Below are positions 1 to 64,000 of a stretch of DNA of 64,000 nucleotides, one piece after another. A model generated the notes under the pieces. The model was not told the DNA's origin and did not search any database. It saw only the letters and a list, made by a program, of their open reading frames with translations. How positions within the stretch are numbered: the first letter of the stretch is position 1; each line of letters starts with the position of its first letter. The translations under genes and the position numbers were made by a program. The stretch comes from a virus, in IMG/VR virus record IMGVR_UViG_3300017788_000011, positions 67,486-131,485 of that record. One strand, given 5' to 3'.

Positions 1-1567
1 TACTTTCAAATCTTTCTTCTTTGTCTCGATCAGTTTCTTCTGGTTTGTACTTTTTAGGATCAAGGTTTTCGTGATGGGGATAAGGCTCGTGCGTTGGAAC
101 TCTGCGCATTATTGTTTCTGTCCACTCTTCGCCGGTTTCGTCTGGAAGTTTGTGCAGTTTCAGCCTCTGCGGTAACTCTGCTTCAGCCGATGTGTCTGCT
201 GTGGCTGCTTGAGGACCGTTCATGTGAATCTGAGGAGCAGTTTCCGTGTGATTTCCGCCGGATAAAATATCTGTGGGGCCACCGGCAGTGAACCAATTAT
301 GTCCTCCAGTATTCAAATCAAAATTACCAAGATTAGTCTGTTTATAATTTTGATCGTAGAGTTTATCAACGTTTGCTTTTACATGATGTTGATAATTTTG
401 TTCATAGGTTTTATCAACATTTTGTTTGACATGAATTTTCTGATTTCCGTCAACTACTAAAATAGAATCTTCTATGACATGTGTGTGCATTTGATTGTTG
501 GCTTTGATATTGATGTTTCGGCCGGCTTCTATGTTGATATCTCTGTCAGCATAGAAATTTAAATCTTGTTTGGTGCGAACACTGACACTGTCCTCAGCAA
601 ATATATCGATTTTACCATCACTGGTTAATTCTATCCAAGTTGTTCCTCGAGCATTGCCTATGTAAATTAAATCTTCTGTGTTATGAAATAAAATCTGGTG
701 GCCGGTTCGAGTACGTATCCTAAAAAGTTCGTTGTGTAAGAGGTCTGCTTGGCCATCTGTTTCACCTGATTCAACATTGGCATATTCTGGCGGGGCCTCG
801 TGCGCTGGCTTTTTACGAAGAAGTTTATCGTCGCCGTCATCCATGACAAATGTTGTGCCGCCCAGTCTGCTGACAAACGCATTGTTTACTTTATGTTCAA
901 ACTTGCCTATTTTACCTTTGGTTGCGCCTGCACGTTTATCAACCGGGCCTGGGGTAGAAATACCAAACACAGCACTGGGTACTTCTCGTCTTGCAGAAGT
1001 AGTTGTGGTTCCCCTGATTTCGTCTTTGAGCAATCCCTGAGTTTCAAGTCTTTCTACAAATATATGAACAGGTTTTTTAATTTTTGTGGGATCAGTAAAT
1101 TCTGCAGGATTTGTATCTTTGTTAAATTCTGCTACTGGTAATTTTTCTTTGCGACCCTTGTCCACATGAAATTCTGTGGCCGGGGCGCCGCCAGGAACCT
1201 GCATATTCATGTATTCGTCTTGAACACAGCCTATCCAGAATCCTTTTCTCGGATCTCCTTGTACAAAAATTACCATGACAACTGATCCAATGTCTGGTGG
1301 GATCATCCACATACCGTAACTTTTTTGTGTTTCGTTGTATGTTTCGTTTTTTCCATTAAAGGCCACAGAAGTAACACCATAGAATGGTGAAAGATACTGT
1401 ACTTGGTGTAATTGGCCTTCTCTGCTGTCGTAGTTTCCTGCTGGTCTTAGTAGTTCAACCTCAAGACCTCCCATGTACTTAGGATCAAGGTGGCTGACAA
1501 TTTTAGCGAGAAACGGGCCAGCATCGGGTGCTGACTGACTCGTTGATCTGGTCTCTCTGGTACTCAT
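1..1567 (-). CDS. Baseplate hub/central spike protein, gp5/VgrG-like (partial, runs off left edge)
   Basis: Not in ORF track. ATG at 1567 overlaps upstream stop (ATGA). Manual translation MSTRETRSTSQSAPDAGPFLAKIVSHLDPKYMGGLEVEL...SPFYG...SYGMWMIPPDIGSVVMVIFVQGDPRKGFWIG is a gp5/VgrG OB-fold signature; same frame reads ...HEPYPHHENLDP...EERFES at the window edge. Confidence 0.8.
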   Translation of the reverse strand, partial: MSTRETRSTSQSAPDAGPFLAKIVSHLDPKYMGGLEVELLRPAGNYDSREGQLHQVQYLSPFYGVTSVAFNGKNETYNETQKSYGMWMIPPDIGSVVMVIFVQGDPRKGFWIGCVQDEYMNMQVPGGAPATEFHVDKGRKEKLPVAEFNKDTNPAEFTDPTKIKKPVHIFVERLETQGLLKDEIRGTTTTSARREVPSAVFGISTPGPVDKRAGATKGKIGKFEHKVNNAFVSRLGGTTFVMDDGDDKLLRKKPAHEAPPEYANVESGETDGQADLLHNELFRIRTRTGHQILFHNTEDLIYIGNARGTTWIELTSDGKIDIFAEDSVSVRTKQDLNFYADRDINIEAGRNINIKANNQMHTHVIEDSILVVDGNQKIHVKQNVDKTYEQNYQHHVKANVDKLYDQNYKQTNLGNFDLNTGGHNWFTAGGPTDILSGGNHTETAPQIHMNGPQAATADTSAEAELPQRLKLHKLPDETGEEWTETIMRRVPTHEPYPHHENLDPKKYKPEETDRDKEERFES

Positions 1568-4053
1568 TTTTTCCTTAATGCGTTAATTGCTGCCACTGCG
1601 GCCACTCCAGTGACTGCTACTTTGGCCACGTCTTTGATCAAAGACATGCTCGACGGTGATATCAAACTGTTCAACGAATTTCCAGCACCTAATGAGTTTC
1701 CAATGTTGGATAGGTTTTGGCTTGCTCTAACAGCATCCGAAATACCTGCGTTTAAACTACCAAACACAGAAGCAAATCCCGAAGGTAAAAATCCAGCGAT
1801 AGCATTTACTATTCTATCCGGAGTAGCATCGTCGATCATTCCTAAAACCAACGATCTTCCTTCGCCTTGTAATAACTTCTCTTGGTGTGGCAATCTGGCC
1901 ATATTTAAAGACTGTATAAACTTTCCCTTGGAAAATGAATTTTTAACAGTTATGACTTTGTAAAGACCGCTGAACGGTTCTACTAATTGTGTGTTTTCAG
2001 GAAATACATATCCGCCTGTAGCATCATTGATGTCGACAGGTGTTCTAAACTTTACCAAGACATGAACTTCTCTGTTTTGATGATTCATACTGCCATCTGC
2101 TTTTAAATTCACTAATTGTGTATCCGGACTTGAGTAATTGCCCATACCGCTGTCGGCAATGTAATAAGGATCGCCAAGTATCTTCATATCGATCTGAAGC
2201 ATGTCTCCAGCACCTTTAACTATGGCATCATTGAATAAACGTGCCACGCGAGTTTCGTCAGTGTCTGAACCACCACCGCCCATTAAGTCAGTGTCTGCTT
2301 TGAAAACAGGTAACTGTGTTTCTGGGCTCGACCCCACAGTAGATGCTCCTGTGGCTGTAGTTTTTGGTGCTGTTTTATCTCCGCCCGACGAGTTCATCTG
2401 CTGTTGATTTCTTGCATCCATGTTATTTGCTCCGGCATCACTGAACGCGGCTCGAGCAAATGCTATGTCAAATCGTATGTCAAAATCTAAGACATCAACG
2501 TTTTTGCCTGTGTAGATATAATTGTATTCCTTTACGCAGTTCTTTTTTAAATTTTCGTAGCCAGTAGGTGTTACATTAGGCGGTGTAAATTTGCTGGAAT
2601 GCACTTTATAGGGTATAACACGATAAACAACTAATTTTGGTCTATCTCCTGTGTTGGGATCCATACCGTCGGCTACGGGTAATAAAAACACCTGTGATTC
2701 TATTCTGAACCAATTCAGCATACCGTTTTCGTCAACGGCTCCGGGATTAATAACTTTTCTTCCGTATTCGCTGACGAGAATTACCTGAGTAATAGCATTC
2801 TGAATATCCGACCCCTGTGTAAATTTAAACTCTCTTCGCTTAGGGTCAATGGCTATTGTATTTCGTTTAAAAATACCTGCTTTTTCGTCGTATGTGGCTT
2901 CCTCTTTGCCAAAGGGAGATTGGCCGCCTTGGTACATGTCAAAGCCCATAGAAGACGCACCAATTAGATTTACATCGCTTTCTGACTGAACCAATGTTTC
3001 GTTGGTTTTACTTCTGCCTAATCCTAATGCAGATTCAACTGAGTTCGCTGCCGGTGCAGATGGATTAGAAGTTGCAGGACTGTCATCGCCGTAATCGTAA
3101 TAGTCTGAATCATAGCCAGTGCCAGCACTGGCTACTTCTTTAGGAAAAATAATAGCAATTTCGTCGGCTACTTTTACACGCCCTTCTTTTCTTAATTCTA
3201 CATTTCGAGAATTAATCACACGTTGCAAACTTTTATCCCCAGACTGTAACATTTCTTGCACAGTGGCTCCTGTGATTGCTACATCTGTTTGTAAATTGTG
3301 GTATTTAGAACTGAATCCTTGCTCGTTAAACGGTACTGCTGTACAGTCGTAGGTGCTGCCAGATTTTGCCACATTAAAACCAATGTCAACAAATTTCAAA
3401 GGAATATATTTTTTTCCTCCTGGAACAGGTACTGTAAGATTATCTTCTGTTATGCCGGCAAATTCTATTGCTAACAAAAACGGTGCTTGAAGATAATTTT
3501 TATATCCCTGTTGTTTGGCTGCTAACTGTAGGCTTTGTAAAAACAGTCCCATTGAATAGGGCTCTGTGATTTTAAATTTAATCTGCGAAGCGTTGGTGTT
3601 ACGAGACTTCATGTTAGGGGAGATAAATGTATCTATTTCTACATCGTCCATGAAGAAATCAAATTTACCATAGGCTGTGTTGATTCGATTATTAGGATCT
3701 CCGTTACCACTTTTTAAAATTATGTTTGATATTTGTCCTGCTCTGTAATTTCTGTCTGGAAAGTTTATTTCGTCATCGTTTAAACATGACAAGGTAAAAA
3801 TAGTATTGTAACTGGCAAAGATTCCCAGAGCATTAGGCAACGGCAGTCCTACAGAAGAACTCTGAGGATTTAGCATACCTCCTAATGCTGGGCCAAGATT
3901 ACCCACTACAGATCCCACAGATGACAGTGCGTCTCCAGCAACGTTTCTTATTGCTTGAGCCGGATTGGCCACAGCACGATCAATAAAGTCTGCACCTCGC
4001 TGTGCTATGTCACCGACAGTACCAGCAACATTGTCGTAGATAGGAAATGCCAT
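1564..4053 (-). CDS. Putative baseplate hub protein (gp27/GpD-like), 829 aa
   Basis: Long ORF between gp53-like and gp5-like genes; C-terminal MKILGDP...SGLYKVITVKNSFSKGKFIQSL resembles hub/late-control-D folds. Confidence 0.55.
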   Translation of the reverse strand: MAFPIYDNVAGTVGDIAQRGADFIDRAVANPAQAIRNVAGDALSSVGSVVGNLGPALGGMLNPQSSSVGLPLPNALGIFASYNTIFTLSCLNDDEINFPDRNYRAGQISNIILKSGNGDPNNRINTAYGKFDFFMDDVEIDTFISPNMKSRNTNASQIKFKITEPYSMGLFLQSLQLAAKQQGYKNYLQAPFLLAIEFAGITEDNLTVPVPGGKKYIPLKFVDIGFNVAKSGSTYDCTAVPFNEQGFSSKYHNLQTDVAITGATVQEMLQSGDKSLQRVINSRNVELRKEGRVKVADEIAIIFPKEVASAGTGYDSDYYDYGDDSPATSNPSAPAANSVESALGLGRSKTNETLVQSESDVNLIGASSMGFDMYQGGQSPFGKEEATYDEKAGIFKRNTIAIDPKRREFKFTQGSDIQNAITQVILVSEYGRKVINPGAVDENGMLNWFRIESQVFLLPVADGMDPNTGDRPKLVVYRVIPYKVHSSKFTPPNVTPTGYENLKKNCVKEYNYIYTGKNVDVLDFDIRFDIAFARAAFSDAGANNMDARNQQQMNSSGGDKTAPKTTATGASTVGSSPETQLPVFKADTDLMGGGGSDTDETRVARLFNDAIVKGAGDMLQIDMKILGDPYYIADSGMGNYSSPDTQLVNLKADGSMNHQNREVHVLVKFRTPVDINDATGGYVFPENTQLVEPFSGLYKVITVKNSFSKGKFIQSLNMARLPHQEKLLQGEGRSLVLGMIDDATPDRIVNAIAGFLPSGFASVFGSLNAGISDAVRASQNLSNIGNSLGAGNSLNSLISPSSMSLIKDVAKVAVTGVAAVAAINALRKK

Positions 4054-4054
4054 G

Positions 4055-4357
4055 TTATAATCCTAATATCTGAAACAGGGCAGATTTTTTTGGCAGATAT
4101 ATTGTTGTACCTGCTTTAAAATCCCAAATAGGATCTTGTAAAATATCCATGTTGCGTTGTGTAAATACCCACCAAAGTCTTGTAGTTTGATAGAGGTCAT
4201 AAGACAGTAGGTCTGGTCTATAGGTATATTGTGGTTCAATGGTATAGGGAAAATCGTCTGGCTGAGCAGCCACAGGACGAATTCTAAAAATTCCTAATTT
4301 GTCATTTTCAATGGGAGTCTTAAACCACGGACTGGTAGAGTTATATTCGGCAGCCAT
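4055..4357 (-). CDS. gp53: Baseplate wedge protein, gp53-like (LysM-type)
   Basis: RPDLLSYDLY...LWWVF...N...DP...GTTIYLP motif; baseplate context. Confidence 0.75.
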   Translation of the reverse strand: MAAEYNSTSPWFKTPIENDKLGIFRIRPVAAQPDDFPYTIEPQYTYRPDLLSYDLYQTTRLWWVFTQRNMDILQDPIWDFKAGTTIYLPKKSALFQILGL

Positions 4358-5304
4358 TATAGATAACCTTTACCTGATGAAAGATAAGAACCGTTGACGA
4401 ACTGTTGTAAACTAAATTGCTTAACTGATTCTCTGCTGTAGATAGGCTGAAGTGTGACACTGACAGTGCTTTTTACTGGGACCCATCCCTTGGCTGCACT
4501 GCCTCTGGACAAAGAGTTTACTATGCCTATTCCAGTATTCAACGAAGATGCTAAATTCCCTAATGTTCCGCCGGCCTGCGAAATTGCTCCCAGGGCTGAC
4601 TGTGCAAGACTTGGAAATCCGGCGCCTGCCGCATTGGCATCTATGGCAATGTAATCAACATCGGCTGGTAAGTCTACTGTATAACTTTTCACTACCACAG
4701 GAACATTAGGAAATACATGTTCACCGTAGCCACTTAATCTGCAGATAGGAGGAGGCGTACCTTGATTAGGCGTGTCTCCAGAAGCCATTTTAGTCACTGA
4801 TCTTAAAAAATGCACCACGGCTGCCCAATAGGCTGCCTGTCTTCCGTCTTCAACAAAAAACGATCCGGTGATCGCAATCTGATCAGGTTCTGTGGCTGTG
4901 TAACTGATAAAGGGATAATTACTGTGCGTCAATGATTCTACAGAGTACGCCGCACTACCCGTAATATTAATCGTTGGAGTAAATGGAAAAACCAATCCGT
5001 TGGTTTCTAACAAAGGTTGTAGTATCGAACTGGAGCCAAAACTGCTGGGCATAGAAATTCTAACTCGCCAGTCGTTGCCGTTGGCATTGCCAAACACTGC
5101 GTTGGCAATGTTAGAAGTTTTCAGTGCTTCGGCACCCACTGGTATTGATGAGGATCGCAACTTCGATAATAATCCCACTGGATTTGATAGATCAGAAAGA
5201 TTTACACCTGCTCTGCCTAATGAATTGTTGATTCCGGATAATCCGGATCCAAGGGTATTAGATACCGTCGATACTACGTTAGAAATGCTTTCAAACAGCG
5301 CCAT
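4357..5304 (-). CDS. Baseplate tail-tube initiator/junction protein (gp48/gp54/GpU-like)
   Basis: LVFPFTPTI, PPPICRLSGYG..VFPNVPVVVKSYTVDLP..VDY motifs typical of tube-initiator proteins; GGAG RBS upstream. Confidence 0.6.
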   Translation of the reverse strand: MALFESISNVVSTVSNTLGSGLSGINNSLGRAGVNLSDLSNPVGLLSKLRSSSIPVGAEALKTSNIANAVFGNANGNDWRVRISMPSSFGSSSILQPLLETNGLVFPFTPTINITGSAAYSVESLTHSNYPFISYTATEPDQIAITGSFFVEDGRQAAYWAAVVHFLRSVTKMASGDTPNQGTPPPICRLSGYGEHVFPNVPVVVKSYTVDLPADVDYIAIDANAAGAGFPSLAQSALGAISQAGGTLGNLASSLNTGIGIVNSLSRGSAAKGWVPVKSTVSVTLQPIYSRESVKQFSLQQFVNGSYLSSGKGYL

Positions 5305-5326
5305 TTATTTCTCCATTTGGTAACAA

Positions 5327-5332
5327 TATTTA
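5327..5332 (-). promoter_or_regulatory. Late promoter TAAATA for the baseplate operon
   Basis: TATTTA on + strand, 22 nt upstream of the 5304 start; same hexamer precedes many structural genes. Confidence 0.65.
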
Positions 5333-5361
5333 TTGACAATTTAATCTGCGTGTTTTATAAT
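5333..5361 (+). promoter_or_regulatory. Consensus sigma70 promoter for late sigma/gp47/gp46 operon
   Basis: TTGACA (5333-5338), 17-nt spacer, TATAAT (5356-5361); GGGAG before ATG 5383. Confidence 0.85.
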
Positions 5362-5382
5362 ATGCTTGGGAGATCATAATTA

Positions 5383-6231
5383 ATGTCTACAAAAGTAAAC
5401 TATCTTAACAACAAAGATCTATTAGACGAAATACACAAATCAAAGAACAGTTACAGTTCGTACACAAAACCAGAATATCATCAGTACGATATTATTCTGC
5501 CCAGTTTGGAAAAAATTAACATTCGTACTGTGGCAGAGGCCAAACGTAATCGTGCAAAAAGGCTTTCGCAACAGGCCTACGAAGCGAGAAAAGCCGCAGG
5601 GGAAAAAATCAAAGCCGCAGAATGCGAAATTGACTATAAAAAGATTATAAAAACAGATTTGGTTTTTAGAATCATGACTTTTGATCATATTCCAGGCAAT
5701 ATTGGTAGAAAAAAGAATCCAAAGAGTGTAGCAGACAAAAAGGAAAAGGTAAATTTTCCACCGTTTCAGCACTGGAAGTTTGATAACAAAGACGAATTAA
5801 TCTGCGTGGGCAAAAGCCATTGGAAAGGTGATCTTAAAAAAGGTCAGTTTAGCAAAGACCACGGACAGATTAGTAACAATCTTGCACGGATGTTTATCAA
5901 ACTCTGCGAACGATATGCTACCAGGGGTAACGTTCGAGGCTATACCTACAACGACGAAATGCGTGGACAGGCTATCCTGCAATTAACACAGATAGGTTTA
6001 CAATTTGACGAATCAAAATCAAATAATCCCTTTGCGTATTTTACCGCGGCAGTGACTAATTCGTTTGTGCGTGTGATCAATATCGAAAAGAAGATGCAGA
6101 ATATTCGAGATGACATGCTGGAAATCAACAACATGGCGCCAAGTTGGACACGTATTGCCAATGCCGAACATGAAAATGCCATGGCTCGAGAGGCAGCACG
6201 TCGAGACCAAACTGATAGCGAAGAAGTTTAA
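5383..6231 (+). CDS. gp55: Late-transcription sigma factor, gp55-like
   Basis: NYLNNKDLL N-terminus; N.RGYTY.DEM; FDESKSNNPFAYFT; immediately upstream of gp47/gp46. Confidence 0.85.
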   Translation: MSTKVNYLNNKDLLDEIHKSKNSYSSYTKPEYHQYDIILPSLEKINIRTVAEAKRNRAKRLSQQAYEARKAAGEKIKAAECEIDYKKIIKTDLVFRIMTFDHIPGNIGRKKNPKSVADKKEKVNFPPFQHWKFDNKDELICVGKSHWKGDLKKGQFSKDHGQISNNLARMFIKLCERYATRGNVRGYTYNDEMRGQAILQLTQIGLQFDESKSNNPFAYFTAAVTNSFVRVINIEKKMQNIRDDMLEINNMAPSWTRIANAEHENAMAREAARRDQTDSEEV

Positions 6232-6251
6232 AAGAAAGTATAATCTAATTT

Positions 6252-7265
6252 ATGAGTCAACTTTTTAAAAAAGTAGCCTGTTTTACAGATATACATTACG
6301 GATTGAAATCTAACTCTGCTGTTCATAATCAAGACTGCGATGAGTTCGTAGATTGGTTCATTGCCAACGCCAAGCGTGAGGGTTGTGAAACTGGGATGTT
6401 TCTTGGTGATTGGCACCACAATCGTAATTCATTGAATATCACAACCATGGACTATAGTCTTCGGGCTTTGGAAAAACTTGGCAAAGCCTTTGACCAATTC
6501 TTTTTCTTTCCGGGCAATCACGACCTATATTACAAAGACAAACGTGACATTCACAGCGTTGAGTTTGGCAAATATGTTCCAGGAATCGAAGTAGTTCGGG
6601 AAGTACTCACAGATGGAGAAGTTACCATGTGTCCCTGGTTAGTAGGGGATGAGTGGAAAAAGATGGAAAAATTAAACAGTCGGTATGTGTTTGGTCACTT
6701 TGAACTACCGCTGTTTATGATGAATGCCATGGTTCAAATGCCAGACCACGGTGAGTTACAGGCACATCATTTTAAAAATCCTGAATATGTATTTTCAGGA
6801 CACTTCCATAAACGACAGGCCAAAGAAAATATTGTGTACATTGGCAATGCCTTTCCGCACAATTATGCAGATACCTGGGACGATGATCGAGGAATGATGA
6901 TTCTCGAATGGGGAGGTAAACCTAAATACCTCAATTGGGATCACTGTCCTAAATTTAAAACTGTTAAACTCAGTGAATTAATTGACAAGCAACAGGAACT
7001 GTGTTTACCTAAAACACATTTCAGAGTAAGTTTAGACATTGATGTCAGTTTTGAAGAAGCCAGTTATATCAAAGAAACTTTTATGAATCAGTATGAAATC
7101 AGAGAATTGACTCTGATTCCAGAAAAGAAAGAAGTAGAAATCAACACAGACCTCAGTGTTGAACAGTTTGAAAGTGTGGATCAAATTGTGTCTTCACAGA
7201 TTCTCAGCATCGAATCCGACAATTATGATCCCAAAGTTTTGTTAAACATTTACAATAACCTATGA
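6252..7265 (+). CDS. gp47: Recombination endonuclease subunit (Mre11/SbcD-like)
   Basis: Metallophosphoesterase motifs DIH, GD, GNHD, GH, SGHFH. Confidence 0.92.
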   Translation: MSQLFKKVACFTDIHYGLKSNSAVHNQDCDEFVDWFIANAKREGCETGMFLGDWHHNRNSLNITTMDYSLRALEKLGKAFDQFFFFPGNHDLYYKDKRDIHSVEFGKYVPGIEVVREVLTDGEVTMCPWLVGDEWKKMEKLNSRYVFGHFELPLFMMNAMVQMPDHGELQAHHFKNPEYVFSGHFHKRQAKENIVYIGNAFPHNYADTWDDDRGMMILEWGGKPKYLNWDHCPKFKTVKLSELIDKQQELCLPKTHFRVSLDIDVSFEEASYIKETFMNQYEIRELTLIPEKKEVEINTDLSVEQFESVDQIVSSQILSIESDNYDPKVLLNIYNNL

Positions 7266-9040
7266 TAAAAATAAAAGATCTTACAGTAAAGAATTTTATG
7301 AGCGTGGGTAATCAGACCCAGGCTGTGGATTTTGGCAAAGAACAGTTGACCTTGGTGTTAGGTGAAAATCTCGATATGGGCGGTGATGACAACGGTTCGC
7401 GCAACGGCACAGGTAAAACAACTATTATCAATGCTCTGAGTTATGCACTTTACGGCAATGCCCTGACTAACATTAAAAAAGACAATCTTATCAACAAAAT
7501 CAACGGTAAGAACATGTTGGTAACACTACATTTCGAAACCAACGGCACTGACTATAGAATCGAGCGGGGTCGTAAACCCAACGTCTTTAAATTCTTTATC
7601 GACGGTCAGGAAAGTATAGCAGAAGATCAAGACGAAAGCCAAGGCGACAGCCGAGAAACACAAAAAGACCTCGATACTCTGTTGGGCATGAGCCACGATA
7701 TGTTTAAGCACATCATTGCTCTTAACACCTACACTGAGCCTTTTCTATCTATGAAGGCCAACGAACAGCGGGACATCATTGAACAACTGCTGGGGATTAC
7801 TCTGCTGTCAGAAAAATCAGAGTTGTTGAAAGAACAGATTAGGCTGACCAAAGAACAGATTGCCAGCGAATCTGCAAAAATCGAAGCAATTAAAAATGCC
7901 AATGTTAAAATTCAAGAAACCATTGACAGTCTCGAAACCAAACAAAGTGCTTGGCGAACACAGCAAAAAGCCGACTGCGATAAGATCGATGCTGTGATCA
8001 AAGAACTACAAAACGTAGACATTGATCACGAATTAACGCAACATGAAAAATTAAAAGTCTATGACGAACAAGCGGCCAAAATTAAAAGTCTCAACAAAGA
8101 AAAGTCTACATTTGAAACTGCGCTGATACAGGCAGATAAAGCAGTTAAAAAATACGAAAAAGAAGTATTACAGTTATCAAACAATACCTGTCCGGCCTGC
8201 GAACAAAATTTACAAGATCACAGGCACACCGAAATGATCTCTGCGGCTAACAAAAATTTAGATGATGCAAAAAAATATGCTGAAACTATTCAAACAGAAT
8301 TGTCAGCAGTGATCAAAGAGTTAGAAGATATTGGCGATATCAACGGTCGACCAGACACATTCTACGAAACTATCAACGAAGCATTGAAGCATCAAAATAA
8401 TTTAAACACATTGATAACACAACTTGATGAGAAATCCAAGGCCACAGATCCTTATCAAGAGCAGATCGACGAATTAAAAAACACTGCTCTACAAGAATTT
8501 GACTGGGAAGTTGTCAACACTCTGACAACCTTGAAAGAACATCAAGAGTTCTTGCTGAAGTTATTGACCAGTAAGGACAGTTTTATTCGTAAGAAAATCA
8601 TCGATCAAAACTTGGCCTATCTCAACAATAGACTTACTTACTATCTTGACAAGGTAGGATTACCACACACAGTGGTATTTCAAAATGATTTAAATGTGGA
8701 AATTACACAGTTAGGGCAGGATCTTGATTTTGATAATCTCTCCAGAGGAGAACGCAATCGTTTGATTCTTGGCCTATCATGGGCATTCCGTGATGTATGG
8801 GAAAGCCTATATCAGAACATTAATTTGCTGTTCATTGACGAACTGATTGACAGCGGTATGGACGCCAGCGGTGTTGAAAACTGTCTGAGCATTCTTAAGA
8901 AAATGGGTAGAGAACGTAAGAAAAACATTTATTTGATCAGTCACAAGGATGAATTGATTGGTCGTATGAACAATGTTTTGCGAGTAATTAAAGAAAACGG
9001 ATTTACCAGTTATTCAACAGATCTTGAAATAAGTGAATAA
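7262..9040 (+). CDS. gp46: Recombination ATPase subunit (Rad50/SbcC-like)
   Basis: Walker A NGTGKTT, coiled coil with CPAC zinc hook, signature LSRGE, Walker B LFIDE, ISH. Confidence 0.93.
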   Translation: MIKIKDLTVKNFMSVGNQTQAVDFGKEQLTLVLGENLDMGGDDNGSRNGTGKTTIINALSYALYGNALTNIKKDNLINKINGKNMLVTLHFETNGTDYRIERGRKPNVFKFFIDGQESIAEDQDESQGDSRETQKDLDTLLGMSHDMFKHIIALNTYTEPFLSMKANEQRDIIEQLLGITLLSEKSELLKEQIRLTKEQIASESAKIEAIKNANVKIQETIDSLETKQSAWRTQQKADCDKIDAVIKELQNVDIDHELTQHEKLKVYDEQAAKIKSLNKEKSTFETALIQADKAVKKYEKEVLQLSNNTCPACEQNLQDHRHTEMISAANKNLDDAKKYAETIQTELSAVIKELEDIGDINGRPDTFYETINEALKHQNNLNTLITQLDEKSKATDPYQEQIDELKNTALQEFDWEVVNTLTTLKEHQEFLLKLLTSKDSFIRKKIIDQNLAYLNNRLTYYLDKVGLPHTVVFQNDLNVEITQLGQDLDFDNLSRGERNRLILGLSWAFRDVWESLYQNINLLFIDELIDSGMDASGVENCLSILKKMGRERKKNIYLISHKDELIGRMNNVLRVIKENGFTSYSTDLEISE

Positions 9041-9266
9041 TAGAGAAACAGAATTTGATGAGAAATTGATCAGGGCCTTTCAGGAATACCTAAGATACAG
9101 CGATAGGTGGATCCGCAGAGGCTCTGGAGGTGCGGCCATAAAAGCCAGAAATTATCTCCTTGAAATACACAAAATGACCAAACAAAGGCGCAAAGAAATT
9201 TACGATCAACGGGCAGAACTTAAAATTCAAAAACAACAGGCAAAACAAAATCCACAAGATACATAA
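9033..9266 (+). CDS. Small basic protein, histone H1-like Hc1 family
   Basis: GSGGAAIKARNYLLEIHKMTKQRRKEI matches the AA.RAR..L.E..K..K..R.E pattern of Hc1-like proteins. Confidence 0.55.
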   Translation: MNNRETEFDEKLIRAFQEYLRYSDRWIRRGSGGAAIKARNYLLEIHKMTKQRRKEIYDQRAELKIQKQQAKQNPQDT

Positions 9267-9269
9267 TGC

Positions 9270-9704
9270 GTGTCGTGGCTTTATCAAAATCAAATAGTTG
9301 AAGAAATACCCGAAGGCTATATTGGCTTCGTTTATCTCGTCACCAATCTAAAAACCGGGCAAAAGTACATAGGCAAGAAACTTGCACAATTCAAACGTAC
9401 TAAACCACCACTCAAAGGCAAAAAACTTAAACGTAGATCTGTAGTAGAAAGCGATTGGCGCGACTACTGGGGTTCTTCTGATAGGTTAAACGCAGACGTT
9501 CAACAATTAGGCCCGGAAAATTTTACCAGAGAAATACTGTATTACTGTACCAGCAAGGCAGAAATGAGTTATATAGAAGCTCGCGAACAGTTTGATCGTC
9601 GTGTACTGGAATCCGATGAATACTACAACGGAATCATCAATTGTAGAATAGGCGGATCAGAAAAACTCAGAAAAGCCTTGGCAGAACATAGGCAAAAAAC
9701 ATAG
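9270..9704 (+). CDS. Stand-alone GIY-YIG family nuclease (Seg-like), 144 aa
   Basis: GFVYLVTN...KYIGKK, YWGSS, FTREIL, E, YN motifs; basic insert KRTKPPLKGKKLKRR; no C-terminal DNA-binding module. Confidence 0.85.
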   Translation: MSWLYQNQIVEEIPEGYIGFVYLVTNLKTGQKYIGKKLAQFKRTKPPLKGKKLKRRSVVESDWRDYWGSSDRLNADVQQLGPENFTREILYYCTSKAEMSYIEAREQFDRRVLESDEYYNGIINCRIGGSEKLRKALAEHRQKT

Positions 9705-10096
9705 CAACGTGGTTTGGTCGGGGTAGCTCGACTCACCTTGAGGCAGCCGAGGTAAGGCTCGTAGCCGTCAGATACTGGTGTGTTGCACGGAAGAAGTTAA
9801 CGTAAGGCTTCAAAAGATTGGGCTCTGTGAAAAAGATACAACCCATGGGTAAGTAGTTTCGCTTGATAGGGACTGTCTGCCTTCCGCGACTATTCGCGAA
9901 TCTGGAGTAGGGGGTTTCAGGGTTGCCGCCTCCGCACGTAGCACATTTTATACAATATCGTTGAGTATTGTACAGAATATGTTACATAATCTCCTTTATC
10001 AAGAGTGGCTGTTGTACTCGGATAATGCCATTTATTTGCCCGGAAACGGGCGAATTGTGACCATAATATCTGGATAATCTTAAAGTGCTTCGCACT
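9704..10096 (+). ncRNA. Candidate large structured non-coding RNA (family not recognised)
   Basis: No ORF in track; more GC-rich than other intergenic DNA; about ten stems found by eye, many with G-U pairs: 9704-9710/9780-9786, 9717-9732, 9742-9766, 9793-9811, 9819-9845, 9862-9871/9994-10003, 9885-9898, 9910-9933, 9938-9985, 10006-10030, 10034-10055 (GAAA loop), 10084-10096. Strand inferred from G-U orientation and upstream genes. Confidence 0.6.
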
Positions 10097-10122
10097 AAAA
10101 ATAAATCAAAGAAAAGAAAAAA

Positions 10123-10166
10123 TGTGTTTGAGCGCAAGCGAAAACACAGACGAACGTAGTTCGTCT
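10123..10166. other. Tandem hairpins, possible origin/primase-signal element
   Basis: TGTGTTT-GAGCGCAAGCGA-AAACACA followed by perfect AGACGAAC-GTA-GTTCGTCT, after an A-rich tract (10097-10122). Confidence 0.4.
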
Positions 10167-10171
10167 TCCGA

Positions 10172-10177
10172 TAAATA
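10172..10177 (+). promoter_or_regulatory. Late promoter TAAATA
   Basis: Hexamer 25 nt upstream of ATG 10203. Confidence 0.55.
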
Positions 10178-10202
10178 TCATATCAACAAAAAGATTTCAA
10201 CT

Positions 10203-11177
10203 ATGCTACTTAGAGAATTATTCGAAGCACCAGGCGTAATATTAGGTCCTGATGGAAAACCTTTTGACACAGATAATCAAAAGCCTATATCAAAGCCTAC
10301 TTCTGATCCCAAAGAATTAGAAAAGCAGGTGTTAGAAAAAAACAAAACATCTGGTTTTGCCAAGGCAAAATCAATAGGTGGCACCATGGGTGCTGGCATG
10401 TCATGGCTCAGCAGAGCAGGGCTGGCTGTGTTATTTTACGATTATTGGACCACAGTCAGTGCCGCAGAAGAATCTCTAAAAAATAATGAAATCACTCAAC
10501 AAAACTTCGATGCCATACGTCAGTGGAAAATTGGCGAGCTAATATTAGCATTCTCTTCAAAATATCTTGTAAAGATTCCCGCCAATTTGTTTTTTAACTT
10601 ACCAATAAAAACCGCAGGATTAGCAGTCAAAGGCAGTGCTGCCGTAATAGCCACAGCACCCAGTTTAATATCTGCAACTGCCACAGGCACTGGCAAAGGT
10701 CTGGGACTAATTGGGAAAATATTTGGAAAAACTCGCGTAGGTCGAGGACTACAAGTTGTAGGCAAGGGAGCAGAAAAAACCGGCGAATGGTTGGGCATAG
10801 GTGGTAATAAAATTAAGTTAGCCGGGGATCGAGCATTTACCATAGCACAGAGCGGGGATGTTCTTGTTGATTTTGCCTCTGAAAGTTTTAGAGCTTGGCT
10901 TACTATTGTGATACAAACTGATGCAGGTAAAAAGTTCTTCTCTGAAACATTGCCTGAAGTAATACAGTATCCAGGTAGATGGTATGAAATATTTGAAACT
11001 ATTGCTGTTAATCTTTTTGACATATATGTCAAAGACAGTGTAGAACAAGATAAAAAAGAATCTGCGGCAAAACCAGAAGCAGAACCAGGAAAGCCAGCAT
11101 CGCCGCCAGCCAAAGATTCTGGAGTTACAAACTTGCCAGGTGTTCCTGGAGATTTTACTGGAACAATTAAGTTTTAA
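10203..11177 (+). CDS. Hypothetical protein, possible head-internal/ejection protein
   Basis: Start re-called to 10203 (MLLRELFE), downstream of TAAATA; track start 10122 runs through hairpins. Hydrophobic and Gly-rich segments. Confidence 0.6.
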   Translation: MLLRELFEAPGVILGPDGKPFDTDNQKPISKPTSDPKELEKQVLEKNKTSGFAKAKSIGGTMGAGMSWLSRAGLAVLFYDYWTTVSAAEESLKNNEITQQNFDAIRQWKIGELILAFSSKYLVKIPANLFFNLPIKTAGLAVKGSAAVIATAPSLISATATGTGKGLGLIGKIFGKTRVGRGLQVVGKGAEKTGEWLGIGGNKIKLAGDRAFTIAQSGDVLVDFASESFRAWLTIVIQTDAGKKFFSETLPEVIQYPGRWYEIFETIAVNLFDIYVKDSVEQDKKESAAKPEAEPGKPASPPAKDSGVTNLPGVPGDFTGTIKF

Positions 11178-11398
11178 ATTACATTAAGACCTGTTTTTTG
11201 TGTGGTCTTGATGTTGTCTTCTACAATCTTGCTCATGATTTCTCTGTCTTCGGGACCAAGATTGTACAGCAGATCGCTGACTGAAACTCCGCCTCGCATG
11301 TACCAGCACAGTCTATAAATGTCGTCTCGCAACCTTTTAGACTCGAGTTCAAGATCTTTTACATACTGTATGATCTCAGACTCGTCGAGTGTGATCAT
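11174..11398 (-). CDS. gp51-like baseplate hub/tail assembly chaperone (possibly the -1 frameshift extension of gp26)
   Basis: Short ORF (IYRLCWYMRGGVS...L.PEDRE) overlapping gp26 stop by ATGA. Confidence 0.6.
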   Translation of the reverse strand: MITLDESEIIQYVKDLELESKRLRDDIYRLCWYMRGGVSVSDLLYNLGPEDREIMSKIVEDNIKTTQKTGLNVI

Positions 11399-12216
11399 GC
11401 GCTCACGAAAAAATCCGATTGGTCAAACGTGATGTTTAGTTTATACTCTTTGGCGCATTCACTACAACTGACCTGTTGTGCAGGTATTTTCCAAAGTTCA
11501 TTTTGTTTTTCAATGTGAGATTTAATAGTCGAATAGACTAAGAGATCACTGTTTTTAATAAAATCAATAATGGCCTGTTTGTCTGATTCTGACTCGCCTT
11601 CACCTTCTACATAGTCAATTATGCTGACCACTGTTTTACTCTGTAAATTGGCTAATTTTTTAAACTGTTCTGTGATAAATTTGTCTTTGTCTTCTTCAGT
11701 CATACCTGTCAAGTCAGCAGCCAACTGTTTTCTATACACGTACTGTTCTTGATTAAATTTGGTAGATGTTTCGTAGTCTAAAGGTTTTAAGTGAAATGTT
11801 AACTCGTTGATTTTCACAGTGTCTTGCCACTCAAGATTATTATAGTGTTCTAACATTTTTGTAAGACTACAACTGTGATCATTGTCTGTGCCGCAGTGTG
11901 GGCACTTAGAGCTCATGGTAATTTCCTCACCGTAACTGGCTATTCGCATGGCAATTAAGCAAACGTCTATGTCAATGGTAGGCAGTTTTTTTGGATCTTT
12001 AATTGTAGGAATACAACTTTTGATCACGTCTGCGGTGGCTGTGCCATTGAACAGTGCATCAGGAGTCTTTAAGGTTAACTCGTCAAAACCACTCATGGAA
12101 AACACAGGTATATCTGTAAAAGATCCCTGTAGATTATCCTGAGGCTGATACTTGCCCTGACTGGGCAGAGTAATATAGATTTTTGGTAATCGTTGATATT
12201 TTTGTAAAAAGCTCAT
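11395..12216 (-). CDS. gp26: Baseplate hub assembly protein gp26-like
   Basis: YITLPSQG, DIDVCLIAMRIASYGE, CPHC and CSEC zinc pairs, ends DFF. Confidence 0.75.
   Translation of the reverse strand: MSFLQKYQRLPKIYITLPSQGKYQPQDNLQGSFTDIPVFSMSGFDELTLKTPDALFNGTATADVIKSCIPTIKDPKKLPTIDIDVCLIAMRIASYGEEITMSSKCPHCGTDNDHSCSLTKMLEHYNNLEWQDTVKINELTFHLKPLDYETSTKFNQEQYVYRKQLAADLTGMTEEDKDKFITEQFKKLANLQSKTVVSIIDYVEGEGESESDKQAIIDFIKNSDLLVYSTIKSHIEKQNELWKIPAQQVSCSECAKEYKLNITFDQSDFFVSA
11407..11413 (-). promoter_or_regulatory. Candidate -1 ribosomal frameshift heptamer T TTT TTC
   Basis: gp26 frame GAT TTT TTC GTG AGC GCA TGA; -1 frame TTT CGT GAG CGC ATG ATC ACA is open and continuous with ORF 11174-11398. 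Confidence 0.65.
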
Positions 12217-12229
12217 AATTTTAATTTGG

Positions 12230-12252
12230 TAAATATATTGTCAGTGTATTTA
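12230..12252. promoter_or_regulatory. Face-to-face pair of TAAATA late promoters (gp26 / tape measure)
   Basis: TAAATA + at 12230-12235 and TAAATA - at 12247-12252 in the 62-nt divergent intergenic gap. Confidence 0.6.
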
Positions 12253-12278
12253 TATACGCATTTTTCTGGGGAAAAACT

Positions 12279-14381
12279 TTGGGTACAGTATATGTAAGAG
12301 GCGGCAAAGATCTTGACGGTGCAACATTTGTTGACGCTGCCTCGGATTCAACATTAAGAGAATTAATCGCCGCAGTCAAAGGTGTGGCTCCTAAAATTGA
12401 CGAAGCCGTAGAAACTAAGACTGACGGAATTGTTACTCCGGTTAAACAGGGCAGTGAGGCGTTGAAAAACGCAGCCAAAAAAGGTGCCAGTACAATCATG
12501 GACCTGGCTCGAGATTTTTCTGCAGGCGGAGTAAAAACCAGCCAATTAACACAAGCACTGGGCGATTTAGTTGATCCCACAGGATTGGCTACTCGAGCAA
12601 TTACCGGAATGTTTGAATACGGTGAAAAAAGTAATGAAGTGCTGAAAGACCTCAGCACAACAGGTATGTCATTTGGCGGCAGTATTGAAGAACTGCGACA
12701 ACAGGCTGCAGGAACAAGACTGAGCTTTCAAGAGTTTCAGCAGGTCATGCGTATTAATCAAGAACAGATAGCCATGATGGGAGCCACTGGTAAAGATGCT
12801 GCCAGAAACTTTACCTCCTTTAGCAAACAGTTCATGGATTCGCCGTTTGCCGGTGAACTGTTAAACATGGGCTACAACTTTGAAGAAATCAACGGTATGC
12901 TGGCCACCTACGGTGCAATGACGGCTACTTCAAATAGAGATCGTCTTGGTGCTGACAGTAATCAAGTACAGGCAGCCATGGCCCTGGCCAAAGAAATGGA
13001 TACCATTTCAAAGCTCACTGGTAAGAACAGAGAAGAACTACAAAAAGAAATGGCCGGCCGGGCAAGAAATGGTCAAGTACAGGCGTTCTTAATGGGACAA
13101 AGTGCAGACGCAGCCACAGCATTTAATACTTCTATGAGCAGTATGGGTGCTACATTAGGCAAAGATTTTGAAAAATTAGCGCAAGATATTATTATTCGTG
13201 GCTTCCCGGCCAAAGACATGGCGGCTATGGCAGCATTATACGGCGATTCTGTGAACAAAATGCAGGAAGCCAAGCAGGCCTACGAACGTGGTGATATGGC
13301 CGGTTACACAAAGTTAATGAATGAAGCACAGGCAGAAGCACAGAAGTTTCAAAGATCCCAAGAAGGCCGACAGTTAGCCATGTTGGGAGATGCTTCTCAA
13401 GTAACTCAAATGGTAGTAAACAATGGTAGTGCCATGGCAGTGTCGTTGGCAAGAATGGAAGAAGCCGCAAAAAAATATCCAGAATTAGCCGGAGACGAAG
13501 TAAAATTAAGAGAAAAAGTTCTGGAAGAAATTAAAGCACAACAGGCACAAGAAGCCGCAGGAGGGGATAAGACCACAGCGGCTCTAAACAAATTAGATCA
13601 AGCCAGTAGAGATGCATCTTTGGCTTTAACCAAAGAATTAATAGTACCACTGTCTCAGTCAGTGGGACCAGCACTGCTCAAAGCCGGTGAAGCATTTGGA
13701 GCGATGACATCCGAAAATGTTGCCAGAGCAAAAACCGAACTTGGAGCAGTTGACAAAATTGTCAATGACTATAAAAAGAAAGCAGAAGCACCTATGGCTC
13801 CGGCAAATAAACCCGCGACTGCGCCAACAACTGCTCCCACTGAGTCTACACCTAAACCCGCGACTGCGCCAGCAACTGCTCCAACAGAGTCTACACCTAA
13901 ACCAAATACGCAACCTTTTGAATACATTCCTGGATCCAAACCGATCAACAGAGAATTTGGTTCATTAGGCATGACCGGTAAACTGTTTGAAGATTTTGGA
14001 CAAGGCACATTAGCCATGTTGCATGGCAAAGAATCTGTGATAACTCCTGGACAACTTTCAGGATTGATCAGTAAAGCCACAGCAAGACCTATGGCTGTGC
14101 CTGAGGGAATGGAATCAATGGTGTCAGGTATGACATCCAAAATGCAGACCATGGCACAGACCATGGAAGCCAAAACACTGTCGATGATGGGCAACCAAAC
14201 TGCTCCAGATGTAACCAAGATGTTTGATCCCAAAGTCATGACTGACATGGTTAGTATGTTAGAACAATTAAATACAAATATGACACGGGTCGCTGAAAAC
14301 ACCGCAGAACAGGTGGGAGTATCAATGAAACAGATTAAAGCAACTCAAGGTCTCAGTGGCGATCTGTTTAAAGGTATATAA
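12279..14381 (+). CDS. Tape measure-like protein (gp29 position), 700 aa
   Basis: Ala/Met/Gln-rich helical sequence, C-terminal GTLAMLHGKESVIT motif seen in tape measures, adjacent to gp26/gp51; TTG start uncertain. Confidence 0.65.
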   Translation: MGTVYVRGGKDLDGATFVDAASDSTLRELIAAVKGVAPKIDEAVETKTDGIVTPVKQGSEALKNAAKKGASTIMDLARDFSAGGVKTSQLTQALGDLVDPTGLATRAITGMFEYGEKSNEVLKDLSTTGMSFGGSIEELRQQAAGTRLSFQEFQQVMRINQEQIAMMGATGKDAARNFTSFSKQFMDSPFAGELLNMGYNFEEINGMLATYGAMTATSNRDRLGADSNQVQAAMALAKEMDTISKLTGKNREELQKEMAGRARNGQVQAFLMGQSADAATAFNTSMSSMGATLGKDFEKLAQDIIIRGFPAKDMAAMAALYGDSVNKMQEAKQAYERGDMAGYTKLMNEAQAEAQKFQRSQEGRQLAMLGDASQVTQMVVNNGSAMAVSLARMEEAAKKYPELAGDEVKLREKVLEEIKAQQAQEAAGGDKTTAALNKLDQASRDASLALTKELIVPLSQSVGPALLKAGEAFGAMTSENVARAKTELGAVDKIVNDYKKKAEAPMAPANKPATAPTTAPTESTPKPATAPATAPTESTPKPNTQPFEYIPGSKPINREFGSLGMTGKLFEDFGQGTLAMLHGKESVITPGQLSGLISKATARPMAVPEGMESMVSGMTSKMQTMAQTMEAKTLSMMGNQTAPDVTKMFDPKVMTDMVSMLEQLNTNMTRVAENTAEQVGVSMKQIKATQGLSGDLFKGI
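13808..13903 (+). repeat. 45-nt tandem repeat (2 copies + start of third) encoding KPATAP(T/A)TAPTESTP
   Basis: TAAACCCGCGACTGCGCC at 13808 and 13853, TAAACC at 13898. Confidence 0.9.
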
Positions 14382-14384
14382 TCT

Positions 14385-16103
14385 ATGAGTTGGAAAAAAT
14401 ACTTTACTCCTGTAAAAGTTTCCTCATCAGAGGGAAACCTAAGTCCAATTTCTGGTTCTGGATCGCCAGGACCTGCCAAACGAAATTACAGTTCATATCT
14501 GCCTGATGTCTACACAGGTTCACCAAACCGTATTGAACGTTATATGCAGTATGATACCATGGACATGGATCCAGAAGTAAATGCTGCCTTGGATATCATT
14601 GCAGAGTTTTCCACACAGAAAAACAAAGAAAACAGCACTCCATTTTCTTTAGAGTTTAAGTCTAAGGCCACTAACAGCGAAATTAAAATTCTCAGAGAAT
14701 ATCTACAGCAGTGGAGTAAACTACAGAATTTTGAAACACGTATTTTTAGAATAGCAAGAAATGTATTCAAATACGGTGATGCATTTTTTGTCAGAGATCC
14801 AGAAACACAAAAGTGGCATTATATTGACTGCGGCAAAGTTACAAAAATCATTGTCAACGAAAGTGAAGGCAAAGAACCTGAACAGTATGTGATCAGAGAT
14901 TTAAGTCCAAACTTTCAAAATCTTGTGGTCACACAGATCAATCCCAACACACAGAATACACAGCCCGGTGGCGCTGCCTATGTGTCAGGAGGCGCAGGCG
15001 CAAGAGGCATGGTTGGAGCATTTCCACAGGTCACTGGCAGTAGATTCAGCACAGAACAAAACGAATTAGCCGTTGACGCCAGACACGTAGTTCATCTAAG
15101 TCTATCAGAAGGACTTGATAACAATTTTCCCTTTGGCAATTCACTGTTAGAATCGGTATTCAAAGTCTACAAGCAGAAAGAACTGCTGGAAGATGCTATT
15201 ATCATTTACCGTGTACAACGTGCTCCAGAGCGTAGAGTATTTTATATTGACGTTGGTAATCTACCCACACACTTGGCCATGAGCTTTGTTGAACGTGTCA
15301 AAACAGAAATACATCAAAGACGTATTCCATCAACCACAGGTGGCGGCACTAATGTAATTGACAGCGCATATAATCCGTTAAGCATTAACGAAGATTATTT
15401 CTTCCCACAGACTGCTGAAGGTCGTGGATCAAAAGTTGACACACTGCCAGGTGGTACTAACCTTGGCGAGATTGACGATTTGCTGTTCTTTACACAGAAA
15501 CTAATGCGTGGTCTACGTATTCCATCAAGTTATCTGCCCACAGGCGCAGAAGATGGTCAGACACAGATGAATGATGGCAGAGTAGGCACAGCATACATTC
15601 AAGAATTTAGATTTAACAACTATTGTATTAGATTACAGAACTTGATAGCAACTAAGTTTGATCAAGAGTTTAAACTGTATCTGCACAGCAAAGGTGTTAA
15701 CATTGACAGCACCTTGTTTGATTTAAAGTTTCAAACTCCTCAAAACTTTGCCGCATATCGTCAAGCAGAAGTTGACAACGCCAGAATTAATACATTTGGC
15801 ACTATGGTGCAACAGCCATTTGTTTCTAAGAGATTTGCATTGAAACGTTTCTTAGGTTTAAGCGCAGAAGAAATTGCAGAGAACGAACGACTATGGGCAG
15901 AAGAAACAGGCAATACACAGCCAACACCCAATGACGCCAGCGGCGAACTGCGTTCAGTTGGTCTAAGTTCTGCTACAATAGAATCAGAACTTGAAGGTGA
16001 AACAGCCACAGAAGCACCACCAGAAGTAGCAGGCGAAGCAGAAGCAGGAGCCGCACCTCCAGGCGCAGAAACACCACCGCCAGCAACACCAGGCGCCGCA
16101 TAA
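14385..16103 (+). CDS. gp20: Portal vertex protein
   Basis: LLEDAIIIYRVQRAPERRVFYIDVGNLP, EDYFFP, GSKVDTLPGG.NLGEIDD: T4 gp20 signatures. Confidence 0.95.
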   Translation: MSWKKYFTPVKVSSSEGNLSPISGSGSPGPAKRNYSSYLPDVYTGSPNRIERYMQYDTMDMDPEVNAALDIIAEFSTQKNKENSTPFSLEFKSKATNSEIKILREYLQQWSKLQNFETRIFRIARNVFKYGDAFFVRDPETQKWHYIDCGKVTKIIVNESEGKEPEQYVIRDLSPNFQNLVVTQINPNTQNTQPGGAAYVSGGAGARGMVGAFPQVTGSRFSTEQNELAVDARHVVHLSLSEGLDNNFPFGNSLLESVFKVYKQKELLEDAIIIYRVQRAPERRVFYIDVGNLPTHLAMSFVERVKTEIHQRRIPSTTGGGTNVIDSAYNPLSINEDYFFPQTAEGRGSKVDTLPGGTNLGEIDDLLFFTQKLMRGLRIPSSYLPTGAEDGQTQMNDGRVGTAYIQEFRFNNYCIRLQNLIATKFDQEFKLYLHSKGVNIDSTLFDLKFQTPQNFAAYRQAEVDNARINTFGTMVQQPFVSKRFALKRFLGLSAEEIAENERLWAEETGNTQPTPNDASGELRSVGLSSATIESELEGETATEAPPEVAGEAEAGAAPPGAETPPPATPGAA

Positions 16104-16111
16104 ATATTTCT

Positions 16112-16351
16112 ATGATCCTAAGAGAACTATTTTATTACGACCCTAACACTCGCACAGAAATGCACAATGCGAGATACTCTCCCGACCGCGATGTAAGTTC
16201 TCTTAAAAAAGGAGACACACGCAAAGTTAGATTAACATTGGGTCAAATTAACGAACTGCGTAAAGCCTCCGATCTTCATATCATTGAACAGGAAAAAGAA
16301 TTAGAGTTTATTAAAAAAATGTATGCTCCCCCTGTTCAACCTGCGGCCTAA
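16112..16351 (+). CDS. Hypothetical protein (head cluster)
   Basis: 79-aa ORF MILRELF...DTRKVRLTLGQINELRK; TAAATA (16101-16106) 5 nt before ATG. Confidence 0.7.
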   Translation: MILRELFYYDPNTRTEMHNARYSPDRDVSSLKKGDTRKVRLTLGQINELRKASDLHIIEQEKELEFIKKMYAPPVQPAA

Positions 16352-16390
16352 TTAAAAAAATAAAAGATAAAATACTCAAAAGGAGTTGTT

Positions 16391-16978
16391 TTGTCACGAG
16401 CATTTGTATTAGGAAACGGCCGTAGTAGACTGAGATTACACATACCAGATATACAGCCTCACGGAAAAATATACGGCTGTAATGCCTTATATAGAGAATA
16501 TTCACCTGACTATTTGATAGCAGTAGATCCTAAAATGATCTATGAAATATGCAAAACAGACTATCAAAGAACACACGCAGTATGGACTAATCCCAACAGT
16601 AGATACAAAGAATTTGAAGGGTTAAATTATTTTCAGCCCAGCAAAGGGTGGAGTTCGGGACCCACAGCACTGCTGTTAGCATCAGAACACAAACACAATG
16701 AAATATACATCTTTGGATTTGATTACACAGGAGTAGATGGTAGAGTTAACAACGTTTATGCAGACACTGACAATTATAAAAAGAGTTCAGAACCAGCAAC
16801 CTATTACGGAAACTGGATGCGTCAAACAGAGACCATTATAAAATCTAATCCTAAAACTAAATACTTTAGAATAGTTGACCAGAAGTACTTTGATACTGGC
16901 TGGGACAAATTATCTAATCTACATGTTGTAACCTATGAGGATTTCTTTACAAGAGTAAAAAATTGGGAGAAATCTTAA
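16391..16978 (+). CDS. MptE/Maf/sialyltransferase-like nucleotide-binding enzyme
   Basis: VLGNGRS, YGCNA, PDYLIAVD, SSG..A, IYIFGFD motifs; AAGGAG before TTG. Confidence 0.6.
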   Translation: MSRAFVLGNGRSRLRLHIPDIQPHGKIYGCNALYREYSPDYLIAVDPKMIYEICKTDYQRTHAVWTNPNSRYKEFEGLNYFQPSKGWSSGPTALLLASEHKHNEIYIFGFDYTGVDGRVNNVYADTDNYKKSSEPATYYGNWMRQTETIIKSNPKTKYFRIVDQKYFDTGWDKLSNLHVVTYEDFFTRVKNWEKS

Positions 16979-16982
16979 AAAG

Positions 16983-16998
16983 AGGCGATTTTTCGCCT
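16983..16998. other. Small intergenic hairpin AGGCGA-TTTT-TCGCCT
   Basis: Perfect 6-bp stem after the 16978 stop and before TAAATA at 17027-17032; no clear U tract. Confidence 0.4.
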
Positions 16999-17067
16999 AT
17001 ATCTACATATATTTTTCCCGTAACATTAAATACATCGACAGCCTTGCCAATTGAAAAGGAGAAAAAC

Positions 17068-17883
17068 ATGACTGATCGCGCAAAATTCGAGCAGATGCTT
17101 GAATATCTAATTAATGAAGAAAAAGAAAAAGCCCAAGAGCTTTTCCATGAAATCGTGGTAGAAAAATCACGTGAAATTTACGAAGGTTTACTTGAAGATG
17201 AACTTGAGGATCTTGAAGTAAGCGAAGGCTCCGACGAAGAAGTTGATGAGTCCACAGACGAAGAAATCGAAGAAGGTCAAGACGAAGAAGTTGATGAGAA
17301 CTTTGGATTTGCCGAAGCCGATGACGAGATGGAAGCAGACCCCACAGACGACATGATGGGTGATGTAGAAGCCGGTGACGATATGGGTGACGAAGAAGGT
17401 GGCGAAGACGAGTTTGGTGGTGAAGAAGGCGGTGAAGAGCCTGTGACACAAGACGACTTAGAGTCTGCACTTGATGATTTAAGAGCTGAGTTTGAAGCCA
17501 TGTTAGATGGTGAAGAAGGCGGCGAAGAAGAAGAAGGCGAAGAAAAAGAAGAAAGTTTTGTTCGCGAATATGTAGAAAAAGTAAGTGCTGGCCATGGCGC
17601 TGAGAAAAAAGGTTCTGGTGAATCAAATGTTAATTCAAAATCACCTGTAGCCGGTAAGAATGACATGGGCGGAACTACTGGAAACATCGCTAAAGGCGGT
17701 GAAGGTGGCGGTAAAGAGGCAGGTTTAAGCAGTAACCAGCCAAAAGACATGAACACTGGAAATGTTAACACACCAGGTTCTAAAAATGCTACTAAAATGA
17801 GCAGTGTTAGTAAGGGTCACGGGGCCGAGAAAAAAGGTGCCGGTGAACAGGCTGCTAATACCAAAAGCACTATTGGATCTTAA
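17068..17883 (+). CDS. Acidic prohead core protein (gp67/gp68 position)
   Basis: Start re-called to 17068 (AAGGAG RBS, TAAATA 17027); very Glu/Asp-rich with many (L/I/V)xE sites; between portal and protease. Confidence 0.75.
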   Translation: MTDRAKFEQMLEYLINEEKEKAQELFHEIVVEKSREIYEGLLEDELEDLEVSEGSDEEVDESTDEEIEEGQDEEVDENFGFAEADDEMEADPTDDMMGDVEAGDDMGDEEGGEDEFGGEEGGEEPVTQDDLESALDDLRAEFEAMLDGEEGGEEEEGEEKEESFVREYVEKVSAGHGAEKKGSGESNVNSKSPVAGKNDMGGTTGNIAKGGEGGGKEAGLSSNQPKDMNTGNVNTPGSKNATKMSSVSKGHGAEKKGAGEQAANTKSTIGS

Positions 17884-17887
17884 TTAG

Positions 17888-18520
17888 ATGAGCCTTTATC
17901 TTCGAGAGAATTTAAGTTTTGATCAGGCCCGAATAGTTTTAGAATCAGACGGACCTGATGGAAACAAAAATCTATACATGAAGGGTATTTGTATTCAAGG
18001 CGGTGTGCGCAACGCAAATCAGCGTGTGTATCCTGTTCAAGAAATAGCAAGGGCTGTCAAAACCTTAAACGAACAAATTCATGGCGGATATAGTGTTCTC
18101 GGAGAAGTAGACCATCCAGATGATCTAAAAATTAACCTGGACCGTGTCAGCCACATGATCACTGAAATGTGGATGGAAGGTCCTAATGGTTACGGAAAGA
18201 TGAAAATCCTTCCAACGCCAATGGGCAAACTAATTGAAACAATGATAACCAGCGGAGTAAAATTAGGAGTGTCCAGTAGAGGATCGGGAAACGTCCAGGA
18301 GGACGGATCCGGTGAAGTTAGCGACTTTGAGATTATCACAATCGATGTAGTTGCACAACCCAGTGCTCCGGGAGCATATCCTACGCCTATCTATGAACAT
18401 TTAATGAATACCAAGGGTGGATTTAGAAGTCTACAGATGGCACAAGAAGTAAGAAATGACCCTAAAGCACAGCAATATCTAAAAGAGAGTCTTTTAGGTA
18501 TTATTAGCAGGCTCCAGTAA
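17888..18520 (+). CDS. gp21: Prohead core protease
   Basis: NANQRVYP, GEVDHP, VSH, TPMG, GVSSRGSG, DVVAQPSAPGA. Confidence 0.95.
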   Translation: MSLYLRENLSFDQARIVLESDGPDGNKNLYMKGICIQGGVRNANQRVYPVQEIARAVKTLNEQIHGGYSVLGEVDHPDDLKINLDRVSHMITEMWMEGPNGYGKMKILPTPMGKLIETMITSGVKLGVSSRGSGNVQEDGSGEVSDFEIITIDVVAQPSAPGAYPTPIYEHLMNTKGGFRSLQMAQEVRNDPKAQQYLKESLLGIISRLQ

Positions 18521-18534
18521 AGAGGAGAATCACA

Positions 18535-19620
18535 ATGTTGGACGCACTAAAAACGTTATTTGAAAACAATGTGATTTCTGAGGAGATCAAAGTTTCAATC
18601 CAGGAAGCATGGGATCAAAAAATCGCAGAAAATCGCGATCAAGTAACTATGCAACTTAGAGAAGAGTTTGCTCAAAAATATGAGCATGACAAATCTGTAA
18701 TGGTTGAAGCAATTGATCGTATGCTCACCGATAGACTGCACAGTGAAATTGAAGAATTTAAAGAAGATCGTGAAAGTCTTGCAGAACAGAAGGCAAAATA
18801 TGCAATTGCTGTTCGCGAGCATTCAGACAAACTAAAACAGTTTGTATTTGGTCAACTTAAAGAAGAAGTATCTCAATTACACGATGACCAGAAAGCCATG
18901 GCAAATAATTTTGCCAAGCTCGAAGAGTTTATCATTGAAGCACTTGCCAAAGAAATTTCAGAGTTCCAATACGATAAAAAAGATTTAGCAGAAACTAAAG
19001 TTCGTCTTATTCGTGAAGCCAAAGTTCAATTTAAAAACCTCAAGCAAAACTTCGTTAAGAAGAGTGCCGGTTTAGTTGAATCTGTTGTTGAAAGCACACT
19101 AAAAGGTGAAATCAAACAACTCAAAGAAGATATCGAGGCAGCACGTAAAAACGACTTTGGACGCAAGTTATTCGAAGCATTTTCTTCCGAATATCAAAAC
19201 AGTTATCTCAATGAAAAATCTGAAACTTCAAAACTTTTAAAAGTTATTGATTTAAAAGATGTAGTAATTGCTGAAACCAAGGCAGACCTAAACAAAGTAA
19301 AAGGACTTGTTGAATCTAAAGAGCAAGAAATTGTTCGTATTAAAGAGACACAAGAACGTCAGGCAACCATGCATGAACTTCTTTCTCCTTTAGGCAAGGA
19401 TCAACAGGAAATCATGACAGAATTATTAGAAAGTGTACAGACCCATAAGTTAAGAATTGCTTATGACAAGTACCTGCCAGCAGTTATCGCAGGCAACGCT
19501 CCCAAGAAGAAGGCACTTACAGAGGCAAAAGAAATTACAGGCAATAAACAATCCAACAGCGCGATCGGCACTGGCAAAGTAGCCGAAATCATTGACATAC
19601 GCCGCTTAGCCGGTCTATAA
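18535..19620 (+). CDS. gp22: Prohead core scaffolding protein
   Basis: Coiled-coil ORF between protease and capsid, GAGGAG RBS, ends RRLAGL. Confidence 0.8.
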   Translation: MLDALKTLFENNVISEEIKVSIQEAWDQKIAENRDQVTMQLREEFAQKYEHDKSVMVEAIDRMLTDRLHSEIEEFKEDRESLAEQKAKYAIAVREHSDKLKQFVFGQLKEEVSQLHDDQKAMANNFAKLEEFIIEALAKEISEFQYDKKDLAETKVRLIREAKVQFKNLKQNFVKKSAGLVESVVESTLKGEIKQLKEDIEAARKNDFGRKLFEAFSSEYQNSYLNEKSETSKLLKVIDLKDVVIAETKADLNKVKGLVESKEQEIVRIKETQERQATMHELLSPLGKDQQEIMTELLESVQTHKLRIAYDKYLPAVIAGNAPKKKALTEAKEITGNKQSNSAIGTGKVAEIIDIRRLAGL

Positions 19621-19632
19621 AAGGAGAAAGAA

Positions 19633-20802
19633 ATGTCAGAACTATTAGAATCACGCTGGCAGGAAACCAAAGAGGCACTTTTAGAAGGCCTACAAGGTAC
19701 TAAAAAGTCAGTAATGGCAGTTACACTCGAGAATACTCGCAAGCATCTCGTTGAAACCGCTACTGCTGGTGCTACTTCTGCCGGTAACGTTGCAACCCTA
19801 AATCGTGTGATCCTCCCAGTGATCAGACGTGTAATGCCAACAGTCATTGCTAATGAACTTGTTGGTGTACAACCAATGACTGGACCAGTTGGACAGATCC
19901 ATACTCTACGTGTTAGATATGCTGACTCTGCTGACGGTGTAGCCGCAGGTGAAGAGGCTCTAAGCCCATTCAAAATTGCTGCCGCTTATTCAGGTAACAA
20001 CACTGATGCTACTCCAAAGGCTTCTGCTACAGCAGCCTTAGAAGGTGCGGCAGGTAAGCGTTTAAGCATTCAGATTCTCAAACAAACAGTTGAAGCAAAG
20101 ACACGTAAATTGTCTGCTCGCTGGACATTTGAGGCTGCTCAAGATGCACAAGCTCAACAAGGCATTGACATCGAAGCAGAAATCATGGCTGCTTTAGCAC
20201 AAGAAATCACAGCAGAGATCGACCAAGAAGTTCTTGCTTCTTTACGTACTCTTGCTGGTACAGCATCTCAGACATATGATCAGGCTGCTGTTAGCGGTAC
20301 AGCCACATTCGTTGGTGACGAACATGCCGCATTAGCAGTTCAAATCAACCGCGTTGCTAACTTAATTGCTCAGCGTACACGTCGTGGCGCTGGTAACTAT
20401 GCAGTTGTTAGCCCATTTGCATTAACAATTCTTCAAAGTGCTACAACTTCTGCTTTCGCAAGAACAACAGAAGGTACATTCGAAGCACCAACAAACACCA
20501 AGTTCGTTGGTACATTGAACAGCGCAATGAAAGTATATGTTGATTCATATGCAAGTGATAGCACAGCCGTTCTTATCGGCTACAAAGGTTCAAGCGAGAG
20601 CGATGCTCCTGCATTCTACTGCCCATACATTCCATTGATGAGCAGTGGTGTTGTGCTTGATCCATCAACCTTCGAACCAGTCGTGAGCTTTATGACACGC
20701 TACGGTTACGTGGAACTCAGCAACACAGCATCATCTCTTGGTAATGCTGCTGACTACCTTGGTAAGGTTGACATCACAAGCGGTAACGTTAAGTTTAGTT
20801 AA
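19633..20802 (+). CDS. gp23: Major capsid protein
   Basis: RRVMPTVIANELVGVQPMTGP, TRKLSARWTFEAAQD, EITAEIDQE, FYCPYIPL, TRYG; AAGGAG RBS. Confidence 0.96.
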   Translation: MSELLESRWQETKEALLEGLQGTKKSVMAVTLENTRKHLVETATAGATSAGNVATLNRVILPVIRRVMPTVIANELVGVQPMTGPVGQIHTLRVRYADSADGVAAGEEALSPFKIAAAYSGNNTDATPKASATAALEGAAGKRLSIQILKQTVEAKTRKLSARWTFEAAQDAQAQQGIDIEAEIMAALAQEITAEIDQEVLASLRTLAGTASQTYDQAAVSGTATFVGDEHAALAVQINRVANLIAQRTRRGAGNYAVVSPFALTILQSATTSAFARTTEGTFEAPTNTKFVGTLNSAMKVYVDSYASDSTAVLIGYKGSSESDAPAFYCPYIPLMSSGVVLDPSTFEPVVSFMTRYGYVELSNTASSLGNAADYLGKVDITSGNVKFS

Positions 20803-20824
20803 TCCACTGGATTTTCAAAACTTC

Positions 20825-20858
20825 AAAAGAGCGAGTATAAAACTCGCTCTTTTTTTTT
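20825..20858 (+). terminator. Rho-independent terminator after gp23
   Basis: AAAAGAGCGAGT-ATAAA-ACTCGCTC followed by T9. Confidence 0.9.
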
Positions 20859-20876
20859 ACGGGTAAATATAACACT

Positions 20877-21380
20877 ATGTTAACAAAGTGGCAAACACCA
20901 AGAATAATCACACAAGATCAAACAGACACTGAAGCAGTACAGTGGAAAAGTCTAAACCTCGGAGTTGAAGATCAATATATCCACACTGTGAAAGAGTTGT
21001 ATAGAATTTCTCTGGCTTCTGAAGATTACATCAGCAATTATACAGCCCTGTTGAATTTTACAGATTTTAATTTTAATGTATCTGGAGTAGTACAGGGTAT
21101 TGAATTAGAATTTCAATCTCAACGATTAAGTAGAATTTCTGATAAAGTTGTACAACTTGTTTACAACGGAGAATTAATTGGCACTAATCAAAAATTAGAA
21201 ATATCTGAAAATAGACAAATCTACGGATCATCCACAGCGTCATGGGGCGCAGAATTAAACCCAACTGTGGTTAACAGCAGTACATTTGGAGTTGCTATAC
21301 AACTCGAAGCCAACAAGACCACCCCGTTCAGTGAACTTGCTTACATTGATTATGTAAGGCTGCGTGTTCATTATACCTAA
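20877..21380 (+). CDS. Hypothetical virion-associated protein
   Basis: 167-aa beta-rich ORF ending IDYVRLRVHY; TAAATA at 20864-20869. Confidence 0.7.
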   Translation: MLTKWQTPRIITQDQTDTEAVQWKSLNLGVEDQYIHTVKELYRISLASEDYISNYTALLNFTDFNFNVSGVVQGIELEFQSQRLSRISDKVVQLVYNGELIGTNQKLEISENRQIYGSSTASWGAELNPTVVNSSTFGVAIQLEANKTTPFSELAYIDYVRLRVHYT

Positions 21381-21392
21381 TTGAGATATTGA

Positions 21393-21480
21393 TAAATACT
21401 TTGTCTAATAATGAGCGCCGCAATGTCTGCGGACTTATGCAGTAACCCACTGCGTAGACCTAAAACGTCAACATAAGGAG
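21393..21480 (+). promoter_or_regulatory. Late promoter plus structured 5' leader
   Basis: TAAATA 21393-21398; stems CCGCA/TGCGG (21418-21432), TATGCAGT/ACTGCGTA (21436-21456); AAGGAG 21475-21480. Confidence 0.55.
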
Positions 21481-21487
21481 AAAACAA

Positions 21488-21874
21488 ATGGGACGTCCAT
21501 TGAGAAAAGATAGATTAGGTACCGATGTCATCGGTACATTTGCCAGCAACACAGGTATTCGTGTAGAGTTTTATGATGCATCATTGAGAACAGACGGTGT
21601 TATTATCAAACAACGCGGTGCAAAAACATTTGTAGTTTGTCAAGTAGGCAACATTGGCACAACTACATCATATACTACCGCAGTATTAAAGAATGGTGCA
21701 CCAAGTGCTGCCAACGAAATGCGTTTGTTTGGGTACAATACTTCTAACTCAGGCGCAGTAGTTAATATTGCAAAAATTACCAAGCGTGTTGCTACAGATT
21801 TCAGCGGCAATCGTTACACATGGAACTTAGAAAACGATTCATCTAACGACTACATTGTATTAACAGCAATCTAA
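21488..21874 (+). CDS. Hypothetical structural protein (possible head decoration)
   Basis: 128-aa ORF starting MGRPL, strong RBS, near capsid gene. Confidence 0.75.
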   Translation: MGRPLRKDRLGTDVIGTFASNTGIRVEFYDASLRTDGVIIKQRGAKTFVVCQVGNIGTTTSYTTAVLKNGAPSAANEMRLFGYNTSNSGAVVNIAKITKRVATDFSGNRYTWNLENDSSNDYIVLTAI

Positions 21875-21886
21875 TTTTAAAATAAT

Positions 21887-22789
21887 ATGTCAAGAGTACT
21901 TAGAGTAGATGGCGGTAACTATAAGGTTATCGTACAAAGCGGCGGAAGTATTACATTAGATACTGGCATAGAAACCGGTGAAGTAGTAGTCACTGGTGAT
22001 CTGCGAGTATTAGGTAATACTACCACTGTTAATTCTGAAAATTTAAGTATTAGAGATAATTTAATTATTTTAAATCAAGGAGAAACTGGCGCTGGTGTTA
22101 CCTTAGGTACAGCCGGTGTTCAAATTGATCGAGGAACAGCGTCTGCGGCGCAGATGCTGTTTGACGAAAGCAACGATCAATTTAGTTTTGGATTCGCCAG
22201 CGGCACATTGGCAAGAATAAGAGCGACCGGAGTATTAACTGGCGGTCAAAATTTACTGTTAATTGGCACAGGCAACGGAGTTATTTCTGTAGCAGGAACT
22301 AACGACTACGAAACAAAAGTCACAGACGATGATCATATACCTAACAGAAAGTTTGTTGTAGACACAGTTGCAGCCGCAACATTCTCTGCTGTTGGTGTTG
22401 ATGATACCAGAATTACCTTTACAGAAGAATTTGTCGGAGATCCGTTCAGTTCTATTGTAATGACTGTAGACGGAAGTTTAAAATTTAGATTAACTGACAA
22501 CACATTAGATTTGTTAGGTATTGTAATTGACGACAATACCATTAGATCAAACCCCAGCAACGAGTCATTGATTCTTGAGTCAAACGGTACAGCACCTGTT
22601 ACTATGAATAGTCCTTTGGAAATAACCAATGTTGGTTATAACCCAACTGCAAGAATTAATTCTAATATTTTATACTCAACTGCAACCATAGGAACAGGTG
22701 GAACAGGACTGTATGTTGTAAATAGTGCTAAGAGAGACGAGTTAGCAAGCAAAACTGGAGCATTATACTACAGTTTGGTATTTTATTAA
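21887..22789 (+). CDS. Virion structural/fibre protein
   Basis: VTGDLRVLGNTTTVNS..L.I.DN.I.LN.GE.G.G pattern common in T4-like phage fibres. Confidence 0.7.
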   Translation: MSRVLRVDGGNYKVIVQSGGSITLDTGIETGEVVVTGDLRVLGNTTTVNSENLSIRDNLIILNQGETGAGVTLGTAGVQIDRGTASAAQMLFDESNDQFSFGFASGTLARIRATGVLTGGQNLLLIGTGNGVISVAGTNDYETKVTDDDHIPNRKFVVDTVAAATFSAVGVDDTRITFTEEFVGDPFSSIVMTVDGSLKFRLTDNTLDLLGIVIDDNTIRSNPSNESLILESNGTAPVTMNSPLEITNVGYNPTARINSNILYSTATIGTGGTGLYVVNSAKRDELASKTGALYYSLVFY

Positions 22790-22801
22790 GGACAACTTAG
22801 A

Positions 22802-23140
22802 ATGGCACTACAGAATTCATTAATCACAAGTAGCGGTACTACAATATATCAGAATACAACCGGCGGTAATGTCGCTATCACCTGCATTATTTTTTGTAAC
22901 AGAGAACCAGTTAATCCAATTGACGACGAACATGGCTTAACTTTTTTAACCATGTATGCAATATCTACTGGAGGTTCTCCAGGTGTAAACAACATTGTAG
23001 TTAATGCGCTCCCAGTTCCTGCCAGCGAAACAGTGACTTTTGATCACGAAAGATTTATTCTTGCACCTGGTGATAAATTAATTGCCAGCTCATCAAGCCC
23101 TGAATTCTTATCTTGCACAGTGAGTTGGAGTGCAGTGTAA
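22802..23140 (+). CDS. Small virion protein (paralog of 26223-26552)
   Basis: ERFILAPGDKL matches EKLILSSNNQL; similar size and C-terminal VSW. Confidence 0.7.
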   Translation: MALQNSLITSSGTTIYQNTTGGNVAITCIIFCNREPVNPIDDEHGLTFLTMYAISTGGSPGVNNIVVNALPVPASETVTFDHERFILAPGDKLIASSSSPEFLSCTVSWSAV

Positions 23141-23649
23141 TGCGATTTCTAAGAAAAAATTCTCTGATTTTTAGAAACGCCAGATCAAATAAACTGGCTG
23201 TATCGGCATTTGGGGAAATCATCATGGATACTACACGATCCGTGAGAGTGCCCCGAGGTGAAACCAACGATCGGCCGACACGACCAGAAAACGGCCAAAT
23301 TAGATATAACACTTCAACTAATCAACTTGAAGCCTATGCACAAAACTCTTGGAGAGTTATTAGATTCAAAGAATCTGGTACTATCACACAACAAACACTG
23401 GGCATAGGAGACGCCAGCGAAACAGTGTTTGGACCTTTGAATCCTGCACCCCCAAGTGTCAGTCAAAGTGGATCAGCATGGGGCGGCCAAAATCTCGTTG
23501 TCTTAGTAGAAAACGTATATCAACTTTTTAATACTAACTATCTCGTTATACAAAATCCACCAGGTAGAGATCCTGGTTATTATCTTGAATTTCTTGGACC
23601 AGTGCCCTACGGTAAACCAGTCACAGTTTTACACGGCTTTGATCAATAA
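23140..23649 (+). CDS. Virion structural protein
   Basis: Start re-called to 23140 (TAATG coupling); VPRGETNDRP...GQIRYNT...LE.Y repeat unit and LVVLVENVYQ domain. Confidence 0.7.
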   Translation: MRFLRKNSLIFRNARSNKLAVSAFGEIIMDTTRSVRVPRGETNDRPTRPENGQIRYNTSTNQLEAYAQNSWRVIRFKESGTITQQTLGIGDASETVFGPLNPAPPSVSQSGSAWGGQNLVVLVENVYQLFNTNYLVIQNPPGRDPGYYLEFLGPVPYGKPVTVLHGFDQ

Positions 23650-23676
23650 ATATTAGTATAGACTCAAGGAGCGTGT

Positions 23677-25044
23677 ATGCCTTTAGATCCAACAGATCGC
23701 ATAGGTAAAATCAGCGGACCAATGCTTAAAGACAATCTCGTCAGAGACGGGATAGATCTTGCCTTTGAAAATGATTTGTTGTACATCGATGCATCTACAC
23801 AGGGTATTGGAATAAACACCGACACAGTTACTCGAGACCTTGTGGTCAATGGAGTCAGTAAATTTCCAGAAGTAATTTTAACCACAGGATATTTCAGTGC
23901 AGGAACTGTGGTTTTAAATACTAACGGCACTATCAGCAGTTTGTCAGGACCTGTAGAGATTGCACCGCAAGGACCCAGTCCTTATATTAATCATGCAAGA
24001 ATAGTCACAGATGACTATGAAATCAACGGCCATGCCTTTACTGGTATTTCAACTAACGCAGATATTAGACTTGAAGCCAACGGAACTGGCACAGTAGATT
24101 TTTATGCCAATACTAACATAGACGGAAATCTATATGCTACTGGTGACGTATTGTTAACTGGAAATTTAAATATTGGCGGGACCATTGTTGTTGGTAACAG
24201 TCCTTTAGATACTGTGACAATAACACCTGAACTTGATCAACATATAAACCCAGGCGCCACGGGACTTTATAATTTAGGTCTTTCTGCTAAACTCTGGAGA
24301 AATGCCACTGTTGCCCAAATTGATTCAACTGGCGGCTTGACCACTGGTTTAGTCACTGTAGACGGAACACTGCGTATAGATTCTAATATTATCAGCACAG
24401 TAACTACAGATACAGACGTAGCCATTGCACCCAACGGCACAGGCCGAGTACAGATGGGCAACTTTAGACTTTTTGTAGATGACATAACAAACAACGGCGT
24501 CAATGGCACCAAAGTTGATCTATTAGATTACGCCGAATTAGCCAATGCAGTAAATTTAGCCATAGCAGGAAATCCTACCTATAGTTTTTTTAACACAGTA
24601 TTAATCGGTCTTCGTCCACTGGGAGATGTTGACGGAGACGGTATTGTAACAGCATCAGATGCCGCTCTCATAGCCAGTTTTGGTTCGGGAACACTGCCAG
24701 AAATCAGCGACGAAACTGAGTGGATTCAAGAACAGATACGTCCCTATATACTGGCCAGAAAAGCATTGTATCCTACATTATTTGATCAAGTCAGCGCATT
24801 TACTATTCTACCAACCGGACAGGGATACGTTAGATTCGCTGGAACTAACGGTGTTGTTGTTCCCACAGGATCAAACAGCCAACGGACCTATCCTGAAATA
24901 GGTGACACACGATGGAACACCGAACTACAGCGTCTTGAGTGTTTTGACGGAACAGTATACTCTCTATCAACCGGCGGTGGCGAGCTGATCACAGCCGAGG
25001 ACATGGAAGATTTAGGCAATGTTTACGCCCTAATCTTTGGTTAA
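23677..25044 (+). CDS. Fibre-like virion protein with dockerin-like insert
   Basis: GKISGPMLKDNL.RDG.DLAFE N-terminus; paralog of next gene; AAGGAG RBS; TAAATA 23647-23652. Confidence 0.75.
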   Translation: MPLDPTDRIGKISGPMLKDNLVRDGIDLAFENDLLYIDASTQGIGINTDTVTRDLVVNGVSKFPEVILTTGYFSAGTVVLNTNGTISSLSGPVEIAPQGPSPYINHARIVTDDYEINGHAFTGISTNADIRLEANGTGTVDFYANTNIDGNLYATGDVLLTGNLNIGGTIVVGNSPLDTVTITPELDQHINPGATGLYNLGLSAKLWRNATVAQIDSTGGLTTGLVTVDGTLRIDSNIISTVTTDTDVAIAPNGTGRVQMGNFRLFVDDITNNGVNGTKVDLLDYAELANAVNLAIAGNPTYSFFNTVLIGLRPLGDVDGDGIVTASDAALIASFGSGTLPEISDETEWIQEQIRPYILARKALYPTLFDQVSAFTILPTGQGYVRFAGTNGVVVPTGSNSQRTYPEIGDTRWNTELQRLECFDGTVYSLSTGGGELITAEDMEDLGNVYALIFG

Positions 25045-25057
25045 TTCCAAAAAGTCA

Positions 25058-25155
25058 TAAATAGATATAACGTAAAAATCAAAGTGATTTTTACCAAACA
25101 TACTGTGGTAAACCCGCAACGCAAGGTGGTTATCCGTGAAACACGGTGTCAGGAG
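25058..25155 (+). promoter_or_regulatory. Late promoter plus structured 5' leader
   Basis: TAAATA 25058-25063; stems GTAAAAATC/GATTTTTAC (25072-25094), TGTGG/CCGCA (25104-25118), CCGTG/CACGG (25134-25146); AGGAG 25151-25155. Confidence 0.55.
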
Positions 25156-25163
25156 AGAGCGTA

Positions 25164-26216
25164 ATGGCTGTAGGAAGAATTTCTGGTCCATTGCTCAAGG
25201 CTAATCTGCTACGCGAAGGTGTAGACTTAGCATTTGAGACAGACCTACTATACTTAGATGTTAATAATTTACGAATCGGCGTAAACACTGACTCTCCACA
25301 ATACCCCCTCGATGTCAACGGAACTGTAAGAACTACTTCATTAGAAGTAGACACAGAAATTGACATTGGTAATTTTAATATCAGCGGCAATACAATCAGC
25401 AGTGACCAAAGCACTATAAGTTTTGCTCCTTCAGGCGGTAATCCAACAATATATCACGCAAGATTACAAGTAGATGATCTTGATTTTCGTGACAATCAAA
25501 TATCAACAACCACACTAAACACTCCTTTAGAGTTACGGCCCAACGGCACTGGTTCTGTTGACATTTATTCTAATTCTAATGTTTACGGTGATTTAGATGT
25601 AACCGGAAACATCGATGTTGACGGCAATGTAACTATTGGCGGAAATATTACCATAGGTGATTCTTCCACAGATACTATTTCTATCATAGCCGCAATAACC
25701 AGCGACATCAAACCTGAAACTTCTAACACGTACGATCTTGGCACACCAAGTTTACGTTGGAATACGCTGTATGCTAACAACCTTGTTTCTGATACAGTAA
25801 CAGCCGGTGAATTGCAGATTGACAATATCAACATCAATGGCAACACTATTTCATCTACTACAGCAAACACTGATATACTCTTTATCCCCAACGGCACGGG
25901 TTCTTTGAGTATTGGAAATTTAAGATTTAGAAATAACACAATAACAAATGTCAGTAGCGGTGCAATCACAACATTTACCAGCACCGGAGACGGATATTTT
26001 AAGATAAACGGAACAAATGGTTTTGTTCCACCAGTAGGAACTATTTCACAGAGACCCGCTTATGCAGTCACCGGTATGACACGGTATAACACAGACAACT
26101 TAGTGCTCGAAGTCTGGGACGGCGCACAATGGGCCAGCCCAGCAGGTTCGACAGGTGCTGTCAGTGAAACCGGTGCTCTTGATATTGCTATCAGCAGTGC
26201 TCTTGTATTTGGATAA
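25164..26216 (+). CDS. Fibre-like virion protein (paralog of 23677-25044)
   Basis: Start re-called to ATG 25164 after AGGAG; MAVGRISGPLLKANLLREGVDLAFE; PNGTG repeats. Confidence 0.78.
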   Translation: MAVGRISGPLLKANLLREGVDLAFETDLLYLDVNNLRIGVNTDSPQYPLDVNGTVRTTSLEVDTEIDIGNFNISGNTISSDQSTISFAPSGGNPTIYHARLQVDDLDFRDNQISTTTLNTPLELRPNGTGSVDIYSNSNVYGDLDVTGNIDVDGNVTIGGNITIGDSSTDTISIIAAITSDIKPETSNTYDLGTPSLRWNTLYANNLVSDTVTAGELQIDNININGNTISSTTANTDILFIPNGTGSLSIGNLRFRNNTITNVSSGAITTFTSTGDGYFKINGTNGFVPPVGTISQRPAYAVTGMTRYNTDNLVLEVWDGAQWASPAGSTGAVSETGALDIAISSALVFG

Positions 26217-26222
26217 TAAATT

Positions 26223-26552
26223 ATGGCAACCACGTTTAGAAATACAGTAGTCAAAGAAATTGGAATAACACCCACACAAGTCTGTCAAACCACAGAGATT
26301 TCAAAAGCCACTGTTATTGGTTTAAGTTTAACAAATCTAACCAGCGGCAATGTTACTGTAAATGTTCTGTTAGAAGATGACACCAGTACACAGGGTTATT
26401 ATGTTAAAGGTGTGATTATTCCTGCTGGAAACAGTTTGAGGGTAGTAAATCAAGGTGAAAAATTAATTCTATCAAGTAACAATCAATTGATTATTTCAAC
26501 AGACACAGCAAACAGTATTGATGCAATTGTTAGTTGGGTAGAGATTACATAA
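26223..26552 (+). CDS. Small virion protein
   Basis: 109-aa ORF MATTFRN...GEKLIL...VSWVEI in structural cluster. Confidence 0.72.
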   Translation: MATTFRNTVVKEIGITPTQVCQTTEISKATVIGLSLTNLTSGNVTVNVLLEDDTSTQGYYVKGVIIPAGNSLRVVNQGEKLILSSNNQLIISTDTANSIDAIVSWVEIT

Positions 26553-26562
26553 GGTTAAGATT

Positions 26563-26913
26563 ATGACATATTTTTTAGGAAATAATCCAGCAGATTTACT
26601 CAGCGGTCAACCCAGATATTTTTATGCGTTGAGGAGATCAGACGACGGCGATCTTTATATCACACGTATTGATCAACTGTCTGGAGAAAACGTTGATATT
26701 AATAATCCAGGAGATCCTGGAGACAACTATGAAAAGTTTGCAGTAGGAGTAGATTTTTTCAATGGTAGAGCAGTTAATCATGAGCTAACCTATGAAAATT
26801 TAAAGTTTGAACAGTACAGATGGGATGACAGATTACTCAGTTATTACATCGACGAGGATGGAAATCTGTCAGCGATTGTGGGCAAAGATCGCAATTACCC
26901 AACTGACATTTAA
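26563..26913 (+). CDS. Hypothetical protein
   Basis: 116-aa ORF with FYALRR.DDG.L and YYIDEDGNL in structural cluster. Confidence 0.7.
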   Translation: MTYFLGNNPADLLSGQPRYFYALRRSDDGDLYITRIDQLSGENVDINNPGDPGDNYEKFAVGVDFFNGRAVNHELTYENLKFEQYRWDDRLLSYYIDEDGNLSAIVGKDRNYPTDI

Positions 26914-26945
26914 AATAAATATAGAATTAGTAGAGGATACTTAAA

Positions 26946-29900
26946 ATGGCTGAATTTAAAATTGGTAGATTAAGATTTGTATGGCGCGGTGTATGGACCA
27001 CCGGCTATGATTATGTCAAAGACGACGTAATCAGAGTAGGCGGATCGTCTTATGTCTGTATCGAAGGGCATACTTCGGACTCAACATTTGCCGCAGATTC
27101 CGACAAATGGGAAAGAATGCAAGAAGGTATTCAGTTCAGAGGAAACTGGGCTGGAACCACAATCTATGAAAACAATGACATTGTTGTTTATGGCGGAATT
27201 GCCTATATTGTAACTACAGCACACACATCAACATCCAGTTTTGATCCAACAAAGTTTTCTGCATTGGTCAAGGGTTTTGATTGGAAAGGCACATGGTCGG
27301 GCAGTTCTGTTGATTATAAACTAAACGACTTGGTCAAATACGGACCCAATGTATACCTATGCTCTACAGCACACACCAGTTCAGCCTCGTTTGATGAATC
27401 TAAATGGACATTATTTGTTCCTGGTCTCGAATTTGAAGATTCTTGGAGTTCAGCAACTGTGTACCAAACAGGTGATATCGTAACCTACGGTGGATATGCC
27501 TACGTATCACAACAGAATCACACTAATCAAAATCCTTCTACTGCAACATCTTACTGGGAACTATTAACCACAGGTTATAGAAACGTCGGTACTTGGAGTG
27601 CTGTTACTGCATATAGGGTAGGTAACGTTGTTCAATATGGTGGTAATGCCTATGAAGCAATTGTAGATAGTACCAACCAATTACCAACAAACACCAGTTT
27701 CTGGAGATTGATCGTTCAGGGTCTAAACTTTATTGGAAACTGGGCATCGGGTCAGAGTTATAAACCAGGCGATGTTGTCAACTACGGCAGTTCCAGTTAT
27801 CGTGTAAAACAAAACCACACATCAGCCAACAGTGGCGCACTAAGACCAGATCTTGATACTGGCGGAGTAAACTATGGATTACTCAGCGAAGGCGACAGCA
27901 ATTATGTAACACTCAATCGTGGTGACATCATTGCTCGCGGTGCTACTTCAAATTATAACGTTGCTATTGGCACAGAAGGAAAAGTATTACGTTCAGATGG
28001 GACTGACCCAGTTTGGGAATATCTTGGCATTAGACAAGATGTTTATTATGTAGCACCAGATGGTGTTGATGCTGCCGGTCGAGGCGACAACATTGACAGA
28101 CCGTGGGCCTCAGTTAAATATGCCTGTCAGAACATCACTGGTCCAGCGACAATTTTTGTCAAGAGTGGAACATACGCTGAGCAATTACCAATTGTTGTAC
28201 CTGCTGGAGTTACTGTGTGGGGTGACGATTTAAGAACAGTTGTAATTACTCCAGCCTCCGGCTACGCCGCAGTAGACATGTTTAGAATGCGCAACGGTTC
28301 TAACTTGCGTAACTTAACAATGAGTGGTTTAACCAGCACATTAGGTGCACCACTACCGTCTGGTACAAGAAGAACTACCTGCTCATTTGTAAGTTTAGAT
28401 CCCGGTACAGGTCCTTCAGATACTGCCGCATGGATCAGCACTAAATCACCATATGTACAAAACTGTTCAACATTTGGTACACAGGTCTGCGGTCTTAAAG
28501 TAGACGGAACCCTGCACAACGGCGGAAACAAATCAATCGTTGCCAACGATTTTACACAGATCATTGATGATGGTATTGGTGTATGGTTAAATGGCGGCGC
28601 CAAAGCAGAACTTGTGTCTGTGTTTACCTATTACTGCTACATCGGTTATCTAACCACAAACGGTGGAACTATTCGTGGTGTTAACGGTAACAACTCTTAC
28701 GGTACATATGGTGCTGTGTCTGAGGACGGAGATCCAACAGAAACACCACAGACAGGTACAGTAAACAATAGAAACAATGAAGCACTGATCGGAGGAATTC
28801 TCTGCGGCGGAAGCCAAATTGTTCAAATTGAAATAGAAAACGGTGGTGAAGCGTATACTTCTGCTTCGATTACCATTGCAGGTAACGGTGCAGGACATGT
28901 TATTACTCCTCTGTTTGCCAACGGCGCGATCAGCAGAGTTGATGTAACCAACAATGGTGCTGATCACAAGTTTGCACTGAACAATGCACAGACTGGTACA
29001 GCAACATCTATTACACTGGGTCTAACTGATCAAACAGCAACCAACGCCTACAACGGAATGAGAATTACCATTGTAGACGGACAAGGATCTGGTCAGACTG
29101 CGATCATTTCTTCTTACAACGGCGGTACAAAAGTGGCTACAGTTGTTCAAGAAGACGGTGTAACACCAGGCTGGGATCATTTGATCACAGGAACAGCCAT
29201 TGAAACAGCATTAAACGAAACTACACGTTACCGTATTGAGCCAAGAGTTAGATTAAGCGGCGGAACTGCTCCTTCAACCCCTGCAAAATTACGTGCAGTT
29301 GTTGAAGCCGGCGAAGTTACTGCAATTTATATCTTATCAGGTGGCTCGGGATACAATCCAGCCAGCGCACCTTCTGTGATCATCACTGATCCAAATGCTT
29401 CTGTGTTAGCAGTAGCCACAGTTTTAATTAAGAACGGTGCTATCACAGGATTTACCTATACCAATAGGGGAACTTCATATACCACAGCATCGGGAACAAT
29501 CACTGGTGATGGATATGCAGATATTTTACAAACTGGCGGATATTTGAATGTCAACGGCCTGTCACAGAATATCACTCCAGGTTCAAATATTGCTATTGCA
29601 GGTGATTCTGTAACTTATCGTTGTGTGGCATTTACAGATGCTTCAGGATCATCGCCAAACATCAGCGGCCGCATCAGAATCAGTCCTTATACCAGTAATG
29701 CACCTGCACAGGGAACTGTGGTCACTATTACAGAACGTTATTCAAATGTTCGACTGACAGGTCACGATTTCTTGAATATTGGTACAGGCGGAGTAACCAC
29801 AACTAACTATCCAAATACTCCTACTACTCCTCCAAGTCAAGCCAATGAAGTTGTTGAATACGGTGGTGGTCGGGTGTTCTACACATCAACTGACCAAGAC

Positions 29901-30542
29901 GGTAACTTCCGTGTTGGTGAACTGTTCCGAGTTGAACAGGCAACAGGTATTGCTACACTGAACGCCGATGCGTTTAACTTGAGCGGTTTGAATGAACTGC
30001 AACTTGGTTCTGTAGCATTAGGCGGATCAGGGGTTAGTGTCAGAGAGTTCTCAGCAGACCCGTTGTTAACAGCCAACAGTGATGCTGTTGTACCAACTCA
30101 GAGAGCAATTAAAACATTCGTTGAAAATATTATCGGTGCTGGTGGATCGAACCTTGTGGCTAACTCAATTACCTTAGGTGGTATGGAGTTAACCGGCAAT
30201 CAGATTTCTGCCACAGGTGCTTTAGATCTTGTGTTAACAACCATAGATCCAACAACCTCAATAGTATTCAACAGAATACCAGAAACCAGTATTGCTCCAA
30301 CCAGCGGTGATCATTTAACCAATAAAACTTATACAGATTACACTTATGCTCCAACTATACAAAATCTTTCATTTAATGTTGCATCTGGAAGATTGACCTA
30401 TGTTGAAGAACATGCTGATTCTGCTCAAACAGTTACACAGGCAGATCCAGAATCAATAACACAACGTGATCAAGCATATATTGGACAGGTTAGATCGAGT
30501 TTTTCAATCAATGCCAGCGGGCATTTGATAATTACAATGTAA
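26946..30542 (+). CDS. Tail fibre/spike protein: CBM5/12-like W-x4-Y-x2-D-x-V repeats plus pectin-lyase-like beta-helix
   Basis: About six W....Y..(G/N)D.V.YG...Y repeats; YYVAPDG.D, TIFVKSGTY.E, SPYVQNCS, NDFTQ; TAAATA 26916-26921. Confidence 0.75.
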   Translation: MAEFKIGRLRFVWRGVWTTGYDYVKDDVIRVGGSSYVCIEGHTSDSTFAADSDKWERMQEGIQFRGNWAGTTIYENNDIVVYGGIAYIVTTAHTSTSSFDPTKFSALVKGFDWKGTWSGSSVDYKLNDLVKYGPNVYLCSTAHTSSASFDESKWTLFVPGLEFEDSWSSATVYQTGDIVTYGGYAYVSQQNHTNQNPSTATSYWELLTTGYRNVGTWSAVTAYRVGNVVQYGGNAYEAIVDSTNQLPTNTSFWRLIVQGLNFIGNWASGQSYKPGDVVNYGSSSYRVKQNHTSANSGALRPDLDTGGVNYGLLSEGDSNYVTLNRGDIIARGATSNYNVAIGTEGKVLRSDGTDPVWEYLGIRQDVYYVAPDGVDAAGRGDNIDRPWASVKYACQNITGPATIFVKSGTYAEQLPIVVPAGVTVWGDDLRTVVITPASGYAAVDMFRMRNGSNLRNLTMSGLTSTLGAPLPSGTRRTTCSFVSLDPGTGPSDTAAWISTKSPYVQNCSTFGTQVCGLKVDGTLHNGGNKSIVANDFTQIIDDGIGVWLNGGAKAELVSVFTYYCYIGYLTTNGGTIRGVNGNNSYGTYGAVSEDGDPTETPQTGTVNNRNNEALIGGILCGGSQIVQIEIENGGEAYTSASITIAGNGAGHVITPLFANGAISRVDVTNNGADHKFALNNAQTGTATSITLGLTDQTATNAYNGMRITIVDGQGSGQTAIISSYNGGTKVATVVQEDGVTPGWDHLITGTAIETALNETTRYRIEPRVRLSGGTAPSTPAKLRAVVEAGEVTAIYILSGGSGYNPASAPSVIITDPNASVLAVATVLIKNGAITGFTYTNRGTSYTTASGTITGDGYADILQTGGYLNVNGLSQNITPGSNIAIAGDSVTYRCVAFTDASGSSPNISGRIRISPYTSNAPAQGTVVTITERYSNVRLTGHDFLNIGTGGVTTTNYPNTPTTPPSQANEVVEYGGGRVFYTSTDQDGNFRVGELFRVEQATGIATLNADAFNLSGLNELQLGSVALGGSGVSVREFSADPLLTANSDAVVPTQRAIKTFVENIIGAGGSNLVANSITLGGMELTGNQISATGALDLVLTTIDPTTSIVFNRIPETSIAPTSGDHLTNKTYTDYTYAPTIQNLSFNVASGRLTYVEEHADSAQTVTQADPESITQRDQAYIGQVRSSFSINASGHLIITM

Positions 30543-30562
30543 TGAATTAAGGGAAGATAGAC

Positions 30563-32671
30563 ATGCCAACAACAGCATTAGGATCAACAAGATTTGTCAA
30601 ACAGGGAGTATGGGACGTATCAACGGCCTACTCAATCGACGATGTAGTTTACTACAACGGAAGTTGGTATTTGTGTACAGCAAATGCCATAGCAGGGACA
30701 CTGCCAACTAACACCAGTTTTTACACATCCTGGCAACAGGCGTTTAACTGGCGAGGCACACACGTTAACACGTCGGGCACTGCTTATGCTGTGGGAGATG
30801 TGGTAAAATACACAACCTCCTACACCACAGGAGCACTGACAGCAGGAACATTTGAACGAACAGCCACTCAGGTCTATCGATGTACAACTGCACATACTGC
30901 CGACGGTACAAACACTTATCTTCCGATTAACGTTACATATTGGACATTAGTCAGTTCCAGTTCTTACAACGACGGCACAGTGAGTCTTGTCACAGCAAAG
31001 ATTACAGAAACACGCGGTGTTACAGGCAGCAGTCCAGATAAAGCAGTGAAATTTCAGAATCAAGGTTTAGTTGGCGACACAGATGTTCGTTATCTAAAAG
31101 GTACAAACAGAAGTCATTCCGGTTCATACGATCGCGGAGGATTTATCACCCAAGACGGCCAATGGCGATCTTGGGGATTAAACAGCAATCAAGTTATGGG
31201 AAATAACCTCACCTATGGCCCACATTCTGCAACCACAAGTTTCTTCTTTAACGATTGGTTCCGTTCAACATCAAACGGTGGTGCTGGTGTACACTCAACT
31301 CCGGATAACAAAATTCCTCGAGTAGTACAAGTCGACGGCGGTTGGGACTTTACATTGGTATTGTTTAACAACGGCGAAGTTTACCATCTTGGCCACGGAG
31401 GCAACGGTGAAAGTGGCGATCGTTCAAACAGCACCCGTTATATTGCTCGTGTAGGTGGTACGTATACAGAAACAGCCGTGGCACTAAACACTTCTACACA
31501 CCTGTTTAGAGACATTAGAATTAAGAGAATTACTACCAGCGGCAGCGAAAGAGGTTCGGCAGCGCACCACTGTGTAGCACTTGACGAAGACGGCCAAGTA
31601 TGGACCTGGGGTTATAATGCCTACGGCCAACTTGGTGATAACTCTGTAACTTCACGTAATATTCCAACACTGATCAACAAAGCGTTCTTTGGACTAACAG
31701 GTTCAGAAAAGGTAGTGGCTATTTGGGCAGGTGGTGGAGAATATGGTTATAACTTTGCCTTAACAGAAAAGAATACACTGTTCGCCTGGGGTTATAATAA
31801 CTACGGACATCTTGGGTTAGGTACAACCAGCACCAACGTTCGTGTGCCTACAGAAGTTACCACTCAAACTTGGACCTCAGCAGCCGCAGGAACAATTACA
31901 AAAATTGTCACAGCAGACGGATATACTACAACACCTTACAGTTGTACAGCAATTTTAACTTCAAAAGGATCTGTATATGTAGCAGGTTATAATGCCGCAG
32001 GCCATATGATGTTAAACAACACCAGCCAGCAAAACTCGTTTACAATTGTAACATCAGGACCAGGAGCCAGTCTTACTGCTAACGATGTTTGGATGACCAA
32101 CGGCACTTATGCTTCTATGTGGGTCACAGACATAGCCAGTAAAAAACTCTGGGCCTGTGGTTCTAACAACAGCGGGCAGTTAGGTATTCTTGGAACTAAC
32201 GCTACTTACAGCACAGCACAAGAGTGTGTCAAATCAATCAACAATGTGCAGACTGCATTGACAGGTGTAACAAAATTATCAGCATTAGGTGCTTCAACCA
32301 GCGGTGTTAATACCACAGTTATTGTAGCAACCAGCGATGGCTGGAGTTACGGTGCCGGCTACAATGGCTACGGGCAATTAAGTCTTGGAACATCAAACAC
32401 CTATCATTACCAACACAGCGACAACAACGGCAAAGAATCCACAGGACAGCGAGGTTTCCATATGATTAAAATGCCACCTTCATTGGCTGGTAACGTTGCG
32501 GATGTTACTATCTATGGCTACTCTGATAACGGTTCTATAGGATATCATGAGTGTACCTGGTTAAGCACAACTGGACAGGTATTCCAAGCCGGTTATAATT
32601 CTTCGTTTAGCGTTACAGGATCAACCAACGGCGAACACTATAACATTATGCGACCAGTTATTACAAGTTAA
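30563..32671 (+). CDS. RCC1/BLIP-II repeat beta-propeller protein with N-terminal CBM-like repeats
   Basis: Repeated G.VWTWGYN.YGQLG motifs. Confidence 0.8.
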   Translation: MPTTALGSTRFVKQGVWDVSTAYSIDDVVYYNGSWYLCTANAIAGTLPTNTSFYTSWQQAFNWRGTHVNTSGTAYAVGDVVKYTTSYTTGALTAGTFERTATQVYRCTTAHTADGTNTYLPINVTYWTLVSSSSYNDGTVSLVTAKITETRGVTGSSPDKAVKFQNQGLVGDTDVRYLKGTNRSHSGSYDRGGFITQDGQWRSWGLNSNQVMGNNLTYGPHSATTSFFFNDWFRSTSNGGAGVHSTPDNKIPRVVQVDGGWDFTLVLFNNGEVYHLGHGGNGESGDRSNSTRYIARVGGTYTETAVALNTSTHLFRDIRIKRITTSGSERGSAAHHCVALDEDGQVWTWGYNAYGQLGDNSVTSRNIPTLINKAFFGLTGSEKVVAIWAGGGEYGYNFALTEKNTLFAWGYNNYGHLGLGTTSTNVRVPTEVTTQTWTSAAAGTITKIVTADGYTTTPYSCTAILTSKGSVYVAGYNAAGHMMLNNTSQQNSFTIVTSGPGASLTANDVWMTNGTYASMWVTDIASKKLWACGSNNSGQLGILGTNATYSTAQECVKSINNVQTALTGVTKLSALGASTSGVNTTVIVATSDGWSYGAGYNGYGQLSLGTSNTYHYQHSDNNGKESTGQRGFHMIKMPPSLAGNVADVTIYGYSDNGSIGYHECTWLSTTGQVFQAGYNSSFSVTGSTNGEHYNIMRPVITS

Positions 32672-32683
32672 AAGGAAAAGAAA

Positions 32684-35071
32684 ATGGCAATATTAGATCT
32701 TGGTAAAGTAAAACTTTTATGGCGCGGTAACTGGGCTACAGGCACTGCCTACGAAAAAGATGACGTTGTCTACAGCAACGGATCTGTGTGGATCTGTACG
32801 CAGAGTCATGCGGCTTCTACATCGGGACAGGGACTTAATAGATTAGCACCAGGCAAACGTTTTAGACAAAGTGGTTATGGTGTTACCTATGACAACGAAA
32901 AACCAGTAGTAATTTATGATGTTTCTAAACGAGGCGGAAAATTTTATCTCAACGGTAGACTAAATCCAAACATTACCATTGAAAAAGGTCACACATATCG
33001 TTTTTATGTTCACGACTCAACTATGAGCGGTGTAAGTTTTAGATTTGCCACATCAACAGACGGATCTACTTATACATCGGGGGTAACAACCCGTGGTGCT
33101 GGTGCAGAAAACACTGCTTATGTGCAGATCACTGTGCCCACTGACGCACCTGCTACACTGTATTACAAACAAGACGGTGTTGCCGGTGTTGCAGACACTG
33201 CTACGATCACAGTATCAGCAATATGGCAAGGCTGGCAGTACTGGGAGGAATTATCTTCCGGTCTTAAGTGGGCAGGAAACTGGAGCAACAGCACACAGTA
33301 CTATACAAATGACGTTGTAGTCTATGATGGAAATATGTATTATGCACTCTGCGACAGTGTAGGAGAAATACCAGACATTACTTCTGCACACAGATCGCAG
33401 TATATTGAATGGTTGGGACAACAGACCACACAGAGAAATAACTACACATGGCATTTATTAGCAGGAAATCAACACAAGCGCAGACACGATCTTATCATGT
33501 GGATGCCTAATCAAGGACCTGTAAATTGGCCTTATCTACACAACGATGATGTAGAACCAGCGACATATAGAAAGTTTCAATATATTTCTTCAGATGGTAG
33601 AGTTATGGGGCTTGGAGCAGGAACATCAGGAAATAACTCAGGGATGAACAGCGCAGGCGGGGTTACCAGTTACATTCAAGAACATCCATTTTATTTCATG
33701 GAATGGTGGAAATCCAGAGAAGCAGTGTATTCAGACGGTAGCAAATTACCGAGGCTTGAAGAAGGCAGTATGCCGGGTACTGGTTATAACCGACTGATCA
33801 ATCGCGGCGGAGAAGTTCCTAAGTGTATTCAAATTGAATTGAGTTACGATTCAACCTATTATCTGTTTGACAACGGCGAACTATGGTCGCTGGGCTATAA
33901 CGCACAGGGAAACAAAGGCCTGGGAACTACCTCTAACAGAGACCGCCCAGTTCGAGTACAGAATTTTGCAGATAGAAAAATCATCAAAGTCTCATCCAGT
34001 AAACAGTATGAAAATTCAACCCACCATGTCATGGCTCTTGACGACGAAGGCGATGTATGGACTTGGGGCTATAACGGTTATGGGCAACTTGGGCACGGCC
34101 ACAGCAGAGATGTCTACAGTCCAAGACGTATTCCCAGAGAGTGGTTTGATGGCGAAGAAATCATCGACATCTTAGCCGCAGGCAATGAGTACGGCACCAG
34201 TTACGTACGAACCAAGAGCAGTTTTTTATACTCTTGGGGATATAATGCTGTAGGACAACTGGGTGTAGGCGATACAACCAATAGATGGAAACCAACTAAG
34301 ATTCTGTCTTTCAATCCTGTGACCAACGGCGGCATACTAAAATTTGCCATGAGCGGATCAAGTTCTGGCTCGTTCCATTTATTAGACGGCAACGGTTACA
34401 TGTGGCATGCTGGATTTAACGGCTACGGCACAGCATTAAACGCTGGTACTACAAACAACAATACTTTAGCCAGATCAACTTTGGCGCCTACAGCAGGAGC
34501 CACTGTTAATTTTTGGGCCAGCTCGCCCAGCGGTTATAATATGATTGTTATGAGAACCAATAACGGTAACACATATTTTTCCGGATATAACGGTGCCTAT
34601 TATCATTCAGGTATTGGCAATCAGACCACACCGCAGAGTTCTCCGACATTGGTTCCAACTATAACTAACGTTAAGAAAGTCTGTTTCAGAGGAACCCACT
34701 CTACTCCTATTAGAAGTTACTGGCTAACTGACAGCGGTAGATTATATAGTCAAGGTTACAGTAACTATAGCGCACACGGCAATGAATACGGATCAAACAG
34801 TCTTATTCAAAACGGTGTTAACTATTATGTAACTTCCATGGCCATCCCGTCGGGGACTAAGATTATTGATATGTGGGTTAGTTGTGCTGATGAAGGCACA
34901 AACTATGCAGGTTCATCAAACTATTTCCTCTGCGACAACGGACAGGTATTTGGCAACGGATATTCTGGTCGAGGTAACAGCGTCAATAACTTAATGATGG
35001 GTAATCATAGCGGGGCATGGAACGCAGGTATACTGTATCCATATCAAATATCTAAAGGATATTGTAATTAA
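32684..35071 (+). CDS. RCC1/BLIP-II repeat beta-propeller protein with N-terminal CBM-like repeats
   Basis: ALDDEGDVWTWGYNGYGQLG, LYSWGYNAVGQLG; N-terminal LGKVKLLWRGNW. Confidence 0.8.
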   Translation: MAILDLGKVKLLWRGNWATGTAYEKDDVVYSNGSVWICTQSHAASTSGQGLNRLAPGKRFRQSGYGVTYDNEKPVVIYDVSKRGGKFYLNGRLNPNITIEKGHTYRFYVHDSTMSGVSFRFATSTDGSTYTSGVTTRGAGAENTAYVQITVPTDAPATLYYKQDGVAGVADTATITVSAIWQGWQYWEELSSGLKWAGNWSNSTQYYTNDVVVYDGNMYYALCDSVGEIPDITSAHRSQYIEWLGQQTTQRNNYTWHLLAGNQHKRRHDLIMWMPNQGPVNWPYLHNDDVEPATYRKFQYISSDGRVMGLGAGTSGNNSGMNSAGGVTSYIQEHPFYFMEWWKSREAVYSDGSKLPRLEEGSMPGTGYNRLINRGGEVPKCIQIELSYDSTYYLFDNGELWSLGYNAQGNKGLGTTSNRDRPVRVQNFADRKIIKVSSSKQYENSTHHVMALDDEGDVWTWGYNGYGQLGHGHSRDVYSPRRIPREWFDGEEIIDILAAGNEYGTSYVRTKSSFLYSWGYNAVGQLGVGDTTNRWKPTKILSFNPVTNGGILKFAMSGSSSGSFHLLDGNGYMWHAGFNGYGTALNAGTTNNNTLARSTLAPTAGATVNFWASSPSGYNMIVMRTNNGNTYFSGYNGAYYHSGIGNQTTPQSSPTLVPTITNVKKVCFRGTHSTPIRSYWLTDSGRLYSQGYSNYSAHGNEYGSNSLIQNGVNYYVTSMAIPSGTKIIDMWVSCADEGTNYAGSSNYFLCDNGQVFGNGYSGRGNSVNNLMMGNHSGAWNAGILYPYQISKGYCN

Positions 35072-35088
35072 TTTTAAAGGAGTCAAAA

Positions 35089-35514
35089 ATGACAATGAAA
35101 GTTTGCAGTTTTGTGGAAAAGTCAGGTGTTACTAACCCACAATTTAATAAAACAGATAACACCGTTACAGATGATGTTGTTCAACTGGGAAACGAAGGAA
35201 CAAAATTCTTTTTTTCCTTTGACGATAGCAACGTTACAGTAGAGGCAGATTCTGCCTCTGAATTCAAAGTCTATGACTTTGCCAATGCTTCAGATGTAGC
35301 AGAAATCAAATCAAATATTGTAGCCATGCGCTATATTATTCAGCAGTGTGCGTCATTTGAAGATAAATTTATGCTAAACAGAAATGTATACTCTGTAGTC
35401 AAAGCCATTAAAAACAACGACACAGAATTTGCGGCTGCCCTGGATGCCTGCGAAGATGAAAAAGATGCTTTCTTACAAGGATTAGGTTTTCCAGGCGTTA
35501 GCATTCTCAGTTAA
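35089..35514 (+). CDS. Hypothetical protein (possible fibre chaperone)
   Basis: 141-aa ORF with AAGGAG RBS between RCC1 genes. Confidence 0.7.
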   Translation: MTMKVCSFVEKSGVTNPQFNKTDNTVTDDVVQLGNEGTKFFFSFDDSNVTVEADSASEFKVYDFANASDVAEIKSNIVAMRYIIQQCASFEDKFMLNRNVYSVVKAIKNNDTEFAAALDACEDEKDAFLQGLGFPGVSILS

Positions 35515-35530
35515 TTAAGGACAGGACAAA

Positions 35531-37690
35531 ATGAATCCTATAGATATTTCAAAATTAAAAAACAGATGGTTGGGCAGTTGGAATCCCGGTGTACAATATA
35601 AAACTAATGATGTTGTGCAGTGGAGAGGATCGAGCTACGTCTGTATTCAAGATATTCCCTCAGACAAAATTGTGGTAGCAGATACCTCAGTTAGTACAAA
35701 TATGTACATGTCAGTTCCGCCCAACGTTGTGTTAAAGTCTATAGACCCCACAGACTCGGCATATTGGATTGACATGTCTCCAGGAATGAAATACAAAAAA
35801 GCCTGGGCTCCGAGATCTACATATACACAAGGTGACATTGTAGAACTTGGCGGTGATCTCTACATCTGTATTCAAGGGGAAGTGCGTAATACCTACGTTA
35901 CTGATTCAACATATTGGACCAAGATTTTTGAAAACGCAGACAGAGATCAGCGTTATGTTTCTGCTGATTTTATCAATCAGCAGCCACTGGGCTGGACACG
36001 CAACAACGGAGACCAATGGTGGGGCAGCGGAAACATGGGCTACCACTTTGGATTTATCGGCTGTGACGGCAGTGCCTATGTAGGTGGCGCAAGATATCGC
36101 GGCACCGGCATGGGAGCAAATGCTAACAACAACTTTGGTCAAAGCGGCTGGGCCACTCCGGGATTTACCTTTGTAGATTGGTTAAGTTCCACAGACAAAG
36201 GTGGTGCAGGACCATTAACAACGCCCGACGGACAACCACCAAAATTGATTCAGTGGGCCTGCCAAGCAGGGGATACTACCGCAGTCAGCGGCGGCGTAAG
36301 TCTATGGTTGTTTAACAACGGCGAAGTGTATTCTTCGGGGTATAATGCACACGGACAACTCGGTATCACTTCGGGCGACACCACAGAACGCTATTGGCCA
36401 ATTCGTGTTACAGCCAATGAAACCACAGACTGGTGGGGCAACACTATTCCTAAAACATTCAATCAAACTAAGATTATCAAAGTCTGTCTTAGCGGAACAC
36501 CTCATTGGAACGAAGGACCACAGAGCTGTTATGCCATAGGTGATGATGGTTCTGTATGGTCCTGGGGGTATAACGGTTACGGCCAACTGGGTCTTGGTCC
36601 AGAATCTACTACCACTAACAGCATTGGTCAGGCAGAAACTAACCAAACTATACCTAAGCGAATTCCTCAACAGCATTTTGACAATAAAAAGATTGTTGAT
36701 ATCATGGCATTTGGTGGTAGATACGGTTATTGTTTTGCCTTAGACGAGGATGGATTCCTATGGTCTTGGGGTCTTGCTGTTCGCGGTGGTACAGGTCTTG
36801 CTGACAGACATGCAGACACTGGCTATACAATCGGACGTCAGTTTACACCAGTGAGAATTTCTATAGATTGGAATCGTCACGGTGGCATGAAAAAATTAAT
36901 GTCTATGAACTCTGTGGGCAACTATGAATTCACTTATATCCTTGACGGCGACGGATACATTTGGTATGCTGGACAATCTAACGTCATGGGACAGGCCAGT
37001 ATTGCATCTGTGACCAATAGAAACGGTGACGAATCTACTCCCAAGTTTACTCGACTTGATAAAAACTGGTTCGGTGAACACAAAATTGAAAACTTTTGGA
37101 TGGTAGGCAGTAACTATGACTACAACGTCTATTTCAGAGAAAAGGGCACCGGCTTATTATATGTAATGGGAACAAACCAGGAAGGTCAAATGGGTACTCA
37201 AAATAACCATAGATACAGTGACGCATCCTGGTCACCATTTCCCACAGTAATTCGCAATGTTAGATATCCCAAAGAAGTGGTTACGTTCTTCACAGGTAGT
37301 AATACCTACGCTAACACAGTCTGTGTAGTCTCAGACGACGGGGAATGCCACGGCTCGGGCCTTAACAGTTACGGCAGCCTTGGTTTTGGATTCGGTGGAG
37401 ACAGTTACCCGGGTGTGGCAGAAGTCGAAGACCAGAGTTCTAATAACCTGTTTAGACGCATACCTATGCCACCAGGAACCACAATAACAAATATCAACTC
37501 TTGGGGCACACCCGGTTATGATGCCAGTATATGGCGTTCAGACAGCGGCGGGATACTGATTGCAGGCTTTGATGGTGAGAATGAAGGTAATCATATGTTA
37601 CAAGGACATATCAATACCAGACGTTATCGTCAAACTGTCGGCAACCCAGGATCGTACCACGCATATCACATGCACAGTTATCCAGGTTAA
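35531..37690 (+). CDS. RCC1/BLIP-II repeat beta-propeller protein with N-terminal CBM-like repeats
   Basis: DDGSVWSWGYNGYGQLG, GEVYSSGYNAHGQLG, GLNSYGSLG. Confidence 0.8.
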   Translation: MNPIDISKLKNRWLGSWNPGVQYKTNDVVQWRGSSYVCIQDIPSDKIVVADTSVSTNMYMSVPPNVVLKSIDPTDSAYWIDMSPGMKYKKAWAPRSTYTQGDIVELGGDLYICIQGEVRNTYVTDSTYWTKIFENADRDQRYVSADFINQQPLGWTRNNGDQWWGSGNMGYHFGFIGCDGSAYVGGARYRGTGMGANANNNFGQSGWATPGFTFVDWLSSTDKGGAGPLTTPDGQPPKLIQWACQAGDTTAVSGGVSLWLFNNGEVYSSGYNAHGQLGITSGDTTERYWPIRVTANETTDWWGNTIPKTFNQTKIIKVCLSGTPHWNEGPQSCYAIGDDGSVWSWGYNGYGQLGLGPESTTTNSIGQAETNQTIPKRIPQQHFDNKKIVDIMAFGGRYGYCFALDEDGFLWSWGLAVRGGTGLADRHADTGYTIGRQFTPVRISIDWNRHGGMKKLMSMNSVGNYEFTYILDGDGYIWYAGQSNVMGQASIASVTNRNGDESTPKFTRLDKNWFGEHKIENFWMVGSNYDYNVYFREKGTGLLYVMGTNQEGQMGTQNNHRYSDASWSPFPTVIRNVRYPKEVVTFFTGSNTYANTVCVVSDDGECHGSGLNSYGSLGFGFGGDSYPGVAEVEDQSSNNLFRRIPMPPGTTITNINSWGTPGYDASIWRSDSGGILIAGFDGENEGNHMLQGHINTRRYRQTVGNPGSYHAYHMHSYPG

Positions 37691-37706
37691 TTTATAGTAG
37701 AGAGAA

Positions 37707-40493
37707 ATGGCAAATAATCTATCATGGTTGCCTGGATTAATAAGTCAAGATGAAAGTGCCGTAAAATTTTTAAACGGCACTAATCTTGCATTTTCTGGGA
37801 TTGAAACTACTCTTGTTGACGGTCCTTCATTAAATGTTTTACATGATTTCAATGTAGATTCATATGCTTCCGCACACTATATAATTCATGCAGAGTGCGG
37901 CTCTGATCAAAGAGAAACACTGAATGTCAGTGTTGTAGCCAAATTAGGCAAAGCCTCAATCACAGTCTATGGAAGAATTAACACTGGTGTAAATCTCATA
38001 GATGTCTCTGCAGATATCGCAGACAGTATTTTAACAGTCTATGCTACACCCGCAGTTTCGGGACTGCAAAATGTCAAAGTCACTGCGTTTGCGACTCTGG
38101 CAGAAACATTGATAGGATCAGATTCCAGAGCCACAGTTTATTATTTTGTTGAAGTAGCAAATTCAAAATTTCAACTGAATGTTGGACCTTATTCAACAAA
38201 CACAGAAGCACCTGAATTAGTATTTTACAAAGGTTTAACTTATAGATTTGATCAAAGCGACAGTTCTAATGCCATAGATATGTTTGTTGTTGGTACTACT
38301 GCCGATGACACAGACGACATACAAGAGTTAGGTGTAACGTATTATCTCAACAATATAAAAGTATCTAAAACACAGTATCTCAACATGGAAGCCTATATGG
38401 CAGCCACCAGCAGATACGTTGAAGTAGTGGTCAGCGACACATATCCTGAATTACTATATTATTTCAGTGCAACAAACAATGATTTTGGTAACGATATCAC
38501 AGTTACCACACTCAGTGAAAGCGGCAGCAGTGGTGGCTCGGGTTCGGGAGGATCGGGCAGTGGAGGCGGTGGTCCAACATCGGGAGCAGACACTGCACTG
38601 AGTAATCTTGAATCCACAGCAATTAATGTTTCTTTATTGCCCGCAGTCACCGGCGGTATTGATCTTGGCAGCGCCAGCAAACGTTGGAGAGATCTGTACT
38701 TAACTGGTAACTCAATCATTCTTGGTGATGCCACTATTTCATCCACTGGGCCTGTGGTTAATTTACCTACAGGTTCAACCATTGGAGGAACACCCATTGG
38801 CAGTGGTGGCGGAGGCGGTGGGGCATCGGCCTTAACTGACTTAACTGATGTTTCTATTTCTTCTCCTTCTGTGGGACAGGTTTTAAAATACAACGGCGCC
38901 GGATGGTCAAATGCCTCAGACGAAACAGGCAGCGGTGGAGGTGGTGGCGGTAATGCGTTTGCCACCATTGAAGTAGCAGGACAAAGCAGTGTCATTGCCG
39001 AAACAACCAACGATACACTGACATTGGTTGCTGGACCAAACATTACATTAACAACCAATGCTGGGAGTGACAGCATCACAATCAGTGCTACCAGCGGCGG
39101 CAGCGGAGCCAGCGGAGTCAGTGCTGGCGTTGCTAACAGACTGGCTTATTATGCATCTTCCGGTTCTGTAGTACAAGACACCGGCAACGGATTACAATGG
39201 AACGGTAGTTTCCTACAAGTATTGGGAACAACCTATGTAACCGGTCAAAAAAATTACATGAGATTTCACTGGGATACACTCAGTGATTTAACAATTGAGG
39301 CTCCTCCACTACAGTGGAGAGGTATGGTCGCGTATGCCGCAGACACGGGAAAATTATATTATTCACATGCCGGCCTTTGGAATCGCGTGGCCAATTACAA
39401 TGAACTACCTACCAGTGCCAACGGCTTTGGTAGAATACAAGTAGACGGACAAGACACAGTTGAAGCAGATGCATCAGCAGACACTATTACTTTTGTTGCT
39501 GGTGCCGGCATGACAATCACTACCAATGCTACTAACGATATTGTTACATTTACATCATCGGGCGGTGGAGGTGGAGGTGGTATTACCATTGAAGATGCGC
39601 AGGATGCCGCCGCAAGTTTATTCACAGGCGGTACACATACTGGTATTACCTTTACCTATAACGATGCCAGCAACACTATCAATGCCACAGTGTCAGCAAC
39701 TGCTGGTATCTATACCGATGAACAGGCCAGAGACGCCGCTGGAAGTATTTTTACCAACGGTAGTCACACTGGCATTACATTCACAGTAAACGATGCCGCA
39801 GACAGTATTAACGCTGTGGTAAACTTTCCAACAATGTATTCAAATGAAGATGCGCAGGATGCTGCCGCATCGATGATCACATCAGCAACTCATACAGGCA
39901 TTAGTTTTGTTTATAACGACGGTGGAAATCAACTGGCTGCCACAGTTTCAAACGAATACATTCAAGATCAAGCAGCCGCATTGTTCAGCAGTGGTTCACA
40001 CAGCGGAATAAGTTTCAGTTACGACGATCTTAATAATAGAATCAATGCCACAGTTTCAGCAGTAGGTTCGACTACATTTAATTCATTGACTGATGTTACT
40101 TCTGCAGGACTAACTGTAGATGAAATAGCATACCAAGCAATTACCAGACTTGATGTCACCAACAGCGGTAGTTCAGCATATTTGTTTACACAATATACTG
40201 GCAACAATCCAACATTATATGCACTGTCAGGAACAACTATTGCATTTAAATTGTTAGCATCCGGACATCCTTTTAAAATACAAACAGGAGCAGGTGTTGA
40301 CTATAATGACGGATTAGTACATGTGGCCACAGACGGCACAGTGACCACAGGAGCGTTGGCCCAAGCAAAGAGTTCTGGTACATTATACTGGAGGATTCCA
40401 GCAGGAACTACAGGGTCCTACAAATATCAGTGTACAATACACGGAGGAATGCAAGGTACTATAACTGTCAAGGACATATCGGCGCTGGCATAA
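37707..40493 (+). CDS. Fibre protein with Gly linkers, 4 internal repeats and C-terminal cupredoxin-like domain
   Basis: LTDLTDV, DTLTLVAG modules; E.(A/I).D.AA...G.H.GI.F.Y.D repeats; GHPF...YQCTIHGGMQG. Confidence 0.75.
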   Translation: MANNLSWLPGLISQDESAVKFLNGTNLAFSGIETTLVDGPSLNVLHDFNVDSYASAHYIIHAECGSDQRETLNVSVVAKLGKASITVYGRINTGVNLIDVSADIADSILTVYATPAVSGLQNVKVTAFATLAETLIGSDSRATVYYFVEVANSKFQLNVGPYSTNTEAPELVFYKGLTYRFDQSDSSNAIDMFVVGTTADDTDDIQELGVTYYLNNIKVSKTQYLNMEAYMAATSRYVEVVVSDTYPELLYYFSATNNDFGNDITVTTLSESGSSGGSGSGGSGSGGGGPTSGADTALSNLESTAINVSLLPAVTGGIDLGSASKRWRDLYLTGNSIILGDATISSTGPVVNLPTGSTIGGTPIGSGGGGGGASALTDLTDVSISSPSVGQVLKYNGAGWSNASDETGSGGGGGGNAFATIEVAGQSSVIAETTNDTLTLVAGPNITLTTNAGSDSITISATSGGSGASGVSAGVANRLAYYASSGSVVQDTGNGLQWNGSFLQVLGTTYVTGQKNYMRFHWDTLSDLTIEAPPLQWRGMVAYAADTGKLYYSHAGLWNRVANYNELPTSANGFGRIQVDGQDTVEADASADTITFVAGAGMTITTNATNDIVTFTSSGGGGGGGITIEDAQDAAASLFTGGTHTGITFTYNDASNTINATVSATAGIYTDEQARDAAGSIFTNGSHTGITFTVNDAADSINAVVNFPTMYSNEDAQDAAASMITSATHTGISFVYNDGGNQLAATVSNEYIQDQAAALFSSGSHSGISFSYDDLNNRINATVSAVGSTTFNSLTDVTSAGLTVDEIAYQAITRLDVTNSGSSAYLFTQYTGNNPTLYALSGTTIAFKLLASGHPFKIQTGAGVDYNDGLVHVATDGTVTTGALAQAKSSGTLYWRIPAGTTGSYKYQCTIHGGMQGTITVKDISALA
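39591..40060 (+). repeat. Four ~36-41 aa peptide repeats (EDAQDAAASLFTGGTHTGITFTYNDASNTINATV-like)
   Basis: Visible in translation; GAAGATGCGCAGGATGC identical in copies 1 and 3. Confidence 0.85.
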
Positions 40494-40537
40494 CCAATTT
40501 TTACAAAAAATAAATATACTAACAAAGAAGAAAATTC

Positions 40538-41269
40538 ATGACAGCAGCCATAGTAAAACAGTTTAAAGCAGAAGGCGGTTTTGTAACAGGACCAGAAAGT
40601 AATTTTGGTGTTGTTACTGCTACAAGACTTCAAGTAGATAACCTCAGACTTGATTTAAACACTATCACGGCTACAAATACCAACGGTAATATCAATCTTG
40701 TCACCACAGGTACTGGTGCAGTGGTTGTTGACCAATTAGCAGTTAACACTGTCAACGCTTTTGCAATCACTGGTAACTTAACTGGCAATGTCACTGGTAA
40801 CTTAACTGGCAATGTCACTGGTAACTTAACTGGCAATGTCACTGGTAATATTATCAGCACAGGCATTTCAGCATTTAACAATGCCACAATTTCTGGCGGC
40901 TCGATCAATGGAGTGCCAATAGGCACTGGGTCAGCAAACACTGGACGATTCACTACATTAACAGCAACATCTGGAATAACTGGTGCAATAGGTAATTCTA
41001 CAAAAAACACAGGACAATTTACATTTTTAACTGCTGACAATAATGTAACTTTTTCTTCAGAAACGGAAAGTACTACTATTACATCGGGCGCATTAACCGT
41101 AGCCGGCGGCATCGGTGTTGTAAAGAATGTAAATATTGGTGGTGAGCTATCAGTAATAGGCACAGTTTCGGCAGCAGATCCTGTGGCCAGCAGTGATGTA
41201 ACTACAAAAATTTATGTTGATACTGCCAACGTTAAAAATTTAGCGTATGCAGTGGCATTTGGATTATAA
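40538..41269 (+). CDS. Fibre-like virion protein
   Basis: GNLTGNVT repeats, GALTVAGGIGV.KN, TKIYVD; TAAATA 40511-40516. Confidence 0.75.
   Translation: MTAAIVKQFKAEGGFVTGPESNFGVVTATRLQVDNLRLDLNTITATNTNGNINLVTTGTGAVVVDQLAVNTVNAFAITGNLTGNVTGNLTGNVTGNLTGNVTGNIISTGISAFNNATISGGSINGVPIGTGSANTGRFTTLTATSGITGAIGNSTKNTGQFTFLTADNNVTFSSETESTTITSGALTVAGGIGVVKNVNIGGELSVIGTVSAADPVASSDVTTKIYVDTANVKNLAYAVAFGL
40767..40848 (+). repeat. Perfect 24-nt tandem repeat, about 3.4 copies (TCACTGGTAACTTAACTGGCAATG)
   Basis: Copies start at 40767, 40791, 40815, 40839; encodes TGNLTGNV. Confidence 0.95.
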
Positions 41270-41281
41270 CGGAAAAATATA

Positions 41282-44200
41282 ATGGCAAAAAAACGAATTC
41301 GTAATTATACATTTACTCCAGGTGTATCTGGATTAAGCAACGCATATCCTAATGCGTATTATTTGATAACCCAAAATGCTGAATTTATCAAAGACGAAGC
41401 ATCTAAGTTTATCGATCAACAGGTTGCCATTGACACTGCGATAAATTTATATCCACATGCAGGGGTATTATTAACTAATAATAAGAATTTTTTACGCTAC
41501 GAAACCACAGAATGGATCGGTAGACAAGTAAGTCAAGCAATTACATATACACCTACAGGTGCTTCTTATAATCCCGCGACTGGTGTAATGACACTGACCA
41601 TCGGTGCGCATTCTTTGGCCATTGGTGATGTTATTAGTATTGCCGCAGGCAGTTTAGATTTTACCTGCGCATTAGACGGAAATGTATCTGTAAAATCATA
41701 TCCCAGAGCATCTGGCGTACCAAATCCCTCAGGCACTGATCCGGTTTATGATAACCCAGTAATCATTACCGCAGTTGGCGCAACAACAATCACAGTAAAT
41801 GTCGGAATTAGTTCAGATACATCTGCACATACATTTGTCAGTGCTGATCCTGCGGCCATCACTGTGGGCTTTTCTGGATTTACCTACGACATTGATAAGT
41901 GTCGCAGAGATGTGGGCTATGTTATAGACGCATATATCAACGATCTAAGATACGGTGGCAATGAAGAAACCAGAGAAGTAGCATCTTTATATTGGGTAGG
42001 AGAAACTCCTCAAGTAGACGGAGATAGATATCCAGAAATAGCCTCACACGAATTTCTAAGATTTTTAATCAACAATTATATTTTTACCAGAACAGTCTGG
42101 CCAGCTCTGCAAGGAACCTACACACAAGATGTCACCGGTTCTAACGGAGAATCAGGATCGGATACCAGAATTACTGAGTTAGCCACTGTGATTAAAACTG
42201 TGATCAAAGGCGGTCTAAGTGCTATGCCGGCGATCAGTTACGGTGCTACTTTTGCTAATTATACATTTAATGATGCCAAATGCCAGCGTGATATTGGTTA
42301 TGTGTTAGATGCATATCTATGGGATATTAGATACGGCGGAAATAGAAATACTCGAGAAGTTGCTTCAAGATATTGGGTTGACGATACTCCCCAAGTTGAC
42401 GGAGATCGAACCCCAGAAATTGCCACACACAATTTCATCAGAGATTTAATTAACAATTACATTTTAACAAACACTGCCTACGCTTCATTGCAATCACCGG
42501 TAGTTACTACTCAGACCATTGATCTAACTAAACCGCTTGAAAGCGGAGTGCAGGCCAGAGTTACCACGCTGTCAGGAGTAGTAACTACTGTTATTGCTGG
42601 CGGTTTAGGATCATTACCTGCCTTGGTCAATGGTGCAGGCACTGTCAGTATTGGCGGCAAGTGGACTCGAGATCAGTTATTGTTGATCACTAACGTACAG
42701 TCAAATGTGATTCTTTATAATTTTGCAGATCCAAATGCTGGTGCAATTTTAACAGAACGCGATCCTACTGATCCGGATATTGACACAGAAATTAACTATG
42801 GTTTTACTCGTATCACACTAAACGTAGATACCAGTTCTATGAGTTCAACCGATTTCATTCAAATCTTTGTTGAAGACTATGAAGAACTTAGAACAAGACC
42901 CTATGATTTTGGCACAGATGCTATCGAACGCCAGCGTGTGGCTAATTCACAGGCCATGCTTGACGCTGACTTTGAATACGGGTTACAACCCACTAAGTGG
43001 CAGGCACTGTCGTTGGCTCGTTCATATCCGGGATCCTATGAAGTACCAGGAACTGATACACCAGTGACAGTTATAACCACTGATGCTTCAACCGGCACTG
43101 GCGGTATTGGTCAGTCGTTAATCACCGTCACAACCAGCGGTGCTCATGGATTATCCCCAGGACTTCCTTTTACTATTAGAGCACTGAATGCCGCAGTTAC
43201 CGGGTTCTCCAGAGCAGAAGGTGTGTTTACAGTTAATACCACACCAAGCTCTACACAGTTTACCTATTATGCCAAGGCTAAGGTAGGTACTATCGCCGGA
43301 ACAGAATTACAAGAAACTTATACATTAGTAAGACGCGGTGCTTTTTATACCGGTGCAGATATTGGAACTCCAACATTTACTGTTTTCAGTCAAGGTAGTT
43401 CAGGAACGTTTACACCAGCACTGACAGTACCTTCAGGATCTACCGTGATTCCTTATGCAGGATCTATTCCGCCAGTTAATGCTCCTGTCACAGCATCTGG
43501 ATTTATTACTTTAGGAACTACTATTTCAGCAGTCACTGGTACAGGATCATCGAACACTGTGTCATACACCGGACTCACAGGAACAAACGTCAGCGGAATC
43601 GGTGTAAATGCAGAGTTTGACGTTGACAGAACTTCGGGAGTATACACAGTAACCGTTACAGATGGCGGAACAGGATACGCAGTTAACGATCAAATTATTA
43701 TATACGGAACATCATTAGACGGAACCAGTCCCGGTAACGATATTTTAATTACTGTAGCGACAGTTGACGGCATCACAGGGGAAATTCTAACAATTACCTT
43801 TACTGGTTCAGGTATTGCATCCGGTATTACAGTTACACAATCATTATCAGACACTGCCCCGTCCGGAACTTCTACATTGGTATTCACTGACAGCACAGGA
43901 ATTATTCCAGGCCTGGCTTTTGATCGAGGCGACGGATCTGTAACAGTAGTAACCGATGTTACAGGAACAACAGTAACCGTTTCAAGACCGCTGACTTCGA
44001 TATTTACTGGTGCTACAGCAACATTCAGTTCTGTATCTGCAACAGGAATTATTGGAGACGGTGTTGGCGCAGTATTTGATGTTAGTAGAACTGGAACATT
44101 GTATACTCCGACTGTTGTTGCCGCAGGACTTGACTACGAAGTTGGCGATACACTGTTAATCACAGGAGATTCATTAGGTGGAAATTCACCAGCCAATGAT

Positions 44201-47200
44201 CTTGTAATGACAGTGTCATCTATTGGAGTTTCTGGAGCACTCACAGGAGTAACATCTACAGGTATTGCTTTTGATTCGGTGACTTACAATGCTGTGACCA
44301 CAACAAATGTCACAGGTCAAGGTACGTCGGCAGCATTTGATGTTGAAAGAACAGGCACAGCCTATTCTGACATAATTATTGCCACAGCAGGTACTGGATA
44401 TGTAGCCGGAGATAAGTTTACAGTTGCTGGCACAGAAGTTGGCGGAGTAACACCAGCCAACGACATAACAATCACAGTTTCCACAGTCAACGGCCTTGGA
44501 GGAATCACTGCTGTTACTTGGACCGGTACTGCGGCAATAGGAACCAACAGTTATGTTTCACCGGCAGTTGATTCAACTTCGGGCATAGGAACAGGAGCGG
44601 ACTTTACTGTAGACACGTCGGGCACTACCTATTCAGTGACAGTAACAGACACCGGAGATACAACCAGAACTCCAGCAGTGCCCGCGGCCACAGGAGTTAC
44701 AAATTCTACAGCCAATTTTAAATATGGTACTGCAAGTTTATTAGTATTAAACTCTATCAGTCCATCAACAGCAACAGATTATCTAACAATACCCAGCAGT
44801 GCCGATTATCAATTCGGTTCGGGAGATTTTACCGTTGAATTTTGGTTTAGAAGAACTGCCGGCGGGGCGAATCAAACTTTATTTGACATGCGCAACGCTT
44901 CTACAGATACAGCAGTGCTGTTAGGATTAAATGCTTCTAATCAACTATACTTCTTTGTCAACGGCAGCGCCGCAATAACTGGCACTACCGGCACTGTGTT
45001 AAACACTTGGAATCATTTGGCACTGTCTCGAGTTAGTGGCAATACCTATCTGTTCTTAAACGGAGTTCAAGAAGGATCAACATACACTGATTCAACAGTA
45101 TATGCATTACGCCCAATTGTTATTGGCGCAGATTATACAGGCGGTGGTGACGGATTTGTAGGTTTCATTGACGATCTAAGGATTAGCAAAACATTAGGCA
45201 GATATTCTTCAACCTTTACACCGCCGACTGCGGCTTTAGTTCACGATTCTAACACAAACTTATTATTGCATTTTGATGGTTCTAACGGTACAGCCACATT
45301 TGAAGACGATGTTGGTGGCTATAAAACTGGGGATACTATTACAATTCTTGGAACAGAGCTTGGAGGAGCAACCCCAGCCAACGATTTAACCATAACAGTT
45401 ACAGGGGCAACTGCTGGACAGATTGAAACGGTCAGTGCTGCCGGAACTGCCTTAGATGAAGACACATATTCTGCTGTAGCAACAACACTAATAACTGGTC
45501 AAGGAACTGGTTTCTTTGTAGATGTTATTACCAACGGAACAGCCTACGAAACAGTGTCATTAGATACATCCGGCAGTGGATATATTGTAGGCGATATAGT
45601 CAGAGTTTTAGGCACAAATCTTGGCGGAGCAACACCAGCAAACGACCTTAGATTAGAAGTTACTGCTGTAGGCAGTGGCGGTGCAGTGGGCTCATTCAGC
45701 GTTCTTTCAGGTACAGCCGCAGTAAGTACCGATTCTTTTACCACACTATCACCTACTAATATTGAAACTCGAGGCAGCGGTGCTTTGTTTACTATTGGAA
45801 AAGCCGCTGCCGCTTATACTTTAAATGCCATTGAAGGACCTGGCGGTGACGATTATGTTGTAGGAAATAAACTACAGATTTTAGGAAATCAATTAGGCGG
45901 AACCATAGGCCTACATGATTTAACATTGACAGTTACCAGTGTAGATACCAGCGGTTCTATCGTTTCTGGAACAGTGTCAGGAACTGCCTCTGGCGGAACT
46001 CCAGTGAATTTTTATTCTACTGTGACTATTTCTGATCCTACAATTGAACAGTTAACCATAGTTAACTCTATTGCATTTGCAGCCATTGCCATAGTAGAAG
46101 TTAATTTTACATCTAATCACGGTTTAGTACCCGGCGCTGCCGTATTGATTAATATTTCATCTACTGGACTAAATCAAAACTTAGCATCAGGACCGTTCTT
46201 TGTCGAACAGGTGCCAACTTTGACCAGTTTTAGATACACTGCCAGAGCACAGGGAAACATCAATACCGTTGGTCTTGCTGGTACTGTTTACGCCAGGGTA
46301 GATACTTTCTTCCAACACAGACCATTTGACGGTGGAGTTCAACTCGGCACTGGAGGTCCACAACACGGCGCCCAAGCCATACGTATGAGTAAAAACTACA
46401 TTCGTTATCAGTCTGGTAAAGGTTTAATGTACACTACGGGTGCCTTGTTTGCACCAAGTTACGATATTTTAAATCTATCGTCTGCAGGAACAGCAGTAGG
46501 CAGTACTATAACAGCAGAAACAGACGATGTAGATCACGGTCTACAGATAGGTGCAGATGTTAGAATAATAGGCATTGAAACCACAGGTTATAATAACGAT
46601 TATGTTGTTACATCGATCATCGACGAAAGAACATTTACAGTAACAGCAGTACAACAACTTGGCTCTACCACTGCAACACTGACCAGTCAGGCACAGATTT
46701 CTCTCTATCGCTGGAGTGGTGCTACTGTACGTGCAGGCTGTTTTGATGATCAAAACGGAATGTTCTGGCAATACAACGGACAACGTTCGGCAGTTGGGGT
46801 TAGATCTGGAACATTCCAGTTAGCCGGCAGCGTTACTGCAACTCCCGGCTCAAACTTAATAACAGGCCTTAACACAAGATTTAGAGATCAACTCAAAGCC
46901 GGTGATAAAATTATTATTCGAGGTATGACTCATACGGTCACTGCAATACCTAATCACACAACGTTGTATATGGCCCCGGATTATCGAGGCTCCAACACCA
47001 GTAATAAAGTCAAACTTTGTAAAATCATTGATAGATTATTCTATCAAAAAGAATGGAATAGAGATTTTGCAGACGGGACCGGACCATCCGGATATAACAT
47101 TGACATCACAAAGATGCAGATGATCGGAATTCAATACACATGGTATGGTGCTGGTTTTATTGATTGGATGTTGCGTGGTAAAGAAGGTAACTTCCTATTT

Positions 47201-48454
47201 GTACACAGAGTTCGTAACAACAACGTGAACACAGAAGCATTTATGCGTTCTGCCAACTTACCAGTGCGCTATGAAGTTGTCAACGATGGTGCTCTGGGTC
47301 AATTGGCCACAGATGTGTCTGTGTCAGATACAACGTTAACATTAACATCCGCAGAAGATTTTCCAGACACCGGTACTGTATACATTGACAACGAATTAAT
47401 TACCTATAGTTCTAAAAACGATACACAATTATTAGGTTTGGTCAGAGGCACAAATTTACAGAATTTTGCCGCAGGATCAACAAGAACTTATTCTGCAGGT
47501 GCAGCCGCAGCTCACGATGATAAGACCGGTGTAATCTTGGTCAGCAATAGAACCAGCCCAGCAATTAGTCACTGGGGTAGTGCTTACTTAACAGACGGCG
47601 GTTTTGATACTGATCGAGGTTATTTGTTTAACTATCAGGCTACTTCGTTTATTGCGTCAACTACTCGTGCCACAGCGTTCTTAATTAGATTGGCTCCGTC
47701 AGTGTCAAATGCCATTGTTGGAGATCTTGGAGAAAGAGAACTGATTAATAGAGCGCAGTTGTTACTGCAAGGTATTGAAGTTACTGCTGGTACTGGTAGT
47801 GCTTCTGGTATTGTTATTGAAGGAATTCTTAACCCCAGTAACTATCCAACAGATCCCACACTGGTTGACTGGCGTACATTGGCTAACCCGTCGCTGGGAG
47901 GCCTGCCATCATTTGCACAGGTAGCACTGGGCACGTCTGTGACATGGAATAACGCATTCACAGTTACATTTGATGCTGTCACACAGCGGTATAATGCTAA
48001 CAGATTATATTATGCTGATTTCGTGGCCACAGATGTAGCCAACGTTAGATTAGGTATGACTGTGGGATCACCTACAGCAGGTGTAGCCGCAGTTATTCCG
48101 GGTGGTACAACAGTGTCTGGTATTGGCGGTATCTTTAACGTCGGCGGAACAAACTTCAGAACTATCTTCTTTAGTCGTTCGTTTACTGGCAACGTTCCTC
48201 AGGGATCAACTATTTCGTTTAGCTCTATTGCGTCTTTTGCGGCTCCCGGTGAAACTATTTTCTCATTCGTGGGATTACCTTCGCAACAAACAGCATTGGA
48301 TCTTACAGCACTGAAAGAAATTACCAATACAGCAATTGGTGGACGAGGAATGTATCCCAATGGTCCAGACGTGTTGGCTATCAACTGCTACTTAACTGGC
48401 GGTAGTAACCAAGAAGTTTCAATTGTGTTGCGTTGGTCAGAGGCGCAGGCCTAA
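41282..48454 (+). CDS. Giant (2390 aa) virion structural protein with duplicated KCxRDxGY domain, Gly/Thr repeats and LamG domain
   Basis: Uninterrupted ORF; DFTVEFW...WNHLAL...GFIDDLRIS (LamG/ConA); GG.TPAND repeats; DADFEYGLQPTKW. Confidence 0.85.
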   Translation: MAKKRIRNYTFTPGVSGLSNAYPNAYYLITQNAEFIKDEASKFIDQQVAIDTAINLYPHAGVLLTNNKNFLRYETTEWIGRQVSQAITYTPTGASYNPATGVMTLTIGAHSLAIGDVISIAAGSLDFTCALDGNVSVKSYPRASGVPNPSGTDPVYDNPVIITAVGATTITVNVGISSDTSAHTFVSADPAAITVGFSGFTYDIDKCRRDVGYVIDAYINDLRYGGNEETREVASLYWVGETPQVDGDRYPEIASHEFLRFLINNYIFTRTVWPALQGTYTQDVTGSNGESGSDTRITELATVIKTVIKGGLSAMPAISYGATFANYTFNDAKCQRDIGYVLDAYLWDIRYGGNRNTREVASRYWVDDTPQVDGDRTPEIATHNFIRDLINNYILTNTAYASLQSPVVTTQTIDLTKPLESGVQARVTTLSGVVTTVIAGGLGSLPALVNGAGTVSIGGKWTRDQLLLITNVQSNVILYNFADPNAGAILTERDPTDPDIDTEINYGFTRITLNVDTSSMSSTDFIQIFVEDYEELRTRPYDFGTDAIERQRVANSQAMLDADFEYGLQPTKWQALSLARSYPGSYEVPGTDTPVTVITTDASTGTGGIGQSLITVTTSGAHGLSPGLPFTIRALNAAVTGFSRAEGVFTVNTTPSSTQFTYYAKAKVGTIAGTELQETYTLVRRGAFYTGADIGTPTFTVFSQGSSGTFTPALTVPSGSTVIPYAGSIPPVNAPVTASGFITLGTTISAVTGTGSSNTVSYTGLTGTNVSGIGVNAEFDVDRTSGVYTVTVTDGGTGYAVNDQIIIYGTSLDGTSPGNDILITVATVDGITGEILTITFTGSGIASGITVTQSLSDTAPSGTSTLVFTDSTGIIPGLAFDRGDGSVTVVTDVTGTTVTVSRPLTSIFTGATATFSSVSATGIIGDGVGAVFDVSRTGTLYTPTVVAAGLDYEVGDTLLITGDSLGGNSPANDLVMTVSSIGVSGALTGVTSTGIAFDSVTYNAVTTTNVTGQGTSAAFDVERTGTAYSDIIIATAGTGYVAGDKFTVAGTEVGGVTPANDITITVSTVNGLGGITAVTWTGTAAIGTNSYVSPAVDSTSGIGTGADFTVDTSGTTYSVTVTDTGDTTRTPAVPAATGVTNSTANFKYGTASLLVLNSISPSTATDYLTIPSSADYQFGSGDFTVEFWFRRTAGGANQTLFDMRNASTDTAVLLGLNASNQLYFFVNGSAAITGTTGTVLNTWNHLALSRVSGNTYLFLNGVQEGSTYTDSTVYALRPIVIGADYTGGGDGFVGFIDDLRISKTLGRYSSTFTPPTAALVHDSNTNLLLHFDGSNGTATFEDDVGGYKTGDTITILGTELGGATPANDLTITVTGATAGQIETVSAAGTALDEDTYSAVATTLITGQGTGFFVDVITNGTAYETVSLDTSGSGYIVGDIVRVLGTNLGGATPANDLRLEVTAVGSGGAVGSFSVLSGTAAVSTDSFTTLSPTNIETRGSGALFTIGKAAAAYTLNAIEGPGGDDYVVGNKLQILGNQLGGTIGLHDLTLTVTSVDTSGSIVSGTVSGTASGGTPVNFYSTVTISDPTIEQLTIVNSIAFAAIAIVEVNFTSNHGLVPGAAVLINISSTGLNQNLASGPFFVEQVPTLTSFRYTARAQGNINTVGLAGTVYARVDTFFQHRPFDGGVQLGTGGPQHGAQAIRMSKNYIRYQSGKGLMYTTGALFAPSYDILNLSSAGTAVGSTITAETDDVDHGLQIGADVRIIGIETTGYNNDYVVTSIIDERTFTVTAVQQLGSTTATLTSQAQISLYRWSGATVRAGCFDDQNGMFWQYNGQRSAVGVRSGTFQLAGSVTATPGSNLITGLNTRFRDQLKAGDKIIIRGMTHTVTAIPNHTTLYMAPDYRGSNTSNKVKLCKIIDRLFYQKEWNRDFADGTGPSGYNIDITKMQMIGIQYTWYGAGFIDWMLRGKEGNFLFVHRVRNNNVNTEAFMRSANLPVRYEVVNDGALGQLATDVSVSDTTLTLTSAEDFPDTGTVYIDNELITYSSKNDTQLLGLVRGTNLQNFAAGSTRTYSAGAAAAHDDKTGVILVSNRTSPAISHWGSAYLTDGGFDTDRGYLFNYQATSFIASTTRATAFLIRLAPSVSNAIVGDLGERELINRAQLLLQGIEVTAGTGSASGIVIEGILNPSNYPTDPTLVDWRTLANPSLGGLPSFAQVALGTSVTWNNAFTVTFDAVTQRYNANRLYYADFVATDVANVRLGMTVGSPTAGVAAVIPGGTTVSGIGGIFNVGGTNFRTIFFSRSFTGNVPQGSTISFSSIASFAAPGETIFSFVGLPSQQTALDLTALKEITNTAIGGRGMYPNGPDVLAINCYLTGGSNQEVSIVLRWSEAQA

Positions 48455-48894
48455 AGTTGTTGATCAAGCAGGTCAATCATCTCAAACACAGTCTCAAGTT
48501 TGAGTCGATTGACTTTGTTGGCCAAGGTATTCTTAAGACCTGTGTGTAAGGGTTTAGGTGCAGAATCTATAGCAGTCCAGGCCCAACCTACGTGTTCTTT
48601 GCTTAATTTAGGAACGAATTCTTCTTTGACTATACACAGATATGTGTAAAAATGAAATTGTTCGTCGTTTGAAACAAAAGTTTCTAACGGAATAGTTTTA
48701 GAGATGTTAGGCAGAGAGCCCACTTCTTCAATAATTTCTCTTTTAAGGCCTTCCCAGGCTGTTTCTTCCAAATGATTAGTCCCCCCGACAATACCCCAAA
48801 CTCTGCTGTGTTTGCCATCAGCCTTTTGTAAAAATAAAAATCGTTTGGTATTCAAAGAATAAAACAGAGCACCACTGCATTTAATAACGTTCAT
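48451..48894 (-). CDS. Nudix hydrolase
   Basis: Nudix box GGTNHLEETAWEGLKREIIEEVG. Confidence 0.88.
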   Translation of the reverse strand: MNVIKCSGALFYSLNTKRFLFLQKADGKHSRVWGIVGGTNHLEETAWEGLKREIIEEVGSLPNISKTIPLETFVSNDEQFHFYTYLCIVKEEFVPKLSKEHVGWAWTAIDSAPKPLHTGLKNTLANKVNRLKLETVFEMIDLLDQQL

Positions 48895-50466
48895 TTATAA
48901 CTCTAATCTCCAACGCCCGGCTTCATATTCGCCTTCAAACGATTTGCTCCACTGTATGCCATCCCATTTATACTGAACACCGGTATATATGTTAGTTTGA
49001 TAAATTAAATTTTCAGTGTTTTTTGAAGCATCAAACACTACATTCCATTGATCTCCGTCCCATTCTATGATATCATTTTCAACAGCATAGAGGTCTTCAC
49101 CAGAGTTGCTTTTCCAAGCATCCGGACCGTCGGCATTGATTTTAAGTTTATAAGTGACCATTGACCCTTGAGGAGCAGGCTGTGCTAATCTTAATACCAT
49201 TAGGCCTTCGCTGTTATTGGGTCTGCGCAGTGCCGAGGCAGCAACAACCATTCCGTCAACTTTTACAGAGTAATCATAGACTTCGTCAAATTTAACGCCG
49301 GTTTCTACAAACATCACAGAACCATCTGCGGCATAAACATCATCTTCTCCGGGATTGATTACATCGGTTAGCAGATAACGTCTTCCTACAATTTTATCAA
49401 ACGGTCCTGTGGTACGTTTGGGATCAATGATAGCATCAAACGTACCAGGACTGTTAGGCCTACTGACCGTGACAATATCTGTGTTAGTAGGATAAGTGTC
49501 CGGATCCCAAGTTACTGTGAGTTCTGTGGTGTTTAAGGGATTAACAACAGTGGTTCCAGAGACTTCTGTACCATTAGGCTGTTTGAGATATAGTTTGCTG
49601 ACACCTGCTCTGTACAGTCCAGGATACTGATCTAATACTTTTTCCCAGGGGATCTCTGGACCAACTTTAACACCTGTATTTTGTACAACAAAAGAAACAT
49701 CGCCACTTTTGCCAGTGATAACAGCGCGACCACCTTCTACATAAATGCCAAATCCGCCAATGTTTGTTAATTGACTGCCCAAGAATCTGCCATCAAGATC
49801 TTCTTGAAAGATGCTGTGAATAATGTCAGTGACAACACCGAGTTTTTTAACCTTAGTAGGCGGTGACAGATAAATTGGTGTAGTTAATGTTAAACCAGAA
49901 ATATCAATCTGAGAATCTGTGCCTACTGGTATAGAGCGAGAACTAAAGGTAATACGATCAATGTCAACAACACTCAGTGATGTCCAGTCAATGTAATTAG
50001 AAGTTGTTTGGATCTCAAGACTGGGATTAAACAAGACCAATACCTGTTCAAATATCTGTAACTTTTGATCAGTGTTAGTACTCCAAATACTGACCTCAAC
50101 AGTTAATTTAAACGGAGTCGGCATTAATCTTTCCACAGTGTAGTTAGCACCCTGTGTGCTGAGATATTCATTGCCATTTTCATCCCAAGCACGTTCGCGA
50201 ATGTTTAGTTTGTTAACATAGGTAGCATCGCCTAATCTTGAACGATCAAGATCTAATCCAGATATGTGTACACTGATCTTTGGCGCGGTAACCACAGTGT
50301 TTTCGCTGTTTTGTCTTAGAATAGCCGCAACAGATCTGTCAGGATCGCCAAAGACCACTGGCACTTCGATTAGACTACCATCAGCAGTTTTTATTGTAAA
50401 GTTGCTTAACAGTCTAATGATCTGTGTAATGTATCGTCGTATTTGACCATCATAAAAGTGTTCCAT
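48895..50466 (-). CDS. gp15: Tail sheath stabiliser/terminator gp15-like, with long C-terminal extension
   Basis: HFYDGQIRRY, VPV.FG, PTPF.L, QIFEQVLVLFNPS. Confidence 0.8.
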   Translation of the reverse strand: MEHFYDGQIRRYITQIIRLLSNFTIKTADGSLIEVPVVFGDPDRSVAAILRQNSENTVVTAPKISVHISGLDLDRSRLGDATYVNKLNIRERAWDENGNEYLSTQGANYTVERLMPTPFKLTVEVSIWSTNTDQKLQIFEQVLVLFNPSLEIQTTSNYIDWTSLSVVDIDRITFSSRSIPVGTDSQIDISGLTLTTPIYLSPPTKVKKLGVVTDIIHSIFQEDLDGRFLGSQLTNIGGFGIYVEGGRAVITGKSGDVSFVVQNTGVKVGPEIPWEKVLDQYPGLYRAGVSKLYLKQPNGTEVSGTTVVNPLNTTELTVTWDPDTYPTNTDIVTVSRPNSPGTFDAIIDPKRTTGPFDKIVGRRYLLTDVINPGEDDVYAADGSVMFVETGVKFDEVYDYSVKVDGMVVAASALRRPNNSEGLMVLRLAQPAPQGSMVTYKLKINADGPDAWKSNSGEDLYAVENDIIEWDGDQWNVVFDASKNTENLIYQTNIYTGVQYKWDGIQWSKSFEGEYEAGRWRLEL

Positions 50467-51629
50467 CAGAAATCTGCCTCAGGTTTTTTCTTAAGAGCCT
50501 TGGATAGGCTTTGACGTTCCTCAACTATTTCTCCGGCAATGGTTGCAGTGTTTGTATTGTTGATAAACGAAGTTTTTTGTGTGTTGCGAGTATTAGTATT
50601 AGACAGAGTATGACGCACAGAGTCTTCGTATCTAACCCAACGAGCACCGCTGTATCTGAACAGTCTATTTGGTTTAAAATCTAATCTCAAGTAAAAGTCG
50701 CCTTCGTCGGCGTTGTTGGGAAACGCAATACCAGAACCAAAATTTACACCATTGGGTGCTAAACCGTCGCCCAATAGGTAACCAGTGTATCCATCTTTTG
50801 TTGGACGTCCTGCTCTACGACTGACATCAAGATTTTTCTCGCTGGCATCTATATCGCTGTCGTCAACTGTGGCCAACACTGGCTTACCATCATCGCCTAT
50901 AGCCAGTGTGTAATAATGAGAAGTATCATAGCCGCTCTTGGGCGCATCTGCTTCTGCTTGATCAAGAATTGCTTGATTAACTTCAAGGTCTCGATTTTTT
51001 GTACTGATTAAATCTCTAATAGTTGTATCAGTGTCTTCCCCGGCCGGCTGATCCAGAATATCTTTGAATTCTTGTGTATCGGAAATTTTCTTTAGTTTTA
51101 CTCGATACAAGTGCGGCCACCATGTTGCTGAAAATCCTTCTGCGGCTCTGTTAACATCTTCTACTACAAAAAATCTTTTCAAAGCATAAGATACGTCTTC
51201 GGCAGTAAGAGCATGTTGATCTACTAAGTGAGGTAATTCAAACACATCTCCAGGCATGATTTTTCGACCCAGAACCTTAACACTGTCGTTGATATGCAAG
51301 GTCATAAAAACTGTGTCGTTTTCAAGGAATAGACCAAACTGTGTTAGATTAAAGTCAATATCTTGAACATTGTAAACACCACGCATTCTGTAAATATCCG
51401 GATCGTAGACTCTGTCTCGATTTTCAAGAAACAGTAGATCTTGAATATTGGTTTCTTTTAGTACATCATACGCTGGTTGATCGGCGGTTCCTTCTACAGG
51501 AGTTTTTGGCCCAAGATACTTGTGTACGTATACATCTGTTCCGCCGACTTGAAACATTTCGGCGATGTTTTTATCTAAAAATCTGTAGTCCGGGCCCTTT
51601 TCGGGTTTATAAAGCGATAAGCGTGGCAT
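50466..51629 (-). CDS. gp14: Neck protein gp14-like
   Basis: LTQFGLFL.ND, GDVFELPH; between gp13 and gp15. Confidence 0.7.
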   Translation of the reverse strand: MPRLSLYKPEKGPDYRFLDKNIAEMFQVGGTDVYVHKYLGPKTPVEGTADQPAYDVLKETNIQDLLFLENRDRVYDPDIYRMRGVYNVQDIDFNLTQFGLFLENDTVFMTLHINDSVKVLGRKIMPGDVFELPHLVDQHALTAEDVSYALKRFFVVEDVNRAAEGFSATWWPHLYRVKLKKISDTQEFKDILDQPAGEDTDTTIRDLISTKNRDLEVNQAILDQAEADAPKSGYDTSHYYTLAIGDDGKPVLATVDDSDIDASEKNLDVSRRAGRPTKDGYTGYLLGDGLAPNGVNFGSGIAFPNNADEGDFYLRLDFKPNRLFRYSGARWVRYEDSVRHTLSNTNTRNTQKTSFINNTNTATIAGEIVEERQSLSKALKKKPEADF

Positions 51630-51636
51630 AGTATAT

Positions 51637-51652
51637 TATTTATTGATAAATA
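51637..51652. promoter_or_regulatory. Back-to-back TAAATA late promoters (gp14 / gp13)
   Basis: TATTTA-TTGA-TAAATA in the 39-nt divergent gap. Confidence 0.7.
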
Positions 51653-51668
51653 TTGGTAGGAGATAACA

Positions 51669-52448
51669 ATGTCAGACCCAACGAATCAACTGCAAGCCGA
51701 ACGCCAAAAAATCTATGATTATGTCTATACTATGCTGGGTGGCGGCATGGTCGATGTTGAGCTCGATCCAGTACACTACGAAACAGCCCTTGATCGTGCA
51801 TTGTCCCGTTTTCGTCAAAGATCGCAGGGTTCTGTAGAAGAAGCATATTACTTCCTTGAAGTGCAGACAAATGTCAATGATTACAAACTGCCCGACGAAA
51901 TTATCGAAGTTAGACAGATTTTTCGTAGAAGCATAGGCAGCAGAACTGGTGGCGGTGAAGGCGGCACACTGTTTGAACCGTTTAATCTTGCCTATACAAA
52001 TACCTACTTATTGAGCTCATCTAACATGGGCGGCCTGGCCACGTATTTCTTATTTGCAGGCTACCAAGAAATGGTGGGTCGTATGTTTGGTTCGTTTATT
52101 GAATTTAAATGGAATACCAATACGCATACATTAACGCTGTTACAAAGACCCTTTGCCAGAGAAAAACTGATGCTAATGGGCTACAACTATGTGCCCGATC
52201 ATTATCTAATGACCAATGTCTACAGCAAACAATGGATCAGAGATTATACTTTGGCAACCTGTAAACTGATGTTAGCACAGGCTCGTGAAAAGTTCAGTCA
52301 AATTGCTGGTCCGCAGGGTGGTGGCAGTCTCAACGGTGCCGCACTAAAAGCAGAAGGCACTGCTGAATTGGAAGCACTTGAAAAAGAAGTAGCCACAGGT
52401 GTACCCAGCGGCGCCAATGCTGGCGGCTATAGTTTCTTAATTGGCTAA
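51669..52448 (+). CDS. gp13: Neck protein gp13-like
   Basis: LGG.MVDVEL, WIRDY.LA..K, KF....GP.GG..LNG. Confidence 0.82.
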   Translation: MSDPTNQLQAERQKIYDYVYTMLGGGMVDVELDPVHYETALDRALSRFRQRSQGSVEEAYYFLEVQTNVNDYKLPDEIIEVRQIFRRSIGSRTGGGEGGTLFEPFNLAYTNTYLLSSSNMGGLATYFLFAGYQEMVGRMFGSFIEFKWNTNTHTLTLLQRPFAREKLMLMGYNYVPDHYLMTNVYSKQWIRDYTLATCKLMLAQAREKFSQIAGPQGGGSLNGAALKAEGTAELEALEKEVATGVPSGANAGGYSFLIG

Positions 52449-52455
52449 AAAAATA

Positions 52456-52484
52456 TTGACCTTTTTATAAATTTGCTATAATAT
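52456..52484 (+). promoter_or_regulatory. sigma70-type promoter for dNMP kinase
   Basis: TTGACC at 52456-52461; extended -10 TGCTATAAT at 52474-52482. Confidence 0.6.
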
Positions 52485-52504
52485 TATCCTAACAGGGGAT
52501 TAAT

Positions 52505-53137
52505 ATGATTATAGGAATTTGTGGGTTTATTGGCGCAGGCAAGGACACTGTTGCGGATTATCTGGTTAATTTTCATGAGTTTAGACGAGAAAGTTTTGCC
52601 AACACACTCAAAGACGCTGTATCTTCGGTATTCGGTTGGGATAGAACCCTTTTAGAAGGTCGCACAAAGCAGGCCAGAGAATGGCGCGAACAAGTAGATC
52701 CATGGTGGGCCGAGCGGCTCGATATGCCTACACTGACTCCTCGTTGGGTTCTGCAATATTGGGGTACTGAAGTTTGTCGCAAAGGTTTCCACGACGATAT
52801 CTGGATTGCTTCATTGGAAAATAAACTGCGTAACAGCCAGGATAATGTGGTAATTTCTGACTGTAGATTCCCCAACGAAATAGCCGCAATTAAAAAAGCC
52901 GGCGGTCTAATCATTTGGGTCAAACGAGGCGAAATGCCAGAGTGGTATGAAACTGCTGTTGCCGCAAACCAAGGAAAAAATGTCGCTGTACAAGAATTAA
53001 AAATGAAAAAAATTCACGCCAGCGAAACAGCATGGGTAGGCACAGAGTTTGATTATGAATTTGATAATAACGGTTCTATCAACGAGTTATTTGAGCAAGT
53101 TAAAAATCTGGTACAAGACCACCTTGTTTCCATGTAA
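52505..53137 (+). CDS. gp1: Deoxynucleoside monophosphate kinase
   Basis: GFIGAGKDT P-loop, FA..LK, TPRWVLQYWGTE, ISDCRFPNE. Confidence 0.9.
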   Translation: MIIGICGFIGAGKDTVADYLVNFHEFRRESFANTLKDAVSSVFGWDRTLLEGRTKQAREWREQVDPWWAERLDMPTLTPRWVLQYWGTEVCRKGFHDDIWIASLENKLRNSQDNVVISDCRFPNEIAAIKKAGGLIIWVKRGEMPEWYETAVAANQGKNVAVQELKMKKIHASETAWVGTEFDYEFDNNGSINELFEQVKNLVQDHLVSM

Positions 53138-53441
53138 TGCCTTCTTTGGCTAATATGCGCTGACAGTTAGCACAGACTGTTTTTAAATTAGCAGGTTTAC
53201 TGTTAGTTAAATTTCCGTCGATGTGAAAGACGTTAAACTGCTCTTTGCTTTTGCTTTTAAAGCCGCATTTCTCACAGAAATCTTTGGCACGATACCCATC
53301 TAAGTACCACTTAGGAAATCCTTCACCGACTGTGCCTGTGCGATTGCAAGGCTCGCACTTTTTTCTATAAAACGTTCTACCATCTTTCTTGTAGTTGATG
53401 GCAGCCGGTCTTAGACCACAAATGCATAAAGGACGTGACAT
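53100..53441 (-). CDS. HNH-fold zinc-binding protein, probably degenerate active site
   Basis: CIC, CEPC, CEKC, FHIDGN..N...NL.TVCANCQR; TAAATA (-) at 53446-53451. Confidence 0.7.
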   Translation of the reverse strand: MSRPLCICGLRPAAINYKKDGRTFYRKKCEPCNRTGTVGEGFPKWYLDGYRAKDFCEKCGFKSKSKEQFNVFHIDGNLTNSKPANLKTVCANCQRILAKEGITWKQGGLVPDF

Positions 53442-53544
53442 ACTGTATTTACCACACCTTTTTGACCCCTTTTTCTTACGCTATAACCAGCAAAATATTG
53501 CCCAATGGGCTAAATAATTTAAACAATGCGTTAGGAGAAACCAA

Positions 53545-56500
53545 ATGGCATTATCATCACCAGGCGTACAAGTCACAGTCATTGACGAGTCGTTTTATAC
53601 ACCGGCGGCACCAGGGACTGTTCCGCTGATTATTGTTGCGTCAGCACAAGACAAACTAAATTCATCCGGAACAGGAATTGCTCCGGGAACTACCGCAGCC
53701 AATGCAGGTAAGGTCTTCTTAGTGACCAGTCAGCGAGATCTTGCTGAAACATTTGGCGACCCAACATTCTATACAGATTCTAATAACAATCCTATTCATG
53801 CTGGCGAACTCAACGAATACGGTTTACAAGCCGCTTATTCATTGTTAGGCGTCAGCAATAGAGCGTTTGTTGTTAGAGCAGGCGTAAACTTATCAGAGTT
53901 GCAGGCATCCGCCGAAGCACCCGCAAACACCCCTGATAACGGAACTTATTGGTTTGACACAGCCGCAACCACTTACGGTGTGTTTGAATGGAACAACAGT
54001 CCAGTTACATCGCCAGGCGGCCAAACTTTTGTAAATAAAACTCCTATCGTAATCACAGACGAATCTAAAGTAACTCCGCAGGGTTTCCCTAAGGGATCAG
54101 TTGGATCAGTTGGATCTTATGCTGTGGTTGCTACAACAAATGCCAACAACTATTTTTACAAGAATCGCACAGGTCAGTGGGTATTAGTGGGATCAAACGA
54201 ATGGTCCGGATCTTGGCCAACTGTAACTGGTACTGTTGCTAATGCTACATTGACACCTGGTTCTACTATGAGAATCAACGGTGCTTTAGTCACAGCATCT
54301 GGCAGCAGCCTAACTTCATTGGCAGCAACTATTACTGGTGCAGGCTTGCCAGGAGTAAGTGCCGCTGTGGTTAACAGTAAACTTGAAATTTATTCAGACG
54401 GTACATTAGATGCAGTAGGCGACGACAGCACCACAGTTAATGCTATTGTGATTGCTGAAGGCAGCGGACTTGCAGCCGCAGCCGGCGTAACCCCAGGTAC
54501 TTACTATGTGCCAAGACTTCAGATCAGCAAGCATACACAAGTGCCTGATTTCAAGAGAAACAGCACCACATTAATTGGCGGGAACGGCCGTGCCAGCGGA
54601 TCCTTATGGGTCAAAACCACACAGCCAAACAACGGAGCAAAATTCCGTGTAAAGAGATACAACAGTAACACAGGCTTGTTTGAGCAAATTGAAGCACCAA
54701 TTTATGACAACAATCACAGCGCAATTTATAACCTCGACCAAGGCGGCGGTAGTTTTAACATTGACGAAGGAACACTGTATATTCAAAGCAATTTCAACGA
54801 AGACTTTGGTCTTGATGATAGTCCTAAGGTCGCTAACTTTAAGATTTTTAGAAAAAATGCAGCCGCAGAAACAGCCACAACTATTAGAACTTCAGCAATT
54901 ACAGCAGCCAATTTTACCAGCGGTGCTAAGACTTTCTACCTGGCAGAATCTGTTGCTGGTCAAGCAGGTTTAAGTGCAAAATATACTATTACATTCTTAG
55001 CCACCGGCTCAATCAATGATGCAACACTAATGGCAGAAGCCGTCAATGCGGCTGGTATGACTCATGTAACCGCGGAAGTTGACAGTCAAAACCGTGTTAT
55101 TATCAGTCATGCTCGAGGCGGAGAGATTCGTATTGATGACAGATCACAGGGCGTATTAAGTGCTGCCGGTATGTCGGCATACGTAGATGCTAACACAGGA
55201 ACAGCAAATTTATATGCTATTCCAAGCGGTGAAGTTAACAGATATTCATATGTTGCCACACTGTGGAAAGCACTATCATATGAAGCCAACGACAACACAC
55301 CAACTGCACTGACCGCAGATGGACGTCTATGGTATAATTCTATCATTGACGAAATCGACATTATGGTTCACGACGGTGATAATTGGGTAGGATATCAATC
55401 TTCAACTTCACCTTACTACAGTGCAGTTGACAACGACAAAACTGATCCTACAGGTCCTATAGTTAGTGCAACAAAGCCAGAAACACAGAGCGACGGCAGT
55501 GCATTGAAAACAGGCGACCTATGGATCGACACAGCAGATATTGAAAACTTCCCAGTAATCTACAGATATGAAAATGCAGGCACAACTGCGGCATACTGGA
55601 GATTAATTGACACATCAGATCAATCAACAGAAGACGGTATCTTATTTGCAGATGCACGTTACAACACTGCTGGTTCTAACAGTGACGAGCCAGGCGACAT
55701 TGTAGAAATGTTAACCAGTGACTTCTTAGACTTTGACGCTCCGGATCCTGCATTATATCCACGTGGTATGATGTTGTGGAATCTACGTAGAAGCGGATTC
55801 AACGTTAAGAAATTCGTTCGCAACTACGTCGATATCAATGACGAAAACATCAGAGGCAGCGATCGCGGTGTCAGAATGGACACTTATTATCCACATCGTT
55901 GGGTAACAGAAAGTGGCAATCAACAGAACGGTGCTGGAACTTTCGGACGTAAAGCACAGCGTAAAGTGGTCATTCAATCATTACAAGCATTGGTTAATTC
56001 CAACGCAGATATCAGAGATGATGAAGCAAGAATTTTCAACTTACTTGCTTGCCCAGGTTACTCAGAATTAATTGGCGAGATGATCAGCCTAAACTACGAC
56101 AGAGGCCTAACAGCATTTGTTGTCGGTGACAGTCCATCAAGACTGCGCCCAGATGCAACATCGTTGCTTGAGTGGGGATCGAACTTTAATCTTGCAGTCG
56201 AAGATAACGACAGTGGTTTAGTGTCATTTGACGAATACCTTGGAGTATTTTACCCATGGGGCTTTACCAGCGACAACTTTGGTAACAACGTTGTTGTTCC
56301 ACCAAGTCATATGATTTTAAGAACTATTGCTCTAAGCGATCAAGTTTCTTATCCATGGTTCGCACCAGCAGGCACACGTCGTGGTGGTATTACTAACGCA
56401 ACAGCAGTTGGTTATATCGACGACGAAGGCGAATTTGTAAGTATTGCTCTTAATGAAGGTCAACGCGATACAATGGCCGGCATCAAAGTAAATCCAATTA

Positions 56501-56889
56501 CATTCATCACTGGCGCAGGCTTAGTAAACTACGGACAGTTTACCAGAGCAAGAAATGCATCTGCTTTAGACAGAATCAACGTTGCACGTCTTGTTATATA
56601 CCTACGCAGACAGTTGAGTATTTTAGCAAAACCATACATCTTTGAACCAAACGATAAGATTACCCGAGATGAGATCAAAGGTGCTGTAGAAAGTCTACTA
56701 CTTGAATTAGTAGGACAGCGGGCACTGTATGACTACTTGGTAGTCTGTGATGAAAGCAACAACACACCATCACGCATCGACAGAAACGAGTTGTATGTTG
56801 ACGTTGCGATTGAACCAGTTAAAGCAGTTGAATTCATTTATATTCCACTACGCTTGAAAAATACCGGTGAAATTGCTGGTTTAGCATAA
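53545..56889 (+). CDS. gp18: Tail sheath protein, 1114 aa
   Basis: LSSPGVQVTVIDES; PWFAPAG..RG; NPI; DRINVARL; FEPND; PVKAVEFIYI; TAAATA 53511-53516. Confidence 0.95.
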   Translation: MALSSPGVQVTVIDESFYTPAAPGTVPLIIVASAQDKLNSSGTGIAPGTTAANAGKVFLVTSQRDLAETFGDPTFYTDSNNNPIHAGELNEYGLQAAYSLLGVSNRAFVVRAGVNLSELQASAEAPANTPDNGTYWFDTAATTYGVFEWNNSPVTSPGGQTFVNKTPIVITDESKVTPQGFPKGSVGSVGSYAVVATTNANNYFYKNRTGQWVLVGSNEWSGSWPTVTGTVANATLTPGSTMRINGALVTASGSSLTSLAATITGAGLPGVSAAVVNSKLEIYSDGTLDAVGDDSTTVNAIVIAEGSGLAAAAGVTPGTYYVPRLQISKHTQVPDFKRNSTTLIGGNGRASGSLWVKTTQPNNGAKFRVKRYNSNTGLFEQIEAPIYDNNHSAIYNLDQGGGSFNIDEGTLYIQSNFNEDFGLDDSPKVANFKIFRKNAAAETATTIRTSAITAANFTSGAKTFYLAESVAGQAGLSAKYTITFLATGSINDATLMAEAVNAAGMTHVTAEVDSQNRVIISHARGGEIRIDDRSQGVLSAAGMSAYVDANTGTANLYAIPSGEVNRYSYVATLWKALSYEANDNTPTALTADGRLWYNSIIDEIDIMVHDGDNWVGYQSSTSPYYSAVDNDKTDPTGPIVSATKPETQSDGSALKTGDLWIDTADIENFPVIYRYENAGTTAAYWRLIDTSDQSTEDGILFADARYNTAGSNSDEPGDIVEMLTSDFLDFDAPDPALYPRGMMLWNLRRSGFNVKKFVRNYVDINDENIRGSDRGVRMDTYYPHRWVTESGNQQNGAGTFGRKAQRKVVIQSLQALVNSNADIRDDEARIFNLLACPGYSELIGEMISLNYDRGLTAFVVGDSPSRLRPDATSLLEWGSNFNLAVEDNDSGLVSFDEYLGVFYPWGFTSDNFGNNVVVPPSHMILRTIALSDQVSYPWFAPAGTRRGGITNATAVGYIDDEGEFVSIALNEGQRDTMAGIKVNPITFITGAGLVNYGQFTRARNASALDRINVARLVIYLRRQLSILAKPYIFEPNDKITRDEIKGAVESLLLELVGQRALYDYLVVCDESNNTPSRIDRNELYVDVAIEPVKAVEFIYIPLRLKNTGEIAGLA

Positions 56890-56919
56890 TGGTAAATATA
56901 TAGGAACAGGGAGCATACA

Positions 56920-57549
56920 ATGGCAATTTCAACTTTATCAAAATTAACAGTACCCTTAGCCAGCGACGGTAGCGCCAGCAATCAGGGTCTGTTAATGCCC
57001 AAGCTCAAGTATAGATTTAGAGTTACTTTAGAGAACTTCGGTGTAAGTACACCAACTACAGAATTAACCAAGCAGGTAGTTGACGTAACAAGACCAAACG
57101 TAACATTTGACACAATTGAACTTAACGTTTATAACTCAAAGGTTTATTTGGCTGGCAAGCACAAGTGGGAAGCAATTACTTTAAACTTAAGAGAAGATGT
57201 AAACAACAACGTACAAAAACTTGTGGGTGAGCAACTTCAGAAGCAGTTTGACTTCTTCGAGCAAAGTGGCGCCGCTTCAGGTATTGATTATAAGTTTTTA
57301 ACCAAAATCGAAGTTCTCGATGGCGGTAACGGTGCTAACACACCAACAATACTTGAAACATTTGAACTCTATGGTTGCTTTGTAACAGCAGCAAACTACG
57401 GTGATTTAAACTACTCTACTGGTACAGATCCAGTACAGATTGCATTAACTATTCAGTATGATAATGCAATTCAAACACCTCAAGGTACAGGTATTGGTAC
57501 GGTTGTTGGAAGAACAATCAATACATTGGCTACAGGTGGTGGCGTGTAA
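56920..57549 (+). CDS. gp19: Tail tube protein
   Basis: Follows sheath; YRFRV, YLAGK..WE, FELYGCF, LTIQYD; TAAATA 56893-56898. Confidence 0.88.
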   Translation: MAISTLSKLTVPLASDGSASNQGLLMPKLKYRFRVTLENFGVSTPTTELTKQVVDVTRPNVTFDTIELNVYNSKVYLAGKHKWEAITLNLREDVNNNVQKLVGEQLQKQFDFFEQSGAASGIDYKFLTKIEVLDGGNGANTPTILETFELYGCFVTAANYGDLNYSTGTDPVQIALTIQYDNAIQTPQGTGIGTVVGRTINTLATGGGV

Positions 57550-57568
57550 TTGTAAATTACACAAATAC

Positions 57569-57595
57569 AAAAAGGCTGCATTTGCAGCCTTTTTT
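57569..57595 (+). terminator. Rho-independent terminator after gp19 (bidirectional form)
   Basis: AAAAAGGCTGCA-TT-TGCAGCCTTTTTT. Confidence 0.88.
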
Positions 57596-57620
57596 ATTAT
57601 AGGGCCACGGTTTTTTAAAC

Positions 57621-57628
57621 TATAAATA
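57621..57628 (+). promoter_or_regulatory. Late promoter TATAAATA (full T4 consensus)
   Basis: 5 nt before ATG 57634. Confidence 0.75.
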
Positions 57629-57633
57629 ATATT

Positions 57634-58671
57634 ATGGCAAACGGATTCAACGGCTTTCTTGACAATCTCGGATCAGGAACATTTAACCCCAAAGGTAACC
57701 TTGGGGACTTTCAACACGCGGCTCGACTCTACGTCGATGACTTTTTTCGATTAGCACCGAAGAGCAAGTTTTTATATCATGTATTTTTTGGTATAAATCC
57801 CAGCGCAGTAAAATCTCTAAATCTGTTACAGCGGCATAGAACTGAAATGGGAATGTTGGTCAAGAGTGTTGATCTTCCGAAATTTCAAGTTAAAACAGAA
57901 ACTCAAATAAATCAATACAACAGAAAAAAGAATGTAAAACTGGCCATTAATTACGAACCAGTTAATATTAAATTACATGACGACAATCTTGGTGTAACCA
58001 GTCAACTGTGGCAAAACTATTATCAATACTATTTTGCTGATCACAATTTAAGTTCGAACACAGCAGCCTACTCAAAGAATCAGTATTCGGGCCCGGCAAG
58101 AAATCAATTTAGATACGGTTTAGATAATAATATATCTGTACCGTTTTTTAACGACATAACAATATATCAATTATCCAGACAGACTTATGCCAGTTATACA
58201 TTGATCAATCCCATCATCAGTGCTTGGAATCATGATAACATGGATCAAACTCAGGATACCGGAGTTACAGAAAATTCAATGACACTGTTATACGAATCAG
58301 TGTATTATAACCAAGGTAGAATTGACGGAATAATACCTCCAGGCTTTGCTCAAGACCACTATGATAGAACACCCAGCCCCTTGGGAATAGGGGGTGGTGG
58401 GACTGTCACAATATTTGGTCCAGGCGGTGTTATCGCCGGAGCCACAGATATATTCGGTTCTGTGATCAGTGGAGAAGCGTTCAGCAGTCCAGGTAGTATT
58501 CTGCAGACAATTATCAAGGCTAAAAATACATACGAAAATTCCAAGGATCTGTCCAGAGAAGGCATACGCGAAGAAGGTGTAAGAATAGCCACAGGAGCAT
58601 TAGGAGAAATAGCCAAACCCCCAGTTAGCGGAGTACCTAACTCGGTCTTTCCAAAGCCACCAGGACCATAA
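57634..58671 (+). CDS. Tail tube-fold protein, gp54/gp48-like
   Basis: VKSVDLPKF, NQYNRK, YEPVNIKLHDD, L.YE tube-fold motifs. Confidence 0.7.
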   Translation: MANGFNGFLDNLGSGTFNPKGNLGDFQHAARLYVDDFFRLAPKSKFLYHVFFGINPSAVKSLNLLQRHRTEMGMLVKSVDLPKFQVKTETQINQYNRKKNVKLAINYEPVNIKLHDDNLGVTSQLWQNYYQYYFADHNLSSNTAAYSKNQYSGPARNQFRYGLDNNISVPFFNDITIYQLSRQTYASYTLINPIISAWNHDNMDQTQDTGVTENSMTLLYESVYYNQGRIDGIIPPGFAQDHYDRTPSPLGIGGGGTVTIFGPGGVIAGATDIFGSVISGEAFSSPGSILQTIIKAKNTYENSKDLSREGIREEGVRIATGALGEIAKPPVSGVPNSVFPKPPGP

Positions 58672-58677
58672 AATATT

Positions 58678-59052
58678 ATGTCAACAAGTTTACCTGAAAA
58701 TCCCAACGTACTGTCAGACAGTGCCAAAGAAGTCAAAGAATTTTTCAACAGATATTTCACAGAAAAAATATCTTTTCCCGCTGCCGAAGTTGATGCAGTG
58801 ATTGCCTTTTTTAGAAAACGAGGATTTGAAGAAATCAGTGCGCAGAGTGTTGCAGTAGTGTTGCTAACGCAGGCAAAGTTAGACGGTGTTAAAATTTTTG
58901 AATTATTAGACACACTAAAAGGCGTTGATAATGTGGCCTTGGAAAAAGTTGTTACTCAAGTGCTTAATGCCACAAGATCCAGCACATCAACACTGGGATA
59001 TAGAGTTAGTCCAGAAGGACAGACACTGGAAACTCGTAATATTTTACCATGA
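58678..59052 (+). CDS. Hypothetical protein
   Basis: 124-aa ORF translationally coupled to gp4. Confidence 0.75.
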   Translation: MSTSLPENPNVLSDSAKEVKEFFNRYFTEKISFPAAEVDAVIAFFRKRGFEEISAQSVAVVLLTQAKLDGVKIFELLDTLKGVDNVALEKVVTQVLNATRSSTSTLGYRVSPEGQTLETRNILP

Positions 59053-59486
59053 GTAGATTTGCCAGCGGAAAATTCGTACCAGCAAACCCCGAAAAATACA
59101 TTGGTCACAAAACACCAACTTATCGCAGTACTTGGGAGTGGGCATTTATGAAATTCTGCGACAATCACCCGGCTGTGCAAGGTTGGGCATCAGAGGCTGT
59201 TAGAATTCCTTATAAAGATCCGTTAACTGGAAAAATTTCCAGTTATGTGCCTGATTTTTTTATTAAATACGTAGATAAAAACGGCAAACAATTTGCAGAA
59301 GTTATAGAAGTAAAACCTATGAATCAAACCTTGTTAGAAAAAGTAGGAAAAAACAGAGTTAATCAAGCGCAGTTTATACGTAATCAGGCAAAATGGACTG
59401 CGGCATCAGCATGGTGCAAACAACAGGGTATAAAATTTAGGGTTGTTAGCGAAAAGGATCTGTTTCACCAAGGTACACGTAAATGA
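59049..59486 (+). CDS. gp4: Head completion nuclease (TnsA-like PD-(D/E)xK)
   Basis: GKF.P.NPEKY.G, YRS.WE, WASE, Y.PDF, EVKP, NQAKW.AA. Confidence 0.9.
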   Translation: MSRFASGKFVPANPEKYIGHKTPTYRSTWEWAFMKFCDNHPAVQGWASEAVRIPYKDPLTGKISSYVPDFFIKYVDKNGKQFAEVIEVKPMNQTLLEKVGKNRVNQAQFIRNQAKWTAASAWCKQQGIKFRVVSEKDLFHQGTRK

Positions 59487-59992
59487 CAAAGAAATTAGAA
59501 GAATTATTAAATTTGCCAGACAGCAAAGATCTACTGCGTCAAGTTGACAAACCAGACGAAGAAGTTGATGTAGATGCAAATGAAGAAGTTGAGGCTGTGC
59601 CTATGAATTTGTTGTCAAATCTTGAAGAAGCAGATAAGATCTCAGCAGCCTTGCCTATGGTCAAAGGCTTAGGAGACAATGCTGATAAAGAGTTTGATGA
59701 TTTAGCTCGTCGAGCTAAACAGAGTTATGAAGATCTCATGGACCTCGGCATGAATGTAGAAGCACGATACAGCGGCAGAATTTTTGAAGTTGCGGCAAAT
59801 ATGTTAAAAACAGCCGTTGATGCTAAAACAGCCAAAATTGATAAAAAATTAAAGATGATAGAACTTCAGTTGAAAAAAGAGCGTAACGATTCTGACAATC
59901 GAAACACCTCGGATACTCCTATTCAAGGAGAAGGATACATTGTTGCAGATCGTAATAGCCTAATCGAAAAACTTAAAAATATGAATAAATAA
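59483..59992 (+). CDS. Putative terminase small subunit
   Basis: Helical protein with RIFEVA..ML and DRNSL..KL, resembling gp16-type proteins; upstream of gp17. Confidence 0.5.
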   Translation: MTKKLEELLNLPDSKDLLRQVDKPDEEVDVDANEEVEAVPMNLLSNLEEADKISAALPMVKGLGDNADKEFDDLARRAKQSYEDLMDLGMNVEARYSGRIFEVAANMLKTAVDAKTAKIDKKLKMIELQLKKERNDSDNRNTSDTPIQGEGYIVADRNSLIEKLKNMNK

Positions 59993-60008
59993 AGCATAGG
60001 ATACAAAC

Positions 60009-60620
60009 ATGAAAAATTTTAATGAATATCTAACCGAAAGTGCAAAGACTTATCCTTTTAGGATCAAAGTCGCCGGAGAGTTACCTGAAAATTTCAACAA
60101 AAATCTCAAATCAATGTTAGAAAAGTTTTCTTGTAAAAAACTCAGTGCAGGATCAAAAACACCGATTCAAGAAATGCCATTGGATTTTCCAGAGTTAAAA
60201 AACATGGAAGTATCTATTTTTGAAGCAGAGTTGTGCTATCCCACAACCACAGCAGAATTAACCAACTATATCAGTACAGGCCTTAGTCTTCCAGAGACAC
60301 ATTTAAAAATTAGATCACCATTTGATCCTTCAGAAGAATATCAAGAAGAAATGCAAGAAGTTGAAAAAGACAAAAAAGAGGCTCTGTTAAACCAAGACTA
60401 CGAAAAATCATCTAAAGAAAATCAAGCTCAAGTCGGACAAAAACGAGCAATGAGTCTTATTAAAGAATTGAGTAAAATCAAGCATGGCGGTGAGCAATAT
60501 AAAGGTGTTAACGATGAGTTGTTAGCATCAAAGGCTAACCCCAAAAGTCAACCAACAAACACAAGCGACAACGCTGAGGGCACAACCAGCCCAGTTGGTT
60601 CTAAGAAAACCACAGCGTAA
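60009..60620 (+). CDS. Hypothetical protein, possible head-internal protein
   Basis: MKNFNEYLTES leader; TAAATA 59986-59991. Confidence 0.72.
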   Translation: MKNFNEYLTESAKTYPFRIKVAGELPENFNKNLKSMLEKFSCKKLSAGSKTPIQEMPLDFPELKNMEVSIFEAELCYPTTTAELTNYISTGLSLPETHLKIRSPFDPSEEYQEEMQEVEKDKKEALLNQDYEKSSKENQAQVGQKRAMSLIKELSKIKHGGEQYKGVNDELLASKANPKSQPTNTSDNAEGTTSPVGSKKTTA

Positions 60621-60632
60621 AGGGCTACAAAA

Positions 60633-61112
60633 ATGAACTTTCAAGATATCTATAAAAAAATTTATGAAATTGACTCAGGCAAGGTTGTAGAAAAAACTGC
60701 GTCACTTTCTGAAAAATGTGGCATGCCACCTGCTATGAATTCACCTTACAGACCACCCGTAACAATGAACGTAAGTATGAATGCCACAGGTCCAGAATCT
60801 ATTAGGGATTTAATAGATTTAATCAGCGGCGAAGCAATGAAAGAAAAAGAAATGGATGCCGCTATTTTAAAATTAGGCACCCAAGAAGATCAAGCAATGG
60901 AAACTGACATTGATCAAGCACTTGAAGAATTCGACAATGAACCAGACGAGGCTTACCAAGATACTGCATACATGACCAAAGATCTTGCAGGAGGATTAAA
61001 CAAGCAACACGCCCAGTTCAAAAAAGAATACCCTGGCGATAATCCAATGGCCGTAGAAAGTGTCTATCAGCAAGAATTAAAAAATCTGTATCAGGAAATC
61101 AAAAACAGATAA
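60633..61112 (+). CDS. Hypothetical acidic protein, possible head-internal protein
   Basis: 159-aa ORF with LSE, LEE, AVE sites; GGLNK...GDNPMA. Confidence 0.7.
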   Translation: MNFQDIYKKIYEIDSGKVVEKTASLSEKCGMPPAMNSPYRPPVTMNVSMNATGPESIRDLIDLISGEAMKEKEMDAAILKLGTQEDQAMETDIDQALEEFDNEPDEAYQDTAYMTKDLAGGLNKQHAQFKKEYPGDNPMAVESVYQQELKNLYQEIKNR

Positions 61113-61140
61113 GTCATAGACTAACACTTAATGTACCTCC

Positions 61141-61166
61141 AAAGCGGACGAAACGTCCGCTTTTTT
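61141..61166 (+). terminator. Rho-independent terminator before gp17
   Basis: AAAGCGGACG-AAA-CGTCCGC-TTTTTT. Confidence 0.85.
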
Positions 61167-61181
61167 ATTGTAAATAGTAGT

Positions 61182-62768
61182 ATGGGAAAAAGTTTAGACG
61201 GTGTATTAACCAAAAAAGCCTACAAGCAAGAAAGTTTTACTGAAAATCAATTACAGGATCTTGCTTTGTGTGCAGACGAATCTGTGGGTTATCTACACTT
61301 TAGCAAAAATTTCTTTTATATACAGCATCCTGTTCAAGGCAAGATGTTGTTCCAGCCTTACGAATTCCAGGAAGAATTACTGAATCGTTACCACAACTAC
61401 AGATTTAATGTCAATATGCTGCCACGCCAAATGGGCAAAACTACCTGTGCGGCAGCATATCTGTTATGGTACGCTATGTTTCATCCGGACACTACAATAT
61501 TAATTGCCGCACACAAATATACTGGTGCTCAGGAAATCATGCAGAGAGTAAGATATGGGTACGAACTCTGTCCTGATTACGTTAGATGCGGGGTTGTAAG
61601 TTATAACAAAGGCAGTATAGAATTTGACAATGGTTCACGAATAGTCAGTCAAACCACTACACCGACAACAGGTCGTGGTATGAGTATTTCGCTGATCTAC
61701 TGCGATGAGTTTGCTTTTGTGAATCCAACGATTGCTGAAGAATTTTGGACTTCAATATCCCCAACATTGGCCACGGGTGGTCGAGCAATTGTTACATCAA
61801 CACCTAACTCAGACGAAGATACATTTGCAAACATCTGGAAAGAAGCAAACAACCTGTTTGACGAATACGGTAATGAAAGTGAATTAGGAATCAACGGTTT
61901 CAAAAGTTTTACCTGTCATTGGAGCGAACATCCTGATCGAGACGATGTGTGGGCAGCCACAGAAAAAGGACGTATCGGAGAAGAACGTTTCCGCAGAGAA
62001 TTTGAGTGTGAGTTCCTGGTATTTGATGAAACTCTGATCAGCAGTTTAGATTTAGCAGAGCTCAAAGGCAAAGAACCGTTGATGAAAATGGGACAAGTTC
62101 GTTGGTACAAAGAACCATCTACCGAATTTGTTTATATGATCAGCCTTGATCCTTCTTTGGGTACTGGGGGAGATTATTCCGCCATACAGGTATTTGAACT
62201 ACCTACCTTTGAACAGGTTGGAGAATGGCATCATAACACAACTTCTATACAAGGACAGATACGCATATTAAAAGAAATATGTACCTATCTTAACAACATA
62301 CTTCAGGACAGTCCCAACAGCATTTATTGGAGTGTGGAAAACAATACAGTAGGAGAAGCCGCGCTGGTTGTTATCAAAGAATTAGGCGAAGAAAACATAC
62401 CAGGATTATTTGTGTCAGAGCCCATTAGAAAAGGACACGTACGGAAATTCCGTAAAGGATTTAATACCACACATAAGACTAAAATTGCTGCCTGCTCAAG
62501 ATTAAAATATCTAATAGAAAGCGGAAAGATGAAATTATATTCAAGACCGTTGATTTCTGAACTAAAAACCTTTATAGCCAACGGGGTATCATTTAAAGCA
62601 AAAACCGGAGATCACGACGATCTTGTAACTTCTCTGTTATTAGGAGTACGCATGGCCCAGGTATTAGCAGACTGGGACAGCAGAATTTATGAAAGTCTAA
62701 CCGGCAGGGTTGAAGATGAAGATGACTTTGAGTTGCCCATGCCTGTGTTTATTTCTACCAATTTTTAA
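61182..62768 (+). CDS. gp17: Terminase large subunit
   Basis: PRQMGKT Walker A, LIYCDE Walker B, TSTPN, LDPSLGTGGDYSA, HDDLV. Start re-called to 61182 (5 nt after TAAATA 61171-61176); track start 61131 crosses the terminator. Confidence 0.95.
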   Translation: MGKSLDGVLTKKAYKQESFTENQLQDLALCADESVGYLHFSKNFFYIQHPVQGKMLFQPYEFQEELLNRYHNYRFNVNMLPRQMGKTTCAAAYLLWYAMFHPDTTILIAAHKYTGAQEIMQRVRYGYELCPDYVRCGVVSYNKGSIEFDNGSRIVSQTTTPTTGRGMSISLIYCDEFAFVNPTIAEEFWTSISPTLATGGRAIVTSTPNSDEDTFANIWKEANNLFDEYGNESELGINGFKSFTCHWSEHPDRDDVWAATEKGRIGEERFRREFECEFLVFDETLISSLDLAELKGKEPLMKMGQVRWYKEPSTEFVYMISLDPSLGTGGDYSAIQVFELPTFEQVGEWHHNTTSIQGQIRILKEICTYLNNILQDSPNSIYWSVENNTVGEAALVVIKELGEENIPGLFVSEPIRKGHVRKFRKGFNTTHKTKIAACSRLKYLIESGKMKLYSRPLISELKTFIANGVSFKAKTGDHDDLVTSLLLGVRMAQVLADWDSRIYESLTGRVEDEDDFELPMPVFISTNF

Positions 62769-62779
62769 CTAAATATATC

Positions 62780-64000
62780 ATGCCATTAAATTTCGAACAA
62801 ATTAGCACAGATCTATATCAAAAAGTCAAGGTACGTTTTCCTTCATTGCAGATAGGTAATTCAGAAGGCAAAGTCACTTCTGAACCCAATTTAGCCAGAT
62901 TTTTTGATTTTGATTTTGAAAATGCCGGACAATCATTGGGCCGAGTAAGTATTGCGCTAACTGAAAAAGACGGCATGATGGTACTGCATTCAGCAGACAT
63001 AGTCAGCGAGCAAGCAGATGACGTAAAAAACAGTTGGTTTGATTTCTTAAAAGAGTTGCGTCAATTTGCCAAAAAAAGATTGTTAAACTTTGATATTAGA
63101 GATATTTCTAAATCAAATTTAGATAAAAGAGATTTTCAGTACATAGCACAGAACAGCATCGGGGAACCAAAAATGTCAGAAAGCAAGTTATTCGGAACCA
63201 GCAAAACTTCTTACCAAGATCTGGGAGAAGTTAGACTGATTGTCAAACATTCACAGCCTGTGAATTTAAATGCGGTCAATGGCCGTACACAGCATATTCA
63301 AGGCATATACCTTGAAAACAGCCAAGGCGAAAGATTTAGATATCCTTACAAACATCTTTCAGGTGCTCGTGCGCTGGCTTCACACGTTGCCGAGGGCGGT
63401 ACCCCATATGATTCAATTGGCCAACATGTTATTGGATTATCAGAAGAACTCAGCAAATTACGTCAATATAAAAATTATGTTTTTAGAAATCCGTTCATGA
63501 TCGAAACCATGGGAGATCTAACAGAAAAAGCCAACTATCGAATTGCTGAAATTAAAAAACAACTTGAAGGCCTACAAAGACCTGCATATTACAAACAGTT
63601 CAAAGAAGGTTTTAATGTCACAGAATTAAAAGAAGTACCCGAAGAAGTAATCAACGACTGGACTGAAAAACTTACCATTAAAAAATTCAAAGAGGATTTA
63701 GCCACAGTATTTCCTTATCTTTATAAACTTTCCGAGACAGTGGTTGAAGAGCAAGACGTTCAAGAATTAAGTTACGAAGATTTTATAGAAGAAGACAATT
63801 CAGAAGAAATTGAATTTACCAAAAAAGACAGTTATTGGAGTTCGTTTGAGGAAGAGCTGGATGCTGTTAGACCAGAACATGAACAATCAGTAGGCGAAGG
63901 CCGGATGAGCGAAGTAGATATCGATCTACGAGACATTGCCAACAGCGGAGATCAAGATGATCTCCTCGATGCCTTAGGCGGCTCCAAGGGTAATGCTGTC
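62780..64000 (+). CDS. Hypothetical protein (partial, runs off right edge)
   Basis: Not in ORF track; MPLNFEQISTDLYQKVKVRFPSLQIG...ARFFDFDF...GERFRYPYKHLSGARA; TAAATA 62770-62775. Confidence 0.75.
   Translation, partial: MPLNFEQISTDLYQKVKVRFPSLQIGNSEGKVTSEPNLARFFDFDFENAGQSLGRVSIALTEKDGMMVLHSADIVSEQADDVKNSWFDFLKELRQFAKKRLLNFDIRDISKSNLDKRDFQYIAQNSIGEPKMSESKLFGTSKTSYQDLGEVRLIVKHSQPVNLNAVNGRTQHIQGIYLENSQGERFRYPYKHLSGARALASHVAEGGTPYDSIGQHVIGLSEELSKLRQYKNYVFRNPFMIETMGDLTEKANYRIAEIKKQLEGLQRPAYYKQFKEGFNVTELKEVPEEVINDWTEKLTIKKFKEDLATVFPYLYKLSETVVEEQDVQELSYEDFIEEDNSEEIEFTKKDSYWSSFEEELDAVRPEHEQSVGEGRMSEVDIDLRDIANSGDQDDLLDALGGSKGNAV

Follow-up and report, generated by a model that had tools for sequence, protein, structure and literature searches.

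A stretch of 64,000 nucleotides from a virus (IMG/VR record IMGVR_UViG_3300017788_000011, positions 67,486 to 131,485; the window, numbered here from its first letter) carries a stand-alone GIY-YIG nuclease gene whose stop codon is followed by a long non-coding gap. An earlier note on this DNA had proposed that gene and gap form a nuclease–RNA system, which raises the question of whether the gap encodes an RNA and, if so, whether that RNA works together with the nuclease.

Covariation identifies a conserved RNA behind the GIY-YIG gene

The gap opens at the nuclease TAG and ends at 10121 in the mechanical ORF listing, and conserved non-coding elements extend to ~10177 in alignments of relatives. 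At 417 nt (9705–10121), it is not the largest gap in the window, as had been claimed, since two other internal gaps (1142–1563, 422 nt, and 62769–63269, 501 nt; ORFs of at least 70 aa) are comparable. Its G+C content is 0.47–0.55 over 9650–9950 (0.41 by 9900–9999), compared with 0.30–0.48, mostly below 0.45, in flanking 100-nt intervals on either side.

To define the structure, sequence-based alignments of relatives were used. Among 63 diverse relatives, 84.0% of the cells pair compared with 70.6% in shuffles (0/500), and 369 cells changed on both sides compared with 127 in shuffles (0/500). The covariation score was 0.348 and fell to 0.077–0.101 when partners were slid by 1–3 columns. An alignment of 10 sequences gave compensatory changes at 30 of the 69 predicted pairs. 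In both alignments, G-U pairs on the plus strand alternate frequently with A-U or G-C, which fits a plus-strand RNA and agrees with the earlier reading of these pairs as a sign of RNA. Folding energy by itself was modest: z was −2.12 on the plus strand, with 3 of 100 shuffles folding equally well, and −1.43 on the minus strand. As judged from covariation, we conclude that 9705 to ~10167 (plus strand) is a real, conserved and structured RNA of ~460 nt in an uncultured giant T4-like phage. The earlier proposal of a structured element starting at the nuclease stop codon is thereby upheld, and the covarying structure is conserved downstream of homologous nucleases.

One of the 21 sequencing runs listed is an RNA run, and its contigs cover only 9219–9653, within the nuclease gene (relatives less than 90% alike); expression, ends and strand of the RNA therefore rest on covariation and G-U pairs. 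No second copy of the RNA was found elsewhere in the genome, and no known RNA or tRNA was found in the window (the best Rfam rows were noise at E 0.8–10, and ARAGORN gave no match). When 9000–10300 was compared by blastn with 50,697 phage records, only the nuclease gene of four Melnitz records matched. In viral contigs, the RNA-only pattern recovered at least 120 stretches, with 120 representatives less than 90% identical to one another. One divergent subfamily escaped the nhmmer profile. Of 80 nuclease-first loci that had at least 150 nt downstream, 11 gave no match, and the 10 such loci that were inspected have the same RNA layout with other box words, so that a missing nhmmer match in those loci does not mean absence.

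Architecture of the RNA

The RNA ends a rightward block of genes (gp55-gp47-gp46-GIY-YIG), and all features described here are on the plus strand. Its usual upstream neighbour is the GIY-YIG gene (9270–9704; GTG start, TAG stop), and no plus-strand promoter-like site was found just upstream of the RNA. The 5' domain (9704–9846) is a divergent version in the window, with compensatory changes within the window's own subgroup. A closing stem (9704–9710/9780–9786) surrounds two hairpins, and four of its five predicted pairs are compensatory among 10 sequences; further 5'-domain hairpins at ~9793–9811 and 9819–9845 are present in the sequence. These are followed by a hairpin (9847–9880) whose local stem covaries and whose loop (9862–9868) pairs with 9997–10003 in a long-range, pseudoknot-type helix, both sides of which change at 7 of 7 pairs in the 63-sequence alignment. 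The full pairing, 9862–9871 with a 3' strand at 9994–10003, can be formed in the window, as can all the other stems that the earlier note had named.

Between the two strands of this helix, a short hairpin with a CGCG stem (9885–9898) belongs to the 10-sequence consensus and shows some compensatory change. A GGAG/CUCC helix (9907–9993) encloses an invariant G-rich/C-rich hairpin (9910–9933; both sides change at 3 of 5 pairs in 63 sequences) and a hairpin of variable length (~9935–9990), which is absent or replaced in many relatives; one metagenome contig has 12 nt in place of 9936–9987.

The 3' domain contains a repeated module. Copy 1 starts with AGUGGC (10004–10009) and carries box 1, GGAUAAU (10020–10026), directly after ACUC; copy 2 consists of a conserved UGUGAC (10059–10064) and box 2 (10072–10078), which is identical to box 1 and follows AUCU. 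A GAAA-capped 9-bp hairpin lies between the boxes (10034–10055; both sides change at 5 of 8 pairs in 63 sequences). Further downstream, a small conserved hairpin with a UUC loop (10085–10095), whose stems are longer in relatives, and an A-rich spacer (10096–10124) precede a conserved hairpin with a GAGCG..AGCGA core (10125–10146; outer stem changed on both sides at 5 of 5 pairs in 63 sequences). The GAGCG hairpin is unique in the window and, by profile match, common to RNAs of bacterial islands. The terminal hairpin (10149–10165), with both sides changed at 6 of 6 pairs in 63 sequences, is probably the 3' end of the RNA or of the operon transcript; in a scan of the consensus it was terminator-like on the minus strand only. 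Beyond it, 10171–10205 holds a late-promoter-like ATAAATA, conserved in relatives, and the ATG at 10203, which the alignments make the probable true start of a variable downstream gene.

The twin boxes are always matched

The boxes lie 52 nt apart in the window, around the GNRA-capped hairpin. Among 133 unique relatives, their two variable 5' letters (NN) occur as five different dinucleotides and are identical between the boxes in all 133, and the other letters are identical in 132. On trees built without the box columns, the box word changed at least 46–48 times. Box 1 covaries only with its twin column, and no third covarying column was found in cis. The divergent subfamily has other box words, both copies again being identical, and in the nuclease-first set the boxes are identical in 50 of 52 two-box regions, the other two differing only at letter 7. 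The 53rd region of that set has lost one module (1 of 53 loci); in locus L043, exactly one module was lost by deletion between the repeated modules. The flanks directly before the boxes stay different (ACUC and AUCU), which argues against simple gene conversion. Since the boxes are identical rather than complementary, they point to a step at which both must fit a single reader or the complement of one of them.

A partner for the boxes was sought in several places. In 132 of 133 sequences, the RNA does not contain the reverse complement of its own box, and the nearby sequence held 103 matches to the own reverse-complement word compared with ~81 expected, at no fixed place. Copies of the own box within 3 kb on either side were not enriched in phages relative to the boxes of other loci (own-box versus other-box counts of 32 versus 24.4, 32 versus 25.1, 36 versus 32.1 and 18 versus 22.9); copies within 6 kb on bacterial islands, whose ends are unmapped, were not above those of other loci's boxes, and no excess was detected at the borders of the downstream gene slot. 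Beyond phylogeny, no GIY-YIG residue tracked the boxes (top mutual information 0.18 of 1.0 bit for N1), and GIY-YIG proteins that are 95–96% identical go with different boxes. A box-to-box helix (UCNNAU/AUCUNN) showed no covariation and would not explain box identity.

Coding explanations of the repeat were rejected. For mini-ORFs in the two modules, the spacing before box 1 is mostly out of frame and internal stops occur. In T4 gene 60, ribosomes bypass a segment between matched take-off and landing words that are ~50 nt apart inside an ORF. The words found here match and have a similar spacing, but the frame upstream of box 1 is open for a median of 5–8 codons in the 133 sequences.

Polynucleobacter-1 corresponds to the 5' third of related RNAs

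Rfam RF01718 (Polynucleobacter-1) did not match positions 8500–11000 of the window at E ≤ 10 and gave 0 matches across the whole 131-kb record at the same threshold. With a covariance-model score of at least 37 bits, the gathering cut-off, as the condition of membership, RF01718 matched all 14 loci tested in the two main clades (clades 1 and 2) with 62–121 bits over the full model, the match being the first ~140 nt, just after the nuclease stop. In other clades it matched 0 of 12 loci at the gathering score and 0 of 4 (L022, L115, L071 and L013) at E ≤ 1. By blastn and alignment, the centre and 3' domain of the RF01718-bearing loci correspond to those of the window. We define here an extended Polynucleobacter-1/twin-box superfamily by homology of the centre and 3' domain to RF01718-bearing RNAs, the long-range helix, twin boxes after ACUC and AUCU, the GAGCG hairpin and the terminal hairpin; on these sequence features the window RNA is a member, with all elements present at 9862–10165. 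The idea that it belongs to no known RNA family thus stands for the window copy, which fails every Rfam model, but not for its homologues.

What is new is the family's conserved centre and 3' domain, which are uncatalogued; the known part is the 5' third, an orphan motif from 2010. In the table of that survey, Polynucleobacter-1 is entered as probably cis-regulatory, from Burkholderiales, with fresh water and estuary as habitat (Weinberg et al. 2010; PMC2864571). The likeness extends to the first ~140 nt of the window element's homologues and to the tabulated habitat (PMC2864571). The motif covers about one-third of the RNA, and its model is without the conserved centre, the pseudoknot, the twin boxes and the terminal hairpins. 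Our literature search on Polynucleobacter-1 returned only the 2010 survey, whose motif details lie in supplements, and no paper was found on an intergenic structured RNA beside phage GIY-YIG genes. GOLLD, ROOL and HEARO are likewise RNAs of several hundred nucleotides with an intricate fold, an association with phages or mobile elements and unknown function. Their Rfam models gave no match in the window or in five relatives (E ≤ 1 or E ≤ 10), and to our knowledge none of them has been described as having twin identical boxes.

The nuclease is a habitual but not obligatory neighbour

The 144-aa product of the GIY-YIG gene matched Pfam PF19835 (SegE_GIY-YIG) with 121.6 bits against a cut-off of 25, residues 3–123 aligning with positions 1–123 of the 123-position profile, and phrog_447 at 5e-39. 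Its AF2 model (pLDDT 95.3) predicts a single domain plus a terminal helix. The best fold match was the I-TevI catalytic domain (1ln0_A; Z 8.4, rmsd 2.7 over 82 residues, VIA-align), and all fold matches are GIY-YIG enzymes (Z 8.4–5.7), down to T4 endonuclease II (2wsh_A; Z 5.7); a PDB sequence search gave 0 matches at E ≤ 1 and Foldseek against the PDB none at E ≤ 0.001. Residues Y22, Y33, G35, R87, E103 and N120 are invariant in 48 sequences, and we take them to be the counterparts of the I-TevI catalytic residues. Profile score, fold and the conserved Tyr, Tyr-x-Gly, Arg, Glu and Asn positions place the protein in the GIY-YIG superfamily. It shares its catalytic fold with the I-TevI and Seg enzymes and with T4 endonuclease II but, unlike I-TevI and Seg homing endonucleases, has no C-terminal DNA-binding module and occupies a fixed syntenic position in its clade. 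Its previous description as catalytic domain only, with a Lys/Arg stretch, was confirmed. The Lys/Arg insert is also present in Melnitz and partly in Syn9, where the nuclease family lies near nrd genes without the RNA, and hundreds of cyanophage records carry the family at another locus. In total, the family was found in 680 phage records. We conclude that the GIY-YIG protein, with its single domain, is an ordinary representative of a nuclease family that is widespread among phages.

Among 80 RNA-first loci, the nuclease is upstream in 70, and in 64 of these it ends 265–448 nt before the first box; in most loci, the RNA starts 0–20 nt after the nuclease stop codon. An extra gene separates the two in six loci. 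Two contigs (55% and 24% complete) carry the RNA without any GIY-YIG gene in the record, in a sampling that was not aimed at nuclease-free genomes; in locus L098, a well-covered contig that has no GIY-YIG gene, a 171-aa PD-(D/E)XK nuclease (PF24608) lies one gene upstream. Conversely, scans of the complete Melnitz, Syn9 and Variovorax phage genomes, all three of which encode the nuclease, found neither RF01718 nor twin boxes. Given nuclease without RNA in three genomes and RNA without nuclease in two contigs, a guide role is unproven, and the obligatory co-occurrence of enzyme and RNA seen in OMEGA-type systems does not hold here. Of the proposed nuclease–RNA system, the physical linkage is thus borne out and the exclusive association is not. 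The OMEGA RNAs of TnpB and IscB also start where a small nuclease gene ends, or close to that point; here, however, the enzyme has a GIY-YIG fold, its family occurs without the RNA in other phages, and no transposon ends or guide-flank relation were seen.

On the other side of the RNA, the genes are diverse: the 148 compared form 29 clusters with no relation to one another, and both strands are used, which argues against a leader for one gene family. No antiterminator pairing with either half of the terminal hairpin was detected (z = −0.6 and 1.6 compared with shuffled partners, 104 sequences), and a riboswitch or attenuator was rejected, there being no excess complementarity that competes with the hairpin. 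A group I intron was rejected as well, with no Rfam intron match and with downstream genes unrelated between loci.

The same RNA layout occurs on bacterial islands

RNAs with RF01718, twin boxes flanked by ACUC and AUCU, the GAGCG hairpin and a terminal hairpin were also found on islands in chromosomes of a Polynucleobacter-type genus. The island RNA has no co-oriented upstream gene and sits after a divergently oriented DUF6641 gene; DUF6641 was unmentioned in the literature retrieved on tyrosine recombinases, RNA guidance and ncRNA. In nine of nine twin-box island loci, a 188-aa, catalytic-domain-only PF00589 recombinase is encoded 0.5–1.4 kb downstream, and several loci have an extra ORF between RNA and recombinase. 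Since the same layout stands beside a minimal tyrosine recombinase, a reading that combines the RNA with a DNA enzyme stays alive at low odds, and a guide or bridge role gains a little from these minimal recombinases.

Possible functions of the twin-box RNA

Large, intricate, pseudoknotted RNAs are rare, and most of those solved are ribozymes or cores of RNA–protein machines. We lean, by a modest measure, towards an autonomous ncRNA gene of ~460 nt whose twin boxes act by base pairing and for which the GIY-YIG gene is a habitual neighbour. The RNA folds into several hairpins tied together by the loop-to-downstream pseudoknot, and it probably ends at the covarying hairpin, before the late-promoter-like ATAAATA and the swappable downstream gene. 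In this reading it would be functional in its own right, more than spacer sequence and not just the leader of a single gene. A nucleic-acid partner might carry one complementary word with which both boxes pair; alternatively, the boxes might act at a step, such as strand exchange or template switching, that demands a fit between one box and the complement of the other. Against this explanation, single-stranded DNA could in principle give similar covariation, and no box partner was found within the RNA or within 3 kb. Moreover, the tie to the nuclease in 70 of 80 loci, the PD-(D/E)XK nuclease of L098 and the island recombinase may mean that the RNA is not autonomous; a functional partnership with the GIY-YIG protein is possible. 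Uncultured giant T4-like phages of lakes and estuaries carry the RNA in abundance, small bacterial islands have it too, and its always-identical, fast-changing 7-letter boxes offer a clean handle for testing. If found, the reader of the boxes would explain the RNA and might also explain its company with minimal DNA-cutting and DNA-joining enzymes and the swappable gene slot.

A closer partnership, in which the RNA, as a subunit, lends specificity to the minimal DNA enzyme encoded beside it, is unlikely. The boxes would then pair with two cut or exchanged DNA sites or strands, and these sites would need one shared 7-nt core, much as both loops of an IS110 bridge RNA address a core that the two DNAs have in common; the product would be the variable gene slot that follows the RNA. 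Such a role would suit an RNA that mostly starts 0–20 nt after the stop of an upstream nuclease consisting of a catalytic domain only, that has a PD-(D/E)XK nuclease nearby in L098 and that precedes a minimal PF00589 recombinase in all nine twin-box island loci; crossover cores are as a rule identical at the two sites, and a variable slot follows the RNA in phages, as does a further ORF before the recombinase in several island loci. It fits poorly with nuclease family members that have the Lys/Arg hairpin and no RNA in three of three cultured phage genomes and in cyanophage records, or with an RNA that is kept despite an intervening gene (six loci) or without GIY-YIG (two records). In addition, none of the protein columns varies with the box, the surroundings of the slot hold neither a target nor a further copy of the box, and adjacency among syntenic relatives is weak evidence of function. 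Homing endonuclease genes often adjoin conserved targets, and the GIY-YIG gene might instead be a free-standing homing endonuclease beside a conserved RNA gene, with no shared function. The SegE-type family match, the I-TevI-like fold, the different nuclease family near the RNA in L098 and the genes inserted between nuclease and RNA in six loci all agree with this, but we regard it as quite improbable: among the loci sampled, the gene seems nearly universal at this place in its clade rather than sporadic, it has no DNA-binding domain of the Seg and I-TevI kind, and its Melnitz and Syn9 relatives lie near nrd genes with no RNA.

The remaining alternatives concern the locus itself. A cis-acting untranslated region might be a 3' UTR with a stabilising or tuning effect on the early operon upstream, nuclease gene included, or a leader governing read-through into the genes downstream. 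It would account for a position that has a stop codon on one side, a covarying terminal hairpin on the other and no plus-strand promoter-like site just upstream, and in its leader form it would agree with the 'cis-regulatory' entry for Polynucleobacter-1 in the 2010 table (PMC2864571). We consider it rather unlikely, as ~460 nt with a pseudoknot and twin boxes far exceeds the needs of stability, no alternative pairing with the terminal hairpin was detected, and the downstream genes are unrelated, sometimes on the opposite strand, and have their own ATAAATA after the hairpin; on the islands, moreover, there is no co-oriented upstream gene. The element might also work as DNA, whether in replication, as an origin or R-loop region, in recombination, as a hot spot, or as a site where a single strand folds, with the boxes as direct repeats matched for slippage or site-specific exchange. 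This would make sense of boxes that require identity and not complementarity, of the deletion between repeats in L043, of the A-rich tract and small hairpins at 10085–10165 and of the many relatives' contigs that break ~70–180 nt after the nuclease gene. It nevertheless seems distinctly improbable in view of one-strand G-U covariation over more than 400 nt, long-range helix included, which is typical of RNA; the locus has no GC-skew turning point, the ACUC and AUCU flanks stay different, and module deletion occurred in only 1 of 53 unbiased loci. The missing GC-skew turning point also concerns the R-loop primer RNA that the earlier note had suggested.

Finally, we considered whether the twin-box RNA could be the programmable subunit of a new RNA-directed DNA exchange, each box pairing with the core of one partner, and judge this very unlikely. 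A minimal enzyme without a DNA-reading domain, either a GIY-YIG or PD-(D/E)XK nuclease in giant T4-like phages or the 188-aa tyrosine recombinase on Polynucleobacter islands, would cleave or exchange DNA wherever the RNA directs it, and the result would be the swappable gene slot after the RNA in phages and at some island loci. In bridge-RNA recombination, exchange is described as taking place at a core present in both DNAs (PMC11208158). As outlined in that report, the IS110/IS621 system resembles the present one in having a structured RNA beside a DNA-rearranging enzyme, with two addressable segments and one shared core (PMC11208158), and its likeness to the twin boxes and their enzyme neighbours is an analogy. 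Unlike IS110/IS621, the loci studied here have no DEDD/RuvC-Tnp recombinase, their boxes are identical 7-mers and not bipartite guides, no matching DNA words lie nearby, and co-occurrence with the enzyme is not obligatory. Even less likely than RNA-directed exchange is a parallel-stranded helix in which the boxes pair like with like, a motif that we do not know from natural RNAs.

Annotation of the locus

The 'NAD synthetase' label carried by members of the nuclease family, which are otherwise annotated as hypothetical, is misleading. Downstream of the RNA, the conserved elements suggest that the next gene more likely starts at the ATG at 10203 and that the ORF start at 10122 is probably wrong. 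For annotation, the 417-nt gap between these two coding regions is a gene.

Covariation of the element downstream of the GIY-YIG gene

The ORF, the Lys/Arg stretch and the stems named in the earlier note are all present in the sequence. Folding energy of the element (9705 to ∼10167) alone is unremarkable compared with shuffles (z = −2.12 for the + strand and −1.43 for the − strand). Searching first by protein, we confirmed 590 loci and retained 80; an RNA-only pattern matched at least 120 stretches. Sequence 3′ of the nuclease gene could be aligned among the relatives collected, and in ten sequences compensatory changes were seen at 30 of 69 predicted pairs. In a larger set of 63 sequences, with every subgroup represented, a named structure of 45 pairs was 84.0% paired compared with 70.6% in shuffles, double-change cells numbered 369 compared with 127 (0/500 shuffles in both cases), and the covariation score was 0.348 compared with 0.077–0.101 when partners were slid. 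The long-range helix, in which the loop of hairpin 9847–9880 pairs with 9997–10003, has both-side changes at 7/7 pairs. G-U pairs alternating with A-U or G-C indicate the + strand. We conclude that a structured RNA is truly present here or, at minimum, a single-strand structure of the + strand. The earlier observation is real.

At the terminal hairpin (10148–10166), a consensus scan called a terminator on the − strand only, where there is a T-rich tail; the hairpin may halt transcription from both sides. An imperfect 23-nt direct repeat (74%; 9694–9716 and 10141–10163) flanks the RNA and may be due to chance.

Matched twin boxes in the 3′ domain

Two 7-nt words (twin boxes, 10020–10026 and 10072–10078) lie 52 nt apart with a GNRA-capped hairpin between them, each preceded by a fixed four-letter flank, ACUC for the first and AUCU for the second. 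The variable 5′ two letters agreed between boxes in all 133 unique sequences (AG 64, GG 52, GA 9, GC 5, AC 3) and the other letters in 132; these letters were unconstrained in the search pattern. In the nuclease-first set, boxes were identical in 50 of 52 two-box regions, the other two differing at letter 7 only. The 53rd region (L043, 3427–3830), the sole such case in 53 unbiased loci, is a natural variant: a deletion between the repeated modules has removed an entire box module together with the long-range helix's 3′ strand. A divergent subfamily carries different but still matched words, with changes at positions fixed elsewhere. When the box columns were left out of tree building, at least 46–48 changes of the word were counted, and these columns covary with each other only.

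Simple gene conversion is unlikely, since the flanks remain different. A box-to-box helix, which would predict non-identical optima, is unsupported; mini-ORFs were tested as an explanation and dropped, and ribosomal bypass lacks an open frame. No third pairing site was found in cis, nor any excess of additional box copies at the edges of the gene slot that follows. What remains is a base-pairing reader, or a step that demands a fit between one box and the complement of the other. A bivalent base-pairing role of the boxes within an autonomous RNA is the best-supported reading.

Relation to a catalogued motif

The earlier note did not recognise the RNA as a known family. This holds for the window copy, which matched no Rfam family at E ≤ 10, but not for its relatives. 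There, RF01718 (the Polynucleobacter-1 motif) was matched at 62–121 bits over all 141 model positions, beginning just past the nuclease stop codon, in 14/14 tested loci of the two largest subgroups; it was found in none of 16 loci tested from the remaining subgroups, the window's among them. The motif thus makes up the 5′ third, an exchangeable part, of a far larger RNA, whose conserved part at 9847–10167 is uncatalogued. The window element is a divergent member of this orphan RNA family, of which only part is catalogued. The 2010 survey (PMC2864571) lists Polynucleobacter-1, from Burkholderiales and fresh water or estuary, as probably an RNA and probably cis-regulatory.

Genomic setting

The window comes from a viral record of 131 kb. 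Upstream of the RNA lie T4-type genes for Mre11-like gp47 (6252–7265) and Rad50-like gp46 (7262–9040), then a 77-aa ORF and, at 9270–9704, the GIY-YIG gene; a baseplate-hub gene follows downstream on the opposite strand. The record of one relative is 354,680 bp long and rated complete, and these phages are therefore giant and T4-like. Metagenome runs holding the stretch are from freshwater, lake, lagoon and wastewater. G+C is ∼0.5 over 9650–9950, compared with ∼0.4 for the genome.

The gap had been taken for the largest non-coding one, but it is one of three internal gaps above 400 nt; ORF-free stretches (≥70 aa) of comparable size lie at 1142–1563 (422 nt) and 62769–63269 (501 nt). In the metagenome runs, many diverged contigs stack on the first half of the nuclease gene (9282–9470), and many contigs of relatives (L009–L052) stop 70–180 nt past it, which looks like an assembly break where co-occurring strains share sequence, beside a variable region.

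Genes following the phage RNA are mutually unrelated (29 clusters among 148). In the window, the mechanical ORF start (ATG 10122) falls within conserved non-coding hairpins, and a conserved ATAAATA (10171–10177) precedes a candidate ATG at 10203, which suggests that the gene would truly begin at 10203. Its 324-aa product matched nothing in Pfam or PHROG, and 86 related loci yielded no homologue.

DNA enzymes beside the RNA

The earlier note proposed the GIY-YIG nuclease as partner of the RNA. Consistent with this, the nuclease lies upstream in 70 of 80 RNA-first loci (64 directly, 6 with one gene intervening) and is reduced to its catalytic domain. However, its family, phrog_447, is widespread (680 phage records), and the genomes of Melnitz, Syn9 and a Variovorax phage encode the nuclease but lack both RF01718 and twin boxes. 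The nuclease gene of Melnitz and Syn9 is found close to nrd genes, where gaps are short. Its Lys/Arg hairpin recurs as a family trait, two records (only 55% and 24% complete) have the RNA without a GIY-YIG gene, and no nuclease residue covaries with the box. The mechanism suggested in the earlier note is unproven, and these counter-examples stand against it. Cyanophage and Felixounavirus-type records widely label the family 'NAD synthetase', which does not fit its fold.

Other DNA enzymes were found next to the RNA. On a well-covered phage contig without GIY-YIG (L098, record G001), a PD-(D/E)XK nuclease is encoded one gene upstream of the RNA; replacing the GIY-YIG gene, the region ∼0.3–2.4 kb upstream holds a SPASM-domain ORF, this 171-aa PF24608 nuclease and a 335-aa ORF without family. 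Among 141 genomes of one MAG's genus, 16 have an RF01718 match above cut-off, on megabase contigs. Of 12 regions fetched around these matches, nine show the same 3′ arrangement by pattern search, with boxes that match each other and five different words in all. In each of these nine bacterial islands, DUF6641 lies upstream in divergent orientation, and a 188-aa protein of the Phage_integrase family is encoded 0.5–1.4 kb downstream. The order of this small module on the bacterial chromosomes (L254, L257–L268) is DUF6641, twin-box RNA beginning with RF01718, sometimes an extra ORF, and the tyrosine recombinase; five of the nine loci have a tRNA-Phe or tRNA-Met gene no more than 10 kb away.

The RNA therefore accompanies small DNA enzymes of three folds and, in phages, is followed by unrelated genes, which keeps a bridge-RNA-like reading in play at low probability. 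The likeness to the bridge RNA (PMC11208158) is a structured RNA beside DNA enzymes; the difference is that no DNA word for such a system to address was found, copies of a locus's own box within 3 kb in phages or 6 kb in islands not being enriched relative to other loci's boxes. An RNA-directed enzyme would be the boldest reading, and we regard it as very improbable.

The RNA also occurs on ten MAG contigs (L211–L237) labelled Polynucleobacter, Haliscomenobacter, Bacteroidetes, Flavobacteriales, Bifidobacterium and an archaeon. The phage nuclease and gp46 are present on most of them as well, so they probably represent phage sequence that ended up in MAG bins.
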